Source of the DNA: a virus
Lineage: Duplodnaviria > Caudoviricetes
IMG/VR virus record: IMGVR_UViG_3300037484_000435
Coordinates: 481,323 to 545,322 of that record
Reading direction: 5' to 3' (one strand)
DNA length: 64,000 nucleotides
Shown here: one piece after another, positions 1 through 64,000 of the stretch
How the letters are laid out: every line of letters starts with the position of its first letter
Numbering within the stretch: position 1 is the first letter of the stretch
Notes under the pieces: generated by a model
Told to the model about the DNA's origin: nothing
Database searches by the model: none
What the model saw: the letters and a program-made list of their open reading frames with translations, nothing else
Made by a program: the position numbers and the translations under genes

Positions 1-61
1 CACTTCTTCAGTATCAGGTAAAGCTAGTCGAGTAGTCCGTGCCATTTTGTCCTCCGTTAGT

Positions 62-409
62 TTAGGCTGATGTATTACTCTTGGGCTTGGACCAGTAATA
101 CTTAATCAGCTCGATTGCTGTTTCAACATTCAAGAACGCATAATATCGCCACTTAACCCACAGGGGAGTGTTCTCAAATTTGAATAAAGCTCTGCGTTTC
201 TCAGGGCCCACCACACGATACACCTCGTAAGATGAAAGTATAGTGTCCCAACTTTGGAAATCTACAAAAAGATTAATTTTAATATCTCGTGAGTCGTAAT
301 TATTGAGAGATTCCTTTGATACTAATTCAAATCCATTTTTCATCAAAATATCTGCTACCCTAACCTTCTCCAATTTATAAGGAGATAAGATTGCAGCATA
401 CATTGCCAA
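62..409 (-). CDS. Hypothetical protein (115 aa)
   Basis: ORF with upstream GGAGG-like RBS (revcomp of cctcc near 418-422); no motif recognised. Confidence 0.6.
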   Translation of the reverse strand: MAMYAAILSPYKLEKVRVADILMKNGFELVSKESLNNYDSRDIKINLFVDFQSWDTILSSYEVYRVVGPEKRRALFKFENTPLWVKWRYYAFLNVETAIELIKYYWSKPKSNTSA

Positions 410-673
410 ATTAAGTCGCCTCCTTGAATCACATTTTTAATTGTGATTCCAAATTATTGTCCTGCCTTTTAAAAGTAATTTACATTTTTCTGGTTTTACA
501 TTGCACGGTTCTCCTTTCACGTGGCGAAACGCGATACGAACCTTTATCTAACCTACTCACATATCAATGCGTTGATATTATTATCAACACTAACTCGGGT
601 CACCGATTAATTACTAACCTATTATACACATTAGAGTGATGCTTTGAACTAATTCTTAAAAGGAGATTTTTTT

Positions 674-1783
674 ATGAAATTAACCGTCCCTCTAAAGCTA
701 CTAACCGATGGAACTCAATCTAAAATCCTTCACGATACTATTCTGGAGGCTAATAGGGTAAGTAATTTAATCGCGTCTATTGCTTGGGAACGGCATACAG
801 TAGGTAAGATTGCTCTACAAAAATTAGTTTACCATGATCTACGTAACAAAACTACTCTGTCATCACAAATGTTAATTCATGCGATTCATAAAGTTGCTGA
901 TGCTTATCGGATTAACAAAAAGGTTGTTCCCCAGTTTAACCCCAAAGGTTCTATTGCTTATGATGCACGGATACTTACCGTTCGGAATGAAAAACAATAC
1001 ATCACAATATGGACAACATTGGGACGCATCAAAGTTGCTTACACGTCAGGCACTAAACAGCTTAAGTTATTAAATCAAACTATCAAGATTGGGGAATGTG
1101 ACCTCATCTTGAGAAATAACCGATGGTACCTACATTGCTCTCTAGAAGTTCCTGAGAAGCACCATCAAAAACCCCAAGGCATGTTGGGAGTCGATCTCGG
1201 AATTAAGAATATTGCGGTAACTTCCGACAATAAGGTTTATTGTGGTGCCCAACTTAACAGTTTACGTAAACGCCACTGCCGTTTGCGTGCTAAATTGCAA
1301 TCGAAGGGAACCCGTTCCGCAAAACGGTTGCTACGTAAACGTAGTAAACGTGAATCTCGGATGGCGCGCAACGCTAATCACATAATCTCCAAACGTATTG
1401 TTGCCACGGCTAAATGCACGAAGCGTAGTATTGCCCTTGAAAATCTTAAAGGCATTACTAAGCGGACTAAGGTTTCTAAAGCCCAGCGTAATCAGCAACA
1501 TAGTTGGAGTTTTTACCAACTTAAATCTTTCATTGAATATAAGGCCCGCCTCGTGGGTGTAGAAGTAGTTCTAGTTAATCCTAAAAATACTAGCATCACT
1601 TGCCCTAAATGTGGCTTAATTCGAAAATCCAATCGTCGTGACCGAGATCACTTCGTTTGTAGACGTAAAGAGTGTGGTTACGCTGACCATGCTGATTACG
1701 TGGCCGCTTTAAACATCGCGTCTAAAGCGGCGGTTGTGGGGCATAGCCCTAACGTCAACCAACCCAACGTTTCGGTGGCATAA
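674..1783 (+). CDS. tnpB: IS200/IS605-family TnpB RNA-guided nuclease
   Basis: RuvC-I LGVDLGIKN, RuvC-II IALENL, zinc finger CPKC...CRRKEC, RuvC-III ADYVAALNI; RBS aaggag. Confidence 0.93.
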   Translation: MKLTVPLKLLTDGTQSKILHDTILEANRVSNLIASIAWERHTVGKIALQKLVYHDLRNKTTLSSQMLIHAIHKVADAYRINKKVVPQFNPKGSIAYDARILTVRNEKQYITIWTTLGRIKVAYTSGTKQLKLLNQTIKIGECDLILRNNRWYLHCSLEVPEKHHQKPQGMLGVDLGIKNIAVTSDNKVYCGAQLNSLRKRHCRLRAKLQSKGTRSAKRLLRKRSKRESRMARNANHIISKRIVATAKCTKRSIALENLKGITKRTKVSKAQRNQQHSWSFYQLKSFIEYKARLVGVEVVLVNPKNTSITCPKCGLIRKSNRRDRDHFVCRRKECGYADHADYVAALNIASKAAVVGHSPNVNQPNVSVA

Positions 1784-1826
1784 ACCACTAGAGATAAGTT
1801 CTGGGCTTTAATCCAGAATAGTTGAC
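1740..1826 (+). ncRNA. 3' part of TnpB omega/reRNA and transposon right end (5' boundary approximate)
   Basis: Hairpin ttctgg-gctttaat-ccagaa followed by TAGTTGAC, typical of IS605/IS1341-group right ends; putative guide starts at 1827. Confidence 0.6.
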
Positions 1827-1838
1827 AAATCATTTTAA

Positions 1839-2003
1839 TTAAGATTGATTCTGAGATTTTTCTTTGGGCTTTATATTGGGCCGTTGACGCACGGACAATT
1901 CGCGTCCACAGGATTCACACTTGTAGATGTTTCTTCTACGTGTTCTCCTGTCTAAAACAAACTGACCGCCACAACTTAAGCACTTCAGTCGATCTATTTC
2001 CAT
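1839..2003 (-). CDS. Small zinc-ribbon protein (54 aa; not in ORF track)
   Basis: Manual translation MEIDRLKCLSCGGQ...YKCESCGREL...; two CxxC motifs; RBS ggagagg directly upstream. Confidence 0.7.
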   Translation of the reverse strand: MEIDRLKCLSCGGQFVLDRRTRRRNIYKCESCGRELSVRQRPNIKPKEKSQNQS

Positions 2004-2295
2004 CCTCTCCTAATGAGCACATTTATTGTTATTAGGTAATTTTTACATACAATAGATTTACATTGCACCGAGAATTACCAAACTCGTTAGGGCCTCTTCG
2101 CCAATGTTATAAAGGCTTTTTAGGTAATACACACTACCCCTTACTCTCAGGATTGTTTAATGTATTACAACAGAGCCCACCACTAGAGGAGTATGTTGGG
2201 GGTGTTATGACCTAAATAACGTAGCTTCGTATGAAGCTGAGGCTAGTCAACCAAGGCAGTTTAGTGCCTCCACCATTGAGTGGGAGTTAATTGAC
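2004..2295 (-). ncRNA. Orphan IscB-type omega RNA (HEARO) / non-autonomous IS200/605 element
   Basis: Minus strand reads gtcaa...ttgactagcc...acgttatttaggtcat...attaaaca..ctgagag...aagcctttataac..ggcga.gagg, collinear with the omega RNA upstream of iscB at 9576; no iscB ORF follows. Confidence 0.85.
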
Positions 2296-2358
2296 TCTAC
2301 TCCTTTGCTTACCATAGAAATGTGCTACCCAATATAAAAGGCCAGTTAAACTAGCAGA

Positions 2359-2952
2359 CTATTCTTCGTCGTAGTCCGCTGGGTCAAAATACTCTTCGTC
2401 ATCATCAGTAGGCTCTTCCTCAGCTACTGGAGGTGTAACAGCGGCTGCGGCTGCTGCTGCCAGTGCTCGTGCCTTAGCACGCTCAGCTTTTTCCTCGTCG
2501 GACATCTTGGGCCTGCCCCTTCGCTTGGCTGTTTCCTCAGACGTTTCCTCTTTCGCGGGCGTAACTACCTTGGGAGCGGAAGGTTTAGAAGCAACGGGTT
2601 TAACAGGTTCAGTAACCGCGTCTTGCTTCTCGTATTTTGTTATCAACTCCATGATGCTGGCTTCATCATAGTTGACGTTCATTACTTCAGCCAGTTGCTG
2701 AGCAATAGCAGGGCGGCTAGATTTAGGAACTCCCCCAGCAGCTAACGTTCTGAGAGCAACTGCTTCTCGTTGCAAGCTCAATCTAGTGCTGTCAGCCTTA
2801 TCTAAAGCTTCAAGAGCCTCCTTTCTGGTTGTTTCGTTCGCAACAACCTTCTTCTCCAACCGAATCAATTCCTTTTTGATGTATTCTGGTGTTACTGACA
2901 TTAGTCTCCTCAGACTGTTTTGTGTTCCTCTAAAAATGAGGCAACACTTCAT
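2359..2952 (-). CDS. Hypothetical protein: N-terminal coiled coil, AT-hook-like RRGRPK, acidic tail
   Basis: ORF translation; true start may be the internal MSVTPEY. Confidence 0.65.
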   Translation of the reverse strand: MKCCLIFRGTQNSLRRLMSVTPEYIKKELIRLEKKVVANETTRKEALEALDKADSTRLSLQREAVALRTLAAGGVPKSSRPAIAQQLAEVMNVNYDEASIMELITKYEKQDAVTEPVKPVASKPSAPKVVTPAKEETSEETAKRRGRPKMSDEEKAERAKARALAAAAAAAVTPPVAEEEPTDDDEEYFDPADYDEE

Positions 2953-3217
2953 TTAGCAGTAGGGATTTTTAAATGAACGGCTCCTTTCATTTTTGGTTAA
3001 AAAAATAACCTAATCCCTAACCTTGGTTAAGAAACTCCTTTCTTTCTTTATATAAATTTCTTTCTTTCCCTCCTATACTGACTATCGTCAGATAGGCTGT
3101 ATTAAGGAGGGTAAACCCACCTAAATACTACTGTACCCTGATAAATATATTTATTGATATTGAGGAGGGTTAATAAAAAAACGGACGCCCGCACGCACGG
3201 AAAGAGGAAATTACGAA
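2953..3217. promoter_or_regulatory. Divergent intergenic region between the minus- and plus-strand gene blocks
   Basis: Strand switch, AT-rich tracts, small hairpins; promoter elements not precisely assignable. Confidence 0.4.
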
Positions 3218-3409
3218 ATGTCGAGCGAAAAACCATTGAATGAAAAAGAACTTTATATTTGCTGTCGTTGTGGCTGGATAGGAACGAGGTGGGGAGACTG
3301 TCAACAATGTCCTAATGATGATTTAACGCCAAGGTCTGAGGTTGAACAAACATATCTCAACTGTTTGCAACTACTACAAAAATTTTGGGAATATGACTGG
3401 AATAAGTAA
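3218..3409 (+). CDS. Small zinc-ribbon protein
   Basis: CCRC...CQQC; RBS gagga. Confidence 0.6.
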   Translation: MSSEKPLNEKELYICCRCGWIGTRWGDCQQCPNDDLTPRSEVEQTYLNCLQLLQKFWEYDWNK

Positions 3410-3411
3410 TT

Positions 3412-4203
3412 TTGGAGAGACGGGGAATAACAATGGGATGTTGGAATGGTACTTGTTTGATAAGTAATCTCCCAATCTATGCGGGAGATAAAGTAGTATT
3501 TTTTGTATTAAAGAGAAAACGCTATGCTAAATTAGATGCCGTAGAAGGAGGTCATCATTATGTGGATGACCTGTATGAGCCCTTACTTTACCCTATCGTG
3601 GGGGAGTATGATGACTACGGCTGTATTGAGAATGTGTCCGAAGACTTCTCTTTGATAGAAAAGTATTTTGAAAGCGTTGAATTAACTGAAAACGACTGGG
3701 ACAAAGACAACGATGTTTTCAGAAATATAGAAAGAGGAAATTACAAAGGATACGGCCATGCACTAATTCACAAAGACATCTATGACGCCTTGATCGAGAA
3801 AACCTATGACAGAGGTGAATGGTGGACCAAAGGTAAAAGCCTCAGGGACCATGTAGTAGAAAACATCGAGAAAAAAACAGAGGAATACTTTAGGCATAAA
3901 CAAATTTGGGACAAGGATAACGGGGGCATCCCCTTTAATCTCGTAGGTGGGACGTATGACCTCGTCTGCGGAAGAGATAGTCGCGACTTCTTCATTGCTA
4001 GATACCTCAAGACACAGGATGAAACGCTTCGTAACAAATTGATAGAAACGCACTTAATAAATGTCGTGCTAAGTCAATGTAGGAAATTTTGGTTTACTCA
4101 AACTGGGTCGGGTAGCCAAAGTAGTGAAGTAGAACTGTATGAGATTTTGGCTAATAAGATGATAGAGAAGTGTCAGCGATGGAGTGAAGAGAACGGATAT
4201 TGA
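3412..4203 (+). CDS. Phage hypothetical protein (263 aa; likely start at MGCWNGTC)
   Basis: Long ORF in gene-dense context. Confidence 0.7.
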   Translation: MERRGITMGCWNGTCLISNLPIYAGDKVVFFVLKRKRYAKLDAVEGGHHYVDDLYEPLLYPIVGEYDDYGCIENVSEDFSLIEKYFESVELTENDWDKDNDVFRNIERGNYKGYGHALIHKDIYDALIEKTYDRGEWWTKGKSLRDHVVENIEKKTEEYFRHKQIWDKDNGGIPFNLVGGTYDLVCGRDSRDFFIARYLKTQDETLRNKLIETHLINVVLSQCRKFWFTQTGSGSQSSEVELYEILANKMIEKCQRWSEENGY

Positions 4204-4270
4204 TGTGAGCAATCCAATTAGACTAACCAACTAACACCAACATAACTAAATACTTAGGAGGACTTTTAGA

Positions 4271-4924
4271 TTGAAATTAAAACTACCAATTCTATTTTTG
4301 TTGACCGTAGTGCTGGTAAGTAACGCCAGTGCTTTTCTGTCTTTCGAAGACCACATCATCACGTCTTATCGTGATTCCATAAGGTACGTAGAAAAGGCGG
4401 GAATAAAGGGACCGATAGCCAATGAGATAACCAAATGGGCTATCGTGAGACAACTGCATGAAAATGGGCTTGATCGCCCCGCCACATACTGCATACCTGG
4501 AATAGGGTGCGGTGGTTGGAATGAGGAAAATTTAAAATGGTGCCTTAAACGCATACCTAACAACATACAACTAAGCCAAATCAGAGACTCTGAGGGGGCA
4601 TTAATGTATGTGTTGAAAGGCGAGAAGGCCAACCTTATTTCTACTGCCACTGTGGCACTGTTATTTGATTACTATGTTGAAAAGATGCCGTGGTTCTCAG
4701 CCAAAGAAAAAGAGGCATGGTCCGAATCAAAGAAATATTCCTATCTGATATCCCAAGGTTTTGTATTACCCGATTACGTAGAGGCGTTTGAAAATCTTCG
4801 TGAAGAACGCGAGAAGATTCTCAGGAAGTGCAACGGAGCTTACGGACCAGGAAGAGATAGGATAATAGGAGAGGTTAAGAAACTTGCCCAACTCTTCAAT
4901 CACATATTGGAGACCGGTCGTTAG
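4271..4924 (+). CDS. Secreted hypothetical protein
   Basis: N-terminal signal peptide (MKLKLPILFLLTVVLVSNASA); RBS aggagg. Confidence 0.7.
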   Translation: MKLKLPILFLLTVVLVSNASAFLSFEDHIITSYRDSIRYVEKAGIKGPIANEITKWAIVRQLHENGLDRPATYCIPGIGCGGWNEENLKWCLKRIPNNIQLSQIRDSEGALMYVLKGEKANLISTATVALLFDYYVEKMPWFSAKEKEAWSESKKYSYLISQGFVLPDYVEAFENLREEREKILRKCNGAYGPGRDRIIGEVKKLAQLFNHILETGR

Positions 4925-5646
4925 AGACTGGCAAGAAATTGAGGGAAGAGTAGTCCAACTAACGGGCCCGTGGGAATGTCCTAAATGCAACGGCCATGTT
5001 ATGTTGGACTACGCTTTCTACGAGCATACTGGTGGCTGTGTTGAAAGCAACTCAGACCCAGAAGTTGAACTACAATATGAAGGGCAGGAATATTGCTTCT
5101 GCCCTTACTGCCATGCCAAACTACATTATCCAAAGGATTGGCCAGAACAAAAGGAATCTGTAAAATGATAGTAGGCGATGACATAAAAACAATGGAAGAG
5201 AGTTTGTGTTTCTGCGGCCCATCGTGGGCTGACCGTAGAGCAAAGAGACAATTCTTTATTACAGCGTGGAACCTAGGACCTTACCAAGAGTACCGTTGTA
5301 GCTATTGTGGAAACATGGCTTTGCTTGACACGCGTAACAACGTCTTTATGGTACAAGTGTTAGAGCGGCCCATGTATGACATGAAAGAACAAACAGAGTG
5401 GTATTCTAAACATTGTAGGAGCGTCAAATGAAATTCAAATACTTTGACCCTATTGTCTGTCTCATAACTCTGATGGTCCTAGCCTCCACCTATTACATGT
5501 TCCAAACTTGGATAGCTGTAGTAATTGCCTTTCTACTCATGGTTATTGGACACGATTGGGATTATATCATTCAGCTGAAAAAAGAAATAACCTCTCTGCG
5601 GTATGACTTGGGTAAGGAAAGGCAGACAGGGCCGTGGGATGATTAA
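4884..5646 (+). other. Three small hypothetical CDS (4884-5168 Cys-rich, 5165-5431 CxxC, 5428-5646 membrane)
   Basis: ATGA stop/start overlaps. Confidence 0.6.
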
Positions 5647-5657
5647 GGGGCACTCAA

Positions 5658-6119
5658 ATGAGTAGAGTATCATATTTGAATACCCAGTTTAGTGAAGATG
5701 CTTTTGACACAATCTATTTCACAGACGAGGAGAAAGAGTTCCAAATGCTCCGCCTCAAACAGTTCAGGCGTGAAGGTCTCGTTGACGAGGAGATAATGCC
5801 GTATGTGGATAGGATCAATTTGCTCCCTTGGGCGTTAACTGTCTCTAGTTGCACGGGTCACGGAAAATATGCTTATCATCCTCATTTGGTGATTAGGATA
5901 CGAATGCCCTTTGAAAAGTTTTTTGAAGCAATAGTGAGGCCAGCATCACGTGTTCACCAGAACAACGCACATCTAGGAAGAGTTATTACCGCTGTAACCA
6001 TGCATGGGATTCAAAGAGGGTGGCCAGCTTTTAAGTTTCATTTTCATGAGAGTGCTTGGGAGAGCGAGGTAGAAGATCTAGTAACTACTCTTGAGCAAGT
6101 AGAGTGGAGAAAAGTATGA
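5658..6119 (+). CDS. Hypothetical protein with TYW3-like motif
   Basis: DEEIMPYVDRIN...TVSSCTGH resembles the DxxIxxLLxxIN...TTSSCSGR motif of TYW3 tRNA methyltransferases. Confidence 0.4.
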   Translation: MSRVSYLNTQFSEDAFDTIYFTDEEKEFQMLRLKQFRREGLVDEEIMPYVDRINLLPWALTVSSCTGHGKYAYHPHLVIRIRMPFEKFFEAIVRPASRVHQNNAHLGRVITAVTMHGIQRGWPAFKFHFHESAWESEVEDLVTTLEQVEWRKV

Positions 6120-7049
6120 GAGTATTCACAGAACTGTTTATTGACGAACTCCGTATCTTGGTAGCTGACAGAGATTACGACATCGATATCTATACCTACG
6201 AAGCAGGAGACCCAGAAGGCTCCAACGAACACCCTTATGTATTTGCCTCTACTACTTTGAGTAAGCATAACTGGGTTTACGGTATAGGTGGCACAGCAGA
6301 AGAAGCTCTGCAGGATTTACAAGAAGTTGTAATAATGTTATATGAAGTCGCGATGGAAGACCTAGAAAACAACCTTGAACACTGCCACCAATCCTACATA
6401 GAGCAAATCAAATGGTGGGCAAACCACTGGAGACTTACAACGATTTATGTTCCTGATGAGGTGGCAGATTTAGAACCTAGTAGCCATGAACGTTGGGAAG
6501 AGTGGTACAGAAAATATGACCCAGAACATATCAAGTATATGGTAACGGGCGAATACGAACCAGAGGAAGAGAATGTTACCTACACGTCAGCAGGTGGACG
6601 AAAAACTAAGTTGTCTTGGATATAAGCCGTGGCCTAACTTTTATGGCCAACCACATGGCTGGTTCATGATTTATAACAACAAGAAACTACACTCAGACAT
6701 ACGACTCCATTACCTTGAATTACCAGAGATAGGAATGGGTCCTTATTATGTCGTTAGTTTCCCGCTCGGTAAAAACCTGTTTGGGATGAATCATCAAGGA
6801 ATCGAAACCCTTCATATTGAAACGGAAGGGGACCTAGACAAAATCATAAGCTTTGTGGACGAATACCACTCCCTCTTCGCTTACCGAGAACCTTGGCATT
6901 ATCAGGGAACTGAGTATGAACCCAAGGATGGTGGGCGCGGGTGGGCCCGAATAATGAAAAGTTGGGCGGATACTGTAGCTCAAAGTTCGTTGGAGTCAGA
7001 AGAGGAGTGGCGTGCATGGAGAAATAAACTGAGCGGAACAACACCATGA
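6116..7049 (+). other. Two hypothetical CDS (6116-6625, 6573-7049)
   Basis: Coupled ORFs, no motif recognised. Confidence 0.6.
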
Positions 7050-7222
7050 TTTCAATAAATCAATTCTACAGTTGTTGGGAAATAACTTCATGGAACGGGC
7101 GGGCAAGTTTAATTATTCACCGCCCGATTAACTGTTGGAAACGTAGTTTTTCTAACTTTAATACGCCTTGGTATCGCCGTATACCTTGGAAACTTATCAA
7201 AATAGAGAGGCACTGGTAATAA

Positions 7223-7564
7223 ATGAGATGGACATTTCCTACCTTTGTTGAGAACAGCGATGACTATGATTTGAAAACCATCGACGTTATAAGCCAAATT
7301 ACAGGAATCTCTAAATCGGAAACTCGACGATTAATGAAAGCAGGAGCTATCAAGTTTGATGGTTACACAACAACTCAACCTGTAGAAGAAAGCCTCCTCT
7401 TCTATGAAGCACCACACGACAAGGGTTTGTTAAAAGTTGGAAAAAGAAAGATGTTTGTTTATAACACGCACGTGGAACAAACCCCACTCATGATTGAAGA
7501 TTATGACCCAACAAACCCAGAACATCAAAATTTGCCTACAGATTATTTGCAGAACTGGGTATAG
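7223..7564 (+). CDS. Stand-alone S4-like RNA-binding protein resembling the TyrRS C-terminal domain
   Basis: SKSETRRLMKAGAIKFDG...LLKVGKRK matches the bacterial TyrRS S4 domain pattern SKSEARRLIxQGAVxxxG...xxxVGKRK. Confidence 0.65.
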   Translation: MRWTFPTFVENSDDYDLKTIDVISQITGISKSETRRLMKAGAIKFDGYTTTQPVEESLLFYEAPHDKGLLKVGKRKMFVYNTHVEQTPLMIEDYDPTNPEHQNLPTDYLQNWV

Positions 7565-7576
7565 TAAGGACAAAAA

Positions 7577-8531
7577 ATGGCTAAAGCAGAAACATTCAAA
7601 CCTATTATACACGCTGGGTATATGATTGAAGAAATACTTATGCGTAAAGAAAGTTTTAAAAGTTGGTGGGTTGTTTGGTACAATCACGAAACCATGGAAA
7701 GTGCTGGAATGGAGCACTTCGATTCCTTTGATGAAGCATCTAAGTGGAATGAGGAAAACCCCCCCAAGAAAATAAAGGAAGGGAACTTTACCAGAGCTAC
7801 AATCATATTTGCGGGTTACTAAAAGGAGTTGTAGATGTTCAAAAGCACTTGGTATGAAGGTGAAGGCGATGACATGCAACGCGTTTCGGCCAAAGAGGCC
7901 AACGATGTAGCGTTCTGCACAGAATTCAATAACGAGCAGTTTCTTCGGGTGGCAGTCTGTGATGTGACTGACCAAGGTCTACCCCTGCCAGCCCCCCATG
8001 TCGTTATAGAAGTGGAAGGGAATTTGTACTGGGAAGGATATATAGACGACCTAAAGGATTTACTCAAAAGAAACACACAGCAAGCCAAGAGCTTGTCAGA
8101 TTAAACGGAGCAATTGTATGACAGTTTTAGATAAGGATACAAACGAAACAACCAAACAGGCTGTTATCAGCACGATCCGTAATACCGTAACGGGTATCCG
8201 CGAGGAATGGGGACGCCTGTTTGGAAAGACTGATGACGTTCATTGGGCCCTCTCAAAGGTGCTAGATGAATTAGAGAAATACAACACCGAGTATCATTCA
8301 TGGGATTGGGCTATCCAAAAACTTCAAGAAGGGAAATATGTAACGTGGATAAACTGGTCCCGCGACAGTTTTCTTGCACTGTCGAATGGACTTTTCACCA
8401 GATATAGTATATTCGATGGTAAGCCCAGATGCATGGGAGACTACCGGTTTGACGTGAGCAAGTTTACCCAAGACGGATGGACTTTATGGGAACCAAGAGA
8501 TGAAATTAATAACGAAAGAACTAATTGCTAA
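7577..8531 (+). other. Three hypothetical CDS (7577-7822, 7835-8104, 8118-8531)
   Basis: Each has an RBS; last has a DUF2829-like WAIQKLQEGKYV segment. Confidence 0.6.
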
Positions 8532-8823
8532 ATTCAAAAAACAAGGTGATACCTCTACGAGGAAAGCAGAAAACATAACTGTAATTGCTAAATTCTTTTG
8601 CCCGTGGGGCTCAGCCACATGGTTTGCTACAGACTATTTCCCAAACGACAATACTTGTTTTGGCTATGCCAACGTCTTGGGAGACGACTGTGCTGAACTG
8701 GGTTATTTCAGTATTGATGAGTTGGAAGAACTAACAGGTCCAATGGGACTTAAAATTGAACGTGACCTTTATTGGAAAGAACGAACACTCCAAGAGGTTA
8801 TGGACTGTAAAGGACATTGCTAA
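8500..8823 (+). CDS. DUF2958-family protein
   Basis: KFFCPWGSATWFATD...CFGY...ELGYFSIDEL...IERDLYW. Confidence 0.75.
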   Translation: MKLITKELIAKFKKQGDTSTRKAENITVIAKFFCPWGSATWFATDYFPNDNTCFGYANVLGDDCAELGYFSIDELEELTGPMGLKIERDLYWKERTLQEVMDCKGHC

Positions 8824-9533
8824 TGAACGGAGAAGACATAACTAAAGAATTTGAATGGCAAGACTCACCAGAACCAAATTACTGTGACAAAAAGTGTGAC
8901 CCACGTAACTGTAGTGCCTTGACTCTAATGCTTGAGGTGTTACACGAATACTTTGTTACGTGCGACGGACAAAAGGAGAGGCTCGTCGGAGCTAAACTGT
9001 GGTCCATTATAAGTGTGTACGTGATTCGACCCGAGATTACCGAAGAGCAGAAAGCGTGGGCCACTAAAGCATTTAGAGAATTAGCTAATAAAACGTTTGA
9101 TGACGTAGCTGATCGACACAATTACGGCCCCGACCCTAACTCGGAGAAGAAATGGTAAGAGGAAAAGGCTATGGGACGAATTACTAAATTGCTTAAAGAT
9201 ATACTGTATTCCGTAGAAAAAACAACATATGACCCACTGATGGTTTGTCTACTTGAAAAAACGGAAAAGAATATGTTACAGTGGTATAGAACCACTAAAG
9301 CTGACGGGAGCTACACCACCAAAGACGGAGACCTTACCTTTGAGATCAGACACTATAACGGTTATGAAGACGCATGGAGTGAGATCACCGTGAAGGACCA
9401 CGACAACGTTACAATTAAAACAATGTCCCATGGGGCTGAGCGTCTATACCAAATCCTATACAGACGAGAGATGGCCCCAATGTGGAAATACCAAACAGAA
9501 TGTGTAGATACTTACCTAAAAGAAAACTGTTGA
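8817..9533 (+). other. Two hypothetical CDS (8817-9158, 9171-9533)
   Basis: Coupled ORFs. Confidence 0.6.
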
Positions 9534-9575
9534 TAGTTTAACCTTCCTCATTCCTAATTTATATGGAGGTAACGT

Positions 9576-9800
9576 GTCAATTCCTTGTCTTTATGAGATA
9601 GACTTGAAAAAATTAAGTCTAATTGACTAGCCCCCACCCAATGAGTGGAAACGTTATTTAGGTCATGCTACCTGAAAATGCTCCTCAAGTTTTCAGCCCT
9701 AGCGTTTAGGATTAAACAGTTCTGAGAGGTAGGAACAGTGTTCTAAACTTAACAAGCCTTTATAACTGGGCGATGAGGCTCTAACCCTAAGTTGCATCAG
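9576..9800 (+). ncRNA. IscB omega RNA (HEARO)
   Basis: gtcaa...ttgactagcc...acgttatttaggtcat...attaaacag...aagcctttataac...ggcgatgagg directly upstream of iscB; 3' boundary approximate. Confidence 0.88.
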
Positions 9801-9822
9801 CAACAAGGAGTAAAAACTTATT

Positions 9823-11061
9823 GTGTTAGTTTATGTATTAAACAAATGTGGAAAGCCTTTAATGCCCACTACACCACCTAAGGCTAGAATTTTGCTTAAG
9901 GGAGGCAACGCTAAAGTTACCCGAAGAACTCCCTTCACCATACAATTACTCTATGGAAGTTCGGGCTATAAACAACCTATAATGTTGGGTGTAGATTCGG
10001 GTTACGAGCATGTTGGATTGAGTGCTATCACAGAGAAACAAGAATTATTTTCAGCAGAAGTTTTGCTTAGAAAAGACGTTTCTAAATTGTTAACAGAACG
10101 TCGTGCTTATCGTCGTAATAGGCGTGATAGGAAAGTTCGTTATCGTCAACCTCGGTTTCTGAACCGCGTTAGAACAAAACGTAAGGGCTGGCTCGCCCCC
10201 CCTATTCAGCACAAACTGGATAGCCATATTAAGGTAGTAAATAAAGTTTCTGAAATATTACCAATTACAAACATCATAGTAGAAGTAGCCAATTTTGATG
10301 TTCAGCGTATCAAGAATCCTGAGATTAAGGGTAAAGAGTATCAGGAAGGTGACCAGTTTGGTTTTGAGAACGTAAGGGCGTATGTATTGCACCGAGATGA
10401 GCACAAATGCCAGCATTGTAAAGGTAAATCTGGTAACAAACATCTTAATACCCATCACATTGTTTTCAGAAGCAAAGGAGGGAGTGATAGGCCCGATAAC
10501 CTTATTACATTGTGTAAAACATGCCACGACAAACAGCACAAGGGTTTAATCAAACTCAAGGTTAGCCATAGCCGTAGTTTTAAGACTGAAACTTTTATGT
10601 CTATTGTTAGGTATAAAATTGTTGAGCGATTACGTGAGTTGTATAATAACGCGGATACAACATACGGCTATATTACAAAGGCGTTACGTAAGCAGTTATT
10701 TTTAACTAAATCACATATTAACGATGCTTTCATAATTGCTGGGGCTAACATACAAATCCGCAATACCAAAAATTATCTAATTAAACAGGTTCGTAAACAA
10801 AATCGTAAACTATTCAAGGGTGCCCGTAGTCACACTAAGAACACTGCTCAAAGATTTCTCTTCGGTTTTCAACGTTATGATAAAGTAAAGTTTAATAACA
10901 AAGATTATCACATATTCGGAAGAAGGCAGAGAGGGTGTTTTAAACTAAGTAATCTAGAGTCAGGACTCTTAAAAACTGAACCCACCTATAAGAAACTAAA
11001 ACTTCTGGAAAGCTTCAAAACATTTTTATGGGAGGTAAAGATGGTCCCTAACAATGTTTAG
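9823..11061 (+). CDS. iscB: IscB RNA-guided endonuclease (RRXRR/HEARO-associated)
   Basis: PLMP motif, RuvC-I LGVDSG, Arg-rich bridge helix, RuvC-II IVEVANFD, HNH HHIVFRSKGGSDRPDNLITLCKTCHDKQH, RuvC-III SHINDA. Confidence 0.95.
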   Translation: MLVYVLNKCGKPLMPTTPPKARILLKGGNAKVTRRTPFTIQLLYGSSGYKQPIMLGVDSGYEHVGLSAITEKQELFSAEVLLRKDVSKLLTERRAYRRNRRDRKVRYRQPRFLNRVRTKRKGWLAPPIQHKLDSHIKVVNKVSEILPITNIIVEVANFDVQRIKNPEIKGKEYQEGDQFGFENVRAYVLHRDEHKCQHCKGKSGNKHLNTHHIVFRSKGGSDRPDNLITLCKTCHDKQHKGLIKLKVSHSRSFKTETFMSIVRYKIVERLRELYNNADTTYGYITKALRKQLFLTKSHINDAFIIAGANIQIRNTKNYLIKQVRKQNRKLFKGARSHTKNTAQRFLFGFQRYDKVKFNNKDYHIFGRRQRGCFKLSNLESGLLKTEPTYKKLKLLESFKTFLWEVKMVPNNV

Positions 11062-11081
11062 GTAGACCATTACACAAAGGT

Positions 11082-11282
11082 ATGGATTGGCAGATTGGAG
11101 ACATAGCAGTTATTGACCAAGATTATGATCGCTCAGCAAGCGACAGTCTATTCTATTTACTGGAGTTCTCGAACGATACAGCAAGTGGTTACCTAGAAAA
11201 AGATAATCAGAAAATCGATTATTCCTGCCCCATATCAAAAATCAGAAGAGTTGCAAAAGTAATAAAGTTCCACACACAATAA
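11082..11282 (+). CDS. Small hypothetical protein
   Basis: ORF starting ATGGA right after the IscB element. Confidence 0.6.
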   Translation: MDWQIGDIAVIDQDYDRSASDSLFYLLEFSNDTASGYLEKDNQKIDYSCPISKIRRVAKVIKFHTQ

Positions 11283-11302
11283 CAAACAGAAAGGATGGGT
11301 CT

Positions 11303-11971
11303 ATGGCTCTTAAAGTTGGCGTAATCGGAGGCACATTCAATCCTATTCATAACGGACATTTACGGCTGGCGGAAGTCATGCTGGAGGCAGAGAAATTTGA
11401 TAATATTATTTTTGTTCCCTCTTTTAACCCGCCCTTAAAAGACCAAGACATCGTTTCCTTTGACCAGAGAGTGAGCATGCTTCAACTTGCCATAGAGGAC
11501 AATCCCTCCTTTGTAATCTCTACAATTGAACAAGACCTCTTAGGAAAATCCTATACCTTCAACATGCTACAAAAACTAATAGAAGAGTCCCCCAGTGTAG
11601 AGTTTACTTTTATCCTCGGGGCCGAGTGTTGGAATCAGATGAAGTCTTGGTATAAACCCATTGAAACTCTCGGTCTCTGTGATTTCCTGTTTGTGTGTGA
11701 TTCTGAACGAAGGTGTGCTGGGGATATTGCTTGGTCTGAGGGCGACCCGATGGTAAGACAGGCTCTTGGGGTAGTGCATAATAACAAGAAAGAATTTGTG
11801 CATCCCTCAGGAACTCGGGTAAGGTTCGAGGTTCACCCAACCCCTAAGATACGATCGACAGAGATAAGGTGGATATGTGCAAAGGGAAAAAGTTGTAGAT
11901 ACCTTCTACCAGAGAGTGTCTACAAATATATTCTACAACACAGGCTTTATAATTTATCCCAAAAGTTTTAA
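11303..11971 (+). CDS. nadD: Nicotinate-nucleotide adenylyltransferase
   Basis: GVIGGTFNPIHNGH (HIGH-like), FILGAE, IRSTEIR (SST-like), YLLPESVYKYI. Confidence 0.92.
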   Translation: MALKVGVIGGTFNPIHNGHLRLAEVMLEAEKFDNIIFVPSFNPPLKDQDIVSFDQRVSMLQLAIEDNPSFVISTIEQDLLGKSYTFNMLQKLIEESPSVEFTFILGAECWNQMKSWYKPIETLGLCDFLFVCDSERRCAGDIAWSEGDPMVRQALGVVHNNKKEFVHPSGTRVRFEVHPTPKIRSTEIRWICAKGKSCRYLLPESVYKYILQHRLYNLSQKF

Positions 11972-12027
11972 TTAACTTTCTAACTAAAATAGCTACTAAA
12001 GTTATCTTACACGGAGTTATTTTGTAG

Positions 12028-13113
12028 ATGATTGTGAAACATGCCTATAAATATCACATATACCCTAATACTGACCAAAAGAAACAACTTGAATCTTACT
12101 TTGGATGTTCTAGGTATGTCTATAATCATTATTTAAAACAAAGAATTGATTGCTATATGTTGCACAAAGTCGGTCTCGGGTATGTGGACAACTGTAGTGA
12201 CCTAGTATTTCTAAAGAGACAAAAGCCTTGGTTGTCTGAAGCCATCGCTCAGTCATTACAGGCATCACTCAAGGATCTTGAATCAGCTTACACTAATTTT
12301 TTTAGAGGGACCACAAAATTTCCGAGTTTCAAGAAAAAACACAACAAACAAAGTTTTCGTGTTCCCCAAAAATTCAAGGTCAATTCCACTTCAATTACTA
12401 TCCCTAAGGTGGGCAAGATCAAAGCCAAAATACATCGTCCAATAGGAGACAAGATCTGCAATGTTACTATTAGTAAAACTCCTGCAGGAAAGTATTATGC
12501 TTCTGTGTTATGTGAAGTTTATATTGAGGATCCAAAATTTGAAGGCAATATAATCGGGATCGATTTGGGGATTAGAGATTATTTGGTTGACAGTAATGGG
12601 AATCGCGTCCCTAACCCGAAATATCTTCAAAAGTCCTTAGTGAAGCTTAAACGACTCCAACAAATACTAAGTAGCAAAGTTCAAGGTTCTAGTGATTACC
12701 ATAAATTACGGCGTAAGCTTGCGAAACTACACGAAAAGATTCAGAACCAACGTTCAGATTTTCAGCATAAACTTGCTTTACAACTGGTGCGTGAAAACCA
12801 AACCATCTGTTGTGAAACTTTAGCTGTAAAGAGGATGTTGACTGAGTCTGATCCAGTGCTAGCCAGATACATTTTAGATGCAGGATGGTACCAGTTCATT
12901 TCTTTTTTGAATTACAAAGGACCTTGGTATGGTTGCCACATAAATCAAATAGAGCAGTTTTATCCTAGCAGTAAACGGCATTTCGAATGTGGTTATATTA
13001 ATGAACATCTAAACCTTTCTGATAGAGAGTGGTTATGCCCACAATGTAACTCGATGGTTGATAGAGACCTTAATGCTGCTAAAAATATTCTCGCCGCGGG
13101 GACCGCGGTTTAA
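12028..13113 (+). CDS. tnpB: IS605-family TnpB with N-terminal HTH
   Basis: AYKYHIYPN...FGCSRYVYN, RuvC-I IGIDLGI, RuvC-II CCETL, H/CxxC zinc finger, DRDLNAAKNI. Confidence 0.93.
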   Translation: MIVKHAYKYHIYPNTDQKKQLESYFGCSRYVYNHYLKQRIDCYMLHKVGLGYVDNCSDLVFLKRQKPWLSEAIAQSLQASLKDLESAYTNFFRGTTKFPSFKKKHNKQSFRVPQKFKVNSTSITIPKVGKIKAKIHRPIGDKICNVTISKTPAGKYYASVLCEVYIEDPKFEGNIIGIDLGIRDYLVDSNGNRVPNPKYLQKSLVKLKRLQQILSSKVQGSSDYHKLRRKLAKLHEKIQNQRSDFQHKLALQLVRENQTICCETLAVKRMLTESDPVLARYILDAGWYQFISFLNYKGPWYGCHINQIEQFYPSSKRHFECGYINEHLNLSDREWLCPQCNSMVDRDLNAAKNILAAGTAV

Positions 13114-13160
13114 AGCCAGTTAATACTGGAAATTATTATCCTTGGATGATAATAGTCCAC
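13090..13160 (+). ncRNA. 3' part of TnpB reRNA / right end (5' boundary approximate)
   Basis: 10-bp hairpin attattatcc-tt-ggatgataat then AGTCCAC, paralleling TAGTTGAC of the first TnpB. Confidence 0.55.
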
Positions 13161-13206
13161 CTCGTGCCTGAGCCCGTGTATATATTTATAAAAGAAAAGA
13201 AATTAT

Positions 13207-14865
13207 ATGCGGGCATGTACACATAAGAAAGGAATCACAATGCTACCCACAAAAATCCTAGCAGACGGGATTGAAAGAGCTTTTGAACACCGAAAGTTTC
13301 CATGGGATTTCTATTTTATCGCGATGGCAGAAGCTGATTGGCGGGCTGGTCGAGCAGATTTACCAGCAACCAAGAGTTTTTATATACGAAACGCTCCCTT
13401 TGGCGGAAGTTACTGTCTCCTTGGTGGTATCACTGAGGCTCTAGTAACTATTAAGAATCTGGATTTCCTCAGCAAAGATTTCTTTCACGGTGCTGTTCAT
13501 ATGGGCTCTTCTCCAGATTTTGTGAATTGGCTGGCTGTTCGAGAAAGGTTGCGTATTCGTGTTATTGGTGGGAGAGAGGGAACTGTGTTCTTCCCCAACG
13601 AACCTATCGTAACAGTACAGGGGCCATTAGCAGATATTCGTTTGGTTGAGGGTATTCTGACTTATGCCCTGAACTTTTCTTCTTTGTCGTTAACTAAGTG
13701 GTATCGAGTCGTAAAAGCGGCCCGCCCAGGACAAGTTTTGGATTTCTCTTTGAGAAGGGCACAGAACAGTAGACGTGCATCCCTGAACGCAATGCTGGCA
13801 GGATGCTCTGCCACATCTAACTGCGACATAGCAGAATTCTTTGACGTTCCCGTCCGAGGCACAATGGGACATGAATACCCAATGGGTCATGGAGACGTTA
13901 AGATAGCTTTTGAGCAGTGGTTGGAATATCAACCTAATCGACCTATCGGTTTGATTGACACCCTGCAATGCTTGGAGAACGACTTTCCTCTTTGGCTCGA
14001 CGCTGTATACAAATATCGGGAAAAGATTAAGAATGCAGGGTCTCCTATTTGGGGATGGCGAAATGATTCGGGTGACCTCGGTTACCTAACAGTTGAGCAA
14101 TACAGACGCTTCCTCAACCATGAGTTGGCAAAGGACGAATGGTTCCGAGAGCGGATGAGGGTTATTTTAACGAATGAGCTGGACGAGTATACAATCACAG
14201 CGATTATAAACCAAATAAGAGATGATGCTGAGCCCGCAGGTTTAGATGTCCATGATATCAAAAGTCGGATTATATGGGCGGCGGGCACGCGACCTGGAGT
14301 TTGCGAAGACCAGCCCTCTCTGGGCGGTGTAGCCAAACTTATGGAAGTAGACGGTTGTCCTACTCTTAAACCAGCATTGGATTCGGATGGACATCCTGGT
14401 CCCAAGACGTCGATACCAGGATTTAATCTATCGTGCTTGGTGCCCAATGGAGACAGCAGTATCGCATGTTGTCTAATATATCCTGCACATCATTATAATC
14501 TTGTGTCCGATGGAGCAGGTGGGTGGTCTTTACACAATAAAAAGACAAGCAAGACACCCAAAACAATAGTCACCATGCACAAGGATTCCAGCTCGTCTTT
14601 TATGGAGTTGAAAAATCAAGGTTTGATTGCACAGCAAGATTGCCTCTACGATTCTACCCAAGGTGCTTCCGTGCTAGGTGACGCGTGGCTGGAAACACTA
14701 GATGGAGTTACAAAGCGGATAGAAGATGGTATTGGTAGACTCCACTTCACAATGACATCGAGGCTGGTGAAGCCCCACAGTATGAAAGTATCGGTAACAC
14801 CCGACCTCTTTGAGCTGCGGGATTCTATGTTGAAAAATAAGACCTTGATGGGAGAGAAATCTTAA
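13207..14865 (+). CDS. pncB: Nicotinate phosphoribosyltransferase (likely start MLPTK)
   Basis: FYIRNAPFGGSY, DFSLRRAQ, GTMGH (phospho-His), LIDT, RNDSGDL, TNELDE, GGVAKL: Firmicute/eukaryote-type NAPRTase motifs. Confidence 0.85.
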   Translation: MRACTHKKGITMLPTKILADGIERAFEHRKFPWDFYFIAMAEADWRAGRADLPATKSFYIRNAPFGGSYCLLGGITEALVTIKNLDFLSKDFFHGAVHMGSSPDFVNWLAVRERLRIRVIGGREGTVFFPNEPIVTVQGPLADIRLVEGILTYALNFSSLSLTKWYRVVKAARPGQVLDFSLRRAQNSRRASLNAMLAGCSATSNCDIAEFFDVPVRGTMGHEYPMGHGDVKIAFEQWLEYQPNRPIGLIDTLQCLENDFPLWLDAVYKYREKIKNAGSPIWGWRNDSGDLGYLTVEQYRRFLNHELAKDEWFRERMRVILTNELDEYTITAIINQIRDDAEPAGLDVHDIKSRIIWAAGTRPGVCEDQPSLGGVAKLMEVDGCPTLKPALDSDGHPGPKTSIPGFNLSCLVPNGDSSIACCLIYPAHHYNLVSDGAGGWSLHNKKTSKTPKTIVTMHKDSSSSFMELKNQGLIAQQDCLYDSTQGASVLGDAWLETLDGVTKRIEDGIGRLHFTMTSRLVKPHSMKVSVTPDLFELRDSMLKNKTLMGEKS

Positions 14866-14926
14866 ACGCACGAATAGGTAAGGGCATTTTTTAATGTCCT
14901 TACCTTAACACACGAAAGGATTAGAC

Positions 14927-16783
14927 ATGACTACTACGAGGGTAGCGTTAGCACAAATAAACCCTACCGTTGGGGACTTTGACCTGAACAAAAGTCTCAT
15001 TCTAAACTCTTTGACCTTGGCCCAGCGCGCAGGATGCGACATAATCGTATTTCCTGAGCTTGTTGTTTGTGGCTATCCTCCAGAGGACCTGCTGTTGAAG
15101 CAATCCTTTTTGACAAAATGCCACGAAGCTGTGGAATCTATAGCAGAGGAAGCTACAGATATAGTTGCATTAGTGGGGTCCCCTTGGAAGTTCAATTGGG
15201 GTAAACACAGACACGAATTCAATAGAAATGGGGAAGAACTCTACAACGCGGCAGTAATCTTGGCTGATGGTAAAGTGCAAGATGTCTACTTCAAAACTGA
15301 ACTCCCCAACTACGGTGTGTTTGATGAGAAGAGATATTTCTCTCGACTCGAAACACCCGAGTGTTTAGTGTTTGTCATGAATGGTGTCCGTTTTTGTATT
15401 ACCATTTGTGAGGATATCTGGGTCGAGCAGTCTCCTGTGAGAACACTCGCAGCAATGAATAACGTGGATGTCACGTTAAACTTGTCCGCTTCTCCTTTCT
15501 TCGCAGGCAAATTAACTACGTCCCGTTACGAAGCATTGTCCCAGTATTGCCTGAAAACTGGCACTTCCCTGATATATACAAATTTAATCGGGGGACAAGA
15601 TAGCCTAATCTTTGATGGTACTAGTCTAGTGATGGACCATCGTGGTAAGATTCGTTACGTAGCAAAAAGATTCGAGGAAGATTTTTTGGTAGTGGACCTA
15701 GATGAAAGCTTTATGAAGAACAAGACTGAGGGGTATATGTTCCGTGACTACTACTCTACCACGTCTTCCATTGAAAGGGACTTTGCTCAGAAGTTTGAGA
15801 CCATTGGCAACGCGAAATCCACAATTCAACCTGATACTCCACAACAACATGGACCATTTGATGATTTTACGGATGTTCTGCGTGGGCAAACTGAGGTAGA
15901 AGAAGTCTACTTGGCTTTAAAGAGGGGCCTTATAGATTATGTTGACAAGAATGGATTCCCTAAAGTTGTTGTTGCTGTGAGTGGTGGTATTGACTCAGCG
16001 GTCACTCTTGCACTCGCTGTAGAAACCTTGGGGATCAACCGAGTAGTTGGTATAACGATGCCTTCCAGAATTACATCTGACGATACGCAGGACGATGCAG
16101 TAACGCTGATGGAAAACTTTGGAATTCAGCAAGACACAATCCATATTGAACATCTTGTTAATATGTATATTGAGTCTATTGCACATAGTAAAATCTGGGC
16201 TAATGCACTAGAAGAAAATCCTGTGGTGTGGGAAAACATTCAAGCACGTATCAGGGGTAACGTCTTGATGGCACTCTCCAATCAGTTCGGTTGGTTGGTC
16301 CTCTCCACAGGCAACAAGAGCGAGACCGCAGTTGGATATTGCACCCTATATGGGGATATGGTAGGAGGATTCTCTATCCTAAAAGACGTTTACAAGACGT
16401 TGGTTTACAAAATTGGCCATTACATCAATATGAAGCGCCATGAGAGGGGTCTTCTTGGGATCCCCATAAGTACTTTTGAAAGGCCACCTAGTGCGGAGTT
16501 GGCCGAGGGACAAACTGACGAGGAAGTGTTGGGTCCCTACAGTGTTCTGGATAAAGTTCTCGAAGCTTACATTGAGAAAGAGATGTCCGTAACGGAAGTA
16601 AAGGAATTCTTTGGGGCATTGGCCTTTCCTCCCTTAAAAGACATGAAAGCATATGTTGAAAAGATTGTAAGGATGGTAGACCGAAACGAATACAAACGTC
16701 GACAAAGTTGTCCTGGTGTGAAAATAACTCCGAAAGACTTTGGGAAGGATAGGCGTCTACCAATAACAAACGCCTATATTTAA
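14927..16783 (+). CDS. nadE: Glutamine-dependent NAD+ synthetase
   Basis: Nitrilase triad FPEL / KTELPNYGVFDEKRYF / ICEDIW; synthetase SGGIDS, NIQARIRG, TGNKSE, TLYGDM, PPSAEL. Confidence 0.95.
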   Translation: MTTTRVALAQINPTVGDFDLNKSLILNSLTLAQRAGCDIIVFPELVVCGYPPEDLLLKQSFLTKCHEAVESIAEEATDIVALVGSPWKFNWGKHRHEFNRNGEELYNAAVILADGKVQDVYFKTELPNYGVFDEKRYFSRLETPECLVFVMNGVRFCITICEDIWVEQSPVRTLAAMNNVDVTLNLSASPFFAGKLTTSRYEALSQYCLKTGTSLIYTNLIGGQDSLIFDGTSLVMDHRGKIRYVAKRFEEDFLVVDLDESFMKNKTEGYMFRDYYSTTSSIERDFAQKFETIGNAKSTIQPDTPQQHGPFDDFTDVLRGQTEVEEVYLALKRGLIDYVDKNGFPKVVVAVSGGIDSAVTLALAVETLGINRVVGITMPSRITSDDTQDDAVTLMENFGIQQDTIHIEHLVNMYIESIAHSKIWANALEENPVVWENIQARIRGNVLMALSNQFGWLVLSTGNKSETAVGYCTLYGDMVGGFSILKDVYKTLVYKIGHYINMKRHERGLLGIPISTFERPPSAELAEGQTDEEVLGPYSVLDKVLEAYIEKEMSVTEVKEFFGALAFPPLKDMKAYVEKIVRMVDRNEYKRRQSCPGVKITPKDFGKDRRLPITNAYI

Positions 16784-16909
16784 CAAGCATCCAATATAGT
16801 AAATGTGGGGAAACGTCGTATTCAATTCAGGAATAGACCCCCCCACTTACTTTTAACAAACCAAGAACGTATATTGATAAGGAAATAAGGAGGATGAATG
16901 TAATAAAAA

Positions 16910-17929
16910 GTGAAGAGCACAGAAGTTAAGGAGTGTCTTGAATGTGGTATAATTAAGACACGGGAAGAATTTAGTAAAAATGTTGCATCTACAGATGGCC
17001 TAAATTTAAGATGCAAAGAGTGTGACTCCGCTCTCAAAAGAAAACGTTACGCTGATAGGAAGATGGGCCCAGTTAGGGCGTGGAGTCAACCAAAGATAAA
17101 AGAGGGAGCTAAAGAATGCATTAAGTGCCATATATCAAAATTCTTACATGAGTTTGACCGAGGTTCCAATATGCGTGGTGGGAGACTAAACGAATGTAAA
17201 ACCTGTAGAAGTGCTTACAGGAAAATGTATAGAGATACAAATCCTGATAAGCTACTGGAGCAAGAACGGCGTTCTAAGAAATTACATATTCAAGCAATAA
17301 GAGACAGCGCAAAAGATTACTGCACCAGAAACAAAAACAAAATTAAGTTTTACAACAAGAAAGTACAGGAGGAATTTAGTAAAAAAGTGGCTCTGTTTCT
17401 TGGTGGCAAATGTGAAATGTGTGGGTTGGAAACAGATTGGTATGAGGTCTATGATTGTCACCATAAAAACTCTGAGGAAAAAATGTATAACGTGGCTAGT
17501 TTACGCCACAAGAATTGGACAACGATAGTTATTCCAGAATTACTGAAATGTTCCCTCGTTTGCCGTAACTGTCATAGAGTGTTAACACAACAGATCGCCA
17601 GATCAAAGCCCAACAGAGAAAAATATTGTGATTATATGGATAACAGACGGGACAATCATAAACAAAAATGTGTCGACTACGCGGGTGGTGAATGCCAAAT
17701 ATGTAACTTGAGAACAACAAACTACGCTGTGTATGATTTCCACCATGTGAACCCAGCAACTAAAATATATAATATTGGGCCTCTTAATTCCAAAGATTGG
17801 GAGGAGGTCGTTCAACCTGAGCTTAACAAGTGTGCCTTGTTATGTGCTAATTGTCATGTATCCCTACACACAGGACGCCATAACAGTCTAACTTTAATTG
17901 CTGGACCAATAAAAATCATAACTGACTGA
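16910..17929 (+). CDS. Free-standing endonuclease with two tandem HNH domains
   Basis: Two N-terminal CxxC...CxxC repeats; two GGxCxxC...D(C/F)HH...ELxKCxLxCxNCH units. Confidence 0.85.
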   Translation: MKSTEVKECLECGIIKTREEFSKNVASTDGLNLRCKECDSALKRKRYADRKMGPVRAWSQPKIKEGAKECIKCHISKFLHEFDRGSNMRGGRLNECKTCRSAYRKMYRDTNPDKLLEQERRSKKLHIQAIRDSAKDYCTRNKNKIKFYNKKVQEEFSKKVALFLGGKCEMCGLETDWYEVYDCHHKNSEEKMYNVASLRHKNWTTIVIPELLKCSLVCRNCHRVLTQQIARSKPNREKYCDYMDNRRDNHKQKCVDYAGGECQICNLRTTNYAVYDFHHVNPATKIYNIGPLNSKDWEEVVQPELNKCALLCANCHVSLHTGRHNSLTLIAGPIKIITD

Positions 17930-17956
17930 TTTCACAAAGAAGAGAAAGGGTATCTG

Positions 17957-18838
17957 ATGGAATTAGATATCAGAAATGTTGGATTGATTGTCAAACGAAA
18001 TGACCCACAAGCTATGGGACTTGCACAAAGGGTAATAAACTATATCCTAGACAATAAGCCTTGGGGTATAAACATTCCCCTATCGGACTGCGTGGATATA
18101 CCCAATTACACAAGAGTGAACACACATTTGGAAGAAGATATGTGCCGTTACTCAGACATCCTCATCGTTTTGGGTGGTGACGGAACCATGTTGCAGGCCG
18201 CGTCCTACACCCTACCCAATAAAAGCGTGCCTGTTCTGGGTATTAATCTGGGGAGAGTAGGGTATCTATCAACGATTCCTCCTGAAAGTGTTTTTGATGA
18301 ACTAGATAAACTCTCCAGCGGGTTTGTCAACGTCTACGCACAAAGGAAAATGCTTTGCGTTAACAACCCCGAAAAGGAAGGAGTTTTCTACCCTGTTCTC
18401 AATGAGGTGGTGCTACACTGGTCACAAAAGGCTAGGTTGATTAACCTTTTTCTTTCGATACAAGGTGATGGACAGTTTGAGGTTAGAGCAGACGGAATCA
18501 TCATTTCGACTCCTACTGGTTCCACTGCCTACAATTACGCGGCGGGCGGGCCACTAGTGCACCATGACGTGGGAGCCTTGATAGTAACGCCTATTTGTCC
18601 GTTTTCTGGCCTAAAAGGGTCGTTAATGCTACCTATGTCCTCAACCCTGAAGATTAATTCCGACGAGAGGAACAGTCAAGTTAGTGTAACGATCGATGGT
18701 TATAGGGATTTTCCGTTGAAGTCAACCGATACCCTCTACATTGAGGAATACCCCACACCATTTGTTCTTCTCAATCCTAGGATTTCTAGCTATCTGGAAG
18801 TCCTACAAACAAAACTAAACGTTGTTGGAAAGGCATAG
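17957..18838 (+). CDS. nadK: NAD(+) kinase
   Basis: VLGGDGTML, GINLGRVGYL, LNEVV, DGIIISTPTGSTAYNYAAGGP. Confidence 0.95.
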   Translation: MELDIRNVGLIVKRNDPQAMGLAQRVINYILDNKPWGINIPLSDCVDIPNYTRVNTHLEEDMCRYSDILIVLGGDGTMLQAASYTLPNKSVPVLGINLGRVGYLSTIPPESVFDELDKLSSGFVNVYAQRKMLCVNNPEKEGVFYPVLNEVVLHWSQKARLINLFLSIQGDGQFEVRADGIIISTPTGSTAYNYAAGGPLVHHDVGALIVTPICPFSGLKGSLMLPMSSTLKINSDERNSQVSVTIDGYRDFPLKSTDTLYIEEYPTPFVLLNPRISSYLEVLQTKLNVVGKA

Positions 18839-18842
18839 TGTT

Positions 18843-19748
18843 ATGACTGAGCAATTAGTTTGTTTACGCGCTGACTCATGTGATCGGGGATGTTTCCACA
18901 AGCATCCACATGCACAGAACGAATGGTGTGGTAGGCAATGTCCAGACCATGATGAGGCAGAGTGTATACCGCTCCCCCTCACTCTACTACATGATGACGT
19001 GGAGGAAACAGATGAGTGAAGTTAGAATAATATGCTCACAAGTAGACAAATGTGGTAGACATTGCTCCCACAGGCATTTACATCTCGAAGTAATTAACTG
19101 CACACAAGAAGCATGTCCTAATTTTGACGGACAGGCTCTCTGTATCGTAGCTGAACCTACATTCTTGGGCGACCTTGTGGGGAGGAAGAGGATTAACATG
19201 CAAGTGATATGCCCTAAAGCTAATAGATGTAAAATTGGATTCTGTATACACAAAGTTCCCCATTTAGAGACGCCCGACTGTTTTAGGGGGTGTGCTAGCG
19301 AGGGAGCAGGCGCGTGTGTAGAACCAAAAACTACTTTTCTAGATGACTACACAGAGGAAGAGGATGGGTAATATGAAAGTAATTTGTGCGGAGGCAAGTT
19401 CGTGCAGATTCACATGTGTTCATAAACTTGCACACTACAAGCTATTCGATTGTAATGATAACTGTGACAATCATCCTAATGGCGTTGGTGCATGTATAAT
19501 AGTGGAGGGGTTTCCAACCATACTTTATGATGAAATAGAGGAGGAAGATGAGTAACGTACCCATAAAAACGGTAACCTGTCCCCGTGGTCACTCTTGTTA
19601 TGTAGTAAGGTGTAAGCACCAAGGACCACATTATGAAATAACAGCCGTGTGCTCCCAGAAGCGTAATGTTTGTACTGGTGCCATAGCAACAGGTATAGAA
19701 TGTAAACTTGCCCTGTTGGGCGACGAAATAGAGGAGGAAGATGGATAG
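18843..19748 (+). repeat. Tandem array of five paralogous ~55-65 aa Cys6His2 domains in four ORFs (18843-19019, 19012-19371, 19373-19555, 19548-19748)
   Basis: Shared pattern C-x5-C-x3/4-C-x-H-x3-H-x5/6-C-x3/6-C-x7/9-C then an acidic tail; overlapping stop/start junctions. Confidence 0.85.
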
Positions 19749-20391
19749 AATTAAATATCCGAGAACTCCCCACCTTCCTTGGTCTAGGGGGGCAACCAAT
19801 GATGATAGGGTGTTGTCCTCAGTAGACCACTTTGAAGGGAAGGAAATTGTTATAACAGAAAAGTGTGACGGGGAAAATTTTTCTCTCTACCGAGATTATT
19901 GTCATCCTCGTTCTACTACCTACTCCCCACACCCATCGCGGGATTGGATTAAGAAATTTCATGCACAAATACGACACGAAATACCAGAGGGATGGAGGGT
20001 CTGTGGAGAGAATTTGTTTGCAAAGCACTCAATTCATTATCGAAATCTTCATTCTTATTTTTATGCATACTCTATCTGGGATGACCAAAATATGGCACTC
20101 AGTTGGGACGAGACTACAGAATACTGTGAACTCATCGGAATCAGAACGGTCCCTCTTATACATAGAGGACTATTCCGAGAGGATAAGACAAGACATCTTC
20201 TATCAAGAGCAGTGGATTTTGAGGCTGTTGAAGGATACGTCATCAGATTGGCTTCATCTTTTGCTTTCAAAGATTTTTCTACGTCGGTAGCAAAATATGT
20301 ACGTGCCCGTCATGTACAGACGGATGACCACTGGATGTATCAGCCAGTAATCCCCAATTTATTAATGGAGAATAATGAGACCACCCAATGA
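19741..20391 (+). CDS. RNA ligase family protein
   Basis: KYPRTPHLPWS, motif I ITEKCDGEN, CGENLFAKHSIHY, EGYVIR, KYVR..HVQTD.HW. Confidence 0.85.
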   Translation: MDRIKYPRTPHLPWSRGATNDDRVLSSVDHFEGKEIVITEKCDGENFSLYRDYCHPRSTTYSPHPSRDWIKKFHAQIRHEIPEGWRVCGENLFAKHSIHYRNLHSYFYAYSIWDDQNMALSWDETTEYCELIGIRTVPLIHRGLFREDKTRHLLSRAVDFEAVEGYVIRLASSFAFKDFSTSVAKYVRARHVQTDDHWMYQPVIPNLLMENNETTQ

Positions 20392-23300
20392 AACACTACA
20401 GATAATTGAAAAAGAAATCACACACTGTGAGGAGTTTTGTAACCAATTCGACCGTTGTGCAAAGAGGGGAGAGCCCTTTAATCCCGATGTATTTAAGTAT
20501 TGGATTAACAAGCTTGCAATGCTAGAAGCATTTAAAGAAGTCATTTTAGGTAATAGAGATGACCTAGGAGGACTTAACCAAAATTTATTTGAAAGGAATC
20601 GAAATGCCTGAACTAACTAAAGAAGAATGGTTGGCATTGGCAAACTGCGTTTCTTCTGGGGAGATAGCTTTCAAAAAGCCCCTCAATGAATTAGTAAAAG
20701 AAATGCAGGTGTTGGATAAAGAAAATGAAATGCCTAGGCTACAGTGTTGTTTTACCACTGCAGGTAAATTCTTAATGGACAATTTCAAACCCGAGTGGAC
20801 TGAATAATAAAATTAGCTATAATAGAAGGAAAACAAAATGGAGACATCACCCTATGATTATTTGTTGTCGAATGCTATGTCCGTTTTGTCTGGAGACCAC
20901 GGGGCAGAGATACTCGCTGGTTTTTCTACCCAAGTTGGTTTCCTTAAAGAAGTGTGCAAAAATTGTTTAATTGATTGTTACGGATGTATTGAAGATTGCC
21001 CCCACCCAGAGTGCTGGCCTGACGAAACAATTATGTTTAGCCCCACCCAAGAGCGTGTGGCTCTAGAGGGGTTCGTTTTTGGTACAGGAGAGGACAGGGG
21101 AAAAATGGCAGGCTATTTAATTGTCCGAGACAAAAAAGAAAATAAAATTTATTCCCGACCGTGCGTAATTACTTTACCGCGTGATAATTAATTTCTTAGT
21201 AAAGACATCTAGTTATTAACTTTATTTTTTAGAGATGGATTTGTGTACTATATTAGTACTAGACGTCCAACAGGAAAACCTAGTTATTATCTAACAAGGG
21301 AAATTTTATTTTTTAATTAATAAAATTCCCTGAGAGGTTCGAGGGTAATACATAACAGAGTGCCGAGGAGCTCTCGCAGGTTTACTATTACAAATGACAT
21401 TTCTTGAAGTAATGACACAATTTATTATCCCTGAACGTAACACAGAAATTAAACGTGAAAAGTGGGATGAAAAGGAATGGTGGCATCTAAGTTCATATAA
21501 AATATACCACTTAACAAAAGAAGACATGGAAGCCACTGATTGGGAAATAAGGGAACGTAGACAGTGAAATTAAATATTGCTGTTAAAGAAAGAAAAGACC
21601 AGAGTCGCTGGGATTGTTTAGGTAAGGTGACCAAAGAATTACAGCGAGAAATAAAATCCAGAAATTTCAAAAATGAGGACTCTCTAGAAATGTCATTCGA
21701 CTCTTTGTGTATTGATGTGAGTATGCGTTTAGGAATAAACTTTGACATTATTGATGGGGAGTATATTTTTGATTTCACAAATTTGTGGAGTAACCGAAAT
21801 GAAACACAGGTTAACCATTGATGTTGGTTTGAGTATAGAGGATGACGACCTATCACAACGTGCTTTTACAGATTTGGTCTTGGTCGAAAGTGAATTTGAG
21901 GATAGACTACGAGAGGCTATAATGGGGTCTCTGTTACAATTGTTCAAATCAGTAAAAGTGGAGGACCTACAAATTTATTAATGTCTAAAGAAATCGAAAT
22001 AGTTGATAGGCATGCTTATCAAGAATTTATTTATTGTCCTTATTGCGGACATTGGCACGGGCAAGTCTCTGGGTGGGAAAACTGGGGAATGGTTTTTCAC
22101 GTAATATGCGAGAGATGCTCCTATGCTTTTGTGGTCAGCATTATACAGCTGGTGGTGCTGGATGAGGGAGACCGAGCGTGGTTAGGTATAGGGTTTGACT
22201 CAGAGCGGGATGACACACACTTTTTTAATCGAGACCAGTCGTTCAGTCCCACGGGAAGATTAGTAAAACACAACCCCCCTATACAAAATATTGCTAGGTC
22301 TCTCGCGGACGAACTCGATAAATTACTTTGGAGGTAAACATATGGTAGCACGTTGTAAGAAATGTGGCGAGCTGATTTGGGTGACTGCGGAAGAGGTAGT
22401 TGCCAGAAAGATTCTTAAGTGCGGACATTGTAATTTTCTAAACGAAAACCCCAGTTTCGATTCGATCCATGATTTTATCGAAGCCAATTCCCATCTGGAC
22501 GAGGAAGACCGCTAAGAGGAAACATATGAAAATCCCTAAATCACCAAAAGATGCGTTGAAAAAGAAATGGGCCACCAAAGCTAGTAAACTATTGGTGGGC
22601 AAGAAAATAGTAAGTGTAGAATATATGAACACAGCCGATCTAGAGGAGCTGGATTGGTACCGTGCCTCGCTGGTTATTACTCTGGATGACGGGACCAGTA
22701 TCTACCCATCCCAAGATGATGAGGGTAATGGTCCTGGGTCACTTTTCACCACAGATGAGAAGCTCCCAATAATCCCTGTGGTATGAACAGGAGCTACCAC
22801 GTATGAGTAAAATATACAGCATAGAAATAGAAACTCACCCAAGCATTGGCATGCGGGATGTTTCTGAGATTGTGGACGAGTGTATGTCGACCCTATACCC
22901 AACAATAGCAACCCATGTCAGGTTACTAGATATTACTGAGCGTGAAATTCCTGACGAGTTCGTCCTACGAGATATAGAGGAAGAATAATGGACAACATCT
23001 TTAGGACTTTCAAGAATGACCCTATGTGGTTTTGGTCTACGGACTTGTGCGACGTGGAGATGACATGCTCGGCGTGTCAAAAGAAAATTAAATTGGAGAG
23101 CAGATTCATTAAACCCCTGCTTCCTAAGAAAATCACATGTCCTTATTGTGACACAGTGCACGAAATACAGGGAATAGAAGACCCTAAATGACCCACCATC
23201 AATGAGGAGGATTGATGTTATCAGAACAAGACAAGAAAGTGTTGACAAAAGCTTTCAATCAAATACACAAGGAACTCGAAGTTATAAGGACTTTAACGGA

Positions 23301-26300
23301 TTCCCTTGATGATGAAGTCGCCACCGAAATAACAAAAGAGCTAGAGTTTAACTTGTTAGCCCCCATCAGGCGGTTACGGGCCCACCTAGATATCCCCTTC
23401 GATTAGGAATGGTAAATGCCGAAATTGCTAAGAAGAATGGGGCTCGCTGAACTAATTCTTAACAGAAGCCCCGTCACAATAAAACAAATTAAGGATAATG
23501 ATTCTTACTCGTTCGATAACACTATCATCGAGAATTTAGAGATTACCCAAGACAGAGCGTGCGGCTGCTACCACTTAAGGGGTCAAGAACATCTACACAA
23601 ATTTGTGTGGGGAGACCTACATAACTCTGAAGTAACGGATTTAGAAATCATAAAAACCGTGGATGAAGAATTTGTAAAAGAGTATAATGGGAAAGGTTGG
23701 TTCTCCCCCGCTAACTACAAATACGTGAAAGGGTGGGTTCGCCTAAAGCAACGTAAACTTTTCAGTGCCACACTCTGTGGTGAGCTTTTAATTATTGATT
23801 AGAAAGGAAAACAGGATGTGTATACCACCGGTTTCAGACATCATAAAGGAAAACCCCAACCAAGTACAGAAATTGGTTAACGCGGGGCGAAGAAGGTTAA
23901 TGGAGGAGCACCTGTTCAAATACGGCAAGTCCCCCAAACCAGGAAACAAGTATGAATTATGCTCTTGGGAATTCACCAACAGGGATAAAATGACTAAAGA
24001 ATTTATTGAAGAGGTCCTACAACAATTGACACAAGAATTACTAGCTCTCGGTTACTTAGTTACAAGGGGAACCTATAATCACACAAATATTTACGGGCAA
24101 ACATATGACAAGAGCCCCACACTTATTATTGAGGTGCCAATAAAATGATACTGCGAATTGAAATAGGAGGAATGGCTAAAGAGAAGTCGGCTATAGACAA
24201 AGCGAAACAGGTCTTAGATGGAATCGATTGGCTTGAGCTGATTGGGGAAGAGGTAAGGGAAATTTCTCCCTTCAAGAAGGCAATTGAGGGTGTGTATGTA
24301 AACACAAACGTGGATGGTTACAACGGGACTAGATAGAGACACAACCGCAAATTAAGGTACGAAAATGGATTTATATTGTCAAAAATGTGGTGAACCGTGG
24401 GATATGGATTCCCTATGGGACTTTGAGGAAGATGATTACAAAGGTGCACGTAAGGACTTTATTAAAGGTAAAGGCTGTCCATCGTGCTCTTGGGGAAGTA
24501 AAGCCCCCGCCAAAGCTCCTTCGGAAGCCAGAGCGACAGCAATGCTCGTGGGTGTGCTCGGGGATGATATTGATGGTGTAGCGTGCGAACTGGAGGACCT
24601 AGAATACTTTGGTCGGATGGGAGATTTTTAACCATATGAATGTGAAGGACAAAAAAGAGGAACTCCAAGAAAAAATCCGTGAGTATCAGGCAGAACTCCA
24701 AAGTGTGGAATCTATTGAGGACGACATTCCTGACTTAGAAACAGGTTATGATAGGTGGTCTCACGAATACTATACAGCCAAATCAGTAAATACCCGAGTG
24801 ACTAACGCTCTCTTTAAACATAGTTGTGGTTGCTGTGATGACGCACCACTTCGAATGTGGCCTTATGTTATTCTTGAGGGAAAACAAATATACTCTTCCC
24901 CAATGTACTTCACAATAGGGGAACAGTGCCCCAACTGTTTTGAGAACGTAGCTTACAGCGGGTGGGAAGAGGAGTTACACAAAGCCGGTATACCTGAATC
25001 TGTCATAGACATAGGCCGTAATTATTTCAAAGAGAACGGTTGTGATGGCCATTGTTATGATGACGACGAGGATTAATCAGAATGATAATCTATGAATGCT
25101 GGAACTGTGGGCGGAAGTTAGAAGAGGATGACGACAAAGAAGAAGTCACCGAAAGTAGCGAGATGAACTTCTGCCACGCAAAATGTGCCGAGGATTGGCT
25201 GTTCGACGATGAGGACGAAGAGGAATACTATGGTAGATGAGGGAAGTGGAATATTTTGTTGCAATTGTGACAAGGAAGTTGATGAAAAAGACGTCATCAT
25301 GATGGACTTCGGGGCTATTTATGAGTTTTGCAGTGAAGATTGTTTTTTCGCCTGGGATGCAGATAGACTCGGGAGCATGATAGACGATGCACATGAGAGG
25401 GCTAGAGATGGTAGACTATCCGACCCCCGCTGATTATAAGCAGGAATGCAACACAAACTACAATGATGAAGAACCTCACTTTTGTCGAGGGTGCCACGAA
25501 GAAATCGAGGACTGGGATGAGGCGCAAGAGAGGAACTGGAGAGGTGAGTGTTATCTCTTCTGTTGTTATGATTGTGCTGAGGATACGCCCATAGACTGGA
25601 TGGACGAGGAACGCTCAATGGACTATGACCCTCAAGACAGCTATAATCTGTGCGACTTCAGGGACCCGGGCGGCCGGTCTGCCTTAAGGAATGGCCCCCG
25701 CATCTATCCGTGTCCTAATTGCGGAGAACCAAACATGTTAACCCCAGCAGACAAAGCACACGGTTATCAGTGCGATGCCTGCGCCGACCAATTGGAAAGA
25801 GGTTGGTAATGAAAAAGTTGGGATTTTGTCACACGTGTAAACAGTGGTATGATCTAGGTAAGAGCAGTTGGCTACCGGATCACAATAAGCCTGGTGGCGA
25901 GAAATGTCCAGACTCTAAGTATAGCCACTGGGGCCTTAAATATCAACTTGAAAACAGGGCTGACGCTATAAAGATGGCCAAAATAATAGCAAGTGACAAA
26001 GGTGGCTGTCTGGAGAGCGGTGGCGGCCTGCATTCCATGGGGTGTGGTGACGGTGATCACTGTGACGCAACAAGGCTCAGAAGGTCCCAAGCACTGGCTG
26101 ATTACTTCTTAGCCAACAACAAAAAGGAATAAACTATGGAATGTCCTGAATGTGGGTCTCCTTATGTAGGAGACAGGTGGATGTCTGGAAGAAGACTTCA
26201 GAGGCACTGCGAGGACTGTAGCTGGAAAGAAGCACCGCGCACGCCAGAAATACAACCAATTGAAAATAAGAGGTTCATCGCAGCCAACCAATTCTCTGGT

Positions 26301-29300
26301 TTTCACTACGAAATCTACGATAGGTATGGACACGCGGTAATATTTTCAAGATCTCACGAAACAGCCGAGAAAGCAAGAGCTGAACTACTTAAAGATCTCG
26401 GCAAACTGAACCGACACCCCAACTATGCTCCCTGTACGGGCATCCTCTGGCCTGCCGTGGTAGAGGTAGTTGGGGAAGTAGTTCGAGCGAATGAGGAAAC
26501 AATATGAATAATAAACAGTTCACACAATTTCTTGCTAGAATAGCGAGATTTCCTAACTCACAGATTTGGATATCCGCTAACCCACATGAGGAACAGACAT
26601 TAGCCTCGTGTTATATCTACCCAGTGTATGACGGAACATGGGCAATTTACAATCCCTGTGGAGTAACAAGATTTCCCTGCATGCAGGGGCCTCCTGGGGT
26701 GGAAGGCCTGAGCTTGGAAGAGGTGTTTGAGTGGGTTGTAGATAAGGAAACGTGTAAAGAAGGGCTACACAAAATGCTTCAATCCAAGTTAATGGAGTTG
26801 CAGAAAGCAAAAGAAGCAGAGAGTTATATAGGTGGGTTGTGATGGAATGCCCTATTTGTGGAAGAAGTGATGTGTTTGAAGATACAACTGTGTGGTGCGA
26901 TAATTGTAAGGAATGGGTAGACATAGAAGATTACCACACAACACTGGAGCAAGAGAACCTGAGGTTAAGAGAAGAAAACGAAAAACTCCAAAGTGAGATA
27001 GACTTCCTGCATGAGCAGGCCGCGGGGGCAAGTATATGACTAGGGAAGTGAAATAAAATGCGTGTAATAGAAACTTCAAACAAACATCCAGAGGATAACT
27101 GGCTTGTTCAACCATGTGAGTCTTGCGGGCAACCAGTGTCCACATGTAAAGTGTGGGAGCACGCCCCCATGATACCTCATTTGGTTCGTATGTTGCACTG
27201 GGTAAAGTGTCCCAGTTGCGGAATACTCAATTGGATGGAGGACCCAGATGTGCCTAGATGCTGACGATTACTGCCCATACGAAAATTTGAGCGAAGAGGA
27301 GAAGAGGTTGTGGGAAGAGTCTCAACACTATTGGGAAGGCCAGAAAGCACTTATGCCAGACATATGTGATATGTTTGCCCGCACCCTGCTCAACGAACTG
27401 CCCTTAGACACGGTGGTTTGGAAAACCTCTGGCACCCACATTTGGACAGCTGCAGAGTTAGCACAAGAGGTTCTCAATAGAACGGATGTTGGGGTGCAGT
27501 ATGTCTTTGATGTGCTTAGGGTAGCTAGGGACATAATAAAAAGGAAAGCAGATGCCTAAATGCAACGAATGCGGGCAGGAAATGCCCAAGAAGCTCAAAA
27601 AACCAAAGATAAATAAATTCAAAGGGTCGGAGGAGGATTGGCTAAAAGCTGCGGCTATTCTCGCCTTCAGTTATGTTCCGACGATTTACCACTGTGAACA
27701 TTGTGAGTATCCCGTTGTTGATGGATACTGTTGTACAAACTGTGATTCAGAAAACCCAGGAGACTCGGACAGTGATGGAGAAAGCACACACTATCTATTT
27801 TCATGGCCCGAGGAGTAGACAATGTTACACGCAGAATTGCTGGATAATGCTTGTGCATGGGTTGGTTTCAGTGGAACACTCCGCTCCAATGAGTGGACAT
27901 TAGAAACTTTTGGGGAGAAAGACCCTGTACGTTATCCATGTATAGTCGTAACCAATAAGGAATTCGGTCCAGACCAAAGGGGAATTATGCATTACATCTT
28001 TATTTACTTAACAGATTTTTCTGTGGATTACCCCGTCGCGGGACAGTTGTGGAAACAGGCTTAGTTATGAAAATATATCAAATAATTAAGAATTGGACAA
28101 CCTACGCCGACGCTTATTCTCGTGACCAGCGGCCCGAAAGCGGCCATTATGTAGTTAAAACATTTAAGAGCCGAGAAAAAGCAGAAGCATACAAAGAGAA
28201 ATGTGAAGAAGAGCCTTACTACGGTGGATATCACACCTTCGAAATTGAAGAAATTAACGTGACAGAATAAAGGACCACAAAATGAGAAAACTTGTAATGA
28301 AACCAGATAATTGGGTATGCACGTTAGAGGAGTGTCCGCCTGGATTCTTTGTCGTGGGAAAAAATTTGTGTTTCAAAACAGAATACCGCAAAGAAAACGG
28401 ACAAGTGAGGGCATTTAATGAGGCTGGAGAGTATTTCTGTAGTGAAGACGACAGAAAAGTAATGGTTCAACCAGTAGTGCCTGAATGGGAGGAGTAGGGT
28501 GGCCAAGAAATTTTCTGAGCTAGAAAACAAAATGTCTCCTGAATCAAAGGCCCGCTCCGATGCAAAGTTAGAAGAGTTGAACCAAGAAATGGAAGCACCT
28601 TTTGGGCGGGCGGAAGGCAACGACCAAGAGCATTTCCGTGAGGCTACTTGTGAGGATGCCCTCGAAGCAATCTGGTTGGCGTGGAAGAAAAATGTAAGTG
28701 ATGACGCTGTTTATGACACAGCAAATGAACAGGTAAATGTGCGTGTTAATCGCTACGTTTCTTTCCGAGCTTACGCAAAGCATGAGTCTTACAAGACTAC
28801 AATAATAATCGAGCAATATTGAAATGCCAAAAAAGAAAAAGAAATACAATATACCCGTGGGGTCTCTCGTAGCTGTTAAATCGTACGAGGGTATACAACT
28901 ACGGGTTCTAGAACACTCAACGGATGATTTAGACCAGCCTGTGTATGTGTTGGGAATTCTGGGACTTACAAACCCAGATTTTGAGCATATAGGTTACTCT
29001 GAGGATAGCCTGATACTATTGGAACTACCTCCAGAAGAACCTAAACCACCTAAAGTAAAGAAATTTAAAGGGAGCAACCGAGCTTGGGATAAGGTAGCGT
29101 CTGAGCTGGCCCGTTCTTATGCTCCTGAAATTTATCACTGTGGAACCTGTGGTTATCCGGTGGCCAGAGGTTACATCTGTGTGTTTTGTAACAGTCACAA
29201 CCCAGAGGTAGGAGGATGGTAATGAATGCACAAGAAACTTACGGAAAGAAACGTATCCTCGCGATGCAATGTAGTCAAGAGGATGTAGCTCGTGTTCGTA

Positions 29301-29569
29301 TACTTCTTGAGAAGCTCAGACTCAACACACAAGAGCAACTATTACTTCTACAGGAAAATCAGTTAGATAAATTTGGTTCCCACATTCTAACGAACGCATG
29401 GTTGGACGCGGGAGCTAGTCTAGAATTATATCCCGAGCGTCTACTGAAAAGCCTAGAGTATTCTATTGCGGAGCTCTTGAGGAGCTTAGAGAAGTTTAAA
29501 GAACTGGTAGAGGTGGTGGATGACTTCGCAACTCTTGACGAGGAAACAATTCAAAGCAAAAGTGTTTGA
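20375..29569 (+). other. Dense block of about 35 small hypothetical CDS, many with CxxC zinc ribbons
   Basis: Consecutive RBS-preceded or overlapping ORFs of 57-155 aa, including an untracked 57-aa DUF2829-like ORF at 21394-21567. Confidence 0.65.
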
Positions 29570-29831
29570 GAGGGACAACCACAAGTGCGTTGTGTGCGGG
29601 GCTCCAGCAGTAGACGCCCACCATATAATCGATCGTAAATCATGGCTAGACGGGGGCTATTATCTGGATAATGGTGTGTCCCTTTGTGGAAAACATCATT
29701 GGGACGCCGAACTCAATAAAATCCTGCCTGATGAGTTAAGGCAAATTATCGGAGTAGCTTGCTTACTTCCTCCTGATTTAGAACCTGGTTTCTCCTATGA
29801 TAAATGGGGAAACAGAATACCTACGGAGTAA
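29520..29831 (+). CDS. Small HNH endonuclease
   Basis: VFERDNHKCVVCG...DAHHIIDR...NGVSLCGKHH. Confidence 0.8.
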   Translation: MTSQLLTRKQFKAKVFERDNHKCVVCGAPAVDAHHIIDRKSWLDGGYYLDNGVSLCGKHHWDAELNKILPDELRQIIGVACLLPPDLEPGFSYDKWGNRIPTE

Positions 29832-32800
29832 ATCTATGAATTTCGTTGAGGCTTTAAAAATGTGGGTAGCGTGTGGTCTTCTTAACAACGCCATCACAAA
29901 CAGTACAGAAAGCACTCCTAGACATTACTATGTGCACAGTGGGGGCTTTATGCATTCATGTTATTCTAGTGGTGAAACCGGTAATGCTTTGGCACTTTAC
30001 GCAGAAGAGTTGATTGAGGACAACTGGAAAGTCATTCCAGTATGCCCTGTTTGTTATAAACCAGTACGCCCACATGAGGTTGGTTATCCTTCAGACATGA
30101 TACATGTTCCTAGGTGTGATGGGCAAAAAGTAAGGGCTTGGTTTTGTTGTGAAGACCATAAAGTTTCATTTATGAATACCAAGAACCTAAGTATGGAACA
30201 AACTTATCAGAGACTGGTTCGGGAAGGAAAACGGACTAAATGTCCCCCAACAACAGATTTCTCACCTACAGAACATTCATCCCAAAATTTTGGGGATACT
30301 TTAGGAGAAATCCGAGATATGTTTGTTCAGTTTGCTGCCCAGATGGAACAGATATTGGGTAAGCACCATAAGGTAAGTGACCACGGGTACACCAAGGAAG
30401 TGTGATAATGGAAATTAAAACATTAGAAGTAAGGGACAGAGCAACCTTCATTCCTGTAATCGCAGTGCGGGTTGTCCCACGCAGTTCCTCGGAGAAATAC
30501 TTGTGGAACAGGGCAGGTTTTAATACGGACAGCGGGTCCAGTCTAATCCTGCTAGGAAGGATAAACGACCTACATTTAGAGTTTTTCCCACCTGTTTGGT
30601 CTAACAGAACAATGTCCACAGTACATGAGTATCTACAGAATTCGTGGGACGAGGTGGAGACTGGGCAGGTGCTCGATGTTGAATTCATTCTGGGTGAAAC
30701 GGATAAGCCTAAAACAAGTGAGAGGAAAGATTAATGGCATTAATAGTAGGACCTTCAGGTTATAGTAGAGGTGGTATCATAGAATTTGGGAGATACCAAA
30801 GTGGAGAAATAGCCATTCAAATATTTGGCCCCGATGGAGAGCCCGAGGCCACCGCTACCGTGTCGTTAGTTCCTTACGGAGCCCCCGAGCCAGGCGAACG
30901 TAGCATCTATATCAAGACATGGTCAGAGAATGAAGGGATGTCAGAAGCACTAGTAAAAGCGGGTATTGTGATACTCACAGGCAAGGCAGTCCCCACAGGT
31001 TATTGTATGGCGGATCACGCGATACTTACAGACGTGGCGTGGGAAGAGCTTCAGAGGCAGGAGGGACTCAAATGACTTTCATCGAAGCTATGGAAAAAGT
31101 TCAAAAAGAGGGTGCTTCAGTAAGACCTATCGGGGTATGGTATGAGGGTTATGTGTATGTAACTGTTGTTGGGTCCGAAAACAAACCTACCCTCTTTACC
31201 ACCACAGGAGTTAAAGACTTCGTACCCACATTCTTTGATTTTACTGTGGAGTGGGAGCTTTACGATGATAGGCCTGAAAAACATTACAATGTTGAGATGT
31301 GTCGAATAGGCTATGGTTCCCGCATAATTGTAGTAAAAGCTCGAAGTAGAGAAGAGGCTCAAAATAAGGCCGAAGACCAAGCGGGCGACTATGAATACAA
31401 CGAAAAGCATTCAGAATATGAGGTACAAGGAGTATGGGAAATATAATGATATCAACGGGGCAGGATGTCCTTAAGAAATATTTTGGTGGTGATATTCCTG
31501 GGGTTCGTTACAAGGAAGACGAATACAGAGTTCCTTTGGCTTGTGCCATCGTCCGAGACCTGCCACCCCGAGATGAAGAGTTCGAATATTTCTTAGAGAT
31601 GGGCCGCGGCTATATTGATAGGATATTTGAACAAACTGATTTGGGGCTACCAAAAGATGGTTACATGCACATGGTGTTCCCAGAAAGATGGATGTCCTGT
31701 GTAGAACAACGCTTTATTATTGTTGCTCTCAACAAACACCCACAAGCTAAATTAGTAAAAGGAGTTTACATAATGACATCTTCGCCCATCTTGATCGGAG
31801 AGATGTATGGGGCTGTACGTATGTTGGACTTCCCTGGCAAAAAGAAGCACGTGGACGCGTTTAGTGAGTATAAACCTGCTGTAGAAAAGGACCCATTTGT
31901 GTTATGACCCTACGAGAAGTTAAAACATTAGGCTGTGGGGACGAGGTCTATTGGAATGACCCTGACGCGGGGTCATGTAATAAAATGATAACGATCGGTC
32001 AAGTGTGGGTTATTGGTGAGGTCGTCTGTATACACGGAAAAGATGGTTCCTACTTGGAATGCTTCGCCCACGAGTTATCCTAAGGAGAACACAAATGTGC
32101 TTAGATGCTGATGATTATTGCCCTTACGAGGTACCAGATGCGCAACCGACAAAAAAGGTGGAGCCACAAGGCAGAATTTGGAAATGTCTTGCTTGTGGTA
32201 AGACTTGGAGAAGTACCACATGGCTTGACGACCTCATGAAAATATCTAATATGGACATTTACTGCAAAAAATGTCAAGGTGAACTGGAGGAGGTAATAGA
32301 TGTCTGAAGAGCAAACAAAAGAACGCTTCGAAAAGCTAAAGACGGAGTGGCGGGAAGCCACCTACTTCCACTCCAGCTGTAGTATTATTATGAAACATAA
32401 AGCCTGTCGTGAAATCGCAACGATGGGCACGATAGCAATCCCTTGGATTATCGGCACGATTGAACAGGGGGATACTAGTATAGGTTGGTCCCTGTTGTTA
32501 TCCGAAATCACAGGCATAAGCCCAGATACAACAGGTGGTGTGGACCGAGAAAGTTGGCCGGGAATGGCAGGTTTTAATGTCGCGGGAATGGCCCAATGGT
32601 GGGTTCGTTGGGCACACGAAAAAGAAAAAGGAGAGTTATGAACACAATAACAAAGGTCCGTTTACTGGAAACAGCTTTGATGGAAGTGGACCCAGAGGCC
32701 AAGGTAGACTTTGGCTATAACGCGACTAAGTATCAGTGGCACGCGGGGGCCATAGTAACCCTAGACAAAAAGGGCAATTTAGCAAGTGCAAGTGTTACTG

Positions 32801-33560
32801 TAGTGCCCTCTGCTTTGTCAGATTATGAGCAAGAACAACTCCTGAGTGCTTTACAAACAAAGCTCCAGTGGATACAAAACGATTACGCTGGCAAGGCGAA
32901 AACGGCGGAAAGAATCTTGAAAGCCGTCAACGATAGAGACACGGATTATTAAACACAAGGGTCCCCACTTTAAGACGTTCTTAGGGTGGGGAACCTAACT
33001 TCTTCTCGTGTGTCTAAGTATCAGCATCTAAACTTAATGAATTGTCTATCCTTCTTTGGTTAGTACCCTCTAACCCAAGACTATATCTATGATTTTGAAG
33101 GGTAATTGAATGTATACACACAAAGGAGAAGCAAATGAGTTTGAGTATCGTTGTTGATGACGGAACAAAGGTTTTTACTTTGAGTGTCGGGATGAACCTC
33201 GAAGGTCTCCAAAAGATGTTTGGGGACTACTGGGATAAGTTGGAAGAAGATGTTCAGAACGATATCCGATGGGCAACAATGTCCAGCGACAAAACCAGTT
33301 ACAATCCCGGAGCGGCAACCGCAGTGAATGCTCTCATTTCAGAATTGGCTGATGGTGTCGTGAAGGATAAGGTAACGGCAGACCAAGCAGAATTTCTGTG
33401 GGAGAAAGCCATAGAAACTTTGGGGGAACATGACCTCTTTGGCCCCCGCCTGCACATATTGTTCAAGGATTATTCAAAGGGTGACCCGATGTTAATGTTG
33501 GGACATATTTTGAATGTATCGGAAGATTTTCTGTCGGCCAAAGCAGGAATTCGTAAATAA
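29797..33560 (+). other. Block of about 10 hypothetical CDS (e.g. 30402-30734, 30734-31075, 31434-31907, 32095-32307, 32300-32641, 33135-33560)
   Basis: Coupled ORFs; hairpin-rich gap at 32955-33130. Confidence 0.6.
32958..32998 (+). terminator. GC-rich hairpin, possible terminator
   Basis: Imperfect stem ccccact-t-taaga...tctta-g-ggtgggg after ORF 32596-32952. Confidence 0.4.
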
Positions 33561-33796
33561 ATTAGGACTGCCAAAAGGCTTGGAGGTTTACATGTTTTTA
33601 GAAGAGGTAACTAACAGGGGATAAGAATAAACCCCAACGAGAACGAAAGAAACAGTCAAAGAAAAAGAAGCCCACCGCTGTAGAAAGAGCAATAGAGGCA
33701 ACCAAGAGATTAGAAGAAAAAATGAGGCACCGTCGAGCAGAAAGACGGAAGCAGTTACCAGAAGAATTTGACTGTTGGTAGTTCAAATTTGGATAA

Positions 33797-33872
33797 TGGG
33801 CGATGGGCAAACTGGTAAAGCCGCAACTCTCTGAAAGTTGAGATATTGAAGGTTCGAAGCCTTCTCGCCCAG
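33797..33872 (+). tRNA. tRNA-Gln(CTG)
   Basis: Acceptor TGGGCGA/TCGCCCA, anticodon arm caact-ctCTGaa-agttg, T-loop ttcgaag. Confidence 0.88.
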
Positions 33873-33876
33873 CAAG

Positions 33877-33922
33877 AATTAACTTTCCTCCTCCCTAGGT
33901 TGAAGTTCGACTTAGGGAGGAA
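33877..33922 (+). promoter_or_regulatory. RBS-sequestering hairpin upstream of HNH gene
   Basis: cctcccta...tagggagg stem covers the GGAGG SD; near-copy at 35678. Confidence 0.65.
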
Positions 33923-33927
33923 CAAGA

Positions 33928-34704
33928 ATGGAATTAACAAAAAAACAAAAAGCAGGGTGTGAGAACGGTCGAATATATCGACAAAAAGCCCTCGATCGTT
34001 ATTATGAAAATCCAAGTAGGTGTAAATTTTGTGATAAAATAATTGAGGTTCCTGTTGACAAGAAACCATCTGATATTAGAAATAAGAAATTCTGTGATTC
34101 CTCGTGTGCTGCAAAATTTAATAATCGGGGTGTAGATCGCTGGGATAAAGCACGGGCACATAAACAGCGTGTTCGAAAGACAACCGATGGCACGACGAGA
34201 AAGAATGCCTGCGAAATTTGTGGGTCAGAAATTGTAGTGGCACCTAAAAAGTTACACAAGCAATCTGGCTATTATTTCTATGATCGCCAGTATTGTGACA
34301 AGTGTTTGCCTAGCGTTCGGTCTGCGAACTCTAAAAGGGCCGCAAAAGAGCGTGCAATCAAAAATGGAAAGACATACACAATAGCAACCCAGAAAGATAC
34401 TTTCGAGGAATTGGTCAACAAAGGACTAACTAAGGGTGAACTAAAGGTATTAACGAAAGATTTTGGTTACTATGGATGGAAAGGATCGATAACCAAACAT
34501 GCTAGGAAGGTTTTTGCTGGAAGTAATCAAGATTTAAAGTGTAGAGTTTGTGGTTTTGATTTTCATGTGCATGTATGCCACATCAAAGGGGTTAAAGAAT
34601 TTACAGATGACGTTAAGATATCAGAGATAAATGATTTGAACAATTTAGTTGCTCTATGTCCAAATCATCATATAATGTTTGATAAAAACATTATAAGTAT
34701 TTGA
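33928..34704 (+). CDS. HNH homing endonuclease between two tRNA-Gln genes
   Basis: CKFC...KKFCDSSCAA N-terminal zinc motifs; C-terminal CRVCG..HVHVCHIK...NNLVALCPNHH. Confidence 0.85.
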   Translation: MELTKKQKAGCENGRIYRQKALDRYYENPSRCKFCDKIIEVPVDKKPSDIRNKKFCDSSCAAKFNNRGVDRWDKARAHKQRVRKTTDGTTRKNACEICGSEIVVAPKKLHKQSGYYFYDRQYCDKCLPSVRSANSKRAAKERAIKNGKTYTIATQKDTFEELVNKGLTKGELKVLTKDFGYYGWKGSITKHARKVFAGSNQDLKCRVCGFDFHVHVCHIKGVKEFTDDVKISEINDLNNLVALCPNHHIMFDKNIISI

Positions 34705-34706
34705 AA

Positions 34707-34789
34707 TGACAGGTACTCGAATGGTACAGAGGCCAGATTTTGAATCTGGTGCCGAAAGGTCGTAGGTTCGACCCCTACCCTGTCAGCCA
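34707..34789 (+). tRNA. tRNA-Gln(TTG) with enlarged variable region, encoded CCA
   Basis: TGACAGG/CCTGTCA-G-CCA; ccaga-ttTTGaa-tctgg; variable tgccgaaaggtc. Confidence 0.88.
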
Positions 34790-34797
34790 AAAAATAC

Positions 34798-34897
34798 GCC
34801 GTAGTTAGGTACGCGACTATGAACAAAGGTGCTACGATGCTAGCTTATGTGAACTGGAGTGATTAGTTCCGTGGTTCGAGCCCACGGTGCGGCCCCA
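34798..34897 (+). ncRNA. Degenerate tRNA-like RNA (100 nt)
   Basis: gccgta/tgcggc acceptor-like stem, ccgtgg-ttcgagc-ccacgg T arm, 3' CCA; no canonical anticodon arm. Confidence 0.5.
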
Positions 34898-34902
34898 TCT
34901 AT

Positions 34903-35077
34903 ACCATGCCCCTCGGAAGTTAGCCAAATGTTAAAATAGCTTGAAGGTCGGTCGACAGACTGGATGGTGTTCACAAGAGGTGGGACTGGGGAAACAATGA
35001 GGGACTCGACAGCTTTACTAGTAAGGGCTTAGAGGGAACTATGAGTTTCGGGGGTTCAAATCCCTCGCATGGTACCA
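34903..35077 (+). ncRNA. tRNA-like RNA A (175 nt): acceptor + T arm + CCA enclosing a large insert
   Basis: ACCATGC/GCATGGT-A-CCA; ggggg-ttcaaat-ccctc. Confidence 0.65.
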
Positions 35078-35084
35078 AAATTAT

Positions 35085-35213
35085 ACCTCGCCCCGGAATG
35101 TAGGTAACCGTTAACTTGAAGGTCTGTCGACGGACTGGAGAGCGTTTGCGGGGAAGTAGTCAGGGAAAATACAATAGCGTGTTTGCAAGGTTCGATTCCT
35201 AGCCGAGGTAACA
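35085..35213 (+). ncRNA. tRNA-like RNA B (129 nt), paralogue of A
   Basis: ACCTCG(C)/(C)CGAGGT-A-ACA; caagg-ttcgatt-cctag; shares cttgaaggtcNgtcgacRgactgga with A. Confidence 0.6.
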
Positions 35214-35226
35214 AGAAAGGAAAAAA

Positions 35227-35675
35227 ATGGAAAAAACTCAAGCCGAAGAATTTTCACAGGACATAAAAAATCTGACACAAACAGGGCTGAAGGTCCAAGA
35301 GGCCATATTTACGGAAGGGATTCTCAGAAAGTATTTTGATGCTCGGCTGGGAGACGATGAAGTAATTTTCCCTGATGGAAGTAAAGCTCTCTATACTAGC
35401 GAAAAAGAAGGGTTCAGAGCGAAATAATGGAAACAGAATTAAAACCGGGGTATTATTGGTGGAAATACAAAATTCATCCTTGGTGGTGTGGTATTATTCA
35501 GATTTACGGTGTCCCTCCCTTTTGTAAATGGGCCATCATTTGTGGTGGGAATAACTGTGGGGACCCAAGTATTGTTAGGATTGGTGAATTAGATTTTCCG
35601 ACACTTGGTAGTTCAAAAATAGAGATAGGCCCTCGTATTGAGATGCCTCCTGAAGAAAGACAGGCTAGTAGATAG
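35227..35675 (+). other. Two small hypothetical CDS (35227-35427, 35427-35675)
   Basis: RBS gaaagga; TAATG overlap. Confidence 0.6.
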
Positions 35676-35677
35676 TC

Positions 35678-35728
35678 AATTAACTTTCCTCCTTCCTATA
35701 AATCGAAATTCGTTTCTTATAGGGAGGA
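35678..35728 (+). promoter_or_regulatory. Second copy of the RBS-sequestering hairpin
   Basis: aattaactttcctccttccta...tagggagga. Confidence 0.6.
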
Positions 35729-35735
35729 GTGACAA

Positions 35736-36179
35736 ATGGAACAAAAAGAAGTTAAGGAATCTGCATCTAGATTTACACGCTTCGCCAAGTGGACTGCACG
35801 TGCCACTGGTCGACCGGCAACCTTCGTGTTTGCAGTGTTGGTAATCGTGGTGTGGGGCCTAACAGGGCCAATATTTGGTTTCAGTGATACTTGGCAACTA
35901 GTAGTCAATACCAGTACGACGATCGTGACCTTTCTCATGGTATTCCTCATTCAAAATACTCAAAATAGGGATTCCGAGGCTGTACAAGTCAAGTTGGATG
36001 AACTGATTCGTGCTATGGGAGGTGCACACAATGCACTCCTGAATCTAGAGGAACTGGATGAAAAGGAGATAGGTCTCATACGAGCCAACTACGTAAAATT
36101 GGCGGAAAAAGAAAAGGACTCTGTAAAACAGGGAAATGTTGATACAGGGGCACCAGAAGTTGAAGAACGGATAGATTGA
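35736..36179 (+). CDS. Low-affinity iron permease family (Fet4-like) membrane protein
   Basis: FSDTWQLVVNTSTTIVTFLMVFLIQNTQNRD..AVQVKLDELIRA. Confidence 0.85.
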   Translation: MEQKEVKESASRFTRFAKWTARATGRPATFVFAVLVIVVWGLTGPIFGFSDTWQLVVNTSTTIVTFLMVFLIQNTQNRDSEAVQVKLDELIRAMGGAHNALLNLEELDEKEIGLIRANYVKLAEKEKDSVKQGNVDTGAPEVEERID

Positions 36180-36235
36180 CGCTATCCGAATTACATGCTT
36201 GACTCCTTAATTAGAAGAAGAAGGAGAAAAAGAAA

Positions 36236-36565
36236 TTGTTTACAGTAAAAATAAAGAAACTCGACCCATTTTCATTGATCGGAACACCAGACGATGATGG
36301 AAAAGGTACAGTGTGTTACCGACATTGTACCAAACTTATTGAAGCCACTGATGTGGCTATCCACACCCTGAGACCTGGTGAACTATATGGCATTTCTGGA
36401 ACAACAGGTGATGGAAAAAAATTCTATTATTATATTGCTGACCCAGATGTACCCCAACCAGCTGATATAACGAAAGCGGATTCTGTTACAGGTGAATCAC
36501 TATTTGGTTACGAAGCCTACATTGAAAATTCAGCAGGTGCTACAACCGAAGTAGTAAAGTTCTAA
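36236..36565 (+). CDS. Hypothetical protein
   Basis: RBS aaggag. Confidence 0.55.
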   Translation: MFTVKIKKLDPFSLIGTPDDDGKGTVCYRHCTKLIEATDVAIHTLRPGELYGISGTTGDGKKFYYYIADPDVPQPADITKADSVTGESLFGYEAYIENSAGATTEVVKF

Positions 36566-36587
36566 ACTAGAACATCAACTGAGTCAG

Positions 36588-37058
36588 GTGTGTAATTACA
36601 AGAAAGGAGTAAAGACATTGGAAAGAAGAGATGTATTAAAACTAGGAGTAACAAGTCTGGCCGTTTTGTCACTACCCTCAGCAGTTCTTGCTGTTGTTAA
36701 CCCAATCACTCCCCACGAGTTAATGGATTTGAAAGACCTTATGTCGGGTACGTGTGAATGGCTATCAACAAATGATTGGCATTATCAGGGGCCTTATAAA
36801 TCTTCAAAGGGAGAGACGGATCTGGTCAAGTTAGTAATTGACCCCTACGTTTTTGAAGTTTCGCGTTGCAACAAAGAAGGTAGGTGCTCCTATCTAACTC
36901 AAGTACGTAAAACCCATCCAGAAAGACCCACGAGACAGGTATCTTCTTATATTGCTTTTTGGCGACATGGGACCGACAGCCGTAAAGTGAGGCAAGCCCT
37001 GTCAAAACAGCTCAAGCGAAGCTATATTTGGCTCGCTTCAGACCAAGGAGTGGTATAA
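36588..37058 (+). CDS. Putative Tat-exported protein
   Basis: ERRDVLKLG twin-arginine motif followed by hydrophobic stretch and AxA-like site. Confidence 0.55.
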   Translation: MCNYKKGVKTLERRDVLKLGVTSLAVLSLPSAVLAVVNPITPHELMDLKDLMSGTCEWLSTNDWHYQGPYKSSKGETDLVKLVIDPYVFEVSRCNKEGRCSYLTQVRKTHPERPTRQVSSYIAFWRHGTDSRKVRQALSKQLKRSYIWLASDQGVV

Positions 37059-37913
37059 TGGTAATTCAACCTAGAAAGAAGACTTGCCCTCATTGCGGGG
37101 GCACAGGTAAAAATTCACTCTTGTCAAGGTGCATGCCTCGTTATGGCCTTGACCCTCTCAAAGAAGGACACGAAGATTGGGCCCCAGCCGATGAATGTAT
37201 TCATTGTGACGGGAAAGGATATATTGAGGTGATGCCTCGAAATATTCCTCATGGTCCTTGTCTCTGCTGTTCAGGAAAGGATTGTCAATGTTAAACTTAA
37301 TACCAGATTGGAGTGAGTCAGGCACTATAGAGGAGTTGTCAAAGAGAATAGAGGATTTTGCGTTCAGCGGTCCTGGTTTTTATTTAACAAAAACCGACAC
37401 CCTTCTTGTCATTCCGAAACAACGCGGTGACCAACTTGAGGTAGACTCAGAAAATATTTGGCATAGAAAACAACCAGAAGGAACTATCTTTGTGGCTTAC
37501 TGCTACAGGACTCCTTACCACGTAACAGCCCTTTCCGCTATAGCGTCTGCACCAGTGAGAGATGACAAACGATGATGTGTCCCAAGACCATTTATCTCCC
37601 TTTTTAACTTAGACAGGGTAATAATTTCTCATTTCACTTACGAAAGGAAGTAGTTATGCCACTAGATTACAAATGGGCTCTGACACAAATAAAAAGCGGA
37701 AAGAGTGTGGAACAAGTTGAACAGGCAGCGGAGCAGTGCATCGCGGAAGCTAACCAAGAACTGCTCCATAAGCAGATTATGACCTTTCTGGTTTCAGGCA
37801 GGTCTTTTGTTAGTTGTGCTAGACACTTGTCAGATGAACAAATCAGGAGAGTAATCAAAGGTGTGGGTGAATCCTTCGTTATTCATGTGAGACAATACGA
37901 AGAAACACACTAA
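37028..37913 (+). other. Three hypothetical CDS (one with a DnaJ-like CxxCxGxG motif)
   Basis: CPHCGGTG...CIHCDGKG in 37028-37294. Confidence 0.55.
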
Positions 37914-37992
37914 GGAGGAAGCAAGTATGCCCTTTTACGTTATGGACACCTTCATGCGTCACTATTAAATTACGACGCAATGGAGGTAAAAG

Positions 37993-38814
37993 ATGAATGA
38001 AAAACGCGTAATGGATGCCTTTCACGCTATGGGCTGGGGTATCGAAATCCAAGAACGAGTTACCCGTGACCTTTGGGATGGTCGCCGTGACCGAGGCACC
38101 AGCCGAATCGACGTCAAGGGTAAAATCGGTAAACAGTGGTTTGAAGCAACCGTTGCTGAAGGCACGGAGTGGGTTATTCTCGATTCGAATCAAAAAGAAT
38201 CAGGAATACTCATCATGCTGAAAGACTACGAAGCCCGCTACGATCGTCAGAATGTTTCTAAAATGTTGGTGGGCCATGATGAGCGACAATTGTTTGTTGC
38301 GGCGGTTCCTGTTAACACCAAAAGTGTTGCAGAAGCTAAGGACCGTTTAAAACCAGCTATTGTGCAGAATGCTGAACGTCGAGCAGGTGTCCGAGCTAAG
38401 GACAAGAATAAGCATCGTAACACCGCTTGGGCACGCCAAGGGGATTTTTTCTTTGTCCCCGCCCCTAACGCCGATATCGACGAAAAACTTATTCACCGAA
38501 ACGAGCCTATTAACCAAAGAGGTGGGCGTTCCCATATTGTTCAGGAACTATACCGCGTTGGTGGTCACTCTGGATATTGGGATGGTAGCCGTTGGATTAC
38601 GATCGGGCAGTATATGCGACTTCCCGCCATGGACAGGCTTCGTTGGGAAGCTCGCACTAGAGGAGCCCGTGTTTACGCTCGTGGAAGAATAACGCATCCA
38701 CAGCACGCGACCCTAGTGTTGAAGGGCTGGCACCTAGTCTGCCCCAATACGGAAGCAGCCGCCCGAGATCGCTTTGGGCGTCCTGTGTGGAGAAATATGG
38801 CTTTCATTGATTAA
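37993..38814 (+). CDS. Hypothetical protein with RQGDFFFVP motif
   Basis: 273-aa ORF followed by a strong hairpin. Confidence 0.7.
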   Translation: MNEKRVMDAFHAMGWGIEIQERVTRDLWDGRRDRGTSRIDVKGKIGKQWFEATVAEGTEWVILDSNQKESGILIMLKDYEARYDRQNVSKMLVGHDERQLFVAAVPVNTKSVAEAKDRLKPAIVQNAERRAGVRAKDKNKHRNTAWARQGDFFFVPAPNADIDEKLIHRNEPINQRGGRSHIVQELYRVGGHSGYWDGSRWITIGQYMRLPAMDRLRWEARTRGARVYARGRITHPQHATLVLKGWHLVCPNTEAAARDRFGRPVWRNMAFID

Positions 38815-38822
38815 GCCAACCC

Positions 38823-38850
38823 GCTGGGTGTCTACCAATAGGCACCCAGC
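38823..38850 (+). terminator. Hairpin gctgggtgtcta-ccaa-taggcacccagc
   Basis: 12-bp stem after the stop codon; no U-tract. Confidence 0.45.
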
Positions 38851-39115
38851 ACAAGGGAAAAACTAATGAGTTTCTTAGATTACCATACACGGTATACTTT
38901 CGGAAAACTTTCTATCGATGTGGAGTCTTTTATACTTTACAACAGTTTGTGGTTTGGTGGGGGTTTAAATTGGGAACGTTCTCCTGATTATTTATCCCTC
39001 GATTTTCATCTTAATGTAGGAGTCGTAATGATTAAGCTGGACTGTTTCTATGTTTATACCGTTGCACAAACTACAAATAAAACAGAATAACAATTCTTAA
39101 CCATCTAAAAAATAT

Positions 39116-39237
39116 ACCGAGATAGCTCAGATTCCTAAGGCATGCCGTAAAGACCCAAAGTACACGGGTTATATAAGCAAAGAGCGTTAGGCTGATAACC
39201 TAAAGGTCTGAGAGACTGGGGAACTCTCATCTCGGTA
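39116..39237 (+). tRNA. tRNA-Ile(GAT)-like gene with large D-loop insertion and aberrant T-loop
   Basis: ACCGAGA/TCTCGGT-A; TAGCTCAG...AGAGCG D stem; ttagg-ctGATaa-cctaa; tgagag-actggggaa-ctctca. Confidence 0.7.
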
Positions 39238-39244
39238 CCGCTAT

Positions 39245-39397
39245 TTACCACATCTGGGGGGCTTCAAGGAAGCGTGTTCTTTGGTGTTGTTTCTTTGAGG
39301 TAGTACTACTTAAGGAACAAGATACTTCTCTTACGGCAACGACATAAGCTGGGGGAGTTAGTGTAGCCAAGTGCTTGCTGTCCCCCAAATGTGGTGA
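39245..39397 (+). ncRNA. Unknown structured RNA (153 nt) closed by a 15-bp terminal stem
   Basis: ttaccacat-c-tggggg / ccccca-a-atgtggtga plus internal hairpins. Confidence 0.5.
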
Positions 39398-39424
39398 ATA
39401 ACTTTTGAAAGGAAACTAAATAAG

Positions 39425-39907
39425 ATGTTTATACACAGTTGGGGTTGTAACTTTTGTGGTGCTCTACAGTCTGACAAAGTTAAGGCTAAGAAGCACGAAG
39501 ATGAGTGCCGACAGAAATTCTGGGCAGAACAAGAGTTTGACGAACCCGATGAACAATGTGAATACTGTAAGTGGGAAGGTCGCGTTGATGGCTCAGGAGA
39601 GCCTTGCTATCACTGCAAACGGCACTGGGAAATGCCCACCAAGTTAGAGTGCTGTAGTGGTTTGGAACCTCGAAAATTTTTCTCATGATGATTTAAAGGA
39701 GACAAGACAATGAAACATCCTCTTGATAAATTTTCAGCTGTCTACAGTTTTCTGCTTTCCGAGAAGGACACACTGGAAAAAGAACTTGCTCAAGGTGTAA
39801 CAGGTTCTGAAGCGGTGGCCCTCTCAAATAAAATAACCTTCTTGGAAACCCTCATGGATAGGGCGATAGTAAAGTATCGTGGAGAGGCGAATGCGGCCAA
39901 AGCTTAA
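39425..39907 (+). other. Two small hypothetical CDS (39425-39688 Cys-rich, 39710-39907)
   Basis: RBS-preceded ORFs. Confidence 0.6.
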
Positions 39908-39928
39908 GGGAATTAAGTTTTTACATAC

Positions 39929-40004
39929 GGAGTACTAGCTCAAACGGATAGTCAGCAAGGCCCTCTTAAGGCCGAGGTTCTGGGTTCGAGTCCCAGGTAC
40001 TCCA
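39929..40004 (+). tRNA. tRNA-Lys(CTT)
   Basis: GGAGTAC/GTACTCC-A; ggcc-ctCTTaa-ggcc; ctggg-ttcgagt-cccag. Confidence 0.88.
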
Positions 40005-40020
40005 CAAGAAAGGAAAGATA

Positions 40021-41737
40021 TTGAATCTAGAACAAGTCAGAGCAGATTTTGCTAACTTTTATTCTGCCTGCTATACAGACGCTCTTGAGTGTATGCGTGC
40101 AGATGGTTATAGCGTTAACTTTCACACCCGCCCTATCCCCAGTTCTTCTGACCCTGAAGATTTGACTATAGTTCAGGTAGTAAGTTTCTTTCGACCTAAT
40201 GACGGAACCACGATAGAATTTGCGGTACTGTGTAGGTACTCGTCTGAAGGGGCGGATAGGAAAGCGTGGTTTGTGTATGCCGTTGGAGAACAATCAGCTT
40301 CATTGTCTGCGGAGAAAGCACAGGCTGTTATGCAGGCTTCCGTGGGCTGTTATAATTCCAACTTCCACAAGCTAGATAGTGAAAAAGAAAACTATCTGAA
40401 CTAATAGCAGGAGTCAGAACCATGATTAGCAAAAGCGAAGTTATTGTCTCCCAAAAAGAAAAGTTGGAACCCTATCTGAAAAAGGCAGAAAAATTCATAG
40501 ATGAGCGACTTTTGACCTATGAGCCAGGTGGCCGTGTTTGTGTGAGTAGAGCCCAACTATTCGCTGGGCTTAGCTCAGATTTCTATGACATAGCGGTTAA
40601 GTGGATTATAGAACGCTACGAAGTAGAAGGGAAATGGAAAGTAACTCTTAAGCAAGACCAGCGAGATGGAGATACTCTAACCTTTGAGTAGAAAGGAAGT
40701 AATATGCCAACATCTAAACTCCGTGACCTGCTTTCGGATGTGGAAAAGACAGCTGAAGTTTCACAGTTCGGTCCAAACTGGAATCTGGCAAGAAAACACA
40801 TACAACACATATCTTTTGAAATTGGCCCCTGCCTAATCAACTACACCTACAACCCTGAAGAACAAACCTGTACCTGTGAAACGATCGACATAGACTTAGG
40901 TGAGACGATTGGCACGCAGATATTCTCCAACGTGAGTCCTGCTCTCTGGGCTCGAATCACGGATAAGTTCTGTGTTTATGACGATCTGGATGATTGTGCG
41001 GAGTGGGGGGAGGATAGTGAAACAATACATAGTTGACGGAACAATTTTGTTCATCAGAGAAGCCACAGGAAACAAACTAAACTGTTTGCGTATTCCTTCC
41101 TTTAAGGGGGATGGTACAGCTGATGTGTCGACAACCATCCCCGATCCCGTGATAGTAGAAATAGATGAGTATCGTCTGCGTCCAGCGACTGAGGCGGAAT
41201 ATCGTGAATGGCAATCTCTCGGTGATTTTGAGAGGTCGCATCGTACTACAGTGTGGCCTAGCGGTTGGGGTGGACATACAGAAGAAGGGGACCACCGAGT
41301 TCCAATATTCGGTGTCACAGTTGACTGGCTATTTGACTGGCAACAGTTTCCCAATGAACGTACTCCTGATGTGAGACACACATCATTCGGAAGGAGATAA
41401 AATGAGCATTACACTCGAAGAAGTATTGAAGTTGGTTGAGGACTGTGAGTGGAAGATAGATAAAAGAAGCGATATCTTGACAACTTGTAGCACCTCCAAA
41501 GGGCCTTATACGTTCAGCTTGACCTACGGCACTGGCATAGGTCCAATACCCTCCCACACAGATCTTGAAGTTTATAACTACAAAAAAGATAAGGTAGCTG
41601 AGTTTAATGATAACGGCTATTTTGGGCCGTTAAAGAATCTTTTCGGAGCAATACAAGCTACACAGAGAAAAACATCTCAGGATTTACACCGAAAAGAGGT
41701 AGACGCCTTTGAAGAGTTTGTGAAGGCACAAAGGTAG
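40021..41737 (+). other. Five hypothetical CDS (40021-40404, 40422-40691, 40704-41036, ~41020-41400, 41402-41737)
   Basis: RBS-preceded, tightly packed. Confidence 0.6.
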
Positions 41738-41739
41738 GT

Positions 41740-42891
41740 TTAGGTAAAATCCCCACGCCTCTTCTTTCTTATTTCCTTCTGGCTATCCAAGAATAATTTT
41801 ACGAACTTATCACTCGCCTTGCGTTTTCGTAAAACATATTTCTCATGAAAACGCAAGGAAACGAGTTCTTTCCATAGGAGGAACTCCACTTGTTTTTTGG
41901 TTCTGAGAGGATATTCTGAAAAAATTGGTATAAGAATGTTATACACGTCCTGTATTTTTGAACAACTCCAGTCCACAAATGGCTTGGCATTTTCTTTTCG
42001 TTTTGTCCTTTCTTCAATTGAGGTGGTTCCAATACCGAGAAAATTCTGTATACCATAGATCATGTTGGCATCGTCAATTCTTGACCCAGCTCTAATTCCA
42101 AGTCTAAAAGACCGACCTCTTGACTTAGAGGGGGCGACATATTGTAGACCGAATGAACCGTCTCCATCGATAAATCCAACAAACCAAGGTTTTGGGAGTA
42201 ATTTACCTCTGTTGGTTATCAAGCCTTGTGGCACATGCTCTGTATCATAATTCTTGGGATGCCGAATCTTTAAAATTTGTTCTGAAAACTGTCTAAAGAG
42301 TTCTTTAGAATTATCAGAGGTGGCTATTCTACTTCTCCCTCCTAGGGTCTCAGTATATCTTAACATGACTGCCTGTTTCCACAACTGAAATTCTCTATAC
42401 TTCTTGCTACAAGGAGGGTAATCAGAAAATAAAGGGACAATTACCTCAGCTAAATCTTTAATATTCTTAACAGTCCATCCAACGGCTCTGTTATTGCCTG
42501 ACTTACCAATTTTCGTAAAAACTCCAACCTTTAAGTATGATTGGATGAACTCAAGTACTTGGATGTCATCTCGTCTTAGTGCGACACTAAATCTCAGCAC
42601 AAGTCTTGGATTAGGACGATTGGGAGTATTATTGATCGAAATACCGAAATAACCTTCAGCATCAGTAAAGCCTGTCAACCAAGAGTTTATTATTGGATCT
42701 TTTGGCATACGCTTTGGTATGTCATTACGTTCGACACGTAGTCTAAATGCTTCATATATGTCTACATGGTAATTGTCACGATTCCTCTTGAAAATATTAG
42801 GAGTGTCTCTTCCAGTTAATTGGGTTATTTCATTATAGGTCAAACCTGATTCAAGCATTTGTTTCTCTTCAGTTTGTAGTTTAATCAACAC
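41740..42891 (-). CDS. Free-standing double-motif LAGLIDADG homing endonuclease
   Basis: WLTGFTDAEGYF and WFVGFIDGDGSF motifs, each followed by F..YP..(S/T)KK..EF.LWK; GTG start with gaggagg RBS. Confidence 0.92.
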   Translation of the reverse strand: MLIKLQTEEKQMLESGLTYNEITQLTGRDTPNIFKRNRDNYHVDIYEAFRLRVERNDIPKRMPKDPIINSWLTGFTDAEGYFGISINNTPNRPNPRLVLRFSVALRRDDIQVLEFIQSYLKVGVFTKIGKSGNNRAVGWTVKNIKDLAEVIVPLFSDYPPCSKKYREFQLWKQAVMLRYTETLGGRSRIATSDNSKELFRQFSEQILKIRHPKNYDTEHVPQGLITNRGKLLPKPWFVGFIDGDGSFGLQYVAPSKSRGRSFRLGIRAGSRIDDANMIYGIQNFLGIGTTSIEERTKRKENAKPFVDWSCSKIQDVYNILIPIFSEYPLRTKKQVEFLLWKELVSLRFHEKYVLRKRKASDKFVKLFLDSQKEIRKKRRGDFT

Positions 42892-42959
42892 CGTGGTAAC
42901 CTCCTCACATGGTTATTTACCCTCTGCACTAAGGTAGTTAATAGAAAGGATTAACATAA

Positions 42960-44675
42960 ATGAAAACTCAAGTATTTTTAGCAATTCTCTTGGTAATGGT
43001 ATCCATGATAGTTTCGGCATTCGCAGGATCAACCCTTCAACCCTTGGATAGCATAGTCAAAACCCCCGTAGGTGATGTTAAGGTAGGGGGACCCATCACT
43101 CTTCCTCTGATTACATGGGGGGCTGAATTTTCGATGATCTACGCTAATGGAAACTCAGTGCTTACTACTCCCGACAGCATTTTTGGGAAGAAGGGCCTGA
43201 AATTTAAGTTAGATCGCATTGATGATTTCCAGAAACAGGTTGATTTGTATATGTCTGGAGGAACGCCCTATCTTAGGGGGACCTTGGGCATGATTAACAC
43301 CGCAATGGATGTTCTGTCCCGAGACCCCCGTACCAAGCCCATTGTCATTTATCAGTTGACTTGGTCTTCTGGGGGTGACTGTCTAGTGGTTAAACAAGGT
43401 ATAAACTCCGTAAAAGACCTCAAAGGTAAAACCATCAGCCTTCAAAGTTTCGGGCCCCATATGATTGATTATGTTGGTACAGTCCTAAAAGATGGTGGGC
43501 TCACCATGAAGGATGTTAAGATTATCTACACCAAGGATATTACGGGCACTGAGGATTCTCCTGGTGAAGTCTTTAGGAAACCTGAGGTATCCGCAGCGTT
43601 CGTTATCTCGTCTGATGCGTCTGTCTTGACATCTAAGGGTACAGTTGGTTCGGGCGCGGACGCTTCTGAGAAGGGTGCTCGTATTTTGATGTCCACTAAA
43701 ACTGGTAACAGGATTATTGCTGACGTCTACGCGGTAAGGTCAGATTACTTTAAGGCTCACCAGAAAGAAGTTCAGAACTTCGTACATGGACTTATGTTAG
43801 CCACACAGGAAGTTCAGAATATATTTAAGAACAAAGCTACTCGCACGGAAGATTATAAGAAGACGGTAACCGCGGCGGCTACCATTCTTTTGGACAGCCC
43901 GCAAGCGGTGGGCGATGCTGATGGCCTCTATGGGGACTGTGAGTTTGTAGGTTTTCCTGGTAACGTAAAATTCTTTACGGACGCTAACTGGCCGAGAAAC
44001 TTTACCAATGTGACTGACGAACTTCAATCAGTGTTGGTAAGTTCAAATATGTTAAAGAAAAAGTATACATTGGAACAAGCCAAATGGAACTATGCGGACC
44101 TAAAGGCCGGTATCACGGGCACTGAGCTGGTAGAGTTGCCGAAGTTTCAAGCCGAGGAAGTTTCCAAAATCGTAGCAAAGAAGCAGTCGATGGGAACCTT
44201 GAATGAAGGTGAACTCTTCTCCTTCGAGATTTTCTTTCAACCAAACCAGAATGAGTTCGGGGCAGACCTTTACGCAGACGCCTTTAACAAAGCGATTGAT
44301 TTGGCCTCTACTTATGGTGGAGCCTTGTTGCTGATTCAGGGGCACAGCGATCCGTTGGGCTATCTTAAGAAGAAACAAGCAGGAGAGTCCGATATCGTTC
44401 TGAAGAAGATAGAGCAGGCTGGTAAGAACCTTAGCTTGACACGTGCGTTGGCTGTACGAAATTCCTTGACCGATTATGCGAAGACAAAAGGGATAACCTT
44501 GGATGCCAGCCAATTCACTGTAAACGGAGCAGGATTCTCCAGTCCGAAAACAGGAATGTGTAAAGGAGACCCATGTCCTCCAAAAACAAAAGACGAGTGG
44601 CTCTCCAATATGCGGGTTGTGTTCAAGATTATACAAATCGAGGCTGAAGAATCGGCCTTCTCACCAATGAAATAA
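42960..44675 (+). CDS. Secreted NMT1/SsuA-like substrate-binding protein fused to an OmpA-like C-terminal domain
   Basis: Signal peptide; WSSGGDCLVVKQGINSVKDLKGKTI; IQGHSD...NLSLTRALAVR. Confidence 0.8.
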   Translation: MKTQVFLAILLVMVSMIVSAFAGSTLQPLDSIVKTPVGDVKVGGPITLPLITWGAEFSMIYANGNSVLTTPDSIFGKKGLKFKLDRIDDFQKQVDLYMSGGTPYLRGTLGMINTAMDVLSRDPRTKPIVIYQLTWSSGGDCLVVKQGINSVKDLKGKTISLQSFGPHMIDYVGTVLKDGGLTMKDVKIIYTKDITGTEDSPGEVFRKPEVSAAFVISSDASVLTSKGTVGSGADASEKGARILMSTKTGNRIIADVYAVRSDYFKAHQKEVQNFVHGLMLATQEVQNIFKNKATRTEDYKKTVTAAATILLDSPQAVGDADGLYGDCEFVGFPGNVKFFTDANWPRNFTNVTDELQSVLVSSNMLKKKYTLEQAKWNYADLKAGITGTELVELPKFQAEEVSKIVAKKQSMGTLNEGELFSFEIFFQPNQNEFGADLYADAFNKAIDLASTYGGALLLIQGHSDPLGYLKKKQAGESDIVLKKIEQAGKNLSLTRALAVRNSLTDYAKTKGITLDASQFTVNGAGFSSPKTGMCKGDPCPPKTKDEWLSNMRVVFKIIQIEAEESAFSPMK

Positions 44676-44684
44676 GGAGACCCT

Positions 44685-45443
44685 ATGTCACCCAAAGCAT
44701 TGATAGTTGCTATTCTGGCAATTTTCGTGATAGGCTGTGAAGCGGGTCCTCCTGTGCAAACAAATACAGCACAAGCTGAACCTGTAGCCAAATCTACAAC
44801 CAAGAAACAAGTGTGGCCCGATGTTTTACAAAATGTGAAGGTTACCTCTATTTCCCCTAAACTTACTACCAAGAACTACGTATTGGTGTTTGATGGTTCT
44901 GGCAGTATGGCAGATTCTTGTGGTCGGATTACAGACCGTAAAATTGCGGTCGCTAAAGAAGCGGCCCGTGCTTGGATAAAGTCTGTACCAGCGGATGCCA
45001 ATGTTGGTCTGGTTTCGTTTCATAGCCAACAAGGACACTGGACTAAACTGTCCCTTTCTAAAGATCGTCAAGCTTTCGTTAACGCTATAAATTCTGTACG
45101 TGCAGGAGGGAACACTCCTCTCGCTACAGCGTTTAAGCAGGCATTTAGCGATCTGACCCTCGAGGGACAGGCACAGCTAGGTTACGGAGAATATGTTATC
45201 GTTACCATTACTGACGGGGAAGCGGATGATATTAAGGCCTTGAGTGAGTGGGTTGAGTATATCCTGAAGACTTCCCCTATACAGATATATACGATAGGCC
45301 TTTGTATAAAGGCTAATCACACCCTCTATCAACCAAAGAAAACAACCTACCGATCCGCTGAGAGCCCAGAAGAATTATCTAAAGGGCTACAGGATGTCTT
45401 GGCGGAATCTGAAGATTTCGTGATGCAAGACTTCAAAAAGTAA
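44685..45443 (+). CDS. vWA-domain lipoprotein
   Basis: Lipobox-like VIGC; MIDAS DGSGSM...GGNTP...ITDGE. Confidence 0.88.
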   Translation: MSPKALIVAILAIFVIGCEAGPPVQTNTAQAEPVAKSTTKKQVWPDVLQNVKVTSISPKLTTKNYVLVFDGSGSMADSCGRITDRKIAVAKEAARAWIKSVPADANVGLVSFHSQQGHWTKLSLSKDRQAFVNAINSVRAGGNTPLATAFKQAFSDLTLEGQAQLGYGEYVIVTITDGEADDIKALSEWVEYILKTSPIQIYTIGLCIKANHTLYQPKKTTYRSAESPEELSKGLQDVLAESEDFVMQDFKK

Positions 45444-45452
45444 AAAGGAGAC

Positions 45453-47012
45453 TTGCCGATGAACAAACGAGTGGTGGGAGCCCTAGTGCTGTTGGTGCTG
45501 GGGCTCATCGTTATAGCAGGGTTATATTATGCTCTTCCTCTACTCCTAGACAAAGAGCAGAGAGAGACAAGCAATGCAAAGGACACACGTGGTAGCATTT
45601 CTTTAGCCTTGGATAACTGGACTGGCTATTTTATCCTAAGGTCACCAGAAATGAAGCAACAACTTCGTCGGCAAGGGTGGTTATTGAAGATAGAAGATGA
45701 TAATTCTGACCTACCCGGACGAATGAAAAAGCTATCTGAAGGTCAGCTAGATTTTGCTGTTGCCACTATAGATTCCTATATCCTGAATGCCATGAAGCTA
45801 AACTATCCTGGAATCATCATAAGTGTAATCGATGAGTCTAAGGGTGGTGACGCTATATTGGCACGTAAAGAAAAAGTGTCTAACCTTGACCAGATAAAGG
45901 CAAACCCAGATTTGAGGGTAGCCTATACTCCTGATAGCCCCAGCCATTTTCTAGCAAAGGCTACATCGTATCACTTCAATATACCAGAACTCCTGCCGAA
46001 AGACAAGTTCAAAATCGAAACGAAGGGCTCAGAAGAAGCCCTAAAGAAACTTTTGGCAGGAAAAACAGATATAGCAATATTGTGGGAACCGGATGTGTCC
46101 AAGGCTCTGCGAAACAAAGAGATTGTGAAGATACTCGGAACTGAAGACACAGAAAGGTTGATTGTTGATGTGTTGTTAGTTAGTAGGAAGTTTTCAAAAG
46201 AAAACCCCTCAACTGTAAAGCAATTTCTGTCAACATACTTCCAAGTATTGAAACTCTATTCTGACGACCTGCCCCTGCTCACAAAACATCTGATGCAAGA
46301 CAGCGGACTGCCCGAGGAGAGTGTTGTACCAATGCTGAAGGGTGTAAGGTGGGTGAATCTCACAGAAAACTGTGAAAGATGGTTTGGTATTTCATCTCCT
46401 GGCATGAAGGGAGACGAGGATATAATATCGACTATCGAGTCTACGGTAGGGGTGCTAAAGGCGGCGGGTGACTTTACTAGCTCACCTTTGCCCAATGGAG
46501 ACCCCTACAGGATAGTCTATTCAAATTACTTGGAAGAGTTGTTCTTGAAAGGAGTTTCTGGGTTTACTGCAAAGAAGGGGGCCGAAACAGAAAATTCTTT
46601 GGAAGCAAAGTTTAGTTTGCTTAACCCCGCGGAATGGGATAAGTTAAAGGAAATAAGGACACTTAAAGTAGACGTAAATTTCCAACACGGCGATAGTCAA
46701 CTGGATCTACTAGCCCGAGAGGCAGTTGACAAATCTGTCGAAATGCTTAAACATTACCCACACTTTCGCGTAATTATCAGGGGACACACAGATACTCGTG
46801 GAGACCCTGAGGAAAATATGAAGATGTCGCAAGAGCGGGCTGACACCGTAGAAAAATATCTGGAGGTTACCTACAGCATCAATCCTAATCGCTTACGAGC
46901 AATTGGGCTAGGAGGAACAAAACCTCTATCTAAAGAACCAGGAGAGACTCTACGTAAATGGTCATACAGGCTCCCCCGCGTGGAACTCGTCTTGGTACGG
47001 GAGGAACTGTAG
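45453..47012 (+). CDS. Membrane-anchored substrate-binding/OmpA fusion protein
   Basis: N-terminal TM; DESKGGDAILA; RGHTDTRGDPEENMKMSQERADTV...GLGGTKPL. Confidence 0.85.
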   Translation: MPMNKRVVGALVLLVLGLIVIAGLYYALPLLLDKEQRETSNAKDTRGSISLALDNWTGYFILRSPEMKQQLRRQGWLLKIEDDNSDLPGRMKKLSEGQLDFAVATIDSYILNAMKLNYPGIIISVIDESKGGDAILARKEKVSNLDQIKANPDLRVAYTPDSPSHFLAKATSYHFNIPELLPKDKFKIETKGSEEALKKLLAGKTDIAILWEPDVSKALRNKEIVKILGTEDTERLIVDVLLVSRKFSKENPSTVKQFLSTYFQVLKLYSDDLPLLTKHLMQDSGLPEESVVPMLKGVRWVNLTENCERWFGISSPGMKGDEDIISTIESTVGVLKAAGDFTSSPLPNGDPYRIVYSNYLEELFLKGVSGFTAKKGAETENSLEAKFSLLNPAEWDKLKEIRTLKVDVNFQHGDSQLDLLAREAVDKSVEMLKHYPHFRVIIRGHTDTRGDPEENMKMSQERADTVEKYLEVTYSINPNRLRAIGLGGTKPLSKEPGETLRKWSYRLPRVELVLVREEL

Positions 47013-47031
47013 CAAAAAGTTAGGACACAAT

Positions 47032-47865
47032 ATGACAAATTTGCCTACACTCCAAGATTTTTCCAAAGGATCAATAAGTAAAGCAGTAGTTAAAGAGGCC
47101 CTTACACACCCAATAACACTTTACCCGAGTGTTATGGCGGTACTGTGTGGTGTGGCTGGGGTGCTCTTTACATCTCCAGCGTGGTTGCTCGTCGCTGGTG
47201 GATGTTTACTAGCGAGTACTGGTGGTGCTGTGGTGAACTACTGCTTTAGATTTGACTCTTTTGGAAAACAATATTTGAACAACTTATCTCAGAGCATGCT
47301 TCAACAAAAAGACAACCTAATCAATTCCCTAAAATCTGAACTCCTTAGCTGTGAATCCATAGACTCAGACCGGAGCGGTCAAGGTCTTTCTCAATTCTCT
47401 ACCGCAAAAGAAAAGTACGCTGATGTAAAAGAGGAACTTGGGAAGAAGCTAAACAGCGGGGAATTGATGTATGGAAGATTTATGGGATCGGTCGAACAAG
47501 TATACCTTGGTATTCTGGATAACCTTCGTGAAGTAGTCGGAATTCTGCATGGGTTACCAGATGCGGAAGGAAATGAGCAAAACCTTAGAAAAGCCTTTGA
47601 CAAAACCAATGATGAGAATGAGAGACGCCAAATAGGTGCTATTCTCAAAAGGTCTGATCTACGACGGAACCAACTAAAGAAAGCGGACGCCCTTTTGGCC
47701 CGAAATGAAGAAGCTATAACCGAATTGGAATCAACAATGATTACGGTTTCTGAAATGAAGACGGAAGAACGTCTGTCAGAAGTTGATCACGAAGAATCTA
47801 TAAAACAGCTGAAAGAAATCGCACAGAGAGTTTCATCTTTGTACGAAGACAAAGACAACCTTTAA
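47032..47865 (+). CDS. Two-TM coiled-coil protein preceding telA (XpaC-like position)
   Basis: Hydrophobic hairpin near the N-terminus, helical remainder; position upstream of TelA. Confidence 0.55.
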   Translation: MTNLPTLQDFSKGSISKAVVKEALTHPITLYPSVMAVLCGVAGVLFTSPAWLLVAGGCLLASTGGAVVNYCFRFDSFGKQYLNNLSQSMLQQKDNLINSLKSELLSCESIDSDRSGQGLSQFSTAKEKYADVKEELGKKLNSGELMYGRFMGSVEQVYLGILDNLREVVGILHGLPDAEGNEQNLRKAFDKTNDENERRQIGAILKRSDLRRNQLKKADALLARNEEAITELESTMITVSEMKTEERLSEVDHEESIKQLKEIAQRVSSLYEDKDNL

Positions 47866-47888
47866 CTTATAAGAAAGAAGGAAAAGAC

Positions 47889-49085
47889 ATGGAAATAATG
47901 ACACAGACTGCACCGCAGGTGGATCTTCTTATCCCTAACCCAAATGCCATAAAAGAGGAACTTCAAACTGTAGCCACCCCAATAGATCCCGCACTCGCTA
48001 CTAAAGCAGAAGATTTTGTGAAGATAGTATTGTCATATGACCCAAATGACCCATCAAAAACAAATCTGCGCGGACAGACTACTTCGTCAGTGGATGGTTT
48101 TGGTTCACGTCTTCAGGAAGAGTCAGCCAAGAAAGGTGCTATGCTAGCACAACCAATCAAGGCTTTGGCATCAAGGGGAGCTGATGGTGGTCCGGTCGCT
48201 ACTGCTTTGGTTGATTTGAGCGTAAAGCTGGACGAGCTGGACCCAGGAAAGTTTGATTTCAGTCCCGGATGGTTTGGTAATCTTGTCGGTAGATTGCCTT
48301 TTATTGGCACACCCGTTCAAAAGTATTTCACTATGTATGAGTCAGCACAGACCATTATTGCGCACATAATGCAATCTTTGAAAGATGGTAAAGAAATGTT
48401 GAAGCGCGACAATGCGGCTCTGATGCAAGACCAAGCGGACATGCGTAACCTTACGATTAAGCTGGCTGAGTCAGTTAAGTTGGGAATACTGATTGACCAA
48501 AAGATTTCTGACTCGTTGAATACCGACGCGCTGTTGGACGAAGATAAGCGTCGTTATATGGAGGAGGAGCTTCTTTTTCCGTTGCGACAGAGGATACAAG
48601 ACCTACAGCAACAACTAGTCGTGAATCAACAAGGTGTTATCGCGACTGAGGTCGTTATTCGTAACAACAAAGAGCTGGTCAAAGGTGTTGATCGAGCCGT
48701 AAACGTTACCGTTAATGCTCTTAGCGTGGCTGTAACAGTTTCTTTGGCCCTAGCAAACCAGAAGATTGTTTTGGACAAGATTGATGAGGTCAATAAGGTC
48801 ACGAATAATCTGATTGCTTACACTGCACGAGAACTGAAGACAGTCGGAACAGAGATACACAAACGAGCATCTAGCGGGGCCCTCGATATGGATACCCTGA
48901 AAAATGCCTTTACTGATGTGCGTGATGCGATGGATCAGATATCTACGTATCGTCGTGATGCTCTGCCGGTTATGGCTCAGGCCATTGTAGAGATGGATCG
49001 ACTGACCACAGAAGCAGAGAAGGCCGTTCAGAAGATGGAGAAGGGTAACCAAAGTGGGGACCTATTGTCTTTGGATATAGCATAG
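47889..49085 (+). CDS. telA: Toxic anion resistance protein TelA family
   Basis: LDELDP...GRLPFIGTPVQKYFTMYESAQ..I..I...L...K..L.RDN; RIQDLQQQ..V..Q.......IRNNKELV.GV.RA.N.TV.AL. Confidence 0.85.
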   Translation: MEIMTQTAPQVDLLIPNPNAIKEELQTVATPIDPALATKAEDFVKIVLSYDPNDPSKTNLRGQTTSSVDGFGSRLQEESAKKGAMLAQPIKALASRGADGGPVATALVDLSVKLDELDPGKFDFSPGWFGNLVGRLPFIGTPVQKYFTMYESAQTIIAHIMQSLKDGKEMLKRDNAALMQDQADMRNLTIKLAESVKLGILIDQKISDSLNTDALLDEDKRRYMEEELLFPLRQRIQDLQQQLVVNQQGVIATEVVIRNNKELVKGVDRAVNVTVNALSVAVTVSLALANQKIVLDKIDEVNKVTNNLIAYTARELKTVGTEIHKRASSGALDMDTLKNAFTDVRDAMDQISTYRRDALPVMAQAIVEMDRLTTEAEKAVQKMEKGNQSGDLLSLDIA

Positions 49086-49115
49086 TTAGTACTTCTCGAC
49101 AGAAAGGAATTTAGT

Positions 49116-50165
49116 ATGAAAGCAATGATAAAAGTATTCGTGGTGTGCCTTGTTGTTATGAGCATGTTCGCCAGTATTACCTATGCTGGCCAAACCTTTA
49201 AGATAGCCAACTCTCACTATACTGGTTGGGAACCGTGGTGGTTGGCACAGGAGAAAGGCATCCTGAAAAAGTGGGCCGATAAATACAACATCACGATTGA
49301 GTTGAGTGCTCCCATGGATTATATAGAGTCCATTAACCTGTATACTGCTGGGTCATACCACGGTGTAGCCATTACCAACATGGATGTGCTTACTATTCCT
49401 TCATCAGGAGGAATAAAGTCTGAGGCAATCATCATTGGAGATTTTTCCAATGGGAATGATGGTATTGTTTCAAGAAAAGCTAAAACAGTAAAGGAGTTGT
49501 TGGGAGCAGACATTAAGTTGGTCCAGCTGACAGTCTCACATTATCTGTTGGCACGTGCCTTGGATATAAATAAGATGAGCGAGAGAAACGTCACACTGAC
49601 CAATACCTCAGACTCAGATATCGCCGCCCTTTTTGCGTCAGACTCAAAAGGCACAGTAGTAACGTGGAACCCACCGCTCTTGCTATGTAAAAGCATAAGA
49701 GGTGCCACTTTACTGTTTGACTCCAGTCAGATACCGGGGGAAATAGTTGATATGCTCTGTGTGCGGTCAGATAGCCCTCCCGAACTCAAGGCTGCTCTAG
49801 TAGGGGCTTGGTACGAGACGCTTTCATTGATAAATAGCAAGAGTAAAGAGAGTAAAGATTCCGTGGCATTCATGGCGAAGTTTGCTGGTGGAACTGAAGC
49901 TGAATTTAGAGCACAGTTAAAAACTACTAGGATGTTCTACGATCCGAAGGAAGCTTCAGAGTTCACAAGTAGTTCCGACTTGAAAAAGACCATGGAGTAC
50001 GTAAGACAATTCTGTTTCACCCATAACTTGTTTGGAAACGCAGCCAAATCTGTGGATTACATTGGGATCCAGTTTCCTGACAAGTCTGTTATTGGTGATC
50101 CAAAAAATATTCGTCTGTTTTTCAATGATGAATATATGAGAAAGGCCGCGGAAGGTAAACTGTAA
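49116..50165 (+). CDS. ABC substrate-binding protein (NitT/TauT, urea-carboxylase-associated type)
   Basis: Signal peptide; YTGWEPW, DYIESINLYTAG, GDFSNGNDGIV, SVSH-like TVSHYLLARAL, TWNPPL. Confidence 0.8.
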   Translation: MKAMIKVFVVCLVVMSMFASITYAGQTFKIANSHYTGWEPWWLAQEKGILKKWADKYNITIELSAPMDYIESINLYTAGSYHGVAITNMDVLTIPSSGGIKSEAIIIGDFSNGNDGIVSRKAKTVKELLGADIKLVQLTVSHYLLARALDINKMSERNVTLTNTSDSDIAALFASDSKGTVVTWNPPLLLCKSIRGATLLFDSSQIPGEIVDMLCVRSDSPPELKAALVGAWYETLSLINSKSKESKDSVAFMAKFAGGTEAEFRAQLKTTRMFYDPKEASEFTSSSDLKKTMEYVRQFCFTHNLFGNAAKSVDYIGIQFPDKSVIGDPKNIRLFFNDEYMRKAAEGKL

Positions 50166-50190
50166 TCTGGGCTAATAGAATATTAAATAA

Positions 50191-50249
50191 CTAGGTAGAG
50201 TTATTAGAGAACTTGTCTAATTGAGAGCTCTTTTATAACTCTAACCTAG
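50191..50249 (+). promoter_or_regulatory. Long hairpin abutting the RBS of the HNH gene
   Basis: ctaggt-agagttat...ataactct-a-acctag. Confidence 0.5.
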
Positions 50250-50258
50250 GAAAGGAAA

Positions 50259-51122
50259 ATGGATGAAATAAAAACGAAGAAATGTGTTGGGTGCAACAAA
50301 ATAAAACCTATAGATGCTTTCGGCAAACACATGGCTACTAAAGATGGATTACGCCATAGATGTAGAAGTTGTAGACGTCTGGAGTCGAAAGATTACAGAG
50401 AAAACAATTTAGACAAAATTAAAGAGAGTAAAAGTAGGCGGTATCGGGCTAATTTAGCTAAAATGAAGGAAAGCAAAAAGGAGGAATATCAGAGAAACAT
50501 TGAAACATACAAACAGTATAACCTGAAGAACAAGGAAAGGATAAAAAATAGGAACAAACTATCTATTGCTAAATTTAGCAAGAAAGTAGCTTTATTTCTA
50601 GGAGGCAAATGTGAAATCTGTGGGTTAGAAACTGTCTACTGGGAAGTATACGATTGTCATCATAGACATCCTGAGGAAAAGAAATATAAAATCTCGGATT
50701 TACATGACAAAGATTGGGAGAGTATTACTATTCCAGAACTTAGAAAGTGCTCTTTGCTTTGCCGTAATTGCCACAACTTCCTTAGATGGCGAGATAATCG
50801 ATCCAAATCTGACAGAACACCCCAACAAGTATATCATCAAAATCATTTTGATAAGTATAAGGATAAATGTGTGAGCTACTTAGGCCAGAAATGTCAAATA
50901 TGTGGTCTAAAAACAGATGCTCGCGCAAAGTATGATTTCCATCATGTTGGCCCAATTATAAAAGTTTACAATATCGGGTGTATTATATTCAAGGATTGGG
51001 ACACAATTCTTAAACCAGAACTTGATAAGTGTGCCCTCTTATGCGGAAATTGCCATCGATCATTCCATTTTGGTCGATTCAATGATATAACTCTAATCGC
51101 AGGTCCAATAAAACAAACATAA
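50259..51122 (+). CDS. Double-HNH endonuclease, paralogue of 16910-17929
   Basis: FSKKVALFLGGKCEICGLET...YDCHH...IPELRKCSLLCRNCH; second unit; C-terminal LIAGPIK shared. Confidence 0.87.
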   Translation: MDEIKTKKCVGCNKIKPIDAFGKHMATKDGLRHRCRSCRRLESKDYRENNLDKIKESKSRRYRANLAKMKESKKEEYQRNIETYKQYNLKNKERIKNRNKLSIAKFSKKVALFLGGKCEICGLETVYWEVYDCHHRHPEEKKYKISDLHDKDWESITIPELRKCSLLCRNCHNFLRWRDNRSKSDRTPQQVYHQNHFDKYKDKCVSYLGQKCQICGLKTDARAKYDFHHVGPIIKVYNIGCIIFKDWDTILKPELDKCALLCGNCHRSFHFGRFNDITLIAGPIKQT

Positions 51123-51135
51123 AGAAAGGAATAAG

Positions 51136-51969
51136 ATGCAGTCTTATCCCAAGTTATTTGGTTTGCATGCCAAGCCCGAGGGTTTGTTTAGGGTAGTGGT
51201 AGGACTAGCACCGGTTCTGGTGCTGGTCCTTCTTTATTTAACAACATCACACATACGTCTACAAGAAAACCCAGACGATAAATTAACACCCTCATTTTCT
51301 AAAATAGTCGAGGCTGTTAAACAAGTAACCATAGTGCCAGATGCTAGGACAGGCCAGTATACATTACTAAATGATACACTTTCTAGCCTTAGAAGAATTC
51401 TTATTGGTCTAGGTGCCGCCGCAATTGTGGGGCTATTCCTTGGAATTAACATGGGTTTATTTCCAGGATTTAGTGCGATAACCGAACCAATAATCAAGTT
51501 CTTCTCGATTGTTCCCCCGCTTTCTATTCTTCCTGTTCTGTTCATTTTGTTTGGGGTGGGGGAGTTCGGAAAGATTGCTTTGATTTTCATTGGTTCAACC
51601 TTCATCATAACCAGAGACATCTATAGAGCAACAAAAGAAGTGCCCAGCGAACAGGTGGTTAAAGCGTTAACGTTGGGAGCCACTCAATTTCAAGTAGTCT
51701 ATATGGTTATACTGCCTCAAATTCTTCCTAAGCTACTCTCGACGTTGAGAATATGTCTGGGAGGAGCGTGGCTCTTCTTAATCGCGGCTGAAGCAATAGC
51801 GTCCACGGACGGACTAGGTTATAGGATATTCCTAGTGAGACGTTACCTGTCGATGGATATCATCATACCTTACGTGTTGTGGATTACGTTCCTAGGATTC
51901 ATCATGGATACTCTGCTGCGGTGGAGTATTAAGAAATTCTTTCCGTGGTACTTAACGGAAGAGGAATAA
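51136..51969 (+). CDS. ABC transporter permease (NitT/TauT family)
   Basis: Multiple TMs; EQVVKALTLGATQFQV EAA-like loop; WLFLIAAEAIASTDGLGYRI. Confidence 0.9.
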   Translation: MQSYPKLFGLHAKPEGLFRVVVGLAPVLVLVLLYLTTSHIRLQENPDDKLTPSFSKIVEAVKQVTIVPDARTGQYTLLNDTLSSLRRILIGLGAAAIVGLFLGINMGLFPGFSAITEPIIKFFSIVPPLSILPVLFILFGVGEFGKIALIFIGSTFIITRDIYRATKEVPSEQVVKALTLGATQFQVVYMVILPQILPKLLSTLRICLGGAWLFLIAAEAIASTDGLGYRIFLVRRYLSMDIIIPYVLWITFLGFIMDTLLRWSIKKFFPWYLTEEE

Positions 51970-52671
51970 CAATGGAAAAAATGAGTTTGGATGACGAAGT
52001 CAGGTTACTGCAAGAAAAGGAGGAAGAGAAGTTTAAAGAAGCTATCAAACCTTCTCTAGCTACTTTTGACGAAGCATTACAAGAAGTCTCAGAACTTCCT
52101 GTAGAAGAGCAAATTGCAGCGTTATGGGGCACAGTTCGTGCTTTATTAGAGCGTTCAATGCGTCTGGAATATGAACTACAGCGAGGCAAAGGTGGATTTT
52201 TTGGTTTGGGACCGTGGTTCTGAAAGAAGGGATTAAGTAGATGGAAAAAATACTCATAATTCTATGTTTGGTTTTGGTTTTGACCAGCCCCGCAATAGGT
52301 AGTGGTTTTGGCATGACCTACTTTGTAGACCCAAGCACAGTAATCTGTTTTAGTGTGGTTTCGGCTACTGGCTTCCACAGTACCACCTGTGTACCTTGTG
52401 ACAAGATTCCAATGAGCAGGCTAAAGTTTGTGCTTACAGATTCAGGTTGGAAACCACTAAGAGAAATGACTCCGGAGGAACGGGACAGCATTCGGTCCAG
52501 AATAAAGGAAAAATATGGGAGAGTGACGGGGGAATAACAATGGTATACTGGTTTTTGGTTTATCTAGGAGGTATTATCACTGGACTGTTCCTTTTACCTC
52601 GTTTACAACAAAGTTACCAGTCTTACATGAAGAAATTAGAAGAGCAAGACAGAGAAAGGTGGGGACGATGA
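51945..52671 (+). other. Three small hypothetical CDS (51972-52223, 52241-52537 secreted, ~52540-52671 membrane)
   Basis: ORFs between permease and ATPase. Confidence 0.55.
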
Positions 52672-53342
52672 ACCAATGCCAGATAGAAGAAAAGTATAAG
52701 AATGGGCACTCTGTGTTCGTCCAAGACATGTACAAACTCTACGGAGAGAAAGTTGTCCTAGACAACATTGACTTAGCTGTATCCACAGGAGAGCTCTGCA
52801 CTGTAGTTGGCCCCAGCGGATGTGGTAAATCTACTCTGCTAAAGATAATCGTGGGGCAAGAACAAGCAACAAGAGGGACAGTGTGTATCGATGGTGTTGA
52901 TGTTGATTTCCCGAACAACTCACGGGGGATCGTCTATCAAAAGTATTCACTGTTTCCTAATCTCCGCGTGATCGACAACGTTATGTTAGGCAGGAAGCTG
53001 ACTAGTAGCTTGCGTAACCGCCTATTCAACAATAAAGAGTTGACCAGTGAAGCACAAGAGCTATTGGAAAAGGTAAGGTTAGGGGAGCACTTACAGAAAT
53101 ACCCCCATGAGCTCTCTGGCGGCCAACAACAGCGTGTAGCCATAGCCCAAGCAGTAATCATGCAACCCAAGATATTGTTGATGGATGAGCCCTTTGGGGC
53201 ATTGGACCCAGGAACTAGAGAACATATGCAGACTCTTCTCCTAGACCTGTGGGAACACTACAAAATGACTGTGTTCTTTGTTACCCATGACTTGGAGGAG
53301 GCCGTCTTTCTAGGAACGCGGATTATTGTTCTCTCCCAGTAA
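52659..53342 (+). CDS. ABC ATP-binding protein; reading frame continues past an internal TAA to 53567
   Basis: Walker [17 protein letters not shown], Walker B LLMDEPF, VTHD; 74 further in-frame codons after the TAA. Confidence 0.9.
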
Positions 53343-53575
53343 TATGAAGATGGCCGCGGGGAGAAGTGTAACAACCGCGGGGCTAGAATAGTGGCGGATT
53401 ACCCTCTAGAAAAGAAGGTATCAACAACAGACGTGAAGAAGGAAGCCGAATTCGGAGCACTTATACAAGACATTCGGCAAAACTGTTTTGACCCAAACCA
53501 TTTGCAACGAATCGAGAAGTTCAACTTAAAACACCAAGATTCGTTCGCAACTGAGGCTACGTTGTAGGAGGCACT

Positions 53576-54354
53576 ATGCTTTCATTTCAAGAGTGGGTGG
53601 ATTTGATACAAACTGGCTTAGATGCTCCTGAGGATTCATTCCCTAACGTGGGAGCCAAAGGTTCACAGAAGAAGGCTTGGATATGTAACTGGTTAGTTAT
53701 GAGTGCCGAGCCACAAGGCTATGACGCCAGAAAGATTATTGAGGCTTTGAAAGACCCCCCAGAATGGCTCATTGAGTGGTTAGACCTAAAAGGGAACAAG
53801 GAAAGACTCAGAGAAATTTTACGGTAGGAGTCTTATAGGAAGAAATAATGAAACTGGAACCAAGGGAGTCCCTTCTACGATTATTACAAGAAAAAAATAA
53901 GATAAGTGATATATCAGTAGAAGGGGCGGAAATCGCGTTTGACTTCTGCCTCGCATCAGGTATCAAACACATTAATGTCGTAATGCCAGCAGAGCTCATT
54001 CGCGATTCTCCTACGTATCAACCTTATTTACGGGCAAAAAGAGAAGAGTGGGTGTTGAGTTCTTGTTATGAAGCGTTGCTAGAAGAAGGTGACAATGAGG
54101 AGTTATTCAATCTTTTTCACGAAAGATGTTATTTTGTTTGTCCTTGGTGCGGGGACTGTTCGGGACCCTACCTAGACGGAACTGAACACCCCTACATAAA
54201 AGTGGATGATTTAACAAAGATTTGTTTTGGGTGTGGTATAAAAGAAGTAGCGAGAATAGGGAGGATAAAAGAAGTTGCCAAACAAAAAGGAGGAATATGG
54301 CAGAAACTTGGAAAACTATTGCGATTGAAAAATTGCAGAAAGGAGAAACAGTAA
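53576..54354 (+). other. Two hypothetical CDS (53576-53827, 53848-54354)
   Basis: RBS-preceded ORFs. Confidence 0.6.
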
Positions 54355-54605
54355 AAATCAGGGGACATGGGAATTCAATGACTCCTAGATTTAAAAGCGG
54401 TGACCTGATCACTTTAGAGCCTATAACAGAGCCCCCGCAGGTGGGTGATGCTGTATTCTGTAAAGTGAGGGGCACTATCTTTACACACCTGATAACCGCC
54501 ATCCAGGGTGACCGATACCAGATTAGCAATAATCACGGCCACGTTAATGGGTGGATTACCATCCGAGCAATTTTTGGAAGAGCGGTTGGTGTAGAAAGGA
54601 AGTAA
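54297..54605 (+). CDS. S24/S26-like peptidase-family protein
   Basis: RGHGNSMTPRFKSGD...VGDAVFCKVRG...HLI...NN. Confidence 0.7.
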   Translation: MAETWKTIAIEKLQKGETVKIRGHGNSMTPRFKSGDLITLEPITEPPQVGDAVFCKVRGTIFTHLITAIQGDRYQISNNHGHVNGWITIRAIFGRAVGVERK

Positions 54606-54718
54606 AATGTCTTTTCAAGAAGATGAAGTTTGGCAAGGGTTAATTGATCAATCTTGGGAGAAATTTATCTTGGAGGATATCAAAAAGCGTTATCCAGATG
54701 ACACAGAAGAGGATAAAG

Positions 54719-55306
54719 ATGAAACCACAAGTCATTTCGGTGACAATATTTAAAGGACCTATGGCTAAAAGGGTGCGGAAGCATCAATTGGACTTTCAAC
54801 TCGGGCCTAACCTGATTATAGGCCCCAACGGAAGTGGTAAGTCATCAATATTTGACCTGCTAACCAATCCCTCAAAAGAAGTCAAAGAAACTGTAAAAGT
54901 CGAATCCGTTGCTGGAAAATTCTATAAATTTGACTTCGAGAAGGACAACCCACGTAAGGCTGGCTACGTGGATAAACTATTCCAAGTTGCTTCCATGTTT
55001 GCATCCCACGGCGAATCCAACCAAGCAATTATAAAGATGGTTGCTAAGGATGACGCGAAAGATTGTATAATTTTCATGGATGAGCCTGAACAGGCATTGG
55101 ACATGGAGGGGATTGAACTTCTCATAGAGTGTGTAAAGAGGTCACCTGCTTCGCAGATTATAATCGCAACACATCACCCCGCCTTGATTATGAGTGATAT
55201 GTTCCACGTTGTGGAGTTGGAGGATGGGTACCAAGACGAGGTAAGAGATTTTATCTTTAATCTTGCTGTAGAAGAAGGGTTTAGAAGGATACAACATGGG
55301 AAGTAA
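54719..55306 (+). CDS. ABC/AAA-type ATPase
   Basis: GPNGSGKS, SHGES signature, FMDEPEQALD, IATH. Confidence 0.85.
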   Translation: MKPQVISVTIFKGPMAKRVRKHQLDFQLGPNLIIGPNGSGKSSIFDLLTNPSKEVKETVKVESVAGKFYKFDFEKDNPRKAGYVDKLFQVASMFASHGESNQAIIKMVAKDDAKDCIIFMDEPEQALDMEGIELLIECVKRSPASQIIIATHHPALIMSDMFHVVELEDGYQDEVRDFIFNLAVEEGFRRIQHGK

Positions 55307-55781
55307 CAAATGTCCTAAATGTGGGGCTATCTGTGGGGACTACAGGAACCCGTTTCCTACTGTGGATATTCTCCTGCTACGTGGTCGCAGTATCGCGATT
55401 ATAAAAAGAAAGAATCCCCCTTATGGTTGGGCTTTGCCTGGAGGTTTCATTGATTACGGGGAAACCGCAGAACACGCGGCGATTCGTGAAACAAAGGAAG
55501 AAACTAATCTCGATATAGTAAACCCACAACTATTCGGAGTATATTCCGACCCCGCCCGCGACCCACGTGCTCATACGATGAGTATAGTTTACCACGCAAA
55601 AGCCGAGGGCGAGGCTAGGGCCCAAGACGACGCCACAGAAATAAAGTTTGTAGAGATTGAACATCTTGTATTCGGGGTCTTCGAGGGTGTTGTTACGTGG
55701 GATAAACCAACATTCGAATACGACTTAGCCTTCGACCACAAGAAAATCATAACAGACTTCTTTAACACGTTTTTCACATGA
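55296..55781 (+). CDS. NUDIX hydrolase (ADP-ribose pyrophosphatase-like)
   Basis: WALPGGFIDYGETAEHAAIRETKEETNL Nudix box; YSDPARDPR; LAFDH. Confidence 0.88.
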   Translation: MGSNKCPKCGAICGDYRNPFPTVDILLLRGRSIAIIKRKNPPYGWALPGGFIDYGETAEHAAIRETKEETNLDIVNPQLFGVYSDPARDPRAHTMSIVYHAKAEGEARAQDDATEIKFVEIEHLVFGVFEGVVTWDKPTFEYDLAFDHKKIITDFFNTFFT

Positions 55782-55791
55782 GCAAAAATAA

Positions 55792-56540
55792 ATGACAAAA
55801 TACACGAAACAAGACCTACTAGACCTCAGCGAGTCATGTCCTTCTGACAAACACTTTGCTAAAATGCAAGAGAAGATGTCCGGGGAAGGGTTTGTGGAAA
55901 CGCTGGAGACGATGACCAAGATGTTAGTTGAGTTACAGTATCCTCCAAAAGACCTTCACCGCCACGGAGTTTTGTTAGGCATTCTACTAGCAGAACAAAA
56001 GAGCAACAAAGAAAAAACTCTCTGGAGCGATTGGGAGTAACTATGGCCACAGAATATTACTGGAAAGAATGTTTTGGAATATGTCTGGAAGGTGCCTCGG
56101 AAAGGCACTGGCTTATCCGTAATGACGATGACTGTGAAGATATTATAGCTGAAGTGAGCAGGCCACGAGTAGGCGATCGTAATGTTGGGCTGTGGAGGGG
56201 CGAAGCTTTCCGAAGTTACACAAAGGAATGCGAAACTCTGGAAGAAGCCCAAAAACTTACACTTAAACTGGTCCAGAAGGCTGCGAAATCCATGTCAAAG
56301 ATACAGATAAAGGGATAAACCATGTATGAAAAAACAACTGCGGAATGGCAAGACCTTGTTAGTGCAGAAAAAATACGTGCAAGAGATATGGAAACACGTT
56401 GGCGAGACGAACAACGGACATCTGCAGACCTCCGTGAGACCATAAAAATCATGAAAGCACAAATGAAAGACCTAGAAGGGACCCTGTTTGATAAGACTCT
56501 TCTGGTGGAACTTTTGAAAGAGAAGTGCGGTGTGAAATAG
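55792..56540 (+). other. Three small hypothetical CDS
   Basis: 55792-56040, ~56043-56318, 56322-56540. Confidence 0.55.
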
Positions 56541-57119
56541 ATGGGCCCGATCATAGGAAAGAAGAGTAAAACTGTTGGAGTTGCCCCCGCTATCATCCTC
56601 TCCAATCCCAAGTACGCACATAACGTTGGTCACATTGTTCGAGCGGCCTCCTGTTTTGGAATCACACAGGTGTGGTACACAGGAGACCGCGTCCGGTTGG
56701 ATATAGAGGAGAAAGGGAGACTACCACGAGAGGAGAGAATGAAGGGCTACAAAGAGGTTAATTTGATTAACTTTGATTATCCCTTTGACCAGTTCCCTGA
56801 CGCCACCCCAGTCGCTATTGAACTGAGACCCAATGCAGAAAACCTTTTTGAGTTTGAGCACCCAGATAATGCTGTATACGTATTCGGTCCTGAGGACGGG
56901 AGTATTGGTCAGGTAGACCGTAAACATTGCCATAGGTTTGTATACATTCCCACACACTTTTGTGTAAACCTATCCGCGGCGGTATATATGGTCCTGTGGG
57001 ATAGAAAACTGAAAGGTTATCTGAATGGGACGGAACAACCTTTACACATCAGTGAAGTCCTCAAAGAAGAACGTGCGTGGAACAGTATGGGACTTCATGG
57101 GGCAGGAGGAAGTGTCTAA
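56541..57119 (+). CDS. SpoU/TrmH-family RNA 2'-O-methyltransferase
   Basis: NPKYAHNVGHIVRAASCFG, YVFGPEDGSI, CVNLSAAV (SPOUT motifs 1-3). Confidence 0.85.
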   Translation: MGPIIGKKSKTVGVAPAIILSNPKYAHNVGHIVRAASCFGITQVWYTGDRVRLDIEEKGRLPREERMKGYKEVNLINFDYPFDQFPDATPVAIELRPNAENLFEFEHPDNAVYVFGPEDGSIGQVDRKHCHRFVYIPTHFCVNLSAAVYMVLWDRKLKGYLNGTEQPLHISEVLKEERAWNSMGLHGAGGSV

Positions 57120-57462
57120 TGTCGAAATGTAGTTATTGCGGGGCCACATTGGCTTTCATTGTAGAGAAATGGGACTTCGAGCGGGGAGGGGCTTGGTGGG
57201 GTTACAATAAAGCCAACGGTTGTTGGCAAAGTTCGAAAGCAACGGATTTTGAACCCTTCAAAGAGCTAAAAGACGCGGAGGAATTCTTTATGGAGTGCCT
57301 ACAGCACCCACACTTTTTTCATCTCCGCATTCGAAAAGTAGTGTTCTATCAGGATGAGTGTGTGGTTCAAGAATTCAAAAGGTGTTGAGAGAAGGAAACA
57401 AAATGGGGTTTGAGGTGTCTCAATTTAAACTACAGATGTGGTGGGAAGGCCAAAAAGTAAAT

Positions 57463-57551
57463 GCCCTCGTAGCCTAAGGGATAGGCAATAGACTCCTAAT
57501 CTATCTGGCTAACTACGCCTTATGCAGGTTCGAGTCCTGTCGAGGGCTCCA
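57463..57551 (+). tRNA. tRNA-Arg(CCT) with long variable arm, encoded CCA
   Basis: GCCCTCG/CGAGGGC-T-CCA; ataga-ctCCTaa-tctat; variable ggc-taactac-gcc. Confidence 0.87.
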
Positions 57552-57555
57552 CGAC

Positions 57556-57646
57556 GCCCACGTCGCACAATGGATAGCGCAAGAGTCTTCTAAACTCTCG
57601 GACTGAAATATCGTCCATGTAGGTTCGAGTCCTACCGTGGGTGCCA
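57556..57646 (+). tRNA. tRNA-Arg(TCT) with long variable arm, encoded CCA
   Basis: GCCCACG/CGTGGGT-G-CCA; agagt-ctTCTaa-actct; variable ggac-tgaaatatc-gtcc. Confidence 0.87.
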
Positions 57647-57988
57647 CAAGAAAGGTATAATATGAGAATAGTTTCTCGTAAAGGAGAAGATGAAAACGGA
57701 CGAGAGTTCGTTGCTTGGGAAAAGGGCACGATCATAGGATATGCGAGTATAAGGGGTCTTGAGGAGAAGTGTCCCTACGTGCATAGTGTGTGGGTGGATG
57801 AACCATTTCGGCAACGTGGGGTAGCCTCCAAGCTGATGAAAAAGCTTGTAGATTTTTGTCCTGATAAACCTATGTATCTTCATGTGAGCAGAGGAAAGCA
57901 AAATATTCCTGCTGTGACACTCTATAGGAAATTTGGATTTAGGTTTCTAGCAACAACTCGAAAAGACGAGATGCGGAGAAAACCTTAA
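57641..57988 (+). CDS. GNAT acetyltransferase
   Basis: VWVDEPFRQRGVASKLM (motif A), NIPAVTLYRKFGF. Confidence 0.85.
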   Translation: MPQERYNMRIVSRKGEDENGREFVAWEKGTIIGYASIRGLEEKCPYVHSVWVDEPFRQRGVASKLMKKLVDFCPDKPMYLHVSRGKQNIPAVTLYRKFGFRFLATTRKDEMRRKP

Positions 57989-58013
57989 ACCCACAGGAAA
58001 GGAATTCATTTCA

Positions 58014-58764
58014 ATGTTTGTAAAAGTTTATAATTCCGGAAAATGTATTGCACAATACAAGGTGCCTTCTGGGGCCTATGTAGATGTGACGGGAGCGGGA
58101 CAATCGGTTAGGATGAGAGTAATGTCAAGCATAAATGGTCAACTTTTGTTTCCTATCTACGGTAGCGAGGCTGTTGTTTTAGTGGACTCTTATGAGGACC
58201 AAGACATTCATGCACCTACTGTTTTTGATTACTCACAGTAATAACGGAGATTCATATGAGAAAAGTAATTGCCTTTGAATACATCGAAATCTTTGGTGAC
58301 TTACGCAATACTGTAAAATCTTTCTGGTTGTTTTTGATGTATTATCCAGAAAAGATTTACCTACATAGGCCCTTTGTAGTAAAAGGACGTTCTTCTCAGT
58401 CTTTTGATAACCTAGCTGACGCGGTAGAAACGTATGAGGCTGAACTGAAACGTTACAAGATAAACACTTGGGAAACACTTGTGTAAGAAAGGAAATACTC
58501 ATGGCTAAGTTTCTGAAAGTGTACCAGTACGGGGTATGTGTGAGCCAGTATAAGGTTCCTGATACTGTATGGATTTCACAGCGAAGGCACAACGGTATGG
58601 GTGAAAAAGAGGAGGACATCCTCTGTGTCTATAAATCGGTAGCCAGCACGAACAAACCTATGTTCACAATATATGGTACAGACCGCATCTGTATTATTGA
58701 CGATTTCCCTGACGTAGACCCAGTGCACCGCTGTAGGGTATTGGATTACACTGAGGATGTATAG
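58014..58764 (+). other. Three small CDS; 58014-58241 and 58501-58764 are paralogues
   Basis: KVY..G.C..QYKVP...IYG......D...D.D shared. Confidence 0.6.
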
Positions 58765-58776
58765 AAAGGTAACAAG

Positions 58777-59049
58777 ATGAGAAATCAAAAGGGTTTTACA
58801 CTGATTGAGTTGATGATTGTTGTAGCAATACTGCTTATAGTGGTCTCCATAGGTGTGGGTATGTTGGGTGGTATTGGTGGAACTAAAGTTGTAGATTTGC
58901 CCGCAGGACAAACTTTAGAACAGATCACCAATCTGTATCCGTTATCGTATACTACACGGTTGCGGGCGGAGGGTGAGCCTGTCGGCAAGAAGGAATTTCG
59001 AGAAACAGGGCATATCTGGGATACCGTAGTGATATTCCAAGAAAGGTAG
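58777..59049 (+). CDS. Type IV prepilin-like protein
   Basis: MRNQKG|FTLIELMIVVAILLIVVSIG class III signal with G-1, F+1, E+5. Confidence 0.88.
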   Translation: MRNQKGFTLIELMIVVAILLIVVSIGVGMLGGIGGTKVVDLPAGQTLEQITNLYPLSYTTRLRAEGEPVGKKEFRETGHIWDTVVIFQER

Positions 59050-59055
59050 GAATAG

Positions 59056-59388
59056 ATGGCGACTACTGAGGTGTGTTGCCCCTCTTGTGGCATGAAGGGG
59101 ATATATCCCTATGAAGAGGGAGACCAATACATATTACAACCCTGCGTAGGTTGTGGGGAGCCTTTGTGCATAAACATAACAATAGACACGGTGGTATTAA
59201 CTGCCAATGCAATCGCACGTATGACTATTGTGGAAATACTGAACGCGACCACTGCTATAGGGGCGTTTCTCGTTGAGACTGAAGGACAAAAACATGAAAT
59301 GACCGCTGGTTCGTGGGAATACGCCAGTCGTGCCGTTGATAAGTTGGAAGCGTTCGCAGAAAAAATAAGGACTATAGCAAAACAATGA
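59056..59388 (+). CDS. Zinc-ribbon hypothetical protein
   Basis: CPSC...CVGC. Confidence 0.55.
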   Translation: MATTEVCCPSCGMKGIYPYEEGDQYILQPCVGCGEPLCINITIDTVVLTANAIARMTIVEILNATTAIGAFLVETEGQKHEMTAGSWEYASRAVDKLEAFAEKIRTIAKQ

Positions 59389-59559
59389 GAAGAGGAAGAT
59401 TCAAGGAAGAGCCTATTCCAGGACGCAAGAGTGAAAAAAGAAAAAAGAGGCGGTGGGACCGTACACCAGAGGTGATTGAAGATTACAAGTATGGGAGATT
59501 TGAGATAGACTGGACTGTCCCCCACCTTACTTTTCGAGACAAGCCTAAACGCTAAACTT

Positions 59560-59634
59560 GCCCTCATAGCTCAGTGGAGAGAGCGCCACGCTACGGACGT
59601 GGGACACGCGGGAGTTCGAATCTCTCTGAGGGCG
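59560..59634 (+). tRNA. tRNA-Arg(ACG)
   Basis: GCCCTCA/TGAGGGC-G; ccacg-ctACGga-cgtgg; gggag-ttcgaat-ctctc. Confidence 0.9.
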
Positions 59635-59652
59635 CAAGAAAAGGAAATTTAG

Positions 59653-60463
59653 ATGAATGAAATCATCGCGGATATACAAGTAGCCTTGGTTGCTGGACAT
59701 GACGTTAGGACCAGCAATAGCAAAGCTACAATCTATGTCTCTAATGAGTGGGAATACAGCCATCACTATGCGTGGGATCGCCTGAAAGGGCGGGTTAACG
59801 CAAAGTACTACGAGAGACCGGCTGGGGGAGCTACACAAGAACTTAAAACCTCTACGGAACGTTTTGAGAACATAACAACAGAAGACTGGCAAGAACTTCT
59901 CAAGTTGGTGCCACCCGAACCCAACAAGGAACTTACTTGGGTAGACATGGCTGGTAGAAGAGGCCGAGAAGAAGACCGTAAACGGAATAGAGAAACTCCC
60001 CACAATATTCCTGTTGGGGCTCTGGTTGAAATAGTGCCCGACCTAGAATACGCATCCATTGCTGATGGTATTCGTCTACATGTCGTCCATCGAGGGCGTG
60101 ATTGTGATGAAACCCCTTTGTACTGGCTAGGTGTGGCGGGCGATTCACGGAATGAAGAAGGTTATATGGTCAGGGGGTTTGGTGGTTATCCTGAACACGA
60201 CCTCCGAATGATTGCTCCTCCTACGGAAGAAATTCTGAAAGCCATAGAAAAGGAGAATGTGGATGACTGAATACAAATCACAGGAGATGGATTATATACA
60301 TCGAGGTTCGTTACTTTATGTCCTCCACAAGATTGGCCCTATCTGGGCAATTGAATATCCCCAATTGGATAGGTCCGCTCTCTGGGGATATTTCGACGAG
60401 GAAGGTGTTAAAGTGGAATGGGAAAAACTGAAGAGGATTAAAAGAGTCCTAGTAAAGGAATGA
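59653..60463 (+). other. Two hypothetical CDS (59653-60270, 60257-60463)
   Basis: Coupled ORFs. Confidence 0.6.
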
Positions 60464-60492
60464 ACACCGAGATAACTAAGTATTCGATTAAC

Positions 60493-60532
60493 TAACTAGG
60501 TTCCAGTAGTAAAATCACTGGAGGGCTAGTTA
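60493..60532 (+). promoter_or_regulatory. Hairpin sequestering SD and start of the HNH gene
   Basis: taactag/ctagtta and tccagt/actgga stems cover GGAGGG and the A of ATG. Confidence 0.6.
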
Positions 60533-61191
60533 TGGATGCAAAAATCTGGGGAAACGCTGGTGGAGAAATCATAAAACAAAGGTACCACGATCGGTACAAC
60601 GCGGATCCCAACTACTGTAAGTTTTGTGGTAAAAAAATAGAAATTGCTGATGGGTCAACTCCCGCCGCAACAAAGAAGAAAAAGTTTTGTGACCATTCTT
60701 GTGCTGCGTCTTACAACAACCTAGCTTCACCAAAACGTAAGCCCGAGGTAACACACTCTTCATGCTTAGAATGTGGTAAACTGGTAGAGGTAAAAAGACA
60801 CCCATCTGGGGGATTTTCTCGTAGGAAATATTGTAATAAGTGTAGACAAGAAGTAAGGTACAGAAAAGGGGCGAAATTCTCTACTGATTACTTATCCTCA
60901 TCTTTTAGCCAATTAACTAAAGGTGAAATAAGGAGTAGAACTCAGGACGCACATAGGACAAGAACCGCAATTACAAGGCATTCCCGTCTTGTATACAGAC
61001 GATCTGGAAGGCCTTATGTCTGTCTTGCATGTGGGTATACTCTTCATGTGCATGTTTGTCATATTAAGGACATACAGGAATTTGGCCCCAATGCATTTAT
61101 CTACGAAATTAACGACCCCGATAACTTGATCACACTTTGCCCAACACACCATTGGGAGTTCGATCATGGTTATTGGAAAATGCCCAAATAA
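60532..61191 (+). CDS. HNH homing endonuclease, paralogue of 33928-34704, overlapping tRNA-Arg(TCG)
   Basis: CKFCGKKIE...KKFCDHSCAA; CLACG..HVHVCHIK...EINDPDNLITLCPTHH. Confidence 0.87.
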   Translation: MDAKIWGNAGGEIIKQRYHDRYNADPNYCKFCGKKIEIADGSTPAATKKKKFCDHSCAASYNNLASPKRKPEVTHSSCLECGKLVEVKRHPSGGFSRRKYCNKCRQEVRYRKGAKFSTDYLSSSFSQLTKGEIRSRTQDAHRTRTAITRHSRLVYRRSGRPYVCLACGYTLHVHVCHIKDIQEFGPNAFIYEINDPDNLITLCPTHHWEFDHGYWKMPK

Positions 61192-61255
61192 TTCAATGGA
61201 TTAGAAATTTTGCCTTCGAAGCAAAAAGTTGGGGGTTCGAACCCCTCTTTGGGCA
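61182..61255 (+). tRNA. tRNA-Arg(TCG)
   Basis: GCCCAAA/TTTGGGC-A; tttgc-ctTCGaa-gcaaa; ggggg-ttcgaac-ccctc. Confidence 0.87.
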
Positions 61256-61276
61256 CAAGAAAAAGAAAGGACAGAT

Positions 61277-61885
61277 GTAATGTCAGTTTCATGTTCTATT
61301 TGGCATCATGGTTTGGCGGGTTCTTTTGAGATGAACGAATCAGAATTTGAGGAACTCAAACAAATATGTGAAGGAACACCTGTAAAGGTACAGCAAGCTT
61401 TTGTTACTAAAAAGAAATGGCGACAGCATCAACTTCCATTCGGGCACGTTAAATCGCTGGTATTAAACATTCTGGCCACCCCGCCGAAGAGACGCAAACC
61501 TCTCTACGACAACAACGAGCTGTTCACACCACCTCCTGAGGACTTCTTTCTGACTGAACCGATGGAACGACATGAGGACGTGGGATAAAACATGACACCA
61601 CAAGATATCAGAAAGCTACGAATCAAAAATCTCAAACAGTATGTGGACCCCATCCATTTTGTCCGAACAATATTGGGGGAAAAGACTACCTACTTGAAGG
61701 ATGTAGAGGACCTAACTGACGACGATCTCGCACTTGTATGGGAACAAAAATGTACATACGGGATTGAAAGACAAAACATCCTAAATCAGTTAGACCGTTT
61801 GATTGAGGACGCGTATACCAAAGGAAAAAACTACCGTGGAGAAGAGTTGGGCAGACTCGCAAGGGCAATTGAAAGAGAAACTTGA
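61277..61885 (+). other. Two hypothetical CDS (start near MSVSCS to 61588; 61592-61885)
   Basis: RBS gaaagga; start coordinate of the first is approximate. Confidence 0.55.
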
Positions 61886-61958
61886 GAAGTTGGTGACTAC
61901 GCGCAAAGAAAGGGAACCCAACGGAACCTTAGGTGTCTAAAAAAGAAACAAGTACAAT

Positions 61959-62036
61959 CGCGGGATAGGGGAGAGGCCGTCCCCACCAGTTTCATATGCT
62001 GGAGATCGCAGCGTTCAAATCCTGCTCCCGCTACCA
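61959..62036 (+). tRNA. tRNA-Met(CAT), initiator-like, encoded CCA
   Basis: CGCGGGA/TCCCGCT-A-CCA with unpaired C1; ccagt-ttCATat-gctgg (lacks the fMet triple G-C anticodon stem). Confidence 0.75.
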
Positions 62037-62046
62037 TATTCAAAAA

Positions 62047-62164
62047 CCAAAGATTATCTGAAGGCTGAAGAAGCCGGGTAGTGGTATCAATTCCCGAAAA
62101 TCTTTGGGCGGAGGAGAGGGACGCCTCAAGTGGGTGCTAAGCAGTGTCAATCCCACCCTCCGTA
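62047..62164 (+). ncRNA. Two back-to-back mini tRNA-like units lacking an anticodon arm (62047-62107, 62108-62164)
   Basis: 9-bp and 7-bp closing stems, each with two hairpins ending ...gtRtcaat(t)ccc. Confidence 0.4.
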
Positions 62165-62172
62165 ACGTCTAT

Positions 62173-62327
62173 CCTGGGCTAGTCAAGGATGATAGACTAG
62201 TGCATTCTGAGTAAGGGAAGAAACGAAAGTTGGCGAGTAACTAGGAAAGCGCGCCTAGCGGAAGTCAATGAGTAAGGTCCAACAGAAAGGAATGTAGCAG
62301 GGTTCGATCCCCTCGACCCCGGGACCA
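62173..62327 (+). ncRNA. tRNA-like RNA C (155 nt) with anticodon loop replaced by a large structured insert
   Basis: cctggg/cccggg-A-CCA; D-like agtc/gact; gcattc/gaatgt stem enclosing the insert; aggg-ttcgatc-ccct. Confidence 0.55.
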
Positions 62328-62452
62328 AAAAATAGTGGGTAAATCTACTACACACGGAGGGCCGTAAGGTATCGCTCCACCAGAGTAGGTTTCGTAAGTC
62401 CCCCTCGGGCGTCGTTTGGGGGAGCCCTGCTTTTGAAGATGTGCCTCACGAT

Positions 62453-62529
62453 GGGGGTGTAGCTCAGTTGGCTGGAGCGCGGTCCTGATAAGGCCGAGGA
62501 CGGAGGATCATGCCCTCCCACCCCTACCA
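62453..62529 (+). tRNA. tRNA-Ile(GAT) with non-canonical T-loop, encoded CCA
   Basis: GGGGGTG/CACCCCT-A-CCA; cggtc-ctGATaa-ggccg; ggagg-ATCATGC-cctcc. Confidence 0.85.
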
Positions 62530-62578
62530 CAAAAACTAACCATTCTCCTTTGGTAAGAATACGAAAAGGAGATTTACA

Positions 62579-62653
62579 ATGACTACATTACTTATTATTA
62601 TTTTGCTTATCTTTCTTCTAGGTGGTGGAGGATTCTGGTACCGAAGGAGGTAA
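62579..62653 (+). CDS. 24-aa membrane micropeptide MTTLLIIILLIFLLGGGGFWYRRR
   Basis: Manual translation; RBS aaggag. Confidence 0.7.
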   Translation: MTTLLIIILLIFLLGGGGFWYRRR

Positions 62654-62656
62654 ACC

Positions 62657-62734
62657 ATGGACTTAACAACCTTGTTAATTGTGATTTTGATTATCATGCT
62701 GGTTACTGGGGGTGGCTTCTGGTACAGAAGGTAA
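62657..62734 (+). CDS. 25-aa paralogous micropeptide MDLTTLLIVILIIMLVTGGGFWYRR
   Basis: Manual translation; RBS aggagg formed by the upstream Arg codons. Confidence 0.7.
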   Translation: MDLTTLLIVILIIMLVTGGGFWYRR

Positions 62735-62739
62735 GATTT

Positions 62740-63290
62740 TTGGGTACCACTGGTTTATACGTATGTGTGCTCCAGTTGAAACGCAAGCGGATGGACAGAC
62801 CTATACTACGATAAGCTGGTGCATGGTTTGGGGAGCTACCAGGACCCCATTAGCCCATGTTTTATGCAAACAGGTAGGCACTGGGACCTACCTATTTAAT
62901 TTAAGTACCGTTCCTAGAGACCAGTGTTTGACAGCTGGAGTCAAATGTCATCCCCAGCGTAAGCTGGTAGGTCTAATCTCTTGGCCCTGTAGAGAGACGC
63001 CGACTACAGGCTGAAAAAATATCGGGCGCTTTTATCCTCCCCAAAGCGGTAGGGTATATTTCTAGGAACAAACAAAATAACCAGTTGGATCGGAAAACCG
63101 TCAGAGCGGGAGGGAGACTTTTTTCTCTGGCAATAACCCCCAACAAACTAGGGAGGGCGGTAACCTTCCACAAGAAGGCATCGTGCTGATGTCACGAAGA
63201 AGCTCGACTTGCCCTTAACGAGCTGCTTTAAAATAACCTAAGGTGCCCCCTCGGCCACGAGAGGGTTAGAATAGTGGCACAAGGAAAGGA
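62740..63290 (+). ncRNA. Candidate large structured ncRNA region (~550 nt)
   Basis: No convincing RBS-led ORF; many stems (gtagg/cctac, tttgac/gtcaaa, ccagc-gtaa-gctgg, ctgtag/ctacag). Confidence 0.35.
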
Positions 63291-63296
63291 GGACAG

Positions 63297-63725
63297 ATGT
63301 TTGGAATCCTAATTAGAGTTATGGCAGCATCCGTAAGAATCATACCCGCCACCGCTATTGTGGGGGTATTAGGCTATCTAGGTTTTGATGGCCTAAGAAA
63401 ATATTTTGATTCTAAACCAGAAAAATTCGAAGATTACAACCTCATGGATGAGGCTGAAAGAAACAAGCGAAAGGAAGAGGAGAAAAAGTAAATGTGGCCA
63501 TTGTTAGTTAGGTGGGCCGCTGTAGGAGCGGCGATGTATGTAGGTTCAAAGATAGCAGAGCATGTTTGGGCATCTGCTAACGAAGATGGTTGGATCAGTG
63601 ACGGTGTAAAGGAAACTCTGGAAGGGCTAAAATACACCCACACAGGTCGTAAACCAGACGTGTCGGCGGTACCCGAGTCAAAAGGCTATGTGCCTATGAA
63701 AGATGTGCCGAAAGATAAAGTATAA
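63297..63725 (+). other. Two small hydrophobic-N-terminus CDS (63297-63491, 63492-63725)
   Basis: RBS-preceded, abutting. Confidence 0.6.
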
Positions 63726-63731
63726 ATAACT

Positions 63732-63807
63732 GGGCCTTTAACTTTGGTGGTCAAAGTGCCCGCCCGAAGAGCGGGAGAATCACGTTCAACTCGTGGAAGG
63801 CCCACCA
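63732..63807 (+). tRNA. tRNA-Phe(GAA) with C33, encoded CCA
   Basis: GGGCCTT/AAGGCCC-A-CCA; cccgc-ccGAAga-gcggg; tcacg-ttcaact-cgtgg. Confidence 0.82.
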
Positions 63808-63883
63808 ACACTTCTTATTTAATTTTTGTTTGAAGGCTAGTCGCAAGTCTATTTTTGTGTTTGAAAAAGGAAAGGATTAGAAA

Positions 63884-64000
63884 ATGAAAAAGCCGGTTTT
63901 GTTGTTTGTCGCGTTTATTCTCGCAATAGCGTGCGTCGTAAATGCAGGAGGGCCAATACACAAAGTATTCGTTCCCCCGCCGCCACCCCCCAGAGGAAGT
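63884..64000 (+). CDS. Secreted protein, truncated by window end
   Basis: MKKPVLLFVAFILAIACVVNAG signal peptide; RBS aaagga. Confidence 0.6.
   Translation, partial: MKKPVLLFVAFILAIACVVNAGGPIHKVFVPPPPPPRGS

Follow-up and report, generated by a model that had tools for sequence, protein, structure and literature searches.

What kind of RNA retains the D-like arm, the T arm and the CCA end of a tRNA, and carries a 96-nt arm at the place of the anticodon arm? Such an element is found within the window, that is, the whole stretch of 64,000 nucleotides that was analysed, which forms the final 64 kb of a single-contig virus record (545,322 bp, 42% G+C). An earlier note had described it as the third tRNA-shelled RNA of this genome, with an ~85-nt multi-hairpin domain instead of the anticodon loop. 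The element is a real, non-random, tRNA-derived and highly structured sequence, and probably represents a structural or regulatory small RNA. The tRNA-like fold is, according to the folding predictions, only one of two encoded folds. The new elements here are a competing downstream helix and a retained GC palindrome. The features of the locus are listed in window coordinates.

61960-62036, + strand: tRNA-Met, the upstream neighbour
62037-62452, + strand: ORF-free spacer of 416 nt between tRNA-Met and tRNA-Ile, holding the element
62172-62327, + strand: the tRNA-like element, 156 nt (genome 543494-543649)
62172-62178, + strand: acceptor-like 5' strand TCCTGGG
62179-62200, + strand: D-like arm with the 6-bp stem CTAGTC/GACTAG (62179-62184/62195-62200)
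62201-62296, + strand: 96-nt arm in the anticodon-arm position
62298-62314, + strand: T arm CAGGG-TTCGATC-CCCTC, 4 bp and a C-C mismatch
62315-62317, + strand: extra CGA between the T stem and the acceptor 3' strand, non-canonical for a tRNA
62318-62327, + strand: acceptor 3' strand CCCGGGA (62318-62324) followed by CCA (62325-62327)
62328-62338, + strand: A-rich trailer AAAAATAGTGG
62404-62434, + strand: segment complementary to 62297-62323 over 23 bp (62404-62430), then TTTT (62431-62434)
62453-62529, + strand: tRNA-Ile, the downstream neighbour

The record contains 40 tRNA genes identified by ARAGORN, all on the + strand. Apart from one gene at 394 kb, they occupy a block at each end of the contig (0-82 kb and 515-545 kb). 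The window also contains two HEARO RNAs with IscB, TnpB genes, NAD-salvage genes and an HNH endonuclease. The terminase has 50-61% identity to those of four IMG/VR contigs, all without tRNA genes, and less than 27% identity to any GenBank phage. Thus, judging by this protein, the phage is apparently an orphan lineage within the accessible data. The genome encodes a protein of the CCA-adding/poly(A) polymerase family (genome 480894-481271), RtcB (genome 473977-475053) and a Ro60/TROVE protein (rsr, genome 67097-68683), and this combination argues that the phage invests in the biology of tRNA-shaped RNAs. A TROVE protein is carried by a minority of jumbo phages (PMC7824862). The tRNA splicing endonuclease domain tRNA_int_endo (PF01974) was not found in the genome, and neither a sigma-70 promoter nor a standard terminator was called adjoining the element.

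All stems and motifs listed in the earlier note, namely the acceptor-like stem, the D-like arm, the closing stem, the apical hairpin and the T loop, are indeed present at 62172-62327. The leader before the element ends with TCTAT, as does the leader of RNA A, another tRNA-like RNA of this genome. The D-like arm has an alternative, canonical stem of 3-4 bp, GTC(A)/GAC, and its 10-nt loop, AAGGATGATA, contains GG. All T-loop invariants (G53, U54, U55, C56, R57, A58 and C61) are present in GGG-TTCGATC-CCC (62300-62312). The acceptor stem has two readings, either 7 of 7 pairs without a discriminator, or 6 of 7 pairs with A73 and a C-C mismatch at 7-66. In both of them the T stem and the acceptor strand stand 2-3 bases too far apart. 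The end had been described as A-CCA; the CCA is there, and the A is ambiguous, being paired in the 7-bp stem or serving as the discriminator of the 6/7 stem. The variable region consists of 2 nt.

The 3' end (GGGA-CCA) together with the trailer coincides with tRNA-Asn(GTT) copy 2 at 18 of 19 positions, the only difference being the missing discriminator. Relative to this gene, the 3' end looks like the result of a 2-nt insertion and a loss of the discriminator. The body of the element aligns with tRNA-Asn weakly. CCA is encoded by 31 of the 40 tRNAs of the phage, and the tRNA trailers are A-rich (on average 4.3 A in the first 8 nt, at a genome A frequency of 0.30). The leader and trailer signals fit co-transcription and tRNA-type end maturation, and they suggest that the element descends from a tRNA gene.

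The element is not recognized by any tRNA detector. The Infernal/Rfam check proposed in the earlier note produced no family for the element, either on the window at the gathering score or at E<=10 on positions 61900-62600 (701 nt), where only the two flanking tRNAs were matched. ARAGORN with default settings makes no call on the element; with introns allowed and an 80% threshold, it gives only a poor Leu(AAG) with mismatched stems. A covariance model built on 24 of the phage's own tRNAs assigns 43-76 bits to the real tRNAs, 20.2 to RNA A, 15.4 to RNA Z and 8.1 to the element, the latter matching over the T arm only. The failure is due to the junction defects, that is, the extra CGA, the absent discriminator or the C-C mismatch, and the 2-nt variable region. 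The acceptor stem is not stacked directly on the T stem and followed by the discriminator and CCA, as it should be in a tRNA. There is no 7-nt anticodon loop on a 5-bp stem either, the position being filled by a 96-nt interrupted hairpin. An element of tRNA ancestry and shape without a usable anticodon is thus supported, as had been claimed, whereas the clean tRNA shell is not, as the models see the T arm only. A tmRNA was also considered and rejected: there is no Rfam match, and the third acceptor pair is C-G or U-G rather than G-U. The ARAGORN tmRNA calls appear only at the 80% threshold, span neighbouring genes and have unidentified tags, and they were considered spurious.

The known intron-containing tRNA named in the earlier note as a refuting outcome is not what was found. 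Every contiguous segment of 40-99 nt was removed from the element, and none of the resulting 4,110 variants was called by ARAGORN at default settings. At 95% of the threshold there were nine poor and mutually inconsistent calls. It is therefore highly improbable that the element is a decoding tRNA with an "enigmatic" intron of the Lak-megaphage type, spliced with the help of the phage RtcB. Such introns have indeed been reported in megaphage tRNA genes (PMC6784885), RtcB is present, and CT-GAG-T at the start of the insert could provide U33 and a GAG anticodon. However, position 37 would then be U, a Leu(GAG) tRNA is already present, the element body has no long variable arm, and the junction defects lie outside the insert. 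A group I core, which the earlier note had also failed to recognize, is absent by the Rfam intron models at E<=10, and no splicing endonuclease gene was found. It is hardly credible that a structured intergenic region came to look like a tRNA by chance. The genome was scanned for a T-arm motif, an acceptor with at least 6 of 7 pairs, and NCCA. On the + strand this relaxed scan recovers 25 loci, 22 of them called tRNAs and three new: RNA Z, RNA A and the element. As had been noted, the genome does hold several other odd tRNA-like RNAs. The same scan gives 4 loci on the minus strand and ~2.6 per shuffled genome, which could be taken in favour of chance. However, when two stems of at least 6 bp each, a D-like and a closing one, are also required at the correct places, matches fall to 0.03 per shuffled genome of 545 kb and the minus strand gives none, which makes tRNA ancestry very likely. 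Moreover, the element is on the strand of the tRNAs, between two of them, and has a tRNA-type trailer.

The 96-nt arm folds as one interrupted hairpin consisting of a closing stem and an interior of exactly 85 nt, in agreement with the ~85 nt given before. The insert is not "multi-hairpin", as the proposed AAC-GAAA-GTT hairpin has probability 0 in the ensemble. The closing stem GCATTC/GAATGT (62202-62207/62290-62295) extends to 8 bp (62201-62208/62289-62296), and is followed by helices 62216-62218/62278-62280, 62229-62234/62264-62269 and 62241-62245/62254-62258. The helix probabilities are 0.86-0.99, and the folding z of the arm is -2.6 to -2.9 (-2.63; dinucleotide shuffles). For comparison, the tRNA-like unit as a whole has a z of only -1.63, and its cloverleaf-like fold is only 1.7 kcal/mol above the minimum free energy (MFE) of the isolated 159 nt. 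The internal loops of the arm contain GAGUAA at 62209, 62235 and 62270, each time facing a GAA-containing strand; AGUA opposite GAA is the loop-E/sarcin-ricin consensus, to which these loops would conform. No other place in the genome, on either strand, has three GAGTAA copies within 150 nt, and such a triple was seen in 9 of 200,000 composition-matched shuffles. However, some hexamer occurs at least three times in 6.7% of insert shuffles, and thus the triple alone is weak and only suggestive. Other GAGTAA pairs in the genome sit in coding or ribosome-binding-site sequence. The rod formed by the arm also contains CGAAAG and GGUCCAA, the latter to be compared with the Ro-contacted GGUCCGA.

The apical hairpin CTAGG-AAAGCGCG-CCTAG occupies 62241-62258. 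Its loop AAAGCGCG (62246-62253) overlaps the palindrome GCGCGC (62249-62254), the last C of which is predicted to be paired within the stem. GCGC is depleted 4.6-fold genome-wide (145 sites vs 672 expected), the remaining sites being 11-fold denser in tRNA genes, and GCGCGC has 8 copies in 545 kb, one of them in this loop. The fact that a GCGC-avoiding genome keeps GCGCGC in an exposed loop argues for constraint. The predicted self-duplex of the loop has 6 bp and -12.9 kcal/mol, and the predicted homodimer of the arm has -55.1 kcal/mol vs -46.2 kcal/mol for two monomers, a gain of 8.9 kcal/mol. As a class, palindromic hexamers are not enriched (3 seen vs 1.7-2.4 expected).

No homologues of the element were found in any collection searched. 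There are no paralogues in the genome by blastn with word size 7 or by a covariance model of the element, and the model found no second copy in the four terminase-related contigs (50-61%), which contain neither tRNAs nor other matches to the element. In GenBank phages only tRNA-Met was matched at the DNA level. Exact and degenerate patterns retrieved no relative from viral, metagenome or genome contigs, and a pattern with the GAGTAA spacing retrieved tandem repeats only. Flanking ORFs as protein queries gave no relatives. The 97-aa flanking protein has one homologue, P0001 (92% identity), on a 1,890-bp JGI contig; scans with P0001 gave no matches. The element is not similar to RNAs A, B or Z, to the Ile variant or to the neighbouring modules. 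Thus it may be called a third member alongside A and B in architecture only, since there is neither sequence similarity nor a paralogue.

The region containing the T arm and the acceptor 3' strand (62297-62323) can pair with the segment 62404-62430, forming 23 bp in blocks of 9, 4 and 10. The duplex has -41.8 kcal/mol, a value reached by none of 1000 shuffles, and the segment is the best partner of 62297-62323 in the 64-kb window (the next best has -35.6). The earlier note had missed this partner. In a test for downstream complements, the element has -38.7 vs -12 to -30 for the 40 tRNAs and five tRNA-like elements, and is an outlier among these 46 tRNA and tRNA-like 3' ends; RNAs A, B and Z have no exceptional complement downstream. 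When the whole spacer is folded, the acceptor and T pairs of the tRNA-like fold drop to probability 0; enforcing this fold gives -128.7 kcal/mol, which is 11.7 worse than the MFE of -140.4. If folding is restricted to a transcript ending at 62330, the acceptor stem is predicted to form. As both the tRNA-like and the downstream pairings are improbable by chance, the region can be read as two alternative states. The 9-bp GC-rich helix at the base of the duplex (62297-62305/62422-62430) abuts UUUU. A consensus terminator scan made no call there, as this helix encloses 116 nt. The spacer as a whole has a folding z of -2.78, and the modules into which the alternative fold splits it have z from -2.2 to -2.9 each. 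The helices follow one another along the spacer with linkers of 0-3 nt, and its ends can form 10 of 11 pairs (62035-62045/62431-62441), which is within chance, as by our estimate ~1.6 such pairings are expected in 640 nt. The arms of this alternative fold are the following.

62047-62107: first arm
62108-62163: second arm
62167-62197: small hairpin
62201-62296: the 96-nt arm
62297-62430: rod of 134 nt

These observations bear on an explanation in which the whole spacer of ~400 nt (62037-62452) is a multi-arm RNA left after the flanking tRNAs are cut out, its tRNA features being vestigial. Phage tRNA genes are known to have large structured RNAs next to them, GOLLD and ROOL being examples. Both the MFE structure and the ensemble use the 23-bp helix at the expense of the acceptor and T pairs, the tiled modules are better by z than the tRNA-like unit, and the ends can be closed. 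On the other hand, the closure is within chance expectation, the spacer matches no Rfam family, thermodynamic folds of 400 nt are unreliable, and the invariant T loop, the well-spaced CCA and the tRNA-type trailer are hard to explain if they are unused. We consider this explanation conceivable, although somewhat unlikely. A little more doubtful is that a tRNA gene, perhaps one for Asn, was duplicated and that the copy is now functionless and decaying, with small indels and an expansion of, or insertion into, the anticodon arm. This would account for the failure with every tRNA detector, for the 3' end resembling tRNA-Asn copy 2 with 2 nt inserted and the discriminator lost, and for the element being a singleton without a paralogue or homologue in the collections searched. 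However, the acceptor helix is paired at 7 of 7 positions although no tRNA of this genome shares it, the insert forms a rod of marked stability, the avoided GCGCGC is kept in its apical loop, the 23-bp complement lies just downstream, and there is no ORF or junk-like low complexity. Taken together, the paired acceptor, the rod, the palindrome, the complement and the lack of low complexity point to constraint.

It is very unlikely that the element is a second Y-RNA-like partner of the phage Ro60/Rsr, with the rod as the protein site and the tRNA-like end in a protective role. The phage encodes both TROVE/Ro60 and RtcB, and the rod has the two motifs mentioned above, GGUCCAA and CGAAAG. Bacterial and phage Y RNAs do mimic tRNAs, one of them being cut by RNase P and receiving CCA (PMC4201824). 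However, YrlA lies within 4 kb of rsr (PMC4201824), whereas the element is ~69 kb from it across the contig ends, on the same strand. The motif GNCGAAN0-1G is not present, as there is only AACGAAAG, inside the arm, with the first G missing. The topology is the reverse of that of YrlA, ending at the acceptor and not at the Ro stem, with the normal order of tRNA arms. Besides, a better candidate Y RNA is located directly upstream of rsr (L039, ~421-546), with the motif GACCGAAUGG, a T arm, paired ends and a U run.

The explanation that we tentatively prefer, as a possible one, is a non-decoding tRNA-like RNA from a tRNA operon, with the rod as its working part and a 3' half open to capture by its complement. 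The element keeps the top half of a tRNA, that is, the invariant T loop, the acceptor helix, the encoded CCA and the D loop with GG, along with a leader and an A-rich trailer resembling those of the phage's real tRNAs. It would be transcribed with the phage tRNA genes, from the spacer between tRNA-Met and tRNA-Ile. The top half may then let RNase P at the 5' end, and trimming back to CCA at the 3' end, release a stable RNA of ~155 nt. In the rod, which would be the working part, the exposed GC-only palindromic loop could form a kissing-loop homodimer, and proteins might dock at the three internal loops with GAGUAA/GAA, which would be of the loop-E (sarcin-ricin) type. The complement 100 nt downstream may instead capture the 3' half in the 23-bp helix, with UUUU directly after it. 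The tRNA-like fold would arise first, as a kinetic state, and the long helix would follow as the more stable one, possibly acting as a processing stalk or a terminator before tRNA-Ile. Several observations stand against this preferred explanation. No homologue was found in the collections searched; the tRNA models reject the shell, and its pairs have probability 0 in the full spacer; the z of the unit is only -1.63, and the GAGUAA triple alone is weak.

A more elaborate mechanism, which seems to us improbable, is a bistable tRNA-derived riboregulator combined with pairing of the released RNA through the GCGCGC loop, in an outline shared with RNAs A and B. Here also the tRNA-like fold would form first, and it would be captured if RNase P cut it or a tRNA-recognizing factor bound it. 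If it were not captured, the downstream complement would invade the T arm and the acceptor strand, and the 23-bp helix with the U tract would terminate or process the transcript before tRNA-Ile. The released tRNA-shaped RNA would pair with a second copy via its GCGCGC loop.

Many tRNA genes are found in giant phages, and non-decoding tRNA-shaped genes among them are increasingly described. The element adds two testable features, a stronger competing partner of the 3' strand, which might be a switch or a stalk, and an exposed GC palindrome in a genome purged of GCGC. Should both features prove real, the tRNA fold would be reused by phages as a grip for processing enzymes, with new working parts evolving on it. 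If the element is a pseudogene, it is an example of how such genes decay in very large phage genomes.

Among the known systems, the species 1 and 2 stable RNAs of phage T4, RNAC and RNAD, are matured together with tRNAs. They are RNAs of yet unknown function (PMC9697503). Like them, the element would be a small non-decoding RNA encoded among phage tRNA genes. The 96-nt rod, the palindromic apical loop and the downstream complement belong to the element, and none of them is known for RNAC or RNAD. The tRNA genes of Lak megaphages with "enigmatic" introns (Devoto et al. 2019, PMC6784885) are similar in that an overlong giant-phage tRNA-like gene has an insert of no known intron class in the anticodon arm. 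However, in Lak the removal of the insert yields a recognizable tRNA with an anticodon, whereas here it does not, and the defects reach the T/acceptor junction. The Y RNAs of the YrlA type, one of which is a substrate of RNase P and acquires CCA (Chen et al. 2014, PMC4201824), likewise mimic the D arm, the T arm and the acceptor of a tRNA. Unlike the element, YrlA is circularly permuted, ends in the Ro-binding stem, has GNCGAAN0-1G near its 5' end and lies within 4 kb of rsr. In the tRNA-like domain of tmRNA, too, the acceptor helix, the T arm and CCA are present and the anticodon arm has given way to a long irregular helix; the element (156 nt) differs from tmRNA in lacking a G3-U70 pair, a tag reading frame and pseudoknots.

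The apical loop can be compared with that of the HIV-1 dimerisation initiation site, AAGCGCGCA. Both have adenines on the 5' side followed by the GC-only palindrome GCGCGC, which is predicted to be able to form a 6-bp kissing dimer. The molecules and their biology are unrelated, and the predicted stem of the element takes in the final C of the palindrome. The closest comparison within the same genome is with the tRNA-like RNAs that accompany another part of the tRNA cluster.

34798-34897, + strand: RNA Z, recovered by the shell scan
34903-35213, + strand: RNAs A and B, tRNA-like (A at 34903-35079)

In sequence the element is unlike A and B, the local alignment z being 0.2 with A and 2.2 with B, vs 12.4 between A and B. 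RNA A has a canonical T/acceptor junction and ~20 bits on the tRNA model, whereas the element has 8 bits over the T arm only. The shared traits are the + strand, the context of a tRNA cluster, the tRNA ends and the enlarged arm in the anticodon position. The earlier note had spoken of palindrome-bearing domains repeatedly grafted onto tRNA scaffolds. A general enrichment of palindromes does not bear this out, but all three RNAs have an 8-nt apical loop with a 6-nt palindrome, GTCGAC in A and B and GCGCGC in the element, and this palindromic apical loop is all that remains of the cross-genome theme.

The tRNA genes and downstream ORFs of the phage are closely packed, with spacers nearly absent, since the CCA is missing from nine of the 40 tRNA genes, which lead directly into AAGAAAGG-type ribosome-binding sites, and many of the CCA-encoding genes are followed by CAAGAAAGGA. 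The 416-nt spacer between tRNA-Met and tRNA-Ile therefore stands out. Apart from the tRNA-derived RNA (window 62172-62327), this spacer contains a 56-nt tRNA-like, Y-shaped mini-element and two more stable hairpins (window coordinates).

62047-62107: hairpin with a 9-bp closing stem, CCAAAGATT/AATCTTTGG (z = -2.9)
62108-62166: mini-element (z = -2.2) with a 7-bp acceptor-like stem GCGGAGG/CCTCCGT, a hairpin GAGG-GACG-CCTC, and a 5-bp stem GTGGG/CCCAC, which has a loop of 17 nt and stacks directly onto the acceptor strand
62341-62392: hairpin with a 9-bp closing stem (z = -2.6), containing a tetraloop hairpin CC-GTAA-GG and, at 62356-62382, a GGAG...CTCC mini-helix with ACCA after it

The mini-element has no anticodon arm, and its 3' end is A-ACG rather than A-CCA.

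Another tRNA-like element, Z, of 100 nt, lies at window 34798-34897 between tRNA-Gln(TTG) and the tRNA-like RNA A. It has an acceptor stem with six of seven pairs, a canonical T arm CGTGG-TTCGAGC-CCACG and a C-CCA end. Neither ARAGORN nor Rfam called it, and a covariance model built from 24 of the phage's own tRNAs, on which real tRNAs score 43-76 bits, gave it 15.4 bits.

Among the tRNAs proper, several of class I (Gly, His, Trp, Pro, two Arg, Gln) reach lengths of 83-91 nt. At 47126-47202 and 61073-61145 of the genome are a tRNA with the anticodon CTA, which would read the stop codon TAG, and an odd 73-nt tRNA that ARAGORN assigns as Tyr(ATA). Several tRNA genes adjoin homing-type nucleases. 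The end of a 219-aa HNH endonuclease ORF (PF13391; window 60532-61191) overlaps tRNA-Arg(TCG), which starts at 61182, by 10 nt.

In the whole genome, GCGC is 4.6-fold under-represented (145 sites observed vs 672 expected under a Markov model), and the remaining sites are 11-fold denser inside tRNA genes. CCCGGG is likewise low (9 vs 14.5). The scarcity of both looks like restriction-site avoidance.

Genes of two RNA-processing enzymes are located 0.05-7 kb upstream of the window start. No tRNA splicing endonuclease was found in the phage genome.

473977-475053 of the genome, minus strand: RtcB RNA ligase (278 bits)
480894-481271 of the genome, minus strand: CCA-adding/poly(A) polymerase family protein (91 bits)

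The phage also encodes a 528-aa Ro60/TROVE (Rsr) homologue (L039:856-2442 in local coordinates, genome 67097-68683), flanked by tRNA-Glu(CTC) and tRNA-His. Immediately upstream is a Y-RNA-like gene of approximately 125 nt (L039:~421-546), which has no match in Rfam and scores 17.1 bits with the phage tRNA model. Its ends are paired and followed by a U run, and it contains a T arm ACGGUUCGAAUCCGU, a hairpin GCUC-GCAA-GAGC, and a GACCGAAUGG motif similar to the Ro-contacted GGUCCGA.
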